From positions 1-64,000 of the forward strand of contig NW_005434660.1 of the NCBI RefSeq assembly GCF_000315625.1: a DNA stretch of 64,000 nucleotides. Direction: 5' to 3'. Below are positions 1 through 64,000 of the stretch, one piece after another; position 1 is the stretch's first letter, and each line of letters begins with the position of its first letter. Position numbers and translations under genes: made by a program. The DNA comes from Guillardia theta CCMP2712 (taxonomy: Eukaryota > Protista > Cryptophyta). A model generated the notes under the pieces. The model ran no database searches and was not told where the DNA came from. It was given only the letters and a program-made list of their open reading frames with translations.

Positions 1-65
1 CAAACCTCTCGCTTGCAGCTTCCTTGGCGCCCTGGCAGCTTCCCCTACACCACGCGTGCAGCCAT

Positions 66-141
66 GCTGCCGAAAATAACCGGCGCTGCCGAAAATAACC
101 GGCGCTGCCGAAAATAACCGGCGCTGCCGAAAATAACCGGC
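66..141. repeat. 19-bp tandem repeat (GCTGCCGAAAATAACCGGC) x4, running into an assembly gap
   Basis: Read directly; no spacers between units. Confidence 0.9.
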
Positions 142-241
142 NNNNNNNNNNNNNNNNNNNNNNNNNNNNNNNNNNNNNNNNNNNNNNNNNNNNNNNNNNN
201 NNNNNNNNNNNNNNNNNNNNNNNNNNNNNNNNNNNNNNNNN

Positions 242-1786
242 TTCAACAGCCTGCTCAAGTGTCTCTAAAGGTTCACGACGATATTTCTCGGCACATTGCC
301 CCAATCCTCTACGATCTTCATCACTTCATCGGAGTCAATACGCCCCCATTGCATCATGATGAAGAGTGACATCTCGGTCGTCTGACCACAACGGCAAGAA
401 ATATCTCTTCGCCGATCCAGTATTCACAATTTCCTTGAACATCCCATACTTCGGTGAAGAGATTATGATTGTTTTGGCGGTTCGTGACATTGAATAGCTC
501 CCCTGGTTTTTGTACAGATCACAGATATACCAGCGCCTAAACATTTGGAGAAAGCGTTGCGCTACGGATCCATCCATGAACAGGTTCCATGCTTCTCCAT
601 CAAAGTACCAATATTCACTCCCTATCTGATACACTACTTCCTCACCAGGCCGGAGGAGCTGAAGAAGTAAGAAGTATGCGAAGCAGGACTTCCCGATCCC
701 TGGAGTACCTGTGAGGATCACTTGATGGCATCCTTGATTGGTGTCCATGCCCTCTAGCGTCTCTGGGTCCAACTTGAAATCCTCTGCAATTTTCCGCCTC
801 ATCTCGAAGTAGCACTCTCGTATGAAGAGCTTGTTTCCAAGTGTCTCGTGGCCTCCTAAGCATGCGGAGAAGCTGACGTATTCATTAGCCCGTAAAACCT
901 TTCCTGCGCATGCGGTAGTCCAGAGCTCTTTCAAGAAACTTAGCATGCCAACTAGCATAAGTCCTGTTAGTACCCATGATAGCCACATTCAATTCTGTTT
1001 CACCTTCAGGTCTTGACATACTGTCTCTAAGTTGCACAGGATGTGGAATAAGCCCCTCAACCAGCTTATCCTTGTCTAAAAGCAGCTTCTCCCTGTCTAT
1101 AAGGTGCTGCTGGTACGCTACAAGCTGCTTCTTGTCCTCTACAAGCTGCTTCTTGTCCTCTACAAGCTGCTGCTGGTACGCTACAAGCTGCTGCACAAGC
1201 TGCATGTGGACCTCCTTCAGCATTTGGTCATTTTGATCTTGCATCCTTCTCAACACATCTGTGATCTCTTGTTGTACACCTTCGATCTTTCCTTGTACAC
1301 CTTCGATCTTTCCTTGTACAACTTTGATATCTTGTTGTACATCTCCGATCTCTTCATTTTTCCTCTCTCGTTGTTCTCCCTCGATTTCTGATTGCACTCC
1401 CTCGGTCCCTTCGTCCTGCTTTGTCAGATGCTCAAGAATGTTGGAGCTCCCCTGCATAACGGCTTTTGCGAATTGGTCTCTTAATTTTTTGCCATTCTTA
1501 TCTGCAGCGTCAATGGCTATGTCCCAGACATTCAACATGTGTGGGTCTTCCTCTTGAACAGAAGCGTTCTTCTCATCTCCGCCATCATTTCCTCCCCGTA
1601 TCCGAAGACAAGAGCGCTGACAAACAGCACTCTGCTCGCGATCGAACCGAGTCCACTGAAAGCAACACAATCCCTGCAGTAACAACACAAGTTCAAAAAG
1701 CTTTTATCTAGCATTATGCCTACCTCTGAGCTCGAAATGATGATTGAGCTCAACCAAAGGATTCCAAGAGGCGATACGAGCGACAT
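242..1786 (-). CDS. Crinkler/RHS-like P-loop NTPase gene, copy 1 (3' part lost in the gap)
   Basis: Near-identical to 16502-18059. Exon 1 MSLVSPLGILWLSSIIISSSE, 50-nt GT-AG intron 1674-1723, coiled-coil exon (ORF 885..1688), second intron, then GTPGIGKS Walker A (ORF 335..988). The 1-bp indels near 271 and 377 lie beside the gap and may be read errors. Confidence 0.8.
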
Positions 1787-1967
1787 GGCACCCAAGACGC
1801 ACTTTCCCCCCTGCTGGCAAACAGCAAACTTAGGCTTGACGAGAAGGCTTGTTTGAAGTGAAGGTTGCCTGTATTCCCATCTGCCTCTGCCTCTGCCTCT
1901 GCCTCTCAGTTTCTCTCACTCACTCAATCGCTCACATGGACCCTCACACGCTCGCTGAGAGACGCGG

Positions 1968-2091
1968 CACAGCTGTGTATCGTTGAGGTGAATAAGGTTG
2001 GTGTAAGGATCTCAGGTGTACTGAGAGTTAGTCTTTGGTGGATCTTGGGTTAAATAGATTCTGGCCAGTGAGGTGGAGGTTGATTCGATTA
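1968..2091 (+). repeat. Inverted partial copy of the copia LTR
   Basis: Reverse complement of 2416-2539 with one substitution; begins at the palindrome CACAGCTGTG. Confidence 0.9.
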
Positions 2092-2343
2092 AAGAACTGT
2101 CGGCGGTAGGCTACTGTCTGTACGTTTACCGTTGAAAACGGTTGTAGTGAAATTTAACAAACAGTCGGTGAAATTTGTACCAGCAAAAATACCGACAGTA
2201 GCGCACCGGACACACCTAGTCCTTGTACCTCTGACTGAAAAGAAAAGGCAAACCGGACCGTTTCAGACGGTTAATCGAAGTGCTAGCCGATTTCGGCTGG
2301 CGGACACACCTGCAGATGAGGGGTGAGCAGCAGAAGGCACAAG

Positions 2344-2378
2344 TTCACTGATGGTGATAGAACTCTCAGAAGAACCAC
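2344..2378 (-). repeat. 35-bp internal LTR fragment
   Basis: TTCACTGATGGTGATAGAACTCTCAGAAGAACCAC is identical to 2554-2588. Confidence 0.85.
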
Positions 2379-2415
2379 CTCGCTTTGTATTTCAGAATTT
2401 TTCCTTGTAGATCTT
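2378..2415 (-). pseudogene. Downstream half of the interrupted RT of an older copia element
   Basis: Minus-strand translation (K)DLQGKILKYKAR continues ...WVYTTKKD from 10389-10580 and aligns with KDLHGNILKRKAR of the inserted element. Confidence 0.8.
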
Positions 2416-2841
2416 TAATCGAATCAACCTCCACCTCACTGGCCAGAATCTATTTAACCCAAGATCCACCAAAGACTAATTCTCAGTACACCTGAGATCC
2501 TTACACCAACCTTATTCACCTCAACGATACACAGCTGTGCAGTCTCTATCACCTTCACTGATGGTGATAGAACTCTCAGAAGAACCACACAACACCACCA
2601 ACACTTCCTTTATTCACAGCAGTCACCTTCCCTTCAGTCCCTTGCACCCAGTACAATGCACAGCGCGCAGTGGACACGTGTCCTCCTAACCCCCTCTTCT
2701 CCGCCTGACCCTCAGGCTCGTCGATTCCTTAATTCCAGACCTATGTCGAAACCCACTTCCATCTCGCTGAGCTTCGTCCATCGATGAGACGCAATACCCT
2801 GAACTTCTCGCCGTCTCCAAGAACTTATCCGAGTTCTTACA
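2416..2841 (-). repeat. 3' LTR (426 bp)
   Basis: Direct repeat of 9962-10388. On the element strand it starts TGTAAG and ends GATTA, with AATAAA at about 2608-2613. Confidence 0.95.
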
Positions 2842-2849
2842 CCCTCCCT
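2842..2849 (-). promoter_or_regulatory. Polypurine tract (AGGGAGGG) abutting the 3' LTR
   Basis: Plus-strand CCCTCCCT immediately follows the LTR; this is the canonical PPT position. Confidence 0.8.
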
Positions 2850-4114
2850 GACGAAGTTAAGCGAGATTCTCAGCTTCCTTTTCCACTTCCTCCTTCATCC
2901 TCCGGGAACCCCCTTTTTAAACATCTCCCTGCTCCTCCTCCAAGCTGCACCACCGCGCTCTCCTCCTCCAAGCTGCCTGCTCTTTCCTGGATCCCAATCT
3001 CCTCCATCAAGCTCCCTGCTTCCTCCATCAAGTTTCCTGCATCCTCCATGCTAGCTGCACCCTGCATCCTCCTGAATCGCAATCTCCTCCTCCATGCTCC
3101 AAGCTGCTTCTTGCTCAGGCTCCCAGATCCTTCTCCATCCATCTTTTACCTACACACTCTCCTTCATAGAAACCTCGTCAGTACCATCAACACTCCTCCA
3201 CCACCTGAACTCGACTGTGCCGCACTGCACTTGTTCGTCAGGCTTCCCCTCTGATCAGTCAGGCTCCCCAGACACCTTTCTGAACATCTAGTCTTCCATC
3301 CCATCATTGTGCTTCAAATCCCATCGATTTCAATTGTCACCCATCTGACTTTCTCAATCCAAATCTTCCACCCAATGATGTCCACCATTCATGACCAATG
3401 TGTTTGTCCTAACTATCTGCTCTACGGGCCCTTCTAACAAATCGCTATCTAACCGCGGTATGAAAGATTGATTTGGCGCCATTTCACCTGAGAGCTCTTG
3501 AGATTTCATTTGCATGCATGTTCATTTCAATTCTCATATTGACCATATGATCTTCTTTCATTTGCCTTTCCCATCAATCATCTCTTCATTTTCATTTTCT
3601 CAATTTCTCAACGGCCGATTTTTCATCAATTTCAATTCTCATTTCAATTCTTGCGATCATAGGTCTTGTATCTTGCGATCATGATGGAAGGCTTCACATC
3701 CTAACCTGCTTGACTTGACCTAGAGTTCCTTGAACAGTCTTCGGGAGAAGAAGCTTGATACCACGCCACGCCAATCATCTGATTCTACTTCTCAATATCA
3801 AACCTTCCTGCCAAGGTTCTCCCTCCCTGAATCAGAGATTGGTGTAGGCGATTGCTCGTTGATACCAGCTGTACGATGAACCCCATTGTATTCAAGCTGG
3901 GATGAATCCCACTGAAGTTCAAAGTTGCTCCCAAAGCGCTGTCTCCAGGCAGTCTCTACAACTACAGTCAGCACACAGTTGCGACAGAAATCATACTGCG
4001 TTGATTCTGTAGAAAATCTTTCCCCCCATGTCCTGCAACTGCGCCTCCCATGGCTGACTTCACTCCACTCAACCAGCATGAACTCCACCCTTCGCGTACT
4101 ACATGTCAAGATGC

Positions 4115-4603
4115 TCACAGAATGCCATCGTTCTCATTAGGATGAGAGTCATCACTGTAGCATACCCCTTGAGCGTTGAAATCTTCTCCAAATAGAAACG
4201 AACCAATTGCTTTCCACCTCGTAAACGGCAGAATTTTCGTGAACAGGTCCGCAGGCTGAAACTTAGTAGAAACTTTCACAGGAAGTAATTCTCCCTCATC
4301 CACCATGAGAACAGCAAACTTAGCACGTAAGTCGATGTGCTTCAGTCTAGAATATGCTCGTTTCTCGGTCAACAAACGAATACACGGCTCATTATCCAGC
4401 AGGAGCATCGTCGGACGTTGCTGGCAAAACCCTAACTGTTGAAGTAAGCTTCGATACATCTTGATATGCTTGGCGACTACCGATGTCGCATAGATTTCTG
4501 CCTCTGACGATGAAAGTGATATGACTTTCTGCGCTTTCGAACCATATGAAATAACTCCTCCGTTCATTACGATAGCCCATCCGGACTGACTTCGTCGCGT
4601 CAA
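4115..4603 (-). pseudogene. Copia RNase H, frameshifted from RT
   Basis: TRRSQSGW..ISYGSKAQKVISLSSSEAE..DNEP..KHIDLR..QPADLFTK. The usual (D)xxGD residues after ASDS are missing, consistent with a small frameshifting deletion near 4604. Confidence 0.9.
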
Positions 4604-5747
4604 GACTATCACTCGCAGCTACGAGTTCATTGTGAAACACCTCCTGATTAACAGATACACCTCTCTGATGGTAAACAATACAAATATCTCTCGTCGTGTA
4701 CAGATACCTCGCCAAGTGAACCAATGCATCCCAGTCACGCACTCTGGGTGCCCGTGCAAATCTGCTTAAGAGACTGACCGCGAAGGAAATGTCAGCTCTT
4801 GTCCCATTAGCAACGTACAAGATTGTTCCAAGAAGAGCCTGATATTGTCTCACCGAGAACTTATCCAACAATTCTCCCTCTAGATGATAACTCCGCATGT
4901 ACACTCCAGGCAAGATAGTAAACACTGAACGAAGAGCTATTCCAAATTTCTCAACCAGCTGTTCAATAAAATGCTTCTGACTCAAGGTAATAGTTCCTTT
5001 CGTCAAATCTTGGTGAACACGAATACCCAGGAATGTACCTGTAGCTTCACTTCCAGAAAAGTCGAATACCTTGCTCAAGCAGTCCAAAAAATAATTACAG
5101 ACTTCTTGATTCTCACATACCAGAAGAAGATCATCCACCCATGTCGTGATGAGAATTCTTGAGCCGTTGTGTTCATATCTGTAAATGATTTCATCATGGC
5201 CAACAGGTTCCGCGCCCAGACGCAGGAATTCTCGAGACAGCTTTTCCCACCATCGTCGCGGAGCCGTTCGCGTCCCATATATCGCTTTGGTTACTTTGAG
5301 CAAAACATTCGGAGGCAAAGCCATGATGTCAGGCGGTATCATGAACATCGGTTCGTTCAATTCACTGTATAGGAACGCGGCCGCGATATCTCGGAAGGCG
5401 ATAATCCATCCATTTCCTGCCGCTATGCTGAGTAACAACCGAATGTTATCCATCGACGTCGTCGGCGCAAACAACTCCTCGGACGTGGGTAAAAGATTGC
5501 CCATCACAACCAACCTTGCTTTTCTCTTCAGAATGTTGCCATGTAAATCTTTCTTTGAGGAATAAACCCACATCGCTCTCGCAAGTATTTTGCCTCGTGT
5601 TTCATCAGACCTCGGGACCACTTCCCAAACTCGCCTTTCTTCCATCTTCTGAATCTCAGCTCGTTCAGCTGCCTCCCACAATTCTCTATCCTTGTGCAAC
5701 AACATCTCCCTTCGATTGCGAGGATCTGCCGTCGAACTCGAGTCTTG
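4604..5747 (-). CDS. Copia reverse transcriptase (RVT_2 type)
   Basis: KARLVVMG, DIAAAFLYS, KAIYG, WVDD motifs. In the same frame as the upstream gag-PR-IN ORF, separated from it by a single TGA. Confidence 0.93.
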
Positions 5748-8700
5748 TCACAGTACTGATGGCGGAGCTCGCGACAGAAATGCTGCAGAGAGTTTGACAG
5801 CTTCCCATACAGGAACAACTAGCGCCATGTTGGTGACAAGCATACGAGAGTCTGGAAAACATTGTGTCAACTCACTTGGACCAAGATCAATACAGTCTGG
5901 ATCACGAGCAACATCAATGTCATCCCCTGGCTCCATGAGTGGGACCACATCATTCCACCGTTCCCGTCTCAATGGTATCCATCGTGCAGAGTGCTGAGAA
6001 GTAGTCGAACGATTACCCTCGTCCAATACGAACAGTACCTCTTTTCCATCGCCGTTGAGCACCTTTCCAGGTACCAGCTGAGATGACAGAGGAGACTTCC
6101 TGTGCATAAGAAAGACATCGGGATTTCCTCGAACTGTCTTTTCCACCAGCTGCGAAAGGATGTTATCCCCCTTTTGAGGAAACGCTCGAAAGTAATAATC
6201 GTTACACCCTGTCAACTCGAAGACATTCTTCGGCAAAACTCCTGATTGTAGCTCATCCCCAGGCAACAACTCAGATGTCTCTGCCTCAGACATAGCAATC
6301 ATGGTAACTTCCTTCCCCATAGACAAAATCCGTACGTTCTCACTGTCCGGATGGATTAATATCCAGTACTTGTCGTCAAACGTAACACGCACCAAGAATG
6401 TATCATCTTTGAAGACAACTTGAGTAATCGTCCCCGTTCGAACCTTCCCATCATCCATTACAACTTCAGCCCGCCTGTTGATGAAGCGGTTTTCGGCATC
6501 CCGTCTCTGCTTACGAAAGTCTCGTCTGGTACGACATGTTTTGGTCGACGACGCTGCCTCTGTATCCGTATGATCCGCATCCTCTCGGCCACCGTCAACC
6601 ATCACTGTAGGCACATAGTCTTCATCGCTGTCCTGGCACACCATCTCAGCAGCCCTTACTCCCTCATCATCCGACTCCAGTGAATGATCCTCCAACCGTG
6701 TTCTCTTTCGACGACCACTAGTCCGAGCATTCACTGCCTCTGACCGTTCATCTTCAACACCCTTGACAGGCGAATCATCCTCCATGTCAATATCGTGCTT
6801 TACCACCACTTCAGGATCCTCTTGCCAATTCATCCGTCCCGCACGTCGAAATGGAAAGAAGAATTCATCACAGGTCAGATTATTCGTGTGATAGATTTTG
6901 TTGTCGTCAACACACCATACCAAGTAGCCAATGGTATGCCCAGGAAAAGCGTTTGCATTTCCGAGCATAATGCCCTGTTTAGCTGGATCTTCAATCTTCG
7001 AACTGCGTACATTATTCTTGAAGAATGTCATACACCCAAAGGTCTTGAGAGATTTGAAGTCGAAAACATCTCCATTATAGATTGTATACGGAGAAAGATT
7101 GCCGAAATTCCTGAAACTCGGGAGAGCATTGTACAGGTACGTAGCCTGCATAACAGAAAATTCCCATTTCTCGATAGGCAAAGCACTCTGTTTGAGCAAA
7201 GTTCTGTGGATAGTACTGACTGCTCGAATTCCTCTCTCAGCCAGCGAATTGTAAACTTGACTGTAATCAGGAATCCGATCCCACTTCAAACCCGTCTCAC
7301 GAACGAATGCCTCCAACTCTGGAGAAGAAAACTCACTGCCGTTATCAGATATGATGCGTTGAACTCCGTTTCTCTTGACACTTTTCTCCTCCTGTCGAAG
7401 TAACTCCATCAGAATATCACTCGTTTGACTCTTGGACTTCATGGGACGCACAATCAGGTATCCGGAAAAAGCGTCGACAACTATAAGAAAGTAACGATAA
7501 CCCGATGGTTCAGGGACTGCAATCATATCTTTCAAGTCTACATACCACAGAGCATTTACATCTCCAGCACGTTCCTGTCGAAATGAGGTTTGTTTGTGAA
7601 CAGGGCGTGACACAAATTTCGAAATCCTACACACGTGACACGGAGAATGAATCAACCGCCTATTGAATGTGATGTATTTGACCGTATCCGCAAGCAACTT
7701 TTGTACTCGACAATCAGGGTGCCCCGTTTTCATGTGCCACAGAACCGCATCAGATAGACTCTGTGTTGACTTCCCATCGAAAGAAGGTCCAGGAGTGACA
7801 TGTGCTTTAGTCAAACAGACTGTTCCAGCCTCCGCTGAAACACAAAAGATTGGCACATCACCTGCCACAGAATCATGCATCGGACCTCTGGTTGTCAACA
7901 GATACAACTTGTCCCGCTGAATCAGAGGAATCCTGATCTTGCCATCCTCCGAAGCCACATAGGATTTGACCGTGTTCTTCGACCCCCGTCCAACAATGTA
8001 ATACTTGGATCCCAGAAAATCATCCAGACTCACAAGTGGTACAGGAAGGACAGGACAAACTCGAACATTCTCCAATACTATATTGTCCGACTCACCATCT
8101 GCACCGACAATTTGCAAATTTAGCTTGCCATACTTGGTACAATTAATCTTTCCTCCTGCCGTCATGACAAAGAAATCGTCTCCCGATTGTACGTCTGAGA
8201 GGAGGGATTCGTCCCCAACCATGGTAACATTTGCACCCGAATCAAGCAAAAAATTGACAACCCTTCCGTCACCGTCTCCCACCATACTCTGCATTGCCAT
8301 TCCTTGAATATCAGTCATCGACATCGTTGAATCAATGCCAAACTGAAACGCAAAGAAGGATCGCCATTCCGCCTGACGGCGACCTGCCTGAGCATTGCTT
8401 TCTGAAACATTTTGCTGTACCGTCCTCTCAAAAGGATTGTCCGACACCGGACTACGGCCACGTCCCCGATGGTTAGGCTCAAACGTCTCCTGCCATGGTC
8501 CAACCGGCTGCTCACCGTCTGCACCTGACCTCCTTCCCCCCTGGATTTCCCTGGCCAACCGCAGTACAGCCTCGCCGAGAGCCTGAGGAGAAAATTCATG
8601 CACATTGTTTCGCCGCTCATGATATCCTCCCGAACGATCACCTCTTGAGAAACCATCAGACTCGCCTCTGCGTGGATTGTAGTTATGCGTCGTCCAATGC

Positions 8701-9590
8701 TCCCCTCTACCTCGTCCGCGCATCCCTCTACCAGCCGGACGATCATACGGCTTCCCCCGCTGCTGATGATGACCTCGAAATCCTGAGCCTCTTCCCCGAA
8801 AATTATTCCCTTGAAAACCACCGACTCTTCCTTGGTGATTTCGAAAATCATTCGATCCAGCACCAGCGGAGCCTCCACGACCGTATCCGCCACGAGACCC
8901 ATCAACATGGTAGGCGCCCCTGCGCCGCATTCCCTGACCCGGATGCTCACCTCGGCCTCGCGTACTCTCCCTCGCGTCCAACGTGCTTCCATCCTCCTGA
9001 CTGCCAGATGCATTATCCACAGGCGGCGACTCATTGCTGCCTCTCGAGTCTCCCTTTTCCTTACCACCCTGTCCTCCACTTTCAGACGCCTTGTCTGCAT
9101 TCGGTTGACTAACCGTAGCTTGCACCTCCGAGGCTGCCACATTAACTGACGCAGTGCCCGACTGTGTTTTCTCACCCCCAGCAGTAAAAAATACCTGTTC
9201 ATCATGCAAATTCACAGCCCAAGAGTACACCTCCTCCCAAGTCAATTCGGTTGACAACTTGGACCGCTTATTCAAGCGCGCGACATCTCGAATATCAACA
9301 CAATCTGAAACATAACATTGCTTGATCAGCTCCTCCACCAAAATCATTTCCAAGGCTTTCACTGATTCCTCTCCCGCTACATCTTCCAACTTGTTAAGCA
9401 GGATCTTCATCTGGACCATAACGCTGTGGAAGGTAGATATGTCAGGCAATTTCGACTTTGCCAGCGTCAGAAGCTCCATCCGCGTTTTATCCGGAGTGGC
9501 ATTGAGATTCCCACTGCGCTTTCTGACTTCCCATATCATATACGCCAGAGCTTTGATCGGAGCCAACTTGGACTTGAATCCTCCTGACAT
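5748..9590 (-). CDS. Copia gag-protease-integrase polyprotein (1280 aa)
   Basis: FLLDSGA protease; WHMKTGH..CHVC (HHCC); YVDL..SDNGSEF..NSLAER (DDE); TFGC and GYLVW copia IN C-terminal motifs. Confidence 0.95.
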   Translation of the reverse strand: MSGGFKSKLAPIKALAYMIWEVRKRSGNLNATPDKTRMELLTLAKSKLPDISTFHSVMVQMKILLNKLEDVAGEESVKALEMILVEELIKQCYVSDCVDIRDVARLNKRSKLSTELTWEEVYSWAVNLHDEQVFFTAGGEKTQSGTASVNVAASEVQATVSQPNADKASESGGQGGKEKGDSRGSNESPPVDNASGSQEDGSTLDARESTRGRGEHPGQGMRRRGAYHVDGSRGGYGRGGSAGAGSNDFRNHQGRVGGFQGNNFRGRGSGFRGHHQQRGKPYDRPAGRGMRGRGRGEHWTTHNYNPRRGESDGFSRGDRSGGYHERRNNVHEFSPQALGEAVLRLAREIQGGRRSGADGEQPVGPWQETFEPNHRGRGRSPVSDNPFERTVQQNVSESNAQAGRRQAEWRSFFAFQFGIDSTMSMTDIQGMAMQSMVGDGDGRVVNFLLDSGANVTMVGDESLLSDVQSGDDFFVMTAGGKINCTKYGKLNLQIVGADGESDNIVLENVRVCPVLPVPLVSLDDFLGSKYYIVGRGSKNTVKSYVASEDGKIRIPLIQRDKLYLLTTRGPMHDSVAGDVPIFCVSAEAGTVCLTKAHVTPGPSFDGKSTQSLSDAVLWHMKTGHPDCRVQKLLADTVKYITFNRRLIHSPCHVCRISKFVSRPVHKQTSFRQERAGDVNALWYVDLKDMIAVPEPSGYRYFLIVVDAFSGYLIVRPMKSKSQTSDILMELLRQEEKSVKRNGVQRIISDNGSEFSSPELEAFVRETGLKWDRIPDYSQVYNSLAERGIRAVSTIHRTLLKQSALPIEKWEFSVMQATYLYNALPSFRNFGNLSPYTIYNGDVFDFKSLKTFGCMTFFKNNVRSSKIEDPAKQGIMLGNANAFPGHTIGYLVWCVDDNKIYHTNNLTCDEFFFPFRRAGRMNWQEDPEVVVKHDIDMEDDSPVKGVEDERSEAVNARTSGRRKRTRLEDHSLESDDEGVRAAEMVCQDSDEDYVPTVMVDGGREDADHTDTEAASSTKTCRTRRDFRKQRRDAENRFINRRAEVVMDDGKVRTGTITQVVFKDDTFLVRVTFDDKYWILIHPDSENVRILSMGKEVTMIAMSEAETSELLPGDELQSGVLPKNVFELTGCNDYYFRAFPQKGDNILSQLVEKTVRGNPDVFLMHRKSPLSSQLVPGKVLNGDGKEVLFVLDEGNRSTTSQHSARWIPLRRERWNDVVPLMEPGDDIDVARDPDCIDLGPSELTQCFPDSRMLVTNMALVVPVWEAVKLSAAFLSRAPPSVL

Positions 9591-9938
9591 AGCCCATGGA
9601 ACAGGAAATAATGGCTTCAGATAGGATCGAAAGTATTGGCCAATGAGTCTTGATCAATTCTTCACTGAGGTCCAATTTTCCTCCTCCCATGGTAAAAGCA
9701 ATGTCGAAAAATCAGTAGCAACGTTCCACACAAGAATCGACTCCGACCTTCCAAACTGAGCTTCCAAGCACAAGCGTAAAAAATGCAAAAAAAATCGAGG
9801 CCAACTTCCAAACAACGATTCCAAACAATCGAATCACCGACTCAAATAGCAACAATGAACCGAACTTACTCTTTGTTCCAGTTCAGACCGTACGGTAAAT
9901 CACAGTTGCGCAACAACAGTAAAAAATGAGAACTGAGA

Positions 9939-9962
9939 ACAAAGAGAAAATTTTCTCTTTGT
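9939..9962. promoter_or_regulatory. 24-bp perfect palindrome at the primer-binding-site position
   Basis: ACAAAGAGAAAATTTTCTCTTTGT abuts the 5' LTR; there is no TGG-starting tRNA-complementary PBS. Confidence 0.8.
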
Positions 9963-10388
9963 AATCGAATCAACCTCCACCTCACTGGCCAGAATCTATT
10001 TAACCCAAGATCCACCAAAGACTAATTCTCAGTACACCTGAGATCCTTACACCAACCTTATTCACCTCAACGATACACAGCTGTGCAGTCTCTATCACCT
10101 TCACTGATGGTGATAGAACTCTCAGAAGAACCACACAACACCACCAACACTTCCTTTATTCACAGCAGTCACCTTCCCTTCAGTCCCTTGCAACCCAGTA
10201 CAATGCACAGCGCGCAGTGGACACGTGTCCTCCTAACCCCCTCTTCTCCGCCTGACCCTCAGGCTCGTCGATTCCTTAATTCCAGACCTATGTCGAAACC
10301 CACTTCCATCTCGCTGAGCTTCGTCCATCGATGAGACGCAATACCCTGAACTTCTCGCCGTCTCCAAGAACTTATCCGAGTTCTTACA
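9962..10388 (-). repeat. 5' LTR (427 bp; 9960-10388 if the TG..CA end is used)
   Basis: Direct repeat of 2416-2841. Confidence 0.95.
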
Positions 10389-10580
10389 ATCTTTCTTAGT
10401 AGTATACACCCACATGCCGCGTGCTATGATTTTTCCTCGTGTTTCTTCAGAATCCCTTGAAACTATGGTCCAAACCTTGCGTTCCTCCATCTTGTGAATT
10501 TCAGCTCGTTCAGCCGCTTCCCACAGCTCCCTGTCTGGACGCATCAACATCTCTTTCCTATTCCTAGGATCAGCTGTCAT
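10389..10580 (-). pseudogene. Upstream half of the RT of an older, related copia element (insertion target)
   Basis: TADPRNRKEMLMRPDRELWEAAERAEIHKMEERKVW..RGMWVYTTKKD is homologous but not identical to the inserted element's RT. Confidence 0.9.
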
Positions 10581-10618
10581 GTGGCTCGTTTGCAGTCGAG
10601 CTCACAGCCGACACCTTC

Positions 10619-11667
10619 GTGCCGAGAGGAAAGATTGCCAAGCAGAGGAAGGCACTTCGCGACAGGGAGCAGGCTCCAAGCGGCAGTTTCAGGGTGCAGA
10701 TCAAGTCGAAGTCAAGCATGAGCACAGGCCGCTTCTCGAGGAAGGAGATGGAAGCACTGTGCGGAGGAGGTAACACATCGACCACGCGAGTCAAGCGAGC
10801 CATGTTGGAATTAGCAAGAAGAATGAACCTCAAGCTTGCCAGCATTGAGGTTCAAGAAGATCGAGACACGCTGAGCTGGGATGGGAGCCTGATAGCTCTC
10901 TCCCTGGCGACCAAGGCAGAGGCTCGACGTCTGATGGAAGACATCCCCTTCTACCGTCTGCCTTGGAAGGGGTCCTGGAAGTCAAGCTGGACTCCCCGGA
11001 AGCTGTGGGTTTCAAGTGGAGCTCTCAGGATGAAGAGGAGAGCGAGGAGCAAGCTCAGGACCCCCAAGGGCAGCAGCAAGGCGCTGGATGGCTGGAGCTC
11101 AGCGACATCGACAGGATTACTCTGGAGGCGGCCTCGCCGTCAGGACCAGTCGACCAGCAGGTCTTGGTCGACCTCTCGACGATGCTCCTGGAGACGTCAG
11201 AGGAGGATCTACTTGCTGGCAAGCCGATCTCGCTGGCCGAGCTAGACAAGAGTGTCGGGAAGCTGCATGACACCTTCTACTCGCCGGGCAACGTGGAGTT
11301 CATGCCAACGCTCGGAGCTTGGGCAGCCACGCCGACGTTGGGATCGAAGCGCAACATGTTGAAAGAAAAGCTCAGAGCTTACCTCGGCGAGCAGCGCTGG
11401 ACACGGGTGCAAGGGAACAAGGCAGCGAGGAGGGGCAGCGCCTTCTCTCCAAGGGCAGCAGCGACTGATGCGCTTGTCAGTGAGCAGGAGGCTGAGAGCG
11501 ATGACATCGAGAGTCGATCTGTGAGCCTCTTGTTTCTTGCGATCAGTAAATTTGCTGAAAACCAAGGCCTGAAATGCACGGGCAAGGTCGACAAGCGAGA
11601 CCGACTGCGGCTGATGCTGAAGGAAGAAGTCGACATGGAAGCTGAGGAGGGCGAGGTTGAGTCTTAG
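10619..11667 (+). pseudogene. GC-rich intronless coding block of unknown function (two overlapping ORFs, probable frameshift near 10960); possibly retroelement ORF1-like
   Basis: The first half of ORF 10619..11245 and ORF 10963..11667 both read as protein-like; no catalytic motif recognised. Confidence 0.4.
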
Positions 11668-12157
11668 AGGTGGACAAGAGGCGGAGCGGAGCTGTGGGCC
11701 CCAAGGCGGGAAGGAGGAAGAAATAAATGAGGTGGACATGGGGCAAGCAACGAAGGTACTATTGAAGGCAGGTAAGCCGGTGGGGGAGGGGAGGGGGGGG
11801 CGGGGGGGGAGGAGGGCCCGGGCGGCGACCGGCCGGGCTTTCGGGCCCGGTCGTGACCGAGGCCTGGGGGAAGGGACGTGAGTCACCATCATCCACTCAC
11901 TGGCCGAAGGCCGGCCGGAGCACCAACGAGTGCCGAGGCCGGGGAAGCAATACTGTGACAAGTTAAGTACGGACGACCCATGCCGCAAGGCCGGCGGAGG
12001 CAACTCCACTGGCTGAGGATGGAGAAGACCATTGAAGTATAACAGAGGAGGGAGCAGAGCAGAAGCACGGCTGCCATAGGGGCCAGCCAAGTCGGGCCGA
12101 ACCAAACCTTGAGATCCTTCCTAGCATTCTAATAAACTCAACCGTTACTAGGGCAAG

Positions 12158-12183
12158 TTAGGGTTTAGGGTTTAGGGTTTAGG
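12158..12183 (+). repeat. Interstitial telomere-type repeat (TTTAGGG, about 3.5 units)
   Basis: TTAGGGTTTAGGGTTTAGGGTTTAGG read directly. Confidence 0.85.
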
Positions 12184-12188
12184 AGCCG

Positions 12189-12297
12189 GAGGCAGCCGGG
12201 CCTTGTCAGAGGCAGCCGGGCCTTGTCAGAGGCAGCGGGGCCTTGTCAGAGGCACTGAGCCGGGCCTGGTCAGAGGCAGCCGGGCCTTGTCAGAGGC
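12189..12297. repeat. 20-bp tandem repeat (GCAGCCGGGCCTTGTCAGAG) x about 5
   Basis: Read directly, with minor variants. Confidence 0.9.
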
Positions 12298-14695
12298 ACA
12301 TGCTGCCCTGCGGCGCGTAGGGAGAGCGCAAGGGGACCGGTGGAAGCTGCGAGCAAGAGGTTTGTATCGTTCAAACAGCTCAGTACCTAAGCATGGTACT
12401 ACAGTATGATGAGAGCGTTCGCAACCTGCTGTATCGGAGATCCATGCCGTTCACTTTTAGCCCTTTCGTTAATTTCCACTCTTCTTTTCGAGAAAGTTTT
12501 TTTTGGGGTGGCGTGTGAATTCAAACAAGTTTTCAACGGCAGCAAGAGATACCTCCAAAGAGTACCAGTAGTGCAGTTTAGTTATCATTTCTGCTAGGCC
12601 TTTACATGTATTTTAACTTTCATTTCAGAGGGTTGAAATGTTTTCAACCTCGTACACGCCCGACTCATGTCTCCCCTACACGCCGGCACGTAGCACCAAA
12701 GCTGCTCCTCCAACGATGCCGCTGTAAGACCATCCGCTGCTGTAGCCAGCATCAGATCTCAGCATGCAAGGCTTTGTTAGGTTTGAAGCTCTCTAGTCAG
12801 CACAGTTTGAGACCTGAGACCGCTAGGTTCGTGGTGATGCGTTCGGTGACAACAGAGTGTGCAGCAATGGCGTTGTGAGATCCATGGTTCAAAAGGTTAT
12901 TATGAAGAACAAGATGATGAAAACATGAGGTTTGAATCCAGTGTAGGAGATCGCTTGTCATTTTGACTTGACACCGACCTTATGGCAGCGCAGAATAATC
13001 ATAAGATACTTACCTGCGATGAATGATTTTTGAATTGCATATTTTCCACATGCGATGCCTTGAAGATTTGTTTGATGGAGATTGCATCATGTTGCAGATC
13101 CACGTAATTAGTCAAGCTCACTTGTTATATTAGACATCAAGCATTGCATAGATTGTTTCACAAGATTTCTGCATGCATTTCGCCTACTGCAGTGAGGATG
13201 TTTGATTGCATGTAAACACTGATGCCGCCAGAGGCAATCAAGACATCTTAAGCCTTGAACACCGTCGAGAGTCTCCACTTCTGAGATTTGCAGAGTGTGT
13301 TGATTTCTTGATGCGTGGGATTAGTTTTGAGCGTTCATCTAGCTGTGATGTCGGACATTTGAACCGTCAACACAGTATGCACACATGTATTATTTGTTCT
13401 ATTGTGAAATAAAGTGATCTCAGTCTTGCATTCGAGGCCATGCTAAAGAGCATTTCTGTATCTTCTTTCATTTCACATAAATGCAGAATGCATGCAGGGG
13501 TTGAATGATGATGAAAACATCACTTCCCCTGTAGACCATTCCGACTCACTGTAAGCTTGGGATCGACATCACAAGTGGTAGTGATCTGATTGCAGAAATC
13601 TTTATACATTCATGAGGTATCATTCTTTGCAACAATCTAATTACAATGACAACCGCAAGTAGCATCAAATACATGCGCAATGGTCAGCACAATAAGCCTC
13701 ACATTGGTTTCTTCGTTGTGCCTGCATAGCAGAGATACATCAAAAAGTTGCAAATAAACCTAATTATGCACAATGTATGCTTGTAGCTCTAGTAAGCCAC
13801 ATTGATTGCTGTAGGATTCTCATCCTGTGGTTGAAACAGACTTTCCATGTCGCCGCAGCTACGTGGAGCATGTTGATCCTTGAGCATTTTGAATGCATGC
13901 TCAAGCAGAACCAATGTGAAGATGTTGCTTTTGAGGATCTGAACTGCAAATACTTGAATGTTTCTAGCATATTTGCAAGATTGGAGTGCATGAAAGCACC
14001 TCATTTGCAAACTGATGGTGCAGCATTGTAAACCATACTTCCTCTCTGAATCCTCGTACATACGGCTCTCATGCTTGAAACAACGAATAAGAGAGCAGAA
14101 AAGGTGTATTCATCTTTTGCAATGTATTCTAAAGACATCTTCATTCCTAGACAGCTTTCTCTGTCATGCAGCCATGTAAGAGAAGCGGAATTCAAAACTT
14201 TCTTTCAAAGTCAGAGACTAAGAAAAGGTCTTAGTCTATCTACATGGATACATTAGACGATTAAATTCTCATCCACATTCAAGCAGCAATAGATTCGAAG
14301 CCTCTCACCATGATGACTTGTCGTTGCATGCGGGTGAAGGAAGTTTCTTTTTCACTCAGTCAATAAAGAAGTATATCCTGCAGCTTGCTAAAACACCTTT
14401 CAGCCTCGCACACTTCATTTCAATAAGGGTTGAGTGTCTTTTTCTTATATACATTTGCCCCTTCTTTTCTCATCAGGATTTTTCACTGTTATGCTGTGTA
14501 AAATATTTTCACTCTGTTGTGCTGCGAAAACTTTTAAGAGAATGTGAGAAATCCTTAGCAGAAAGTGTCGTGAGCCTGAAAAAATTCAAAAAAAGACATT
14601 CTCTGGGATAGATTCAGCGATCATCTTCTCGAAGCAGCCACACTTTACACGAATGATCCAGTCTTGCTTGTTTCAAGTTTGCATCGGCGTGTATC

Positions 14696-15300
14696 ATGTC
14701 CAACCAACCAAACTCAGAACTGAAAACATGCAAGTTGTGCAAGCGCAAGCAGCTCTTCCATCACGTCTGTGCGTCTGTGGTGACCCAGGCAGGCGAGGTA
14801 AACCATTGCGGCAAATGTGACAAACCAGCTGCACCGGAGAAGGAGAGCAGACCTTTGAGGCGCCGCCGGGCAGGGAATCGTGGGAGGGTGATCAGTACAG
14901 GGAAGCTTTCCATGATCTGGCGTCTCCAAGTGGGTCAATATCAGCACCCAGAGGAATGACGCGAGGTGCTTGAGTTGTCCAAATCCTCCAAGGCTCACGA
15001 GGTGGGCGCCCTATTCGCCGTAGGCGGCTCCTATCTTTGAAGCACGAATACACGACAGTCTGAGGGTGCCATTGCCTTACTTCGCTCTTGAGGCAGCCTG
15101 TACCGAAGTGAACCTGTATTAGCACATGGAATACTACAAGGTTGTGGACATTGACAAGTATGGGGCGACAAAGAATTGTTATCGATGCAAATCGAAGAGA
15201 AACGGCGGGGCTTTGAAGCAGTGGCAACTGAGGTACGAGGTTTGAAATGGTGTGGATCCACCAGATGTTCAAGAGGTCGGATATTATCTCGCCGCATGTA
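14696..15300 (+). pseudogene. Degenerate Cys-rich (PHD/RING-like) coding remnant
   Basis: CKLC..HHVC..CGKC in ORF 14696..14959; further CxxC motifs downstream are broken by stops. Confidence 0.3.
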
Positions 15301-15700
15301 AATGTTGAACTGAACATCCTGCTCATAGAGTAATCAGTGACGTGAGTTGAAAGCAGGTCACGGCAGCAACTCACACCATCATTGCAAAACAAACTTCCTT
15401 CTGCGTATTGCCAGCACGGTTTGTCAGTGGAAGAGTCTATCGGATAGCGTCTAGTCATTTCACTGAGGAAGGCGCCACGTCGTGACGAATGTCCTCATCT
15501 CACAACGCAAAGATTGCTGGGCACTGGCAACTTTGTATATTTCGAAATGATCGCCTACATGTGCAAAACAGGAATTCTGACGATTCTAAAGTCTTTGAAG
15601 CACAATCTTGCAAGGCGACTGTCTACGTGCAAAAACTTCTCTTCTTCTGTCGCGTCCTCCCAGGTTCCAACTACTCCCTTGGCGCTGCTCTTACGATTGA

Positions 15701-18059
15701 CTACGTATGCTGCGGAGCGAAACTCATCCATCCCCTTGGCCTCCGCATCGCATCCTCCTTCGAAAGCATCATGATATACTGAGTTACTCCCCTCATTTGA
15801 CTCTCCTGCTCCTGGTTTGCCTTCACTCCCTGAGATGTCAAGCCTTGATCTCGTCCCCAGCAGGGCATTTCCTCATGCCCTGAAGGTACAACGAACACAA
15901 AGTTTACCCTCTCAAACTTGTTCTTGGCTTGCAGAGCTTTCAAGATGCTGAGCAATGAGTCCACTTTGATAGGATGTTTCCCCGCTCGTGTTATCTGGAA
16001 CATGTAGAGAACCCCGCTGGCAGACAATGACATCCCATCCATGCAAGCGAAGTTTAATGCCTTTGGCTTACAGTATGCATTCGGCATGATCACCCACTCC
16101 TCCAAGTCTCTGATTGATGATGCAAATTCAATGTACGGTTGCGATCTCTTCAACTTCAGCTTCTTTAACCCGTTTCTATCGCCCTTATCCTTCTCCAGCC
16201 TTCGCAGATTGTATTTTCCTCCTCCCTTCAGCACCTCATGCGCAATGTGTTCAAAAGCTACACCTGCTGCTGACTCATAGCCAGAATTAGGACTCGAAAA
16301 AGCAAAGTCGACAACATGATCCCAATCCCTTTTCACAAGGGCCTCAAATATCATCGTCTCGGCCTTCTTCGAGCATATTCGAGCGGTAAAGGATCTGTAG
16401 TCAGTGCTGGGGGAAAGGTGAATCAGTTTCGATGGCATTCCAAGGTCTTCATTCACTGCTGCATCCATCTTCCTCTTGAGTGATGACACTGATTCTATTC
16501 CTTCAACAGCCTGCTCAAGTGTCTCTAAAGGTTTCACGACGATATTTCTCGGCACATTGCCCCAATCCTCTACGATCTTCATCACTTCATCGGAGTCAAT
16601 ACGCCCCCATTGCATCATGATGAAGAGTGACATCTCATCGTCTGACCACAACGGCAAGAAATATCTCTTCGCCGATCCAGTATTCACAATTTCCTTGAAC
16701 ATCCCATACTTCGGTGAAGAGATTATGATTGTTTTGGCGGTTCGTGACATTGAATAGCTCCCCTGGTTTTTGTACAGATCACAGATATACCAGCGCCTAA
16801 ACATTTGGAGAAAGCGTTGCGCTACGGATCCATCCATGAACAGGTTCCATGCTTCTCCATCAAAGTACCAATATTCACTCCCTATCTGATACACTACTTC
16901 CTCACCAGGCCGGAGGAGCTGAAGAAGTAAGAAGTATGCGAAGCAGGACTTCCCGATCCCTGGAGTACCTGTGAGGATCACTTGATGGCATCCTTGATTG
17001 GTGTCCATGCCCTCTAGCGTCTCTGGGTCCAACTTGAAATCCTCTGCAATTTTCCGCCTCATCTCGAAGTAGCACTCTCGTATGAAGAGCTTGTTTCCAA
17101 GTGTCTCGTGGCCTCCTAAGCATGCGGAGAAGCTGACGTATTCATTAGCCCGTAAAACCTTTCCTGCGCATGCGGTAGTCCAGAGCTCTTTCAAGAAACT
17201 TAGCATGCCAACTAGCATAAGTCCTGTTAGTACCCATGATAGCCACATTCAATTCTGTTTCACCTTCAGGTCTTGACACACTGTCTCTAAGTTGCACAGG
17301 ACGTGGAATAAGCCTCTCAACCTGCTCATCCTTGTCCAAGAGCAGCTTCTCCCTGTCTAAAAGCCGCTGCTGGTACGCTACAAGCTGCTTCTTGTCCTCT
17401 ACAAGCTGCTGCTGGTACGCTACAAGCTGCTGCTGGTACGCTACAAGCTGCTGCACAAGCTGCATGTGGACCTCCTTCAGCATTTGGTTATTTTGATCTT
17501 GCATCCTTCTCAACACATCTGTGATCTCTTTTTGTACACCTTTGATCTCTTTTTGTACACCTTTGATCTCTTGTTGTACACCTTTGATCTCTTGTTGTAC
17601 ATCTCCGATCTCTTCAATTTTCCTCTCTCGTTGTTCTCCCTCGATTTCTGATTGCACCCCCTCGATCCCTTCGTCCTGCTTTGTCAGAATCTCGAGATCA
17701 AGAATGTTGGAGCTCCCCTGCATGACGGCATTTGTGAATTGTTTTCTTGATTTTTTGCCATTCTTATCTGCAGCGTCAATGGCTATGTCATAGACACTCA
17801 ACATGTGTGGAGCTCCCTCTTGAACAGAAGCGTTCTTCTCATCTCCGCCATCATTTCCTCCCCGTATCCCAAGACAAGAGCGCTGACAAACAGCACTCTG
17901 CTCGCGATGGAACCGAGTCCACTGAAGGCAACACAATCCCTGCAGTAACAACACAAGTTCAAAAAGCTTTTATCTAGCACTGAGGATTATGCCTACCTCT
18001 GAGCTCGAAATGATAATTGAGCTCAACCAAAGGAATCCAAGAGGCGACACGAGCGACAT
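15701..18059 (-). CDS. Crinkler/RHS-like protein, copy 2 (complete): signal peptide + coiled coil + P-loop NTPase + C-terminal PD-(D/E)xK-type REase
   Basis: Introns 17940-17996 and 17212(or 17224)-17263 join the three exons in frame. Motifs: ILTGTPGIGKS, WYICD, IIISSP, YFLPLWS, WGNVPR, GVAFEHIAH, KPKALNFACMD..YMFQIT..HPIK. Confidence 0.85.
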
Positions 18060-18152
18060 GGCACCCAAGACGCACTTTCCCCCCTGCTGGCAAAGAGCAA
18101 ACTTAGGCTTGACAAGAAGGCTTGTTTGACGTGGAGGTTGCCTGTATTCCCA

Positions 18153-18594
18153 TCTGCCTCTGCCTCTGCCTCTGCCTCTGCCTCTGCCTCTGCCTCTGCC
18201 TCTGCCTCTGCCTCTGCCTCTGCCTCTGCCTCTGCCTCTGCCTCTGCCTCTGCCTCTGCCTCTGCCTCTGCCTCTGCCTCTGCCTCTGCCTCTGCCTCCG
18301 CCTCCGCCTCCGCCTCCGCCTCCGCCTCCGCCTCCGCCTCTGCCTCTGCCTCTGCCTCTGCCTCTGCCTCTGTCTCTGCCTCTGCCTCTGCCTCTGCCTC
18401 TGGCTCTGGCTCTGTCTCTGTCTCTGTCTCTGTCTCTGTCTCTGTCTCTGTCTCTGTCTCTGTCTCTGCCTCTGTCTCTGTCTCTGTCTCTGTCTCTGTC
18501 TCTGTCTCTGCCTCTGCCTCTGCCTCTGCCTCTGCCTCTGCCTCTGTCTCTGTCTCTGTCTCTGTCTCTGTCTCTGTCTCTGTCTCCGTCTCTC
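18153..18594. repeat. Compound hexanucleotide microsatellite (GCCTCT/GCCTCC/GTCTCT)n
   Basis: Read directly; accounts for the low-complexity ORFs in this interval. Confidence 0.97.
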
Positions 18595-19097
18595 AGTTTT
18601 TCTCTCACTCGCTCGCTCGCTCTCCCTCCTTCCCTCTCGCATCCACCCATTTACACATTCACCATCGCTCGCTCGCAATTTTTTTTTATCCCAAGATGTA
18701 GGGCGCCTCCAAAAAAAGCTTAGGATTCTCTTTTTTGGTAAAATTTGAAAAAAGTGCCCTGCGAGATCCAGTCCTTGAATTCCGTCACGTCGACCGTGAC
18801 CGGGGATCGGATTGCTTGTATCCACCCGGCCACCTTGCATGGACCACCCTGCCTCTAGGTTGTTGTTCTATGGTAGGACCCCTCTTCTGTCTATAAAGAA
18901 GGGGGTCACTTAAGGCTGTCTTCATTCGGACGTGTTTTTGGGAAAAATATGAAAGTTTTCCCCAAAATTTCTCCCAACCCCCACTTTATTCGAGTGGAAA
19001 AAGAAAGTTTTCTTTTTCCAGGCCCGGATTTCGGGAGAAATTTAGCTTTCTTTCTCCCGCTCTGGATTTCTTGAAAAAGAAAATTCCCGCCCAAGCC

Positions 19098-20245
19098 ATG
19101 CCGCCGGCATCGAACAATGGCGGCGGCATTGTTCATGTTGATGACCCCATGTTCATGTTTCTGGTATCTTGTCCTGTTGAATTGATGAGACTTTACCTTT
19201 CCGCTCATCAAGCTCGAGCACTGCATGACTCTGAACCTCTTCCACGAGCTCGAAAGAAGCGAAAGGTGGAGGAGCAGCCTCGGCTCGCAAGGAATTATGC
19301 AGAATCCAGGTGGGCTGTGCTCCTGCAAGATCCTTCACTTGCTGATCCATCGTCACGTGCTGCCAAAGAATTCAGACGTACTGAGCTTTCGTTTGCCATA
19401 TCCTGTTTTTCTTGACATTGTCAAACTGGCTCGTGAAGAGAAATGAGTATCATGATCAGACCACCACCGTGTGTGGGCAGCCCATGCCGCCCCTTGAACT
19501 CATGATTCTTGGTGTTCTGCGTGTGTTAGGAGGAGGGTACAGTTTCAACAATGAATGATCCGTGAAGGGAATGGGGCATGTGAGGCATCCAATCGTAACT
19601 TTTTCCACAAGTTCTGTCGAAACATGGCAAAGCAGTATCCCAAGTATGTATAACCCCCGACCACGCCAGATGAAATCTTCAAAAACCAGGGAAATGTACC
19701 GCAAGAAAAGTTTTCCAGGGTGTATCGCGTCATATGACTGTGTACATATTCCCATGACAAGACAATTGCACGCTACGATTCATTCTTGCAATCCGTGCAT
19801 CAGGGAGGTCGTTATGCGCAAGAAGAGTTTGTCTTGTATGTTGGTGAAGGTCGTGTACAAACTCACAAAGGATTGTGGATCATGGTCGATCAAGGCTATC
19901 ACCGTTGGAGGGTGTTAAAATGTCCTTTACCTTACATAGTCGATATTGATAGACGACAGTGGACTCGAGCATTGGAATCATGTCGGAAGGATGTGGAGTG
20001 CTTTTTTGGAAGATTGAAGATGCGTTTCAGGTGTGTGAAGATACCGTGCAACTTTTGGTACAAGGATGAAGTGGACAACATGTTCGTGACATGTCGTATT
20101 CTTCAAAACATCATACTTGCGCATGATGCACAGACGTCGGATGGTGCAGAAGCCGCCGATGTTCAGGTTGAAGTTGAAAACAGAGAGGATGCAGAAGCCG
20201 CCGATGTTCAGGTTGAAGTTGAAAACAGAGAGGATGAGGAATATG
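19098..20245 (+). pseudogene. Harbinger DDE transposase with stops and frameshifts
   Basis: FRLPYPVF, FPGCIASYDCVH, VDQGY, LESCRKDVECFFGRLKMRF motifs. Confidence 0.9.
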
Positions 20246-20249
20246 ATGG

Positions 20250-20595
20250 TATTGCAATTCACATGATTGCAATTCACAAGGAATTCGGGATTGTATCGGT
20301 TGTTTATCAAATCTTTAGTATCATTGTAAAACTCCATGATACTGGATCCTGGCCATGGCTGATTTTTTGATTTGTACAACAACAACTCCTCTGTCAAACC
20401 TGGTATTTCACTGCCATGCTGCTGGAGGAAATCACGAACATGCTTAGGATATGCTTCTTCAAGTAAGACATGCAACTCTGTAATTTTCCGTAGTCCTCCA
20501 TCTGACACATCAAGGAACGTAAGACATGCAATAAGCCTCCCGTAAGGCTTGGCTAGTGAGGGTTTCATGCTGCCTGGTCCCGCTGGTGCCTGCAT
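20250..20595 (-). pseudogene. Convergent second ORF of the Harbinger element (truncated)
   Basis: N-terminal part of ORF 19978..20595 lies inside the TIRs, at the position of the accessory ORF in Harbingers; Myb/SANT identity is not evident. Confidence 0.45.
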
Positions 20596-20754
20596 GGAGC
20601 CACTTCCCTGGTGCGCGGGAACCTTTTAATTTTCGAAAATTTGAAATGCTCGAATAAAGTGCAACTTCGACAACCTCAGATTTTTTGAAACCGGGGGAAA
20701 AGAAAACTTAATTTTTCCTTTTTCCCGGCCTCCGAATAAAGATAGCCTAAGCAA

Positions 20755-20787
20755 AAACCCTAAACCCTAAAACCATATAAACCCTAA
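20755..20787 (-). repeat. Degenerate telomere-type repeat (CCCTAAA)
   Basis: AACCCTAAACCCTAAAACCATATAAACCCTAA read directly. Confidence 0.65.
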
Positions 20788-20955
20788 TGTGCTGTATGAG
20801 GGCTTGTGGATAGCTGGCTGGAATAAAATGCTAGGAAGCTTCAAGACCCGAGTCATGCTCAGACAAGAAGAACACTCGAAGAAATGAAGTAGATTCATAT
20901 GAAGGCCACGTGATTCATGCTCTCTTCGTCAAGTTGGACAATTGACTGACTGTAG

Positions 20956-23900
20956 ATGTTGGGCTTTTCCTCAGCTGCCTTTATATCACGCCCCAAGGCT
21001 ATTCGTGAAGACCCAGATAGTCAGCACAAGCATGTTCGAAAAAAAGAATCTTCCAGGAGATTTCTCGTCCAGAGACAAGGATACCTCAGAAACAGTAAAA
21101 GGATTATGGAGTTGGGAGCAAAGAGTATTGCAATCTTTGATCTCGCACTCAATCTGCGCTCAGAGATTGATGTGTCAACCATAATGACCGTCAAGGTTGG
21201 TCCAGATGAGTTTTCTTTTACCTTACAACTGCAAAAATCAGCTGAAGCTTACTCTTGCCTCCAACGAGCGGAACTTCTCAGTGTCTTGCTTCCGATTGTG
21301 CAGGGAGATGTTGGAGGTCAGATCTTTTCACTGCTCAAGTGGAGCAAGCAGATGTTATGGGCAGGAAGTCTTGATGAGAGCTACAGAAAATTTGCTAAGT
21401 ACCGTATCTGGTCAGGTAAAATCACGGTAATTGAAGAGGACAATGCAATAGCATCTACTGAGATATCCATTCACGAGATTTCGAAGGTCCAGCCTCTTGC
21501 AGATGACAACTGTGGATTGGTGCTGATGATGAAGAACAAGAGGATCATTCGCTTTACATGTCTCTGTAACGAAGAGGCGCCCTATCGGCAATTCTCCAAC
21601 AGAGATAGAATGGTTCGTGCCATCACTGATTCTGCTTTGGCACAGCTTGGAATTACCTTACCCGTAGAAAACATCCAGTCTCAGGACGCGTTTGTATTGT
21701 TTCGACTGTGGAATGCAAGCTCTATTGACAACGTCATTTCATCGTTTGCTATTCAAAGATTGTCCAAGAAATCCAAGAAGCGAATCGTCAGTTTGAGTTC
21801 GAATGGAATGTACGAACGAGATGTTGAAAACACCTCTCTTGTTCATCACACCATTGCTTGGTCACACATCCTGCATTTTGTTCGCTATCCATTTCAAGGC
21901 GATGAACCAACTAGCCAGCCAGCCAAATCGAAGTTACCTACTTTCGCGATATGCACACAAGATGGAAAATTACATAGATATGAACTCGCTCATCGTGATG
22001 AGATACTTACTTGTATGATGGAAATTGCCTGCAGACAGGGTATTTGGCTTTCAGTAGCTCCGGAAGCTCTTTCTGTTGACTGGAGGATGGGAGGATCCGG
22101 ATTAGATGGGGACAAAGAATATGAAGATTCTTTCTTCGAGAGATTGTCGTCGTTGACGGTCAAGGAAGATAACGTTTTGCAGTGGGTTGACATGGCGAAC
22201 GAGTGCAATTGTAATTTTTCTGGATCTTCATTGGGCAGAGTGCTGTCGAGAAAAATTCTCCAAAATTTTTTAAATATTTCCGTCCGACAAGAAAAGCATA
22301 ATGCGAACATCACGGTGCCACTTCTCATGGCATTCTTAAAGTTGTTGAGTTCGAGAAGTGCTTTTGAAGAGATTCCACTCCTACGAAAAGACGTGTCAAA
22401 CATCTGGACTCAATTTCTGTCTCTGATCTTGAGCGACAATGATTTGGTGTCTCTTGCTGTCACTGGCGCCATTCGATCAATGATCCGCTTCTCGAATCGT
22501 GGAATATCCGACAAAATGCGAAATGGCATCGAGAAATATGAGACAGCCAACTCATCCTCAATCGTAGACAACGAATTGGTTTCCATCATTTTAGAGAAGA
22601 TCGCAAATGTGTCCAACCGATGCAATCCTAAGAGCCCCATTGCAATCTTCGGAATCATGGAAATCATTGATAAAATTTTCACATGCCGTACTAGCATGAT
22701 GGACTCAGAGCTTGCTGAACGAATGTCACGGAGTCTCTCCAATGCAATTGATGACCTCTGTGGGCTCTGCCGCATGCCCAACCGTGTTGTGTGCAAGCGT
22801 TCAACACAGCTGCTTATCACAATACTCCAAGATGCCGATGAGAAGAAAAGGATTGAATTACAAAATGCGTTGCGAAGTAGGTGCATACTCCTTCCGCACA
22901 TCCGCTACGTCATCAGCTCAGCTTCGTTACACTTGTCTACTGCTGTTGATTCCAGTGTTGAGGTGCAGTCGTCTTTTCACTTTGCTCTCCATCAGGAAAA
23001 GGATACAAGAGCACTCTTTTCCGGCCACATGGATTCCGATCAGGCCGACTTATCTGCGAACTTGATCGAGCTGCTCGTCGAAGGGAATCCATGCAGCATG
23101 GATCTCCTCTCTCGCATCCTCCCTGCCTCCTTATTCTCTTCCCTCCGCGTCCCATGGCAAGAGTCTGCGACAGCCACCCTGCAACAAAGGGGAAGATCTG
23201 CCAGGGTGCGATCGGCAGTGAACAATTGGCCCCTCTTATTTCAGAGGCTTCGATCGGATCTTTCCGATGCATCTCTCATTTGGAATGAGAGCACGCGTAA
23301 TGAACTGCGTGAGGCTTTGCAGGAGGAGGAAGAGGCGCTGATAGCGTCAATAGAGGTCTACGGGGCCTCAAATGTGACTTGGAATGACGAGGATTTCTTC
23401 GTACACTACAGGAGCCTCGAGCAGGAAGTGCGAGTGGGAGCATATTACCTCCGATTTGTTCTCTTTGATGATTTCGACGTGGAGGTACTGGGATCAGGAG
23501 CAAGTCGCTTTCTCGGGCAGTTGTACCATTCCTTCCTCACAGAGCAGAACCCAGCGGTCAAGGTGGACTGTCTGCTGGCAATGTCGAAGGTGTACAAGCG
23601 ATGGAGCAATCAGCCGTTTGACTCCCTCACCCTCTCGTCCCTTGTTCGTATCCTTGCAGACACTGACTGCAGCAAGAATGTCAGGAACGCCCTGATCGAT
23701 TTTCTCCAGACGGTAAGTGAAAGAGATTCTTCTGATATCAACTTACATGGTTTGCAGGCCATATGTAACCCGGTCAATGCACGAAACCTGCTTTCATTCC
23801 CTCTCTTCATACCCTCTATCCTCCAGATTCTTTCCAGCAGCATGTCAAGTGATTATGTACAGATGGACTGGATCAGTATGGACAAGATTGGAATGACCAT

Positions 23901-26900
23901 TAAGTGCGCTAACCTGCTACATGTTCTTGTCTCTCGAACTTCATCAAAAGCAACCAACAAGATTGTTCGCCCTCTCCCGCTTGCTCAAAGAGTGCTTTCC
24001 AAGGATGAACGAGTACGTCAAGTCGTCTGGTTGCTCCTCCTTCCTAATGAAACCTTTCTCTGTCGTATGCTCGAAATCGTTGAAATTCTCTTGCAGCAGA
24101 GCGGATGTTGTTCATTCCTTCCAGCAACGAAATCTCTCCTTTTGTATCTACTGATCAATTGTGTTGATTTTTCTCGGTCAATTCAATCCGGAAGCGAGCA
24201 AGGAGAGGCTGTCAAAGATAGCTTGCTGGAGAAGGCTGGTAAAATGATCGGACAGATGTGGGAAGGAAGCGAGAACAACAACAGCTGTACATGCAAGATC
24301 GAGGTGCAAGAGACCATGCTGGATTTGATCCCGATTTCACTCTTCTTGCTTCTCAAGAAGGAAGGCGCAACTTCCTTCGTACGTACCCTGTCCTCCGAAC
24401 GAAAAGATGTGTCAATCCTTTGGACCAGGAGCATGAGAGAAAGAATGTCACAGGCCTTGAAGTTGCACCTTTGCAGAACTTTACGAGAAGAGCAGGAAGG
24501 AAAGATAGGCTTCGAAAGAATGCCGAAGATTGTCTACAACGAGCATATCGAATCAGATTGGCTTGGATGCGAAGACTTTGGCTACTACTTGTCCCATCTT
24601 GAAAGCTCCTCTTCCATGGTCTCTCCCACCGACATCGTTCAATTCCGCCAACTTATTCTGCAACGACTCGCGGATGCCTCAACCGGCTTATCGACCCAGG
24701 CGATTCTGCTGTCACTACTTGCGAATATCATGGAGGAGAATCACGTGCTACAGTTCGAAGAGGACGCGCATGCTGTCAAACAGTCCGAAGAGACTGAAGA
24801 AGCAGGCAAGGAGGATTCGTCGCGATTCGCCGAGTTCAAAATCCTCGCAGGACTGCTCAAAGAAGATGCCATGTATCAAGAGGAAGCAGGAAGGGGAGGA
24901 GGAGGAGGCAATCGGAGTCCAAGCAGGGAGAGGATGATGGTGCAGATGAATGTGATGCGCGTGTGCAGATGGATGGTGAAGGCTTCTCCCGATAGCAGTT
25001 CGACCGTCAGTTCGACCGTCTCTCTGTGTATCCAGCTGGGCATCGCAGACTTTGTGGATTCGGTGCTTAAGCAGTGCATCTCGTGCATGTTTGTGAGCAG
25101 AAAGCCAGGAGAGGAAACTAACGTACTTGGGGGCTCGACTGCGGGAGATTCAGTTGATAGTCAATCTGAATCAGATTGTATCCTACAGCTCACGTTGGCT
25201 GCCATTCGCTTCGCCTCTGACTTTGCACGATATCCTGAGGGTCTCAACAGGTGGGAGCGCGAACAGGGCATTGTGCATGTGCTGCTGCTTTGCTTGCAGA
25301 GTGACCATAGCGACATCATACAAGCGGCGATCGAATGCATGGGTCATGTCTGCTCCTCCCAGCTGCTGCATGCTGCTCTCATTCGCGGGCACTTTCACCT
25401 TCTGCTCTTGCGACAGTTATTGCGAGATGTCTTTGCCATGACGGATGGAGCAGATCGGGTGACTGTGTCGATAGTGAGCATACGCACTCGCTGCCTGTCC
25501 ACCTGTCAGGCCCTCTACTCCTTCGCCTTTGGCAAGCACAACACGCAAGAGATCCAGGAGGAGCTTGTCTGCCTCCTCACTGCCCCCATGCTCGAGCGCC
25601 TTGACAGCGCCGCAGAGTTTCTCGGGATCTTTGCGGCGGAGCATCGGACGCCCGACTTGGTGTGGGGGAGCTGCAACCGGCGAGAGCTGCGCAGCCTCGT
25701 CAAGAAGACGTTCAAGCATCTCAACGTAACGTCTCCTCAAATCAACGAGCAGCCTCCCAGCTGGCCTTCCTTGACTGGCTCGCCCAGCGTCAGCGAAGAA
25801 TCAGCGAGCATGTCCAACGACATTGCAAAATTTTCTTATTCAAACATCTGCAACCTCACGCGTGTTGGAGGGATTTACATTGAGATATTCAATGATCAGG
25901 TCGGGATATTCTTTGGTTTGCTTCTTCTCTTCTGCTAACTTTGCCCCGAATCTTCTCAGCCAAACTGGCCTCTGGAAGATCCTGCCACCCTGCTAGGGAA
26001 ACTTTTTGATGCTATGGCGCATGGGGTGAGCTGCATGACTGGTGTAAACGAGAGCTGAATGGGGTGTTAGGTGGAGGGAAATGAAATGACAGACAATCAG
26101 AAAGTGGAAGCTATGAAGGCGGCTTTGAACATTGCAAAAAGACTTCCCTCTTCCTCCGTGTTGAGGTCTTTCATTCTGACACTGCCTTCGTCGGTCTCTC
26201 TTCTCTGCCATTGACTTTGTTTTTCAGCTCCCCAACTCGCATCGTCCTCCTCGCCGACCTCCTTCCAGCTCAGGAAGATTTCTGGGAACAAGAGGTACTG
26301 TCAGGCGATCAAGGGAGTGAAGGAACCAGCGCAAACTCCAAACAAGGGAAGTGGAAACTATATGTCCTCGTCTTTGAACTTCTCGCCGTTGGATCGCAAG
26401 ACTCCCGAGCCGCAAAAATCCTTTGTGAACAGGTGATGCTGAGACGATGGTGTCCTAGAAGCTCAGATGTGTTGTTGTCGTATGATGATGTGGAGGGGGT
26501 GGAAGGGGGGATCAGAAATACCAAAGTAAGGTGATATGATTGGGGGAGGAGGAAACAGGAGAATTCAAGGGAACTGGTGAGGGGCAGGAGGAACATGTTG
26601 ATGCTCCTTGACTCTCGAGACTCAAGGCAATTTTCAGGGGGTGGCTCAGAGGCTGCTGGGATTCCTCAACGCGTCACTTGGAATCTTTTCTCCGTCGCTC
26701 TGTCTCGATGAATCGCGTAAGATGATTGCAAGACTTGTGTTGAAAGCTTGACGATACCAACAAGATCAAGCCGAAGCTTTTGACTCATCTGCTTCATGTC
26801 GAGAGTTGAAGGATTGCTTGGAGAGTGTTGTGGTTTCAACCCTTCGATGTCTTAGGCAAGTTTCAAGATTCCTTCCCTCACAGTTTCGACGTCTCTGTCA

Positions 26901-28592
26901 AGAATCTTACCTGACGGTCCTCCTGCTTCTCCTCTTCAAAGATTCGATTCCCATGTCTCTGCGAGCTGAGGCAGCTTCGTCCATCTCTGAATTCTGCACG
27001 TCGGAAAATGCTGAGAGGATGAAAGAGTATTTAAAGATGGTTTGTCCTCGCCATCTTGTCAGTGAGCTAGCTCGACCGCGAAAAGAAGACAATCAGATCC
27101 TTCATGTCGTGTTGGCAGTTGATCAAGATGTCAAGACAGAGGAGAGCGAGTGGAATCGTGATGATTGTCAGGAAGTTTTGACGTTTCTGTGTGAGTCTCG
27201 ACAAAATTTCTCCTGGGAAATTTCGCGGTTAAGCTATCTGGAAAAGCAAGAAAGCAGAAGAGTCGGGGACTACTTGATTGACAACCTCAACATTCTCTTG
27301 AAGGTAGATCAACCGCACTTGCTCTCTTGGCTCGCGCTCTATCTCTGTCTCTTCCCGCTCTCTTCCCTCTTAGCTTTGCCCCTCTTAGCTCCCTTCTCCT
27401 CTTCTGTATAAGTGTCTCATCACAGCTTTCCAGGAAGGGAAAGATCAATCGCAGCTGATCAAAGATCCTGCCTCCTTCTTCAGGATCTGCTCGGTGATAT
27501 GCCGCAGAGCGTTGAAACTTTGATGACGAGATGGCGGGCAGGAGGAGGTGAAGCACAACACAGACACCAACGAGGCGATCGCTGAGTGGCCAGATGGCTG
27601 CGAGCGACTCAAACAAGTCCTTGAGTCGCTGGGTTGGCTTGCAAGAGGAGGACTCGTGCCTCGATCAGTTTGGGACGAGAAGGTATAGAACTGAATCCTC
27701 TCCCTTTTGCTCTTTGTCCTTCCCTCATCATCACCTGCTCTCCCTCGGCTCCAGTGTTCTCTGACTTCTCCTCCAGGCCATCTGTCTGGTGCCGTCGCTC
27801 ATGAAAGTTCTTTCCGCCATGTCCAGATCCTCCCACCCGATTCGCCCGAGTCAGCTACGGCAGATCATGCGAGTCCTCCTTCCTGCTGTATCTTGTGAGG
27901 GAGTTTCAGAGTTCTTTCGCATCCCCGACAATGTTCGGTCGCTGATTTGGATGGTGATGGAGGTGAAAGGGAGGAGGCTGAGGAGGTGCTGGCTGTCCTC
28001 TTATGCATGGCAGGGGTCGAGGCATGAGGATGCGGCGGGCGAAGAGGTGCTGGCAGCATCTGTTCACATCCTTGCAGCGATGATGCGCGAGAATTCGTCG
28101 ATAGTGGAGGTTAGTGAGTGGAAGTTGCCAGGGACTGACGGCGTGTGCAGCTCGTGCTTCAAGACGGCATCATGCTTTCCCAGCTGAAGGTCAACTAATG
28201 CCAGTCATGTCGGAGCTCACTTGACCGCAGGCGATGGCCGAGCGGCGTGAGCCCAACGTCCTGCACCTCATGGGCGAGATGCTGGCGCACCCGAGCATGG
28301 GGGAGGCGAGTAGCCTCGTCTTCTCCTCGGCGCTGACCCTCCGTCATCATAGTCTGTGCGGCTTGCAATCCCTGAACGAACTTTCTGGGACCGCGTGGAG
28401 GAGGCTTCGCCACTGGTTGCTCCTGCTGCCCCCGTGCACTTTTGACGTTTTCTGCAGGTTGGTTGGGATAGCCCGGCTTTCAAGCGGCTACACTCTGAAG
28501 TGCTGCCGTCAATCGTATGGCGAGCTGTACCTGAGGAGGAGGAGGAGGAGGAGGAGGAGGAGGCAGGGGGGAGGGAAGGAAAGCAGAGATGA
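20956..28592 (+). CDS. RME-8/DNAJC13-like IWN-repeat and ARM-repeat protein (multi-exon; start and end approximate)
   Basis: 1660-aa exon containing LIWNESTRNELREAL..WNDEDFFVHYRSLEQEVRVGAYYLR, ILWTRSMRERM and PDLVWGSCNRRELR..RVGGIYIEIFN; further short exons downstream. Confidence 0.75.
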
Positions 28593-29183
28593 GATGATGA
28601 TCATGGATATGTAGGAGGAGGAAAAAGAGGATCTTTGTTATTGTTTTGTACTTTACTTTTCGATGTTAGTCCACGATTTTTTTTGTTGTGCCATGAATGA
28701 TCGTCAGATCTCACGTGGGACCCTTAAACGTGACCCCTCCTTTCTTGTTGACTGGGGTCCTCTCCTGATTGGTCAACACGGCTGCTCAACACTTCATTCT
28801 TCCTCGATTTCTCCTAGGCGGTTTTACACGTTCTTTTTCATTCCACTCGCATCGTATGCACGTTGAGTCACGCGTATCCTCAAGGATACTTGTGACGCTA
28901 AATGAAAGTTTCCATGTGTCACCATTATCTGCACCATTATGTGGGAAGTGAATCAGGGAGGGGAGGGGGGGAGACAGAGACAGAGACGGAGAGATGGAGA
29001 GATGGAGAGACTTGGGTAAGAGAGAGATCTAAGAGACAAACCCACGAGGAAAGAGACAACCAAGGTGGGACAGGTGGGACAGAAGATGGCAGAAAGGGAG
29101 TGATTGTGCGCGTCGAATTTGGAGTCAAATAACTTGATTCTTTCAAGTGTCCAGCTGACTTGGATGAGCGTTTCTCACTCTTG

Positions 29184-29765
29184 TCATCCCCCCATCTGTG
29201 AGTGTTTTGAATTACATACAATATGGATCTGATTGCTTGGAAGATCATTGGAATGCCCACTCAAAGAGTCGTTGAGTTTGTATCTGACAACGAACTTTCG
29301 ATCATCGTTTTCCTTGTGAGGTACGCTTGCTCGCGCATTGCGCTTAATGCAATGCAGGTTCTCGGATGGATCTTGTGCTTTACGGGTATCGTTGACGTAG
29401 AGGCAGCGAAGCTTTCCATCGGCCATCATCGAGGGCAGGAAAGAATTCTCTCGCAGAAGGGTGAGCGGTACACGAGTGCGAGTGTTGTTTACAGTTTGCT
29501 TGGCCTTTGTCTTGCTGGATTTTGTGCATTCACTTTCTACAACAAAATCTTGCGAAGAAGCAAATCGTTGTCGTTGATCAAGGTAAAAAAGTACAGCCTG
29601 GATCTCCCGTAGTCTGTACTCATCACGTGAACCAAGAAAAGCTTGAGTGTATCGTCTTACAAGATGTAATATCCTGTTCAGCATATGTAAGGTTTGATTC
29701 TCAGCAGCGCATGATTCAACAACTGAGCACGACAATCGTGATTCATGCGAGGATAATTCAACCAT
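29184..29765 (-). CDS. Hypothetical protein (partial ORF)
   Basis: 193-codon open frame with protein-like composition; no motif recognised. Confidence 0.3.
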   Translation of the reverse strand: MVELSSHESRLSCSVVESCAAENQTLHMLNRILHLVRRYTQAFLGSRDEYRLREIQAVLFYLDQRQRFASSQDFVVESECTKSSKTKAKQTVNNTRTRVPLTLLRENSFLPSMMADGKLRCLYVNDTRKAQDPSENLHCIKRNARASVPHKENDDRKFVVRYKLNDSLSGHSNDLPSNQIHIVCNSKHSQMGG

Positions 29766-29878
29766 CCAGTTAAATTAAATTTCTCAGACATCTAAATCTG
29801 ATCAACCAAGAAAATCCTACGAGAGTGACATAAATGCCCATAACTGCTATCTACAAACACAACGTTGCAACGCCTTGC

Positions 29879-31156
29879 TCAGATGTAAGATTCAACGGGA
29901 GCTTTCGTCATCTGTGTTCCATAGCTAGGAGCCTGAAATTAAAAAAAGAAAATCAGGATATAATATGTCCATACGATTGCAACTCGCCTCTCTGATTGGC
30001 GCAAAAGACTTAAAGTTTGTGATTCGATCCAAGCCGTCATGGCTCAACAACAGAACGAATCCAAACACCTAAGCAACTCTCTCACAACACCATCACAAGT
30101 GCATGAGCAACATGTCTCGTACCACTTTGGACATGATGTCAAGAACAGCATAGATCATGATCTCAAAGTTTGGAGACCAGTCTCCAGTGCCCTCTGAGAA
30201 AATGAATACCAACGGATACCTGCGATATTGTCAAATGCAAGAACAGATCCTTGTGTATCTATTACAATCCCCAAGTGATCGCTGCAATCCAAGCCACTTT
30301 GCTGTACATCTCAACCACAGAAGGATTACTTCTGTCGACCAAAGCTCGATATCCCCTGAGCATGGTCTGTGATGCAAGTTAATTTGCACACATGCAAACA
30401 TCAATGAGTGGTCACTTACGTAGACCAGAGGAGCGAAAATCAACAGCGACAGAGAGAACCAAAGCCATTTGATGTGCCCAGAAGAAATAGAAGCCATGAA
30501 TCCACCGAAGATCATAAGCATATCCGCTGCGATAATCTGTTTCCTTCATCAGGAATATGTACGCCCAAGAATGACACGTTCACTCACAGCAATGTTCAAA
30601 CCAGTATCTGCACCGACGATCAAACCCAAATTCAGAAAGATCAAAGATGTCGTGAAGAACCAATCGACGTATCTGTCACAAACAAACATTCAGAGCATGT
30701 GTGCATGTGTTCACACTCCACTGACCTGACGTAGAACAACTGACGACAGTTTGGAGTGATCAACCATCCTTGTCCGCTCAACATAGCATAATATGCAAAT
30801 GTTGAAATGGCTGTTACATAGCACATGATGAAGTAGAACTATGTTGAGAAACTCATGAGTAAGGCAGATCCGAGAGCATCGCAAGTTCACCTTGCGTTTT
30901 TCATGGGCTGCTTTGAAGGCCATCAAAACAAATGCCACCGTTGTTACGCCCATGATGAGGAAAGAAACTTGGGGCATATCAGTAATGAGTGTGTCAGATG
31001 CATCTCATCCTCACCAGCTAGAAAGAATTCCCCCGTCTGTGTAACGAGCTGCAGGTCGACAACCTTGCACACTTCCACGGCAGAACTCACATCCATCCAC
31101 AGGAGGCTCAAGAATAGAAGAGCTGTCAAGCGCATGGGCGGCATGCTCTTTGCCAT
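29879..31156 (-). CDS. Microbial (type 1) rhodopsin, GtR3-like cryptophyte family, about 9 exons
   Basis: Spliced: FAYYAMLSGQGWLITPNCRQLFYVR|YVDWFFTTSLIFLNLG..ADMLMIFGG..ITWGL|YPLVFIFSEG..IYAVLDIMSK|VFGF, with the retinal-binding Lys in DxxxK; hydrophobic N-terminal leader. Confidence 0.93.
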
Positions 31157-32725
31157 GATTGCCTCTTGCGTCGCTCGGACGCTAGTCTGCACTGCGTGAG
31201 CAAAGATGAGTTGGAAGAGCTCAAACCCTTTTTGCAGAAAAGAGAAACCAACATAACTCTGTGCACTTTCCTACTCTTTCTCCTCGGCATTCTATCAAGA
31301 AATCGCACACATCCACTGCCAAAAAGTGGCAGACGAGGAGTGAAACAGTTACATCAAAGCAGATCCAACAATCTTTTCATGTTCTTGAGGCAATTGACAA
31401 GAAAGTCAATCGTAATGTTATTTACTGCATACAGCACTACTGGTCCACAAGTAAACTACTCTATGTTCCTTCTGAAGCAACACCATTCCATGTTGCAATG
31501 CAACATGTCACAACTAAACCGCCTTTTACCATTGCTATACTTACATTCCCTTCCTCTTTTCCCACTATCCCATCCTGCTTTCCCATCCTCTAGAACCTTC
31601 AAGCTTGCAGATCACACTGATAACTTGCAATTCCTTGCTCCTAGGCAACGCGACCCAATGTGTTGGCTGTCTCCTCATTCTCCTATGCATCCTCAAACTT
31701 CTCCATTATCTCCTCCCCCTTTTTTCCATCTCTCTCCTGTCCTTGCCATGAAATCCCTTTCATCCCCTCCTCTCCTGTACACTACCCTCTACATGAACGA
31801 GGCGGCACTTGTCTCTTCGCAATTTCGGCCAAACCCTCAAAAAAAACTTTCGTTCTGAAATGAAAAATTTGAAACTTTGACCGCGAATATTTCAATTTTT
31901 AATATCAAAATATCCAAAATTAAAGTCATTTGAAGCGTGTACGTGAAAAGTTTGAGCGTAGACTTTCAAGCTTTCCGTTATCTTTATGTAACTGTTTTAT
32001 TCTGAAGCACCCACCCCTCGATTCGAGACAAGAAAGGAGAAACTCTACGGGTTGATAATCCACAAGGCATGTGAGGGAGTGAGGGTCATAGGGTGGTCAT
32101 TGGACGGGTGGGGCTATTACGAATCGATTTCAATGCATTGATATGGGGGTACTTTCAGTGTTTGGGTGGGGTGAACAAAGATGTAAGCAGATTCTGTGGG
32201 GTGGTGAAGAAAATGGTGGGGTGGGTGGGGTGGAGCGGTGGAGGCGGAAAGGAATGCAGCAAGCAATAGAGGAAAACCGGGGGAAGGGAGGGGGGGGAGG
32301 AGGAGAGAACACGCACAGGAGTAGACAGATGTTGGTAAGAGCACATGAAATCAATGTGGTACTTGTTTTTGAGGGAAAGAGATGATTGGAGCAGGGAGGG
32401 GTCAAGATAGGAGCGGGGAAAGAGTGCGAGGATGGAAGCAATGAGGGGGGATTCGGATATGAGTCGCACCTATCAGCCTTGTGGAAGGGATGGAAGATAA
32501 CAAGATAAAATGACAGAGAGTAAGAGCAACAGAAGAACAAAGTGAGATTCCAGAAGGGTGGGAATTGAGAGATCAGAAGAGTTGCATGATGATGATGGAT
32601 AAGATTAGCATGAAGCCTTTCACCATAGTGCTTGGGTTAATTCGCAATTAAATTGCTTGTGTGAAATTGTTGTCTCACGTCGTTGCTTGTTCGTTTATGG
32701 TTTCCTGGTTTCTGTCTAACAGCCA

Positions 32726-33717
32726 TGCATAGGCTTGCGGTTGGCCATGTCAAGGCAGTTTGGCAGCCTCGTGAGGGGACGGTCGCTTGTCGGTGCCTTG
32801 AGCAATCTTGTCTTGACAGCTCATGTGAGGCTGGCAGAATCATGATGTGAAACACTTACCATGTTCCCAGGCCCCCATCAGCAGCGTTGGGTTTTGTCGC
32901 GGTATGGCGTCAAAAAAAAAGGAGAAAGGTTCGATTGTTGACACGATGAAATGAAAGATGGTGATCCGCTTCAACTCCAGGAAAAAAGAAAGAGAAGAAA
33001 GTTCTTTACAATCCGACCTTGCCCTCCGTGCCGGTGCTAGATGCTCTTTCGTCACATAGATGGTGCTGATGCTTGTTTGAAAGGAACGACGACAGCAAAT
33101 GACTATGTACAAATGGGTACCCTTATCTGCATTTTGACATTGGAGGAAAGTCTGAATTTGCATTCAACAGCAAGTGCACGACCTTCGCGTGCAGTATCGC
33201 AACGAAATTACAGAAAAGCTTGAAGCAAAGAGAGCTGCAGAAGCAGCGAAAGAGGAACAGCGTCAAAAGGAATTGGAAGCAAAGAACGCTGAGATCCTGA
33301 GGACAAGACAGTGAGTTGTCTGTTACCAGATATGCTGGGTGCCTGACCTGTCTGTGCCTCCAGGGAGAAGGCTAAGCGTGCTTACGAAGCCTTGCTTTTG
33401 GCGAGAGCAGAGAGGGCAAAGGCTGCGATAGAGGCTCGTGAAAGGTTTGAAGCTCGAGGACAGCGACTGGTAATGCTCGAGCTGTTCATCCAGACCTCTC
33501 CTTTCCTAACCCGTTGTCTGCAGATTGAACGCGCCCGAAGCAAACTTGCCCATAGCTCTCTAGAAGCGATGTAATAATTGCCCGGCTCTTGTTCTTGCTC
33601 TCACTCAATGTACAGGAGTTGGGCGATTTCTGCCGATGATGCAGAAAATATGATCCAGGCAAGCGAACGAAAGGCTACTCGCTGGTCAGTTGACTATGTT
33701 GACAGGAGGCAATCATG
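32726..33717 (+). CDS. Small multi-exon charged coiled-coil protein (tentatively mitoribosomal mS26-like)
   Basis: Exons QVHDLRVQYRNEITEK..AEILRTRQ / EKAKRAYEALL..GQRL / IERARSKL.. / SWAISADDAENMIQ are joined by ~50-nt GT-AG introns. The family guess rests on pattern only. Confidence 0.45.
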
Positions 33718-34130
33718 AATCCCTCGACTCCTAGTTTCGACAACAGGGTCAGAAGATGAGAACAGAGAAACAAGATGTTTGCTGAGGATTTGCCCTTGTC
33801 CGGAGGATGACAGTAAATGCAGAGCATTGATCCTTGATCTTCCTTTGTCCATCATTACGATTCCTCTTTCTCTTCTGTGGGTGGGCATGTTGGGAATGAT
33901 TTGTTTCAGCTGTCTTTTTCTTTATGGGGGAAAGTCCAACATACACAACAAAACATTCAACGAATCTGACCTGAATTCACACCTTCTAAGAATCTCATTA
34001 TTTGCCTTGAATTTGCGTCAGATCACTACAAAGTCGTGTTCTGATTTCCTGGCTGCTTCATCAAGATTTTCAAAGTTTTGTTGAAACTCAGCAAGGAAAC
34101 TGTCGAAAAGAAAACTTCTTCGTTTTTCCT

Positions 34131-34819
34131 TCAAACTGGATTCGCTTGATCTTTGCGGGCACGAAGCGACAGGCGGTCGCCTCGGCTTGCGAGTTCTTCG
34201 AGTCTTCTCCTCCTCCACTTGCTTGGCAGAAGTCTTCTCGCCCTCTCCCGCATGTGAAGAACGATGAGCTTCGAGACTCGCCTCTCCTTGTTCGCGTTTG
34301 GTTGGTGGAAGGTAGTCGGGAAGAATAGAGCTCTGATGACGAGACCACTTGAAGTCCCTCCGAGCATCTCCCTTGTCTTCAACCTTGACGTCGTCTGCAT
34401 CAACATGTCAGACCAACACAACGAGATTTGTTCTCACCTGAGATGAACTTGAGGAGGCGATGCGACTCAGAACTCTTTCCGTGACTTTCATGAGCGTCAT
34501 TAGGGACACGTTTCTCCTTCAGCTTCTCAACTAACGGACTAAGACCAACCTCGCGGTGGACAAGTGACAGTCTGAAACTTTTGACCTCTTTTGGTTTGAC
34601 AGTAGATGACTCTGCTGCCATTGAGTTCACCTCGACAGCCTTGTCACAAGCTTGGAGATTCTTCTTGTTGAGCTTAAGTCTCAGAAGCCACTTCTTCAAT
34701 CTCAATGAGAGGTGAATCCATCTTGAAGAAATCATCATCATCCTCGCTTCGTCCTCTTCTCGCTCGCTCTCATTCCCGTTGCTCTCCTTCTTCGCCTTTC
34801 GCTCCTGCGACTCTTTCAC
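34131..34819 (-). CDS. Basic/charged hypothetical exons (possibly the 3' end of the Cys/His-repeat gene)
   Basis: ORFs 34400..34819 and 34131..34421 are linked by a plausible short intron. Confidence 0.35.
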
Positions 34820-34826
34820 AAGGGAG

Positions 34827-34847
34827 TTTAGGGTTTAGGGTTTAGGG
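34827..34847 (+). repeat. Interstitial (TTTAGGG)3
   Basis: Three perfect units. Confidence 0.85.
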
Positions 34848-34899
34848 CAACGTCACCAGCATCTGGGCAGCCTGTGATTCTGGGATTGCAGGACGGGAC

Positions 34900-37800
34900 C
34901 CCTGACCGAACACTCTTTCTCTCCGCGTCAATTTGACGCGTCACAACAGACGCTCGTCACCTTGCAAGGTGCCGGATGTGCCCGATGCCCATGCCCACGT
35001 TGCATCCTCCGACTCCCGTCCCCTCTCCCACCCCCTCCGTCCCCAAGTGCACCTGCCCCATCAGGCCCTTCCAGCTCGCGTCCGACTCGGAGGATCCAAG
35101 GCCAATGACCTCGCAGAACTCATCGAAGGAAATCTGAAAGCAGTCAGAGGAGAAGGAGAGGCAGCAGCTGCGACCTGCCCGCTTCCGTCCCTGTCAGCGA
35201 CCTGCATGATGCGAATCGCCTCCTCCTCGCTGACTGCCGTCTCCATGAGAGCAAGTAGCTCCATCAGCTCCTCAAATTCGATGCTTCCAGAATGATCCCT
35301 GGCATGCGCGTCAGAGGAAAGAGACGTGGAGAGATCAGGGCACTTGTCAAACTGGTCGAACACTTGCTGTGCGTGCTTTCTCGGGTCCTGTTTGCCCTGT
35401 ATAGCTTTGTGCTTCCTCTTCACCTTGCGGTCAAGACTGGTTTGCCTCTCGTGCTTGTCAAGGCAGTCACAGATGGTGAAGAAGGTGGAAGACTTGGGCA
35501 GGCAGGAGGGGAAGACTGCGTGTCCCTTCATGTGCCATGCAGGTTTCATGCAAGGACGGTCGCACTCCACCCTCCTCTCGCACTTGCCCCCGCAGACCGT
35601 GTGCTCCGCACAGTAGCAGTTCTCATGAATCTTCTTCCTCTCAGAGTTCGCAGTCATGATGCATCTATGTTGATCGTCAACTCTGCTCGCACTCAGCATG
35701 TTGTCACCGGAAGTCGCAACCTGCATGGCTGCACTTGTTTGCACATCGACCGATGTTCTTCTTCTCGTCGATATGCTCGCCCCCGCAAACATGCATCCCA
35801 TCATGCCTGCGCATCCCCGGCAAGATCGCCATCCCGCACACCACTCTCGCGAACTTGGCGCCATTCTTCGCTGAGGCAAGAATCATTGGTTGTGTTCGGA
35901 GGGGACTGCGCAGTCGCGCAACCATGTTCACCTGCTTGTTGTCCGGTCCTGCACAGGTCGCACGCTTCATGACATGAGTGCGTCCCCGAGCACTGGTGCA
36001 TCGCGTCATCCTGATTCTGCGAGCCAGTCAAGAGGATCGAGATGACGTGGCTGCTTGCCGAGTGGAAGTGATCGAAGTGCGAACATTTCTCGTCACAAGA
36101 CGGCATGGAGCAGCGAGCTACGCAGCCCTTGGAGGACTGAAGGCAGCGATGGCGTGAAGAAGCCGTGTGGGACTTATCTTCTTCCAGCGTCTGACAGCAT
36201 CGACCTGCAAAGACCCCATGAGATGAGAGTGGAGCAGCTGCCACCGTCTCTCACTGTCACATCCCACAGCACTGCAAGTCTCAGGACAGGCATGCTTGAG
36301 CTTGTGGCAGAGATGTCGCGTGTGATTCTTCGCGTGATGGTCCTTGACGTCGCACAGCTCCTTGCAACCTGGCATCTTCGATCGCCCTGTTAGAACGAAC
36401 AGCATGCAGAGGCGAGGCAGGCGATACATCACAAGGCAGGAGGCATTGCGAGTATCCGCAATCATGACAACCATCCTCATCGTGTTCATCTCGCTGTGTC
36501 TTGCAGCTCTGGAGGCAGCCAGGAGCTGAGCATTTGTGTCGACAAGGATGATCGCCGGAGCAGTGATGAGTCTTGGAGAAGTTGCCGTGAAAGTGATTGC
36601 GATCACTGCAGATGCTGATGCATCCCGATACTGTACACTTACACCCACAGCCTTCCTTCTGGTCGCAGCTGTGCTGATCCCCGTGCCCATCATCTTTCGG
36701 CAGCACGCACCTCCTGGAGCAAGCGACAGCGCTGCAGCGGTTGTCGCACGCGTGGTACCTCCTGCTGAACTGTCAAAGCCGTTGGTCTCAACCTGTCAAA
36801 GCCGTTGGTCTCGGCCCCTCTGCTGACCTGCAGTGATGAGTGAAGCTTGCCGTCATCATGTCATGTTGACCATGATGTGATACTTCGCATCCGCACAGCT
36901 CGTCGCATCCCGGCACCTCACACGGGTGCGTACATCCCTGCAAGCAGTCAGCTCCTTTGCCTCCTAAGGCATAGCAGACTTGTCCAGCCGTCTTGATGAA
37001 CATCATTCCTGGAGAGACAAACGATGAGAAACGTTGGCGAGGGAGGTCAGAGAAGAAAACCGAGGAGACGGAGCTTGCGGTCAATCTTGCTGCCTTCCTC
37101 CACATGCAAACCTTCACTTCGATCTTCACAAGAGCAGATGTGCGACTGTCTCGCGTCCCGAGCGCACATTCTGTCGCAGCCAACGGCCGAGCAGGTGCGG
37201 GAGCAAGGGTGAAACTCAGCGCCACAGTCGTGAAGACCCTCATGGAAGTGATCTCTGACACAGCAGCGATTCAAGCAGCCCTTGATAGCAGCACGTCAGC
37301 CCATGGCCTGCTCCCTCTTCCTCAGGTCAACCTTGACGTAACAGGGGTACGGGCAAGTCTTGGAAGCGCAGATACATCCAATGTAATCTAAATTGCTGTT
37401 GCGACTGTGAGGCGTGCGAGCACATTGGTTCTCACAGTGAGGCCGCTTGCACGTCCCTGTGCATCGCTGTAGAAACTGAAGATGAGTGGAAGGTACGAGG
37501 CTGGGCAGCCATTACCGTCCCTCCCTTCTCTCTTGACTGTCTGTCTTTGCAGTACGTTCCCGGATGCATTATACACACTTGCTTCTCGAAACGAGCGATG
37601 GCATTCTCCAGAGTGATTTCGTTCCCGATATGATCGAACTTGACGCCACATTCAAGGCAAGAACACAGCCACCTGATCACATGGAATCACTCAAAGGACG
37701 CAATGAGCTTCTAGCTATTGCGCCTGTCGCAGAAGAATGGAAAGAGTCGGACAAGCAGCCTACCCTTCATCTTCGTCGAACGACGGGCATCTGAAGGATT

Positions 37801-38100
37801 TTTATGTGGGAAAGACATGCATGACTTGACCTGAACACATGTGAAGTTCCAACCAGACATCTTCACTTTGGCTCTCAGCATGTTGATCATGCTCCATGGT
37901 TGGTAACAATGTGGTCTACAATGGCAGTGAGACTTGTCATCAGCTATCTTCACTTACCGTAGCTAGAACTTCTTTCTGAGCATCACTGTGAAACACGTCG
38001 GTGAGTTCAAAAGTGATCTTCGGTTGGACAATGTCGCTGGCATCCAGTTGGATATGAAAGGGCTTGTCTAATCCTTCCCACCTTGAACTCTCGTCAGCCC
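34900..38100 (-). CDS. Multi-exon Cys/His-rich repeat protein with a C-terminal EF-hand pair
   Basis: Recurrent HxCxxxCxxxGCxxxCxxxxHxH units. QVFDQFD|..DHSGSIEFEELMELL and MQVADRDGSGQ|ISFDEF are EF-hand loops. Confidence 0.65.
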
Positions 38101-38249
38101 ATGAGCAAGCAAGAGAAACTCTCTCACCTCGGGTTTAGCGGATCATAGGATCGTTTGGTTGTGAACTCAGAGTCCTTGTATCTCAATCTCGTGTAACAAC
38201 TGACTCCTGTTGTGCGATTCCCTTGCAACGATGCTTGAAGCACCTGAAC

Positions 38250-39025
38250 GCTCAGAGCGTCTAAGATCTAACGATGGGAATAAGTGAAGAGGCAGAGAAG
38301 AAGCAAAAACGCACTTTGCTTCTTTCCATCTTGGGGACTTGGATGGGAACATGAGGTCCCCGCTGACAGCCCCACCTGTATTCTCCTTCCAACACTTTCT
38401 GGTCCAGGGAGGAATCCTCATACCCTGACGAACGGCAGCAAGTCCAAATGGTACCTCCAAACCTTGCGAGCAATATGAGAAAAGCAACATGCATGAAGCA
38501 GAAAGACCTGCTTGTCTCTAGCGTCCCAGGGTGGAACAAGCACGCTTCGTCTTTATCTGCTGTGTATCCCTTGTGCTTGCCCGTTACAAGATTGAAATGT
38601 TGTCCACACTGCGCGCATCGAGGTTTCTTGATGTTATGACCAGTTGCTTGAGTGCATCCAATGTCATTCGCATTGATCTTTCGACAACATGACCACATTC
38701 CCTTGAAGACGTCTGCTTGCATCATGTGTAACACCGCTGGGTTGGCCCGCTCGAACTTGAACTTGCCCTCCATGACGCCGGAGAAGCATTCTCTTTGTTG
38801 GAACATAGCATCTGCAGAGGTCAACAGTCTTCGTTTCCTCGCCGCCATCTTTACAGCCGCGGCTGCTGCGATTGCATCTCGTGCAGGGTCTTCTAGCTCA
38901 ACTGTGGAGGCTCTTCTTCTGAGTTCGACATGCTTCCCCACATTGAGGCTCAAGGTGCTTCTCCTCCCTGAGCTGTCTGGGGGTTGAGGGGCCTGCCATG
39001 CAGCCGCTACCGGCATCCCCGACAT
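38250..39025 (-). CDS. Zinc-binding protein with Btk/CHORD-like motifs
   Basis: WSCC..GC..GH; CAQC..CLFHPG..WTCC..GCQRGPH; short intron near 38462-38508. Confidence 0.65.
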
Positions 39026-39145
39026 ATGCTAGTCAACTCCTTTCAACTCCCCTTCCAAGGTTTGTTTATCAAAACCCGGTTTAGGTTCAATCGTTTAGTT
39101 AGATGTTCGACTCGATTCGATTCGATTCACTCAAAATTCGCCATC

Positions 39146-40470
39146 ATGCCGCCCCGAGCAATCCCGGGCCTTGTGTGCATGGCCAACGTGCAGGAGGGTA
39201 GAGACGCGAAGAAGCTGCGAGCCATGGCAGAAGCCGCTTCCTCCATCCCTCGTGCCTGGCTGCTACGTGTCTTCTCGGATAGAACTTTCCACCGGAGCGG
39301 ATTTTGCCTCGCTGGAGCTCCAGATGCAGTGGGAAATGCGGCGATCGCGCTGTCGAGACGAGCAGCCGAATATATCGATCTCACATCGTCTGAGCGGGCA
39401 GAAGACAAGTATGAAGATGTTGGCTCTCATGTTGGCGAGTATGTCTGACCTCTCCTTCTCGGCAAGGTCTGCGCATCACCACGTGGGGGCAGTGGACCTT
39501 CTGCCGTTCCATCCTATCGGGGCAGCAACCATGGAGGATGCTGCCGAGGTTGCTCGAAGAGTTTCAAAGACACTCGGAGAAGAGATGGGTCTCTCAGTCC
39601 TCACTTACGGGCACGCACACCCCACTCGGTTTCTGTACCTCCTTGTTTACAGAGCAGGACTGAAAAGCCTGGCAGGAGGTCTCTGGTGCAACTGAGGAAG
39701 CAGACGAGCTTCTTCAAGCGAGGTCCTCATGCCCTGCATGCGAGCAGCCATGCTGTCTCCTCAGGTTCCTCTTGTCGTCTGCTAAACGGCATGCACTGAG
39801 ATTCCAAGAGAAGTGAAGCCTGACTTCGGGCCCGAGGTGCCGGATCAACGACGAGGCATAACTGTGAGATCTCTTGTCACGTTGAACTCACAGTCGCGCT
39901 TCTCAACATGGGCTCAAGGTCTGTGGAGCCACCGGATACGTGCTGAACTTCAACATCGCGCTAGAGACTACAGGTGAGCCATCGCGTACGCATGGTCGAG
40001 TGACGCTTTGTAGACCTGCAGGAGGCGATGCAGATAGCGAAGGCGATTCGAGGAAGCAACACAGGAGCGACGACTTGCAGTCTTGAGGAGATGTGACAGG
40101 AGCTGCAGGGGGCTTGCCCGGCGTGGAGTCGATGGCGTATGAGCACGCCGGTCCTGACGGTTCGAGGTCTTGTGAGAGACGAATGTAAAGGAGAGCTTGA
40201 CGGGCAGGAAGGTTGGTAGAGGTAGCCTGTAACCTCAGAGAGCCTTCGTCGCAAGAGGGCGGACAAGCTTCTGTCCTCGAGAGAGTCACGGGTAAGGAGG
40301 AAGGGGCAAGAGCAAGGGGGGCTGAACCCTCTTGATGTCATGCAGATCTTGCTCGAGCAAAGGGGATCCGCATACTTCACAGCTACTGCACGAACCCCAC
40401 GCCCGAAGAGCTGGAAAGCTGGTGGACTAGCGACAAGAGGTAGCAGCCTCACCTGTGGGTGTGTATGACG
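39146..40470 (+). CDS. Glutamate formiminotransferase-like protein (stand-alone FT domain of the FTCD family), multi-exon
   Basis: ANVQEGRD, FSDRTFHRSGF, YIDL..HHHVGAVDLLPFHPI, PDFGP, VCGATGYVLNFNI, GLPGVESMAYEH, EVACNL motifs. Confidence 0.85.
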
Positions 40471-40649
40471 CAGCAGCAGCAGCTCACAGACGTGGGAGTG
40501 GAGAGTTCCGCCAGGAGAAGAAAACTTTGACAAGTCGTAGGGAAACAAAGGAGGTGTGATCAGATGGCAAAAAACTCAACATCTTCATTGCATGCATAGA
40601 GCGCTTGTGACGCATAATTTGAAACAAAAGACCACGAAGGAATCGGTGG

Positions 40650-43600
40650 ACCGTCATTCTCCTCACGACTAGTAGTAGTATCCTCCTCCCGACCGCCGAT
40701 CGCCTGCCGAGCCTGAGAGGAAGTTGAGTAGGACCATGGGGCACACCAGACTTACCTCCAGAGTTTCTGTCGCCAGAGTTTCTGTCGCCGATATTCATGT
40801 CAGACGAGATCTTCTTCTTGATCGCGTCAAGCTCAGAGCCGAGATTCTTGCGGTAGCCCTCAAGACCTGGCAAGCTTGAGAAAGTTTTCATGACAACTGA
40901 GAGTCTTACCAGCGCTGGTCCTCAGGTCAACCTCCAGGCGCTCAGTGACATCTTCCAAGTCACCTCCGAATCGCATCTTGATTTCCTCCATGTCTTCATA
41001 GAGCTGCTTCTTTTGCATCTCCAATTCCTTTCGCTCCGTCACCCTACAGTTTGCTCTCACAGTCCACACTCACCTGAATGCTCTGATGATGCACACTCGA
41101 GTCTGCCTTGTACGTCTCCACCTCGTGCTCAAGCTTGTCGCGATAAACCTCAAGAGCTTGCTGCTTCTTTCGCTCGGAGGCCAGCTGTCTCCCCACCTGC
41201 GTTCAAGTATCGTGGGTTAGCATGGAAGTCCAGCGCCTCCCTCTCTCTGTTCACCTGGTCGAGCTCAGTCACAAGCTTTTGCTTGTACTCTTCGACTCCC
41301 AGCCTCATCTTTTCTTCTGCCTCAATCTGTGAATGCATCTGGTCCCGCTCTTGCTCTTCACGGCGGATCTGTGCTTCACGGTCGGCCTTGAGTTGGTTGA
41401 AGTCGTCGGTGAGACGGTCCAGAGCTCTTCTCTCCGCTTCTGTCTTGTTGTTCAAGCCTTGCAGCACCTCCGTCAACCTCCTCATGTGCTCCTCCAGCTC
41501 AGCGCGAACATGTCGGATGGCGTCAAGCTTGCCTTCCACGTACTCGAGGTCACTTTCAAGTTTGCGCTTGAAGCCTTCAAGGCCGGCAATTGACTTGGAC
41601 TGAACGCCCAGGCGGAAGTCAACTTCATCCAGCTCAGCCTGCACCTTGGACCTAACGGCTTCGACTTCAGCTTCCAACCTTCCCTTGTCTGCTTCCAAAT
41701 CCTCGATGGTTGAAGTCATTGCTTCGACTTGAGCATTGATCTCGGACAAGATGTCGCGCAGCCTTCGTTCGGTCATCTCCATCTCCTGATGTGCTTCTTG
41801 ATTGGCGTCGATCTTCTTCATCAGAACAGCCTCCTCGCCCTCCTCCTCTTTTGCCATGTTGGCCCATTCAATCATCGCAGCTTTTTCCGCCTCGATCTTG
41901 TTCTCAACTCCTTCGATATCAGACTTCATGCTGGCAAGCTTTGAGTCTCTTTCCTCCTCCAAGTTTCGCTTGTGTTGAAGCAGTGAGTTCGAGTTCTTCT
42001 GCTCAGCATCGATCCGTGCCTTCAACTCAGCCCGCTCCTGTATCAAGCGATGAGCAAATTCTTTTCAAATTGTCTGAAAGGACCTGCAGCAGCTTGCGTT
42101 GAAGCTCCTCAAGTTCCAGCCTTCCGTAGCTTTCTACTTCAAGCTTCTCATGAACAACCTACCCAAGCACAGTCACAATCAAAAGTCTCAATTCAAACCC
42201 GTCTCACCTGCAACTCAGCATCGATTTTTCCCATGTATTTTTGCATGTGTGACAGCATTCTCTCAGAAGTTGCCAGCTTGCCATTGACCTCATCAATTTC
42301 ACCCTTGAACACATCGGTAACCTACAAGATCCAAAGGTCAACCAAAGAAGCCACTGTAGTGTTCATAGATACCTCCTTGAACTCGTGCTCCAAGCGAGTC
42401 TTCAACATCTCAAGCTCTTGTTTGTTCCTCTTCGACGCAGCTTCATTTGCCTGTATTCCATGAATTAAAAAAAGGTTCCGTGCAAGTCCCGAATCACCTT
42501 CAGATCAGCTTTCTTCGCCTGCAAGTTGTCCAGGTATCGATCAAGATGCGATCTAATGTCTGATGCCGCAATAATAGAGCCCTGCGCAGACATATCATCA
42601 AATAGAGATTATAACTCAAAACAATAAACCTTGACAAACTCAAGTTGTTCGGACATCTTCCCAGCATGTTGCTGTAGCTTTTCCATGACCTTGCTTTCTG
42701 CACCAATCTGCACTCTGACATTCCCGAGGTCAGCCTCAAGCTTCCCAGTTGCTTCCTTCAAGACAACCTGCAAAACAATAAATAACGCCACTTTCCACAA
42801 ATTGCAGATCAAGAATACTCACTTGCAGCTTTTCTTTGTGTGATTCCAATTCTTTCTTGGCAATTTTCTCTGCTTCCAATTTGCTGATTACCGCTTCGAG
42901 CTCCCCCTACACACATCAATGAGACAGCTTGAAGAATGAAACCTGATTGCTAAACGAAAGCAAAAAATTGCAATCCAATGCGAATCACCTCCAATTTCTT
43001 TTGGTAAGCCTCCTGCTTCGATTTAAACTTCGTTTCGATGACAAACTTGCGCTTGAGAAATTCTAGCTCTGTGTTGAGAAGCACACCAAATTCCTTCAAA
43101 CCAGCTGCAATTTGCTCCTCAGCTTTGATCGCTCCTTTAAGCCTGTGCACTTCTTCCTTGAATGAATTCTTGTTGGCCTCCATCTGCGATTCAAGATCTG
43201 CCTTGTCCTGCTTGAGTCGTGCGCTTCTTTCCAATTCCGATTCAAGTTTCTTTTCAATCTCCTCGCTTTCAAATTCAAGTTTCTTGATGAATTCTTCCAG
43301 TCGCGTCTTGGATTTGACACAAGCTTCGAGGTTGCCTCGCGCTTCCTCAAGACTCTCCAGCAGATATTCCAGCTGATCCTCTTTGTTCCTCTTGAGCTTC
43401 GACGTCGCTCCGAGCTTGGCATCGACCTTTTCGACCTTCTTGGCCAAAGCCTTTCGACTTTGCTGGGTTCATACACAATCAGAAGAGCATCAGCGATGCA
43501 GTAAAGGAAACTTACTTCCAAATCTTCAATCAGCTTCGACTTGAGCTCCTGCAATTCTTGACGTGCCCTTACGCCTTGATCAAGCTTCGCACTGACAGTC

Positions 43601-43950
43601 GTGTGCTCGTTGGCGAGCTTTCGTTTGAAGTCTTCCAATGACTCCAAGGCATGACTTGCCTGGACACAGAACTTGTCAACAACACATCCGTGCCATAGAA
43701 AATGTACCTCGTAAGAATTGTACGACATGACCAGATTACCTCCAGCAGACCTGAAATTTGATCAGATACGAGCGCCTGGAAATGATGGAACAATTCGAAG
43801 GAATATGTTTGTGTTAGATTTTGAGATTTGGGTGGTTCTCTTGGGGTGATCAAGAAAGTGCATTGCGGCATTTTGATCCCAATCACAGAAAAAATAATGT
43901 TCAAATAAGCTTCATCGATAACTTGTTATCCATTATGTCGTTCTTCAAAC
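40650..43950 (-). CDS. Long E/K-rich coiled-coil protein (myosin-tail-like), multi-exon
   Basis: ORFs 42950..43447, 41150..42046 and 40860..41069, among others, show heptad periodicity and are separated by ~50-nt introns; no motor or ATPase motif seen. Confidence 0.75.
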
Positions 43951-44549
43951 TCAATAAATTCTACCCAATGTTCCTCCGACAAATAATCTAACTGCTATCG
44001 TCGTTGGCTGTTCGGATTGATTGACAACTGCATCTCTATCACTACCCCCTATTCATGCTCGATTTGATATCCTTGTTTGCATCCTTGTTCCCGCACTATC
44101 TTTGCTGCTATATCTGTCCCTCCTACTCCATCTCCATTCAGAATTCAATGCACAGAGCTTCCCACTGCCCAAATCCCTCACACATCTTCTCTTTACCAAC
44201 ATCTTGTGCTTGTCTGCATCTTTCTCGTACGATGTTGACCTTTCTTCCCTCCCACACTCCCTCCCTTCCTCTCCTACTACACTTGCATCACTGCCCATTC
44301 CTTGTTCTTTGTTCTGCATCTGCCGATGTCTCCCGATTTGGGTGCAGAGGATATACAACCCCACCCTACTACTGAACTACCCTACCCCTGGGCTGATGAA
44401 CGTTCGTATGTGATCACCCTTAATTTCCTGATATTTTGAACCCTATTTCGTACCACCCCTGCCTTGAAGATTCCATAGACCACCCCTTCACAAACACTTC
44501 ATGAACAAACGAATGTAACGTTTTCAACGCAAGAGAAACGGAAAAAACT

Positions 44550-45010
44550 GACGGCGACCGACTCGGACGGTACGGCGGTGACCGCCGCCGGGTCACGGCA
44601 CGGTACCGTACGGCACGGTACCGGCGGCCCGCGGCCGGACTCCGGGCCCGACTCACTCCCGGACCGTCCCAGTGAGCGGGGCCGCCTGGCGCCGGCCCGG
44701 CAATCCGAGTCACGGGCAGTTTGGGGAATCATCCGATCGGCGGACAACAATCGGCACTGCGGCAGGATGAACTTGGTTGGTTCTCGCTGTCTGCGACCTC
44801 AGACTAGTTACGGTGGCTTGGAGAGCCTCCTGATTGTCCTCGTCCTGATCGTGATTTTTTGATTTACTTTGAGTGACTCAGTGGAGAAGCTGGCAAGGTC
44901 AAGACTCCTCTCGACCGTACCGTCGCACCGTCGTGCCGTGCGGCCCGGCCGCCCTGGCACTGAGGCCGACTCAGCGGGCCGCGCTGTGGTCACCGGGTAC
45001 CGTGGCATTG
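44550..45010. repeat. GC-rich low-complexity region of short palindromic motifs (GGTACC, CGGCC, GACTC/GAGTC)
   Basis: Two GC-rich patches in the divergent intergenic region. Confidence 0.45.
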
Positions 45011-45090
45011 TAACGGTATGCAACACAGAATTCAACGGCAAGATACGATAACGGTTGTCAATCAGTGTCCTTGGCAATGGCGGGAGAAAA

Positions 45091-48000
45091 ATGAGGACAT
45101 GGCGACTGTTGTTGCTCATGGCGGCAATAAACGCGATGTCAGCTGCCTCTCCTCCTCCCAACGACAACCTCCAAAATGCAGCTTGGGTCCAGTCGCGCTT
45201 CAAGGTATTAGCTAACGGCTCCACATTCGAAATTTCTTCAGGTGTGAACTACTTCACTGATCCCATCCTGTATCAATTTCTTGAGTTGGATGCTGTGGGG
45301 TTCAATGTAGATGCGACGATGCAAGCCAACGAGCCTTCACACGGTTCGCATGAAACCGGGTCTTCCGTATGGTGGAAATGGACCTCCACAGTGAATGCCA
45401 CGATTCAACTGTCTACAGAAGGATCGGATTTCGATACGACAGTCGCGGTGTACATTCCCGTGCCTTGGAACGGAGTTACCGTCGTGAATCAATTTGGAGT
45501 AGCGTTGGTGGCGGAAGGAGACGATATCGTATGGAATCAAGTCCTCCAGACAAGAATAAGTTTCCCCGCGTACGCTGGTTCAACCTATCTCATTGCGGTC
45601 GGTGGGTTCCGGCAAAGTCAGGGCAGCATTGTCCTCAAAGGAACTGTCTTGCTATCGATACCCGTACCTCCAAGGATAGTAGTGGTTGAGATGCCTCGCT
45701 TGTCCTTGGAACGCCTCGGGGCTTCCATCAATGTAACTGTGAATTATTATGACAAATTCACGAAGATCCTTTTGTCTTGCAGCAATCCAGGTTGCCAGGT
45801 ATTTTACACTCTTGACGGAACTGTTCCTACGGTGCATCATACTGACATGCAAGGGTTTCTACCGCAAGAATCCACCATGTTGTATCAAACTCCAATAGAG
45901 ATGGGAAACTTCATGGTGCGGGCGATCGCTGTCAAATTTGGTTGGCAGAATTCGCCTGTGATGACTTCCATGCTGTTTCAATTGCAAGTTGCACTGCCGG
46001 TGATAGTGCCTAATGGTGGAATCTTTGACGAGGAGGTGATTGTATACCTAGAGACTGCGAGTGACAAGGGAGGTGAAGAGAGGGCCGTCATGCACTACAC
46101 GTTAGATGGACAAGAGCCCTCTCTGAATTCTTCTCTCTATGTCGGGAAGCTGGTACTCAGAAACATGTCAGACGTCACCATCAGGGTAAAGGCTTGGATC
46201 CCCGGGCGATGGGTTCCAGTCGGAAATCCTAAGTGGGTGACCCGCTGGGTCCCTGGATACCACGAGAGCGAAGTAGCCTCCTCCCTCCCTTTGACCGTGC
46301 GCCCTAAACTCCCGATGCCCCACGTTCAGATACACGGGGAAGCAGAGACAGTCATCTTGAAAGGTGGCAATCCCAAGCAAGCGAATGACACGTATACAAG
46401 AACAGCTACAATTGAGCTGCAAACTCAAGTGGCTGGAGCTTCGTTAAAGTACCTCTCCATGACAAACTCCGGCTCCACAACTTGGATGGATTACTCTGTC
46501 CCTTTTAGTGTTGCAAAAGGCAGATACAGATTCCTTTTCAAGGTATCGAAGAAAGGAATGGTCGACAGCGACATTGTGGGAAGAGAATTCGAGGTATCAT
46601 TGTACTTGAGACGATTTCATGGAGGAATGACAAAGATTATTTCAGGTTCTTCCACAGATTGATATTGTGGACCCTAACATACAGATCTTTAGCTCTGTCC
46701 AGCTGAATGAATATCAGTATTACAGCTTCACTCTAACAGCTCCTGGTTCAGACGTGATCGTACAGTCCATAAGCTACATCGGAGCTACAGATGTCTTTGT
46801 CACTGCCAAACAGCTTCGCCCTACCTTGAAAAACTCGTCCTTTTGTGCAGTTCTGGATCATGTGGCCGACGGAGTCGCCTCAATAAGAACACTGACCGTC
46901 TTACACACGAACAAGAATGTGGGAATAGATGTCATAGTCGACAGGAATTCTTCTTGCCCTCGCTGTCCTTTCAGCACACCATTGATCGTGGGCGTGCGAG
47001 GAGCAAGCAGTGTGGCTTCTCAGTTTGCCTTGCGCTTTACAATCGACACAACTCCGATCATCAGCTTGTCAAATTCATTCCAGTACACCGTGAAATACAG
47101 AGAGTGGAGTTTCTTCAAGTTGTATATTGACCCTCGCTTTCTGCAGGATACGTGGAGCTATCGTGTTTCTGTGCAGTCAGGAATCAACAACATTCTCAGC
47201 CTGCGCGTGTCTGTCCGGCAGGGAGTCAAACCGACAGGATCTTCGCAGGACGAGCTGAGCACCAGCCTTGGGTCTGCCAACGGTCTGTTTGTCTTGCAAG
47301 GGAACAACGTCAAGGTCAACACAGAGCTTTGGTACATTGGAGTTCAATTCATCGTAAGATTCGACTCATCTACGAGCACCAGAATCACACTTCGGGTCGA
47401 GCCCATAGCAGCAAATATCCAGGGGGTCACAACGATCCAGGACGATTTCGTGCGTTTGCAACAAAAGAATCAGCAGCAGGTCCAGGAAATTTTCCCCAAT
47501 CAAGAGGTCGCCGGGTCAGTTATGGTTGCAGGTTTTGAGTTCTTCAAACTTCACATCCCTATTTCACAAGCAACTTTGTCACTTTCGCTGCGTGAAGTCG
47601 ATGGGTTCACAACGGGGCTTCGAGTCTTCATACAACGATCTACTTTGCCCTCTCTTGCGGACTTCATTGATCAGAACATCACCAGCTCACTCCTCTCCAA
47701 CACTCTTTCCCTATCTCTCCCTGTCGGTAGTTTTATTGACTACTACATCGGTGTCTACGGTTTCTCTTACAACAAGACGGGCTGGCCGACCCCGACTTAC
47801 AATTTCCTTCTCACCGTTACGATTAGTCAGAGACCCTCTGCCGCCCCGAAACCGTTCATGATGCCGATCACACCCAACTACAGGTTCTTCTATGCAGTGG
47901 CGCAACCAAACACGTACTTGTATTTCTCTCTTTTCTTCTCAGAGGCGAACTCCGACCTCCACATTGTCTTGAGAAAGACCGTCGGGTCCTCTAGCATTTT

Positions 48001-51000
48001 TGTGTCCACCACCAATCCCTATCCCGGCAGGGATCGGAAGGACGTTGGGTGGTTTTCGGACTGGCAGAGCGACGGGGGAATGAGTGTCGATGTGTTTTCT
48101 TTCGATCCAGGCTTCAGACTAGGGATGTTCTATGTATCTGTGTTTGCTCATAGCTACCTTGACATGGGTATCGCAGCGTTTGCTGACAAAACTCCAATCA
48201 GTTTGGAGCTGGGCAGGACGATCCGTGCGACGGTCAACACGTACTCCTACCTTTACTATCAATACGAGGTGCGTGCAGCACATGTCAATCTCTCGATCAT
48301 CGCGACCGAGGAGACGAGCGGAAGATACATGACAATGCTCGTCATGCGCGAAAAAATCCCCACGACGACTGAGAACATCTTTGAGTCTAGTGTAAGTCCT
48401 CCACAACACTCTTGTCTATCCCTGACTCTGAGTTGTCGAACCAGATACCTGCTGACAACAAGTCCATCGCGTTCTTCCTTAGCAAGCCTTTGCCTGGAAG
48501 ATACATCGTCATGATTCACTTCTACAAGTTGGGGTACGCAGGACCTGTCCTCACCCACCAGTACACGCTCACTGCTCGCACGGACTTCTACACTCCCTCG
48601 ACTATTCGAGATGTTCCCGCAAACTTCCAGGTGACACGGAAAAGAGTTGTCTGTCCGTCCGCCTGTCAGTCTCCCTCTCCCTCTCCCTCTCCCACTCCCA
48701 CTCCCACTCCCTCTCAAACGCGCATGCCGCTGCTCAACAAAATCGCAGGTGCTGCAGTACAAGCGCTGGGAGAACTTGGGGCTGCCGACACCTCCCAGCT
48801 GGGATCTTGAGAGGCCGCAAAGTCAGATCTCCTTCCTGAACCTCGGGACGGCGGTGGAGGTTGTGTTACAAGGAGATTCGTGGGTCTACTACAACTGCTA
48901 CGTTGAAAAGTTCGCGTCAAAACTCTACGTGACCGCCCAGCCGACCGTCTCCGGGCTATCAGCACAGCTCTACATCCAGTACAAGTCCAAGCCCACCCCT
49001 GCCCTCTTCCTTCAGCGGTCGATCGCGCCTGATGCCACCGGTACCTACCGCCTGGAGATTGACAACCCATCGACAAAGGACGTCTATGTCATCGGGATAC
49101 TTGTCACCGCCAAACAGCAGCCGGGCATGCAGCTCGTCCTGTGGGCCGATATCACTCCTGGGGTGCACTTGTACCCTAATGTGACGACCCTCAAGAACTA
49201 CCTGATCTCATTCAGCGTGCAACCAGCTCTCACCTACCAGTTCTACCAGATCTCTCTGCCCGCAAACCAGATGGACATCAATATTCAGGTCACTCACTTG
49301 TCAGGAAAGACTGACATCATCATGTCAAACGTCAACCAGTGGCCGACTCGTGCTAACTACAACCAGTCCGCTCTCGGCTGGTGGCGATCAGAAGTTCAAG
49401 TCGGAGGAGGATCTGAGTTGAGCGTGAAGACTTACCAGGACGGCTACAAGATTAACACGACATACTATGTCTCCATCTTCGCGCCTGTGTCTTCCACGTA
49501 CTACATCCTGGCGAGGTTGGACTTTCCTCCTCCTACAATTGGGATAGGAAGTACTTTCAGAGGAGACGTCGCTGTTTTCGCCTTCGCTACCTACAGGTTC
49601 TACCCAGAAGGCAGGATCTTGAACAGCCTTGTCTTCATCGTCAAGCTTCAGGCTCCTTTCACTACTGGGCTCACAGTCTATATGAAGATCGGCAAGGTTT
49701 AACCTGAAACCCCCCCCCCTCCCCCAAACTCCCTCCTCCTCTTTCTCTTTCCTCCTATTTTTGCTCTTCCTGCCTCCGGTCTTGCTCTCGCCTGTCTGAC
49801 ATTTTCCTTGACTTCACTGTTGTGCTTCACTCTTTCGTCCTCCCCTGAATCATTCCGCCTGCTGTTGTCTCCTCTCTTCCTCTCTGATCTTTAATTGCAT
49901 CGCAGGTTCCGACACTTCAGGATTATGACATGATCGTTGAGACGTGTAACGAATACGGGGAGTACATCCTCATCATTCCATACCCGCAGATCAGCAGCGT
50001 CTTCTTCGTGGGCATGTTCGGCCTGCAGAAGAACCTCTTGCTCTCAACAGAGAACTACCAATTTCTCGGTCAACTCATCACAGGAGAGGATTTCAAGAGG
50101 TACCGCAGCAGTTCCTTCCACCTCCTCCCCCCTGCACCGGAGGTCAACTTGACGTCTCCTCCTCCTCTGCTGCCCCCCGACACGTCGCTCTCAAGCATGG
50201 CGCGCAACGACGGATCCTGGATCTTCCTGAGGGTTCAAGTGGCTGAGAGGATGAGGATAAATGCACACGTTGACTTGGGTGTCGGCAATGCAATCAACAT
50301 GTCAGCCATGAATATCTCCAGCACAACCTTGACGACCAACAGCTCGATCCTCAATGTCACTTCCAACATCAGCAGCAATTCCTCGTCACCCGTCAATCTT
50401 CCTGCTCGCGCTTTCTTGCTCGTGAGAAGAGACGGTCCCCCTTACCGCGTGCTTCCTCCAAGTAACACATCGCAGCTTGACAAGTTTATTTTCGATTTTT
50501 GTGCTGTAGACGCCAAAGGAATATGTCTTGCGGCACAGGATGTGGAGCTTGAGTTGGACCCTCCCTCGATGACTTCGAATCAGACCTCATGGTACATCGG
50601 GGTGTATGTTGTTGGTTGCAGGACGAGGGAGCAATGTTCATCTTGGGGGTTGTTGTCAAGTTCGTTTCAAGATTGCTTCTGCACACACAACCAATCTGTT
50701 GCCTATAACATCACAATCAGTTCGACGAGGGTGAATCGTTTTCCTGTGCACTTGATGTTGAATCCGACCAATGTTGGCAACATCAGCTCACCCTTTGACA
50801 CATGTCGGTATTACAAGTACAGCTTCGTCGGAAACAAAATCATAGTCCTCACGATCTCCTTGGTTACAGGAAGAGCAACCATCTTCGCCTCTTCTGAGAT
50901 TCCTTTCCCTTCCAGATCTCACAATGGCACTCTGCTTTCCTCCGAGAGCGTCACCGGTAACCCAACGCTCACTGCGGAAATCGATGGAAAGAATGCGGAG

Positions 51001-54000
51001 AACTTCTTCTACGTGGGAGTTTGCACGGAAACGTTTGCTGCCTATCAGCTGAGGAGTTATGTAACCGAACGGCTCATTCATGTTAGGCTGAACATGAAAT
51101 ACTCCGGCAGACTAGGTGATGACGATCGAAATCAATTATGCATGAGAGGATATTGATGTAGATGATGTAGATGATGTAGGTAGGGTAATGATGATTTCGA
51201 TGCTGATGATTATGCCACTGACTATCGATATTCGCGTTGATGACAAACATGACTGTTTTTCCTCAGAGCTGAATAAGATCGTTCCTTCAAACTCGTTCAT
51301 CATCGATGGAGATGCTCATTTAGGACGGAGAATATCCATCCGTGTCAAACCAGTGAACACAGCATGTGACGGTAGACTCTGCAACGACCTTCTCTGTTGT
51401 TCCGGTCGAAATCCTTTCAGTGGCTTTCAAGTTCTACTGAACAAAGACCATCCTGCAACTTTGGTAAATCAATTACCCGAAGATATTCCTAACATACATG
51501 ACGGTGTTTGCTCGTGTGTGCAGTTCTCGGCGAATGATTTTGATGTTAATCGATCTGTACTTTCTGGTCCCAATCGAGATTGCATTGCAACCCGTAAGAA
51601 ATTCTTGCAAGATGTCGGTCAACATGTATCATGCTGATCTCTTAATTGCAGAGCCTTGCGCGGGTGGAACATGTTGCTCAACGAACTCGACCTACGAGGT
51701 GATTAGAAGCGAGATGTAAACGTTGTGTCGGTGACTCCAGGAGCAGTTGATTGTGGAAAGTGAGCTGTTTAAGAGCATCTTCATCAATGTTCGAGCTGCT
51801 CCTCAGTCTTACAACTTGTCTCGTTATACCGATACCTTTGAGATCACCGTCGACTTCGTGGAATTCCAACCCCCTCCCGTCTCCAACGCCACCCAATCGC
51901 TACTCGATCATTATTCTTTTCAGGTTGTCGATGGACAGCAGAACCTGGAGAAAACAAGGGTTCCATGGAAACAAGTTGACAACAATTCCGTCTTGAAAGA
52001 CAAGGAAAGCATCTCATATGTTGCGTCCACGATGCTGATTGCCTTGCAGGTTGAGTATTCACGATGGAACCTGTATCGATTTTTCTCCTCAGTCAATGGG
52101 ATGTTGTCACTGCAGGTCAAACAGGACTTAGGATCGGGTGGGATGGTGCTGAAGGTGAAGAAGAAGACTCCTCCTCTGCCTCTGGCATCTCCTCCCGCGG
52201 TTAGTTCTACACCCTGCGACTTGACACGTTCTTCTAACCTGTGATGATATTACTAGAACTGTTCGTTGCTAGAACTTTATTTTCCAGGCAACAACTGCAG
52301 GTAACACATCTTGACAGCACATCCACTTTCGCTTCTCACTGGTAATCACAGTGATGGTATACAAGAAAGCAACGATGTTTCTTGTTACGGGGCCGAAGGG
52401 AACAGGCTGAGAATGCTGAATGAGATCAGAATTCCTGCGATCTCGGATAATCCGGCTGATGGAGCGTTTGTTTCTTGTCAAGTTCTGACCAGTCAGAGTG
52501 AAGAAGTTTTCTTTGCCATCTTCGGAGAGATTGAAGTGTTTTCTCCCTACTCGTACGAAATGACGTTCGATTTCAAGAAGAAAACGGACTTTGGGCGTGA
52601 AGTGACTTGTACCAACATGTCGGTCGGCTCATCCTTCAATGGATCTCTTCTACAAACAGAGATGAAACTGCTCTACATCTCAAACATCTCGCCTGACATG
52701 GACATTGACATCATCTTATCTACATCACTCAAGTGAGAACCAGGTTGCTTCCAGTCTCTCCATGTTTCTGATGTTATGGCAGCGCCAAGTACGGGAGATG
52801 CTCTTACGGAGAAACTGATGGGATGAGTTGCTTCATGGTCAAACTCCCTCCGCCGGATCTTCAATGCCAGTCTGTCAGTGCAGCCTGGACGGACAGCAGG
52901 GGCGACGCATGTCAGCAGTACGAAGAAGAGCCGTCTCGATGTCAGTTTGCTTCTTTCTTTGCAAACGCGTCGAGAGACGCGTCGGTAGAGTGCTGCGGGT
53001 GCGGTGGTGGAAAACGTTCTGATTTCACGAGGATTCCAGACAGTTTGCTGCCCTGTCGGGGCTGTCTCATTGAGAGAGGATGGAAATATACAGGAGATAC
53101 CATCTTCTTCTCTCGTTTCAACCTCACCAGCGAGTGGACAAACTGCAGTTTGTTCACTTGGAGTCACTTGCTAACGGTTGCAAGGTCAAACTTGACCTGC
53201 GTCTCAACCGTCACCAACAGGTTGAACGACGCGTTCTTGACTCATCATGAAGTCGACCTCATCTCGGTAGACAGCGAAGCTGAATGCTGCGATCTTTGCA
53301 GGAACAATTCCTTATGCACTCACTGGACTATGACCTACGACAGCGTTTGCCTCCGATGCGACAACCAGCACTCTGCTATGGATTTCATTGATATTCTTAA
53401 TAAGCAAAAGGCCTCGAGCTTGCAAGAATCGGCAATCCTCAACATCTCTCGGGCTCCTCGTTGCTTCTCTACAAGGTCGTTTGGATGTTGCCGCATGTTG
53501 AACGCAACTCAGCAAGTCGTCGATGCAACTCGCGTCACCGACGTCAAGAGCACTTCTGGTGCGTTTGGACGATGCGTGCAGACAGAAAACGGTCATGTCG
53601 TGATGAAGTGGACGAATACACAAGATTGCAATTCCACCAGTGCTGACAGCATGAAACATCCAATTATAGGTGCCTTCAGTTGCCCCTTCCTCTCCTGCTT
53701 TCTCCCCCTCCGCTGTTTCCTTAGTCTTTCCTCCTCGTGCTTCTGCTTTTGTTATCCTCTAACACAGTCAGTAGGATCCCTGGAGGCTCAGGCTGGGCAG
53801 CAGCAGGACGACCGTCAGCTGTTCTCATATGCGGGGAGCGAAGCGACAGCGACATGTCTGATGATGTGGAACGGGACAAGCGTTGACCTGAGAGACGGAT
53901 CGCGAACAGAAGCTAGTCCGACATGCTTGAATTGGTCTTGGAAGACTATCTCTCTTATTTCCAGTCTACAGCACGTCAAGATGTGCCTGGCAAATGTATG

Positions 54001-57000
54001 ATCGCCAGTTTGACTTCAGTCAGGTTGACAGCATTGACAGATTGCCGGAGGCTCGACGACTGCAAGAGTTGTACCATGTACAGCGACAGTCTACCGGGTT
54101 GTTAGCAATCAGACGATCACGTTGAAATTTGTGAATTCAGAGGATTTGGTGGATCGATCGATGCTCGAGTGGGATGTGCGATCAAACAGCATCGTCTCTT
54201 CTTCTGCTCTCTGCCTGTCTGTCCGCAAGACTGATAACAGGATGGAAGTCACCAACTGCAGCTCTGCTGCGGAACAGTCTTGGACGTTCGACTTCAACAA
54301 TGGACAGGTATGGAGGTTATTTTGTCTTGTGCAATACTCATTTCGATATTCTCTAACTCTGATCATGCCTTCCTCTTGTTTCAATCAGGTAACAAACTCG
54401 TTCACACAACGCTGCTTGACTTCATTTCCTGTTTGTCCGATGGTAAGTCAATGATATCAATCTTCCCATTCTCAACATTGACAGGATGCAAACGAATGGA
54501 ACTCGGAGTGTGTTTCAGTGAGCTCTGGTTTGACAGCGGAAATCTGCATGCACTCAACGACGTATCAAGTTCAGTCTACCATCCTTGCAGGTTCTCAATT
54601 TGACGACTAGAATTTGACATGTCTGATGTTGTTGGACAGACTCTCTGAAGAGAAAAGAACTCTCTTTTCAGCTCACTGCTCTCCTTCCATCCGACTGGAC
54701 CTTATCAACTTCATATCGACAAGTGTCATTCATTTCATTTTGCATTTCCTCGCGCTCTGACCTGTTCTCGTACAGTCACCAGTTCTCATTCAAGAAGACA
54801 GACTGATTGGGATTTACCTGACACCAACAACAGCAGATAAACAGACATTTCGTCTGAAAGTGGTAGATGCTTCGTAGGTTACCTTGAGTCCTCAATTTCT
54901 CTTTCAGAATGAGGGCTTCGTGTTTGAGAAGCACTTTGGAATCTACTTGTTCTTGCAAGACAACCTTGCTGATCTCAGGATCGAGACTAAGACACGTGAT
55001 GCGACGTTGAAGGAAACTTCTGTAATTGATGTCTGTATTCTCATTCACTTCTCACTTGCTGTTGCAGATGTCAAAGGGAGATCTTGTTGGTCTCACAGAA
55101 ATTGACAAGGTGAATGCGACTAGCTGCAGTTTCTTGTAAACAAAACCTCGCAGAATCTTCGTTCTTTGCAAACGACGGTTCCTCCGGGAGGGTCTCTTGA
55201 CATCGGTAAGTTATCTTACCATTGCAAACTGTGGGATCGAAACAGAATCTTGTTTTCATGAGAGGCACAAGTATATGTTCATGACTTCATTTCCAGGATT
55301 CACTCACTTCAACATCTTATCTGCAATCGAAGTCTGAAACGTTTGTTTTTTAATTTTTGAGGTGATAATGAGACAGGTTGAACTAGGACTTCTTGTCTCT
55401 GCAAAACCTTTGGAGGTGCCGAAGAGACCAGAAGAGAATCGATCACCTCTGACATCTTTTGATAGCATATCTTGTCAATGTTCGCTGTCTGGAGCTCGAG
55501 GATGGTACTAGAGCAAGAGCACATCAGCGTGTGCGGAAAGCTATTCCCCGGATCATTCACAGTCTGTACGTCTTCCGACATGTTCGACCTAGGAAATCAA
55601 GTCTCAAGTCTTATACTTCCAGTCGGGTGATTACCTCTACTTCAATCTTCAATCTTCCATGTTCATGGAAATGTTTTCTTCAGGAGCACCGAGGGATTCG
55701 AAGTTTCTATCTCAGCAAACGTTACAGTCCCTTGTCAATTTCGCTTCTCAGTGTTGTCGTCGACAGCGAGACTGAGCTCATCATACCTGTTGACAAGTTA
55801 CAAGTGGAACAGCAGCATTGTTCGCATGAATCAAACAATCTATGTTGCAGCTTTCAGCGATCTCCTTCTGATCTTCTTGAACCGCACTGAATGTCTCGCC
55901 GAGGAACAAACAGTCGAATTTGCCGTTGATGCTTCGGCTCAGGTGAAATAACCATTCTATGTATGTGTTGTTGGCCTATTGTGATGATGACGATGATGAC
56001 GATGACGATGACGATCGCACTTGTGACGAAATTCATCAGCTGCCTGCTGAGATCGATCTCATTGGACCGCAAACATACATATTCGATATGATCGCGAGAT
56101 CGTCACGGTCTTCACATCTCAGCCAACACAAGTTGAAAGATTGAAACTCGTGCAGGTTGATCAAGTTTAATGTGGCTGATGGCCAATTTCATTTCTTTCA
56201 ATTCTGTTTAAGGAACAAAAGTTCTGCAATCCTGGTGCGTCCGTTGCGCTGGTTTTTTTTGAACATTCAACGATCTTTCAGACGATGCGCAAGATAGAAG
56301 ACGATCGAAACAATGCCGCAAACATCTTTGAACGTCTCGTTTACATCACAAATGACCAGCAGATTGTTCTATCACCAGCAGACGAAGATTTTGTCACAGG
56401 TCCAATGGAAGACAGAAGTGAGAGGACATAAAATTTTGTGAATCAGGAGATTGGATGTTATCGATAGAGGCTGAAGTGGACATGATAGTTGAAATGTCTT
56501 ATGAGACTGTAAGTTGCAAGAGTTTGTTCAGATCTTCATTTTACCTTCATGTCTTCAGGTGGAGAAAGCTTTTCAAATATCCTTCAATCAGGTCAAAATT
56601 CTCTCCTATCTCTCCTTTCCTGACAAAAACAATTCTCAAGAAATACTCTCTCAAACTGCCAGAAAGGGAAACATTTGACCAGGGTCTGCTGCTCCTTCCA
56701 GCTCAAGCAAAGGTCCTCTATCTACCCCTCCCCTCACAGCGTGACACATCACCTCCTTCAGACTTTCAGGCTGGCGTATAATCCCCTGTCCTCTCTCGAC
56801 GTCCTGCTGCTCTTTTCTCTTCCTGCGGACTTTCAGGTGGGATGATGAAACAGGGGAGGCTGCAACTCACTTTCCTTCCTGTCCCCCTTTCCTTCTTCTG
56901 CTATCCTTCTATCCTAATCTCTCAACCATTCTCTTTTCCTTCCTTTTGCTCCCCCTTGACTTCTCCCTCCTCCCTCCTCTCTCCTCTCCTCTCCTCTCCT

Positions 57001-58225
57001 CTCCTCTCCTCTCCTCTCCTCTCTTCCCCTCCCCTCCGCTCATCGTTTTGTTCCAGTGCGAACTTTCTGCCTTGATGCGTTGGGAACTTCCACCGACCTC
57101 CCGCGAGTGGGGAGCAGGTGTTGTATTGGCTTAAACTGCCTCCTTTTGTCCCTTGTCAACTCCAGCTGTACATCTCCGTTCTCAGCTCGTACTCGTTCTG
57201 CCCCTCTTCAGCTGGGGTTGGTAAGTTCCCGCTGACTTTTCGATCCACAGCATCTCTTACTTCAAACTCTCTCAACCTGTCGCTTCCCTGGAAGACTTCC
57301 TCCCGCCAAGCATTCTTGTCCATCTCCAGGTTCGACAAGGGAGGACAGCGGAGGCAGGGAAAAAGAAGGGGAGAGAACCCGAGAGGGAGGAGGGAAGGGA
57401 AGAGGGAGGGAGGAGGGAGGAGGGAGGGAGGAGGGAGGAGGGAGGGAGTTGGAAAGTGGAGGGAGAGGTGAAATGTGGGGAGGGAGGAGGGATAGGCGAG
57501 ATGGGGGCTGGGAGGAGGGAGAGGAGGGGGAAGGGATGGGGGGGGGAAGGATGACTGGGCGGTCAGGTGTCCTCTTGGATATCTGGGCAACGGGACTCAT
57601 TGCCTGTCTGTGTCATCATCGGGTAGAGGAACAGATTTCTGTTGTCAGGTAAGAGCAGACTGAATCTTGACAGCAGTGATGATAGTGATGACGATTGGGA
57701 TGTTGAGGACTGTAGGAATGATGGAGAAGGAGATTGTGGATGGTAATGGTGGTGGTGGTGGTAGTGGTGATGGTGATGATGATAGCGATGACGTAGACGA
57801 CGATGATGACGACGATGATGATATTATCAGTAGATCAGGAGGAGAATAGTGGTAGGAATTGTTGCTGTAGTAGAACGAGGAGGTGTTGGTGTTGGTGGTG
57901 GGGAGAGGCAGCAGAAAGAGGATGTTGACTGAGGTTGTGCCAGGTAAATGGCCAGTGTGAGTTGAACACCACCATCGCAAACATGACAGACTCTCAATCC
58001 TCATGCTATGTAAAGTTTTATGTGACAACCATTTAAGATCGGCATGCCGACATGTAAATACGATGTAACAATACAAGAAGACCAAACCAACACATGATCT
58101 TGTTATCTCATCTTTGAAGGCCAGGCAATGGTATCAGCTGCTACAGGTTCAGCTCGCAAGCATTCTATGGTACAAACTCACCTGCTCTGTTCAAATTGAA
58201 CATCTCCACTCCAACAGGACCATAG
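45091..58225 (+). CDS. Giant secreted mosaic protein: signal peptide, PPC-like domain, Fn3-associated/CHB_HEX_C-like repeats, many PPC-like beta-sandwich repeats, Cys-rich module, PAN/apple-like and ricin-B-like domains (3' end approximate)
   Basis: MRTWRLLLLMAAINAMSAA; PPNDN..SVWWKWT..GSDFDTTVAVY..TYLIAVGG; FYTLDGTVP and HYTLDGQEP; repeated Y/F-x-Y/F..P..WYIGV units; ECCDLCRNNSLCTHWT; CLSV..C..EQSWTF. Long same-strand ORFs are linked by short introns. Confidence 0.75.
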
Positions 58226-58379
58226 ACAGCCTGTAACCTTGCTTCAGCAGCTTCCCCTTGCCCTTTCCTGCTGCATGCTTGCTCCTGTTCCCTCCTCACC
58301 CCTGCTCTCCTCCCTTACTCAATCTGCCCTCCTCACTCTCTCTTCAGCTCTCTTCCCCTCTCTCCTCCTCACAACCTTG

Positions 58380-59475
58380 AAGTAGTGCTGGGCAGGAGCC
58401 TCACTCGGGTACTCCTCCTGCTCCTCCCTCGCCTGCTCCGAGTCAGTGCACTCAAACCCCAGCAGTCAGCCTCACCATCCTCTGCCTCGCCCTCAGCCCT
58501 TCGTTACTGACAGCAGCGTCATCTTCGCACCGATCAGCAGCACCGTCTCACCTCTTCTCCTCCTCCTCTCTCCCGCTCGTCAGGTGCCTCCACTCGTAGT
58601 CATACTGCGACTCAGGGTAGCTCCTCCTCGACCCATCCATCATCCGTTCGTCCCCCTCCACCTCCCTCACGGCCCCTTGAGGGATCTTCATGTCCGGCCC
58701 GTACTTGGCCTTCACGTACTCCGGCGTCAGCCTCCCTGAAGGGTACTCCGAGCACCCGATGCCGGAGGGATCCTGTTCACAAGGGGAGGCAGAGGCTACT
58801 GGGAACTGGTTGTTGCTGATGGCCGAGTCGATGCGCTGTCGGATGATCCTCTTCGACCTCTGCTTCGTGCGCTCCGTCGCCTCCCATGCATCCTACGAGA
58901 CGTCAGAGCCGTGATGACGTCATCTCGTTCCCCTCGCTGACCTTGGGAGTGAGCAACTGCCCTCCCCCTGCCGCTTGCAGAAGATTTTGCATAGCGCGAG
59001 ATTCCTCGTCTTCGGGAACCTGGGCAACGAAGGAAGAAAGTCAAGTGAGCGAAGTATAGGATCAATCGCGGCATGAAGCAGGAAGCTAGACACACCTTCG
59101 CTTCATCCACGTGGTACCCGTAGGGAAGGTTGGCTCTCCAGTCTTCCGGTCCTCCGACCACACCAGGAGCGCCCTTGGCCTTCTTAGCAGCACTAGGGAA
59201 CTGACTGTCGGCAAGCCAGCCATTCCAACGAATGCTTGGGGGTTGATAGCTGTCGAGCTCAGAGGTAGAGCGTTCTGACGACTGACAGGGTTCAACTAGT
59301 GAGAAGGGTACGAACACTCCTCAACAAAGACTTCTTCCCTCCTCCACCTCTCACAACAAACTTCGCCTCCCTCAGTCGTACATCCATGGTCCATCATCTT
59401 ACCATCATCGTCGTTATCAGTAGCACCGCCGCCATCGCTGCCATCACCGCTGCAACCCTCCTTGCCCCCACCATG
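58380..59475 (-). CDS. Hypothetical multi-exon protein with an N-terminal hydrophobic segment
   Basis: MVGARRVAAVMAAMAAVLLITTMM leader and coding-like exons at about 58580-58890 and 59095-59300. Confidence 0.45.
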
Positions 59476-59649
59476 ATGTCCCTTTGCGAAATTTAAAAGT
59501 ATTATTGGCCAAAATACATTCTGAAAGATTGGCTCTATAGTTTCATAGTTCCAGAAGTTGCAAAGAAAGTTTCAAAGTTTCAAAGTTCGACTGTCGGGAT
59601 CAACCCAATGAACATTTCGATTCTCCTCACCGCTAAGCGAGCGAGAAGA

Positions 59650-59729
59650 AGAGAAGAACAAGACGAGAAGGTGAGAAGAAGAACAAGACGAGAAGGTGAG
59701 AAGAAGAACAAGACGAGAAGGTGAGAAGA
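59650..59729. repeat. 25-bp purine-rich tandem repeat x3
   Basis: AGAAGAAGAACAAGACGAGAAGGTG units. Confidence 0.8.
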
Positions 59730-59820
59730 ATATGATGAAAGAAGGCAAGAAGTAGAAGCACATGATACCATATGGTTTCTCATGTCCATGTGATTTCGTG
59801 TAGCACTTTGCACGAATGGC

Positions 59821-62800
59821 ATGGCGAGCCACGATGTGAGTGATTGCGACCGCATGAACATTCTTGGTGTCTTCACGTCTCAGGTGACATGTCTTGTAAT
59901 CCTCCTCTTCATTGCTCAACAATGCAACTGCGAGCACAATGTTGGTGTCGTCATCAGACTCGATGCTTACGAATCCATCGCGTACGCTCTGACGCTCTTG
60001 GGGTCTCTTGCGAGGAAGCAGAGGGAGCTTGCAGGACCAAACCTCACGTTGAGTATCGACGTGTTTGTTGTCAGCCCTGAGCTGTCTGCTCCTCTTCATG
60101 GCCATGCTCTCTCCCACTGGGACGCAGATGAGGTTGGATGTTCCGCTTTCCTTGCTTCCCTGGGCCAGGAGACGAGGAGGATGGAATCGAAGATGTTATT
60201 TGCTGAGCATGGACAATCTCTGAGAAGCTGGTCGAGCAACAAGACTGTGTTGTTGGCTGTCGACCTATGGCTGTCACCCGATGTGTGTGATGGGGAGACA
60301 ACATCAGAACTAGCTTCCGTTCGGTCCAGATGTTTCGTAGCTCTCACTTCAGACGCTGTGAAGGTCCTCGAGCAAGGGATAGACTTTTCACCTTGGGGGA
60401 GCGCGAGACGGAAACTTGAAGTCTGGGTGCCCGGGCCCTGGGAGGAGGAGAAGCTCAGTACGCTTGCGAGCAGTAGGAGGCTGGGGATCAGATCGGTGCT
60501 GCTTCCATTTGCGTTGAATGATGCTGTTGTTGTAGAGGGTTGGAGAGATGAAGGAGTGACGGGAAGGAGGAGGAGAGAAACCAAGCAGAGAAGGAGGTTG
60601 ACGATTGGAGTGTTTGCGATGAGGAGGGAATTTACGTCTTGTGAGATTGATGCTGTCATTCATTCGTGTCGGGTTGTGTCGGAGACAAACAAACAGAACA
60701 AGGAGGATGTTGCGAGTGGAAAGAAAGCATTGGATCAAGTCATGCAGGCTGAACTACTTCTGGGAGGTCACTCTTCGCTGATTGCAAACTTGACATCACT
60801 CATGGCGCGTATCGAGACTTGCTCGCTGCTGAACAAAAGCAAGCTTCTCACCCTCACTCGATGCGTAACGAAATCAGATGTGAGATCTGCGATGATGGAG
60901 CATAACGTCTCCATCATGATGTTTGTGAGACCTTGATGCCTCCCCGTGTTGTCTTGTGACCAGCTGAAGCAGCCACACCCTTGTTTGCCTGCTACACGAA
61001 CTCTGGCGTTGCAAGTAAGAGCTGGAGGATGAGGTGGTGGTGATAGAGAGGGGGAAGGAGAAGAGAGGGAGATGGAGGGAGAGGGAGGGAGAGGAAGATT
61101 GAATGAGTAGCAAGGTATGGGGTGGAGCTCATGCTGTTGGCAGGCTCAACATGCAGGGGTCGCGATCTTGTCTGAGAGGACGCGAGTGATGATGGAGATC
61201 GTGACAGACGGGCATGACGGAGTCCTGATAGACAAGAGGGAGAGGAGAGAGGAAGAGGAACGTGAGGGGAACCTGGCGGACTGGAAGTCGGGACTGATGA
61301 AGATGACGAGTTTGCAAGACAGTGAGGGAAACTCAATGTGTTTGCTGAGGAGACTGAGCTCTGGTCAACCTGGAATCGTCTTGGCGCGTCAGGTGAAATA
61401 TTTTTCATAATGAACTTCGATCGTTTTCTTGGATCACAGATGCACTGCATGATAGATTGAAAGATTGAAATCCTTTGATCTTGCTATACATGGTTTCGGT
61501 ATTGATCTCAAACTCTGATACTTTTTACAGCATGCCTTTCTCCTGCATGTTTGGTACCGATTGACTCGCAAGGAGTTTGACCGTCCTCCAACGGTAAATT
61601 CTCCTCCTCCTCCTCCTCCTCCTCCTCCTCCTCCTCCTCCTCCTCTCCCCTTCGACCTCCCCCCCATCCCCTTGCCATGGCATCTACCTCCTCTTCGATC
61701 ATCCTTACCGCCATCACAACAATCATGTTCTTGCGCTCACCGTCATCTTCAGATAATAAGTTTTTGGCCGGGACCTCACGCTCTTCATCGTCGCACTGAA
61801 TTATTTCGCTCAGACGCGTTTCGTCGTTTCGGTTTTCATGTGGAAGAGGTAAATGTGCGAACGAGTGGTAAAGGTTTGACTGGTTGCAGCTGACTTACCC
61901 TGATTCACTGGATCATATCTTCTCTCAAAATCACACATCTCAACGCAGCAACGAACATGTCTTGTTTGCAATCGCGTCAAAACCTTCCTTGTCTTTTGTT
62001 CGAGAGTTTCGGAGGTTAAACCATTTGCACATGTGTCAAGAATCAATCCTGATGATCCGCAGCAAGACAAAGTTGAAACTCCTCGTGTGGACTTGGGATT
62101 TGATCGATTACGAAGAAGACAAGACAAGGAGGTTGGGAAATCTCTCAGTATTTATGATCTTTAACCTGATGAGTGAGCAGGAAATGGTTCGAAGAAGTGA
62201 TCAACCTTGTTGATGCAGCATTTCTCAACGAGATGGGTCGAGAGTACAAGTTGTGGTTGAAGCAGCACGGAGCAGTGAGTCGACTTGTGAAATGTCATGA
62301 AAGATAAGGCAGGAGAAGGAGAAGGAACCAGTGTTGGTTGCAGGAGAGGAGGCGGCAGATAGAAAGATGCTCGAAGATGATGGGATGGAGAGAGGGAGGG
62401 AGGGAGGGAGAGAAGCAAGCAGCAGGCAGGCAGGCATGCAGGCATGCATGCATGCAGGCAGGCAGGCAGGAGCATTCGGGTCAAGAGACTAGTTTGACGT
62501 CTCTCTGTATTCCGCAGGAAGTCCACTATGTGGATGATGGGACAGTGACGATCGGAGATAGAGGAGGAGGAAGGCGACCAAAAAGATTCCCTTTGATCGA
62601 TACAGAAGATGCAGTTGTTTTCGTAGGTAGCAAACATTACCGTTCACTCCACACCTTTCTCTGCTGTACTCCTGTTCAACCTTCTCCTTCTCCTCTTCTT
62701 CCTCTTCCTCCTCGTTCTCTACCTGATCCTCCTCCTCCCCCACAACTCCCCTCCTCCTCCTTCGTTGTTCTCTTCCCTTTCCTCGTCCCCTGTCCTCATG

Positions 62801-63810
62801 CTCTTCTCTCCTACTTCTCACTTCCTCGCCACTGCTGGTGTTCGCAGGCTCCCTCCAAGGAGATGACCCTCTAAGGACCAGAGCGATCAGAGCACTTCTC
62901 GATGCCGACATCAAGGTCAAGCTCATCCTTCCTCGTCCTCCTCCTCCTTGCTCTTTCTCTGCTCAATATATCTCTCCTTCCTCCTGCTACTGCCAGCTCT
63001 CTTGTTTCTATCGTACTCCCTCTATTCTCCATCGTCCTCCCTCACCACCTCTCCCTCATCTCGATCTCCATGTCCTCGGCTTTCTCTCTCCTTCTTCAAC
63101 TCTTGTCAGGTGAACATCTACGGGCCGGAGGAGCCGTGGGCGCGAGCAGGGTTCAGGACAGCAGGAGAAGTCTGGGCAGAGGACGCGGCAGCTGTTGACT
63201 CAGCAGCTCAGCTTGTCCTCTGCGTCTCCCGCTCGTCCTCCCCTCTCCTCTCCCTCTACAAGTCCGACAGACTCTTTCGCTCTGCCGGAGCTGGAGCATG
63301 CATCCTCTGTAATGATTTCAGAGGTCTTGACTTGGTCAGTCCCTCGCTCGTCGTTCTTCTCCCCTTCCCCTTTCCTTCCCCCCCTCAACTCACCCCCAGC
63401 TCTCTCTCTCTCCCTCCCTCCCTCCCTCCCTCACGCAAACTNNNNNNNNNNNNNNNNNNNNNNNNNNNNNNNNNNNNNNNNNNNNNNNNNNNNNNNNNNN
63501 NNNNNNNNNNNNNNNNNNNNNNNNNNNNNNNNNNNNNNNNNTTCCGCGTTTTTTCCCCCCCTACTTTGCGCGTCTTTCTTTCCCATTCAGCCTTTTCAAT
63601 TCTTTTTAAGTTCCCCCCCCCCCCCCCCCCCCTCTCTCTCCTTTCTCTCCCCCCAGGTCACTTGCTGCTGCAGCTCCTTCCTCCCGACTCGGTTGCCGTC
63701 CTGCCCATGAAGGGGGATGAAGTCGATCCGCACGCCCTCGTGGCCGCAGCCAAGGAGCTGCTGGCAAACAAGACGAGGAGGAGGATGAACAGAGTCCTTG
63801 TGCAAGGTGA
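59821..63810 (+). CDS. Multi-exon GT-B (GT4/CgeB-like) glycosyltransferase, probably two domains; may continue past the window
   Basis: Hydrophobic N-terminus; MEIVTDGHDGVLID; VVFVGSKHY; VNIYGPEEPW; YKSDRLFRSAGAGACILCNDF; LVAAAKELLANKTRRRM. Confidence 0.6.
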
Positions 63811-63835
63811 CAGATGCTGGAGATGACGAAGATGG

Positions 63836-63836
63836 A

Positions 63837-63901
<65 letters not shown>

Positions 63902-63990
63902 CGATGACGACGACGACGACGATGACGACGACGACGAAGACGACGACGATGAGGAGGAGGAGGAGGAAGAGGGGGGGGAGGAGGAGGAGA
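63836..63990. repeat. (GAT)n/(GAC)n/(GAG)n microsatellite
   Basis: Read directly. Confidence 0.95.
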
Positions 63991-64000
63991 TGACGTGGAT

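Follow-up and report, generated by a model that had tools for sequence, protein, structure and literature searches.

The position of the minus-strand primer determines where an LTR ends. To our knowledge, the start of reverse transcription without a tRNA primer-binding site (PBS) has been solved only for Tf1-type elements, in which the primer duplex is 11 nt long. Copia elements lacking a PBS are known from fungi, where the GalEa elements carry a Conserved Hairpin Site, that is, 9 nt that follow the LTR and form a palindrome together with the LTR-final A, and a near-copy of them 2–41 nt downstream (Donnart et al. 2017, PMC5445492). This site is assumed to replace the PBS, and no mechanism has been established since its description in 2017 (PMC5445492); a literature search found it mentioned in just one other paper. 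For the plant TAR lineage of copia elements, self-priming has been predicted (Neumann et al. 2019, PMC6317226). The element described here came to attention through a prediction, made from the letters of the DNA, of a copia retrotransposon that has a palindrome in place of a PBS and might prime itself. The account of known priming modes given with that original prediction (tRNA or half-tRNA primers for copia, self-priming for Tf1-type gypsy elements) was incomplete, because it omitted the TAR elements (PMC6317226) and the GalEa site with its palindrome and hairpin (PMC5445492).

The element is a Ty1/copia LTR retrotransposon on the minus strand of the window, i.e. the whole 64-kb stretch of Guillardia theta CCMP2712 DNA that was analyzed (NW_005434660.1, positions 1–64,000); its features are collected in Table 1, together with those of the related families discussed below. 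The two LTRs are identical at 426 of 427 positions, a single indel being the sole difference, and the LTR boundary was set by their alignment and by the flanking target duplication AAGAT. At 9962 the 5' LTR ends in ...GATTCGATTA, and CAAAG follows directly. The predicted copia identity was confirmed by the domains RVT_2, rve (aa 678–776 of the ORF 9590..5748) and SH3_retrovirus and by the position of the integrase upstream of the reverse transcriptase (RT), the order of genes characteristic of copia. The RT shares 99% identity with a UniRef/MMETSP protein labelled Guillardia theta (P0002), to which the integrase–RT–RNase H (RH) region of the window copy gives a continuous match. Although its LTRs are near-identical, the window copy is defective. 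Compared with full-length copies it lacks about 520 nt of 5' gag, with a breakpoint near 9643; an in-frame stop (5748–5750) lies between the integrase ORF and the RT ORF, and the RNase H region contains a frameshift near 4605.

Table 1. Positions of the features of the window element (family 1) and of example elements of related families in Guillardia theta CCMP2712
Feature	Position	Strand	Description	Basis
5' LTR	9962..10388	(-)	427 nt, TGTAAG...GATTCGATTA	direct repeat with 2416-2841
3' LTR	2416..2841	(-)	426 nt	LTR-LTR alignment
Target duplication	10389-10393 and 2411-2415		AAGAT, 5 bp	flanks the LTR pair
AATAAA poly(A) signal	10155..10160	(-)	inside the LTR	read from sequence
Poly(A) addition site	10141..10142	(-)	R/U5 boundary	raw RNA reads
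U5	9962..10140	(-)	179 nt	poly(A) site to LTR end
24-nt perfect palindrome	9939..9962	(-)	ACAAAGAGAAAATTTTCTCTTTGT; first base is the final A of the 5' LTR	
5' arm	9951..9961	(-)	CAAAGAGAAAA; primer-binding position directly 3' of U5	adjoins LTR end
3' arm, candidate self-primer	9940..9950	(-)	UUUUCUCUUUG; 3'-terminal G lies opposite the first base after the LTR	
Alternative stem, 5' strand	9930..9946	(-)	part of 3' arm plus downstream extension	
Alternative stem, 3' strand	9869..9884	(-)	includes ACAAAGAG, which repeats the LTR-final A and the start of the 5' arm	
10-nt palindrome	9887..9896	(-)	ACCGTACGGT; in alternative-stem loop, broken in copy L011	
10-nt palindrome	9905..9914	(-)	GTTGCGCAAC; in alternative-stem loop, kept in family-1 subfamilies	
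ORF, part of gag, protease, integrase	5748..9590	(-)	rve, SH3_retrovirus, Pol_BBD	Pfam
Reverse transcriptase ORF	4392..5705	(-)	RVT_2	Pfam
Polypurine tract	2842..2849	(-)	AGGGAGGG; directly 5' of the 3' LTR	
Family 2, example	C30:102959-112091		LTR 490 nt, TGTAAG...CCAATA; target duplication GTTAA	RT 62-63%, Gag 31% identical to family 1
Family 3, example	C251:53211-62449	(-)	LTR 924 nt, TGTTGAAG...CTTCAACA; target duplication TAGAC	RT 46-47%, Gag ~24-25% identical to family 1
Family 5, LTR	G000:C29:449786-450174 (L073:987-1375)		389 nt, ends in CA, followed by GGTTATAAAAGCC (GGTTAT start); no palindrome	

The Gag protein of family 1 has no CCHC zinc knuckle, and a long RG/RGG-rich stretch is found there (window 8700–9100, minus-strand ORF). 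Older copia debris surrounds the element: an RT fragment of 73% identity lies just upstream of the 5' LTR (10383–10550, minus strand), and rearranged pieces of an old family-1 LTR lie downstream of the 3' LTR (1956–2091 on the plus strand, ~2343–2380 on the minus strand). On a larger scale, the element is bracketed by a direct duplication (267–1906 and 16528–18179, about 16.3 kb apart, 95–100% identical) that contains 21-nt and 12-nt tandem repeats. In a contig of the public run X2, telomere-type repeats (TTTAGGG)n adjoin the family-1 LTR end at window position 9962; such repeats also break a family-2 LTR near a contig end (L070, G000:C12:1000-1900).

On the sense strand, the 5' LTR is followed by CAAAGAGAAAA-TTTTCTCTTTG-T, which together with the LTR-final A makes up the 24-nt palindrome. 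This is the longest perfect palindrome of the 64-kb window. Shuffled windows contain palindromes with arms of at least 9 nt about 0.5 times each; arms of 12 nt are expected an estimated 0.008 times per window, and arms of 10 nt at one fixed site have a chance of about 2e-6. The rank of the palindrome in the window, the shuffles and the equal layout at the same boundary in two other families place it beyond chance. Part of the 3' arm, with its downstream extension, can pair instead with a segment further down the leader (16 of 17 nt, one bulged U), and this alternative stem is the RNAfold minimum-energy fold of family 1 (-32.8 kcal/mol), in which the 5' arm is left unpaired. The palindrome, the competing stem and the two 10-nt palindromes in its loop are thus all present where the original prediction had placed them. 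Its further suggestion that the 10-nt palindromes serve as dimerisation signals found no support, as they have no counterparts in families 2 and 3; judged by the modelled energies, the long palindrome would be the better candidate.

A search of the genome (87.1 Mb, 669 contigs) recovered 12 family-1 copies with a leader, and the palindrome is identical in all 12, including two (L011 and L012) with a different upstream LTR, in which the last ~30 nt of U5 and the leader are kept as well. In a decayed relative on contig C16 the 5' arm is disrupted. A diverged copy on contig C151 keeps the 22-nt core, its LTR-final A being replaced by G, which makes the outermost pair a G-U pair; the absence of a downstream repeat from the first 110 nt in this copy suggests that the element may be able to do without the competing stem. 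Further down the leader there is also a direct repeat of the final ~10 nt of U5, as GATTCGATT in family 1 (9825–9845 compared with 9962–9975) and as GATTCCAA in family 2 (leader of L069), and no clear counterpart of this repeat was seen in family 3.

Protein searches of the genome identified two further families with palindromes of their own at this boundary. The sequence CAAAAAGAAAA-TTTTCTTTTTG follows the family-2 LTR, and the palindrome is 30 nt long in most copies, extending 4 nt into U5. In family 3 the sequence after the LTR is TATTCTAAAA-(A or T)-TTTTAGAATA-T; the unpaired central base is T in two copies (L061, L064) and A in four (L060, L062, L063, L065). Recurrent flipping of this base is not supported, because the two T copies share two nearby SNPs and one event is enough. 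The LTR-final A is part of the palindrome in all three families, and a GGGAGGG tract lies 5' of the 3' LTR in families 2 and 3 as in family 1. When pairs are counted from the outside, family 1 differs from family 2 by one two-sided change and from family 3 by six. The 3' arm thus co-varies with the 5' arm, giving seven two-sided compensatory changes in total, with no broken pair and no G-U pair in the three families. Given their differing sequences, an origin of the family-2 and family-3 palindromes by recent recombination with one common leader is excluded by the comparison.

All three families also possess a downstream copy of the U5/palindrome junction (ACAAAGAG, AATACAAAAAGA and ATATTCTA in families 1, 2 and 3), which can pair with the 3' arm and with family-specific flanking bases across loops of 47, 9 and 8 nt, respectively. 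Both stems, the palindrome and its competitor, are conserved with compensatory changes between the three families, a pattern that the original prediction had proposed looking for. RNAfold predicts the two folds of family 2 to be nearly equal (-13.9 versus -12.2), and in family 3 it prefers the palindrome hairpin, the alternative stem being weak (9 bp) and not chosen. A homodimer formed through the palindrome is predicted to be 8–11 kcal/mol more stable than two hairpins in each of the three families. The family-2 leader contains no further palindrome of at least 8 nt; the family-3 leader has a different 12-nt palindrome elsewhere, and neither has a counterpart of ACCGTACGGT or GTTGCGCAAC. Outside the G. 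theta genome, one ENA metagenome contig with the family-2 palindrome was found (L068, ERZ930071); this environmental sequence holds a family-2-type element (87% RT-RH amino acid identity) in which the palindrome is unchanged and the downstream repeat is present in duplicate. The JGI metagenome contigs proved too short, and three other hits (L122, L124, L125) are distant copia elements or tandem arrays and were uninformative. Word-based and full HMMER searches returned no RT-RH relative of more than 36% identity outside Guillardia or metagenome sequences, and a literature search found no paper on these Guillardia elements.

The absence of a tRNA-type PBS, also part of the original prediction, was borne out in the three families. 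None of them has a TGG after the LTR. Against 29 distinct nuclear tRNAs with 24 anticodons, taken from the best 63 of 1940 Rfam tRNA candidates, the first 11 nt after the LTR pair at best at 7, 7 and 9 of 11 positions (families 1, 2 and 3; G-U allowed), which is within the range of shuffled sequences. The genomic matches listed for the 11-mer include none within the best 63 tRNA genes, both lists being partial. Genome-wide patterns combining 9 nt of the needed primer with a downstream T-loop gave 12 matches versus 9 for the control, and 2 versus 0, which is chance level; ARAGORN found no tRNA at three loci inspected. Priming by a tRNA is therefore unsupported by both the pairing with the 29 tRNAs and the T-loop-anchored patterns; the palindrome, identical in the 12 leader copies, is not confined to one copy. 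Tf1-type priming was rejected, the best complement anywhere in the LTRs reaching only 8/11, 7/11 and 7/11 in families 1, 2 and 3. An inverted duplication of U5, as would be left by an integrated snap-back product, was not seen: the pattern used is the antisense of the normal junction, and each locus matched on one strand only. The inverted LTR pieces downstream of the 3' LTR (1956–2091 and ~2343–2380), considered as a snap-back product, are part of the old rearranged LTR.

Family 5, a distantly related set of copia elements in G. theta (RT 28–29% identical to family 1), served as positive control for the tRNA screen. Its gag ATG is located only 30 nt after the LTR. The control failed: the site GGTTATAAAAGCC that follows the LTR recovered its own copies only, with no match among the 29 tRNAs, although it looks like a half-tRNA type. 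Since family 5 has no palindrome, the palindrome is a trait of a lineage and not a habit of the genome as a whole.

With regard to the GalEa elements, the layout found in G. theta is not unprecedented. Families 1–3 also lack a tRNA PBS, their palindrome directly follows the LTR and includes its final A, and a downstream near-copy is able to pair, with loops of 47, 9 and 8 nt as compared to 2–41 nt in GalEa. The logic of the site is the same, whereas sequence, arm length, A/A mismatch and protein signatures differ. The fungal palindrome, of 10 nt (ACTGATCAGT or ACTAATTAGT), is unable to fold back on its own sequence, whereas the G. theta palindromes comprise 23–30 nt with arms of 10–15 nt, and the downstream copy pairs with the 3' half of the palindrome only. 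The G. theta sequences are unrelated to the fungal CHSeq1 (CTGATCAGT or CTAATTAGT). A strictly conserved A/A mismatch is found in the fungal elements only, family 1 having one bulged U. The protein motifs KARLVV, WVDD and TRADI of G. theta contrast with KSRLV(I/V), QTDD and CQPEA of the fungal elements. The fungal gag has a C2C4C4H finger, whereas in the G. theta gag no zinc knuckle was seen and the protein is RG-rich instead; and the host is a cryptophyte alga.

Other systems share single aspects of the site. Tf1/sushi-type elements (Ty3/gypsy chromoviruses) likewise have no tRNA PBS and use a segment of about 11 nt of their own RNA that complements the site beside U5, and by analogy the primer would be generated by cleavage where an RNA-RNA duplex ends. 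The Tf1 primer, however, consists of the first 11 nt of the transcript, whereas the complement in G. theta is located immediately downstream of the site, with none in the LTR, and a cut there would sever the genome, so that a second RNA would be needed as template. The half-tRNA-primed elements copia, Ty5, Osser and Bianca are also members of the copia superfamily without a TGG-type PBS, but the G. theta sites complement internal regions of the partial tRNA set no better than chance. The retroviral dimer initiation site (DIS), for example that of HIV-1, like the G. theta site, is a palindrome in the 5' leader that is able to pair two genomic RNAs; however, it is a 6-nt palindrome in a hairpin loop apart from the tRNA PBS, whereas the G. 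theta palindrome occupies the PBS position.

The RNA evidence comes from a 3'-tag library, the sole run of raw reads (X22); other runs consist of contigs of uncertain type. Loose T-runs on the plus strand occur directly before 10141 and 10142 in 96 and 48 reads, respectively, i.e. the poly(A) tails begin 14–19 nt downstream of the AATAAA signal in raw RNA reads with the same species label. On their other side, the same poly(A) reads run into the polypurine region that precedes a 3' LTR. These tailed reads indicate that family 1 is transcribed, that R ends at 10141, and that U5 comprises 179 nt. Depth is about zero across 9803–9976; with so little coverage of the leader, the library says nothing about a cut at the palindrome.

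Taken together, these features lead us to propose that a copia lineage independent of tRNAs starts minus-strand synthesis at the palindrome and primes itself, either through a fold-back hairpin or through a partner RNA. We put the probability of this proposal at about even; any one version of self-priming is less probable than that. The 10–11 nt directly 3' of U5 and the adjacent reverse complement would form a fold-back hairpin of 10–13 predicted bp; alternatively, the same arms would join two RNAs into a dimer by a duplex of 22–30 bp. If an endonuclease cut the RNA at the 3' foot of the palindrome, the 3' arm would stay annealed and its 3'-OH would point towards the last base of U5. The nuclease would likely be the RNase H of the element itself, by analogy with Tf1, and reverse transcriptase would then copy the 179 nt of U5, and R, to give strong-stop DNA. 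Priming from the 3' arm would account for the exact coincidence of the LTR end with the start of the palindrome, and the expectation, already contained in the original prediction, that this arm would prime precisely at the observed LTR end fits the boundary set by LTR alignment and target duplication. The downstream junction copy would compete for the 3' arm and keep it in the alternative fold, in which the 5' arm is single-stranded.

We infer that the 3' arm acts as the primer from its position and its co-variation with the 5' arm; the cleavage, the identity of the primer, its action in cis or in trans and any switching between folds are likewise inferred. With 10–11 nt, the arm has the length of the Tf1 primer duplex, and primer-length arms together with compensatory evolution leave fold-back priming and partner-RNA priming as the narrowed set of mechanisms. 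G-U pairs are usually tolerated in an RNA stem on which only structural selection acts. The strict Watson-Crick symmetry of the palindromes is what would be expected if every cycle copied one arm into the other, in the way that a primer is copied into its PBS. The coincidence of LTR end and palindrome start in three families and this Watson-Crick-only symmetry favor self-priming after a cut at the 3' foot. A cut at the foot of the hairpin would sever R-U5 from the coding RNA, and a second, intact RNA would be needed as template, an extra requirement that counts against the proposal. The merit of the trans route, via a duplex between two genomes, is that one intact template would be left. Priming in trans within an RNA dimer might be a third general priming mode, in which the palindromic site joins the two packaged genomes, one of them, cut at the end of its 3' arm, is sacrificed as primer for its intact partner, and every cycle renews the PBS from the primer arm, and which might be common to the cryptophyte lineage and fungal GalEa, by common descent or convergence. 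We offer this generalization as a speculation that we consider rather doubtful.

The predicted stability of the homodimer in all three families also speaks for another explanation, in which the palindrome serves dimerisation or packaging, or binds a protein, and abuts U5 by chance, priming then following another route without the 3' arm. Retroviral dimer initiation sites are indeed palindromes (PMC5445492), and no cleavage product was seen in the RNA library with its almost absent leader depth. However, the palindrome starts exactly at the LTR end, the position of the minus-strand primer, in three families, there is no other PBS candidate beside U5 (no TGG, no tRNA match, no complement in the LTR), and an RNA dimer signal does not need a Watson-Crick-only symmetry free of G-U pairs; on balance, we regard this explanation as unlikely. 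We judge it quite improbable that the 5' arm is primed by a host RNA, be it an unusual fragment of a tRNA or some other small RNA, and that the 3' arm is a primer mimic masking the site until priming. The differing 5' arms of the three families would require at least two host primers, while each family has an exact complement adjacent to the site. The best tRNA pairing is at chance level, the T-loop patterns stay at control level, ARAGORN detects no tRNA at the three loci inspected, and the listed genomic 11-mer matches fall outside the best 63 tRNA genes. On the other side, half-tRNA priming is known in copia lineages (PMC6317226), the minimum-energy fold of family 1 leaves the 5' arm single-stranded, and the tRNA screen was partial, its 29 sequences being drawn from the best 63 of 1940 candidates.

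Within a family the copies are young and near-identical, so that conservation among them proves little, which speaks for the palindrome being a functionless feature, a neutral by-product or chance property of one family. Nevertheless, palindromes that differ in sequence occupy one and the same boundary in three families at 46–63% RT identity, 10-nt arms at a fixed site have only the small chance given above, and the fungal GalEa elements have an equal layout, which makes a neutral origin extremely improbable. We regard self-priming, through the fold-back hairpin or a partner RNA, as the best reading.

The cryptophyte families represent a second set of copia elements without a PBS, with proteins that lack the signature motifs of fungal GalEa, and the conservation of the site between families is the main new result. 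The near-identity of the copies suggests recent activity. The elements provide a testable system, as G. theta is a culturable alga and transcription of family 1 yields polyadenylated RNA. Pipelines for LTR annotation that demand a tRNA PBS may miss or mis-score elements of this kind.
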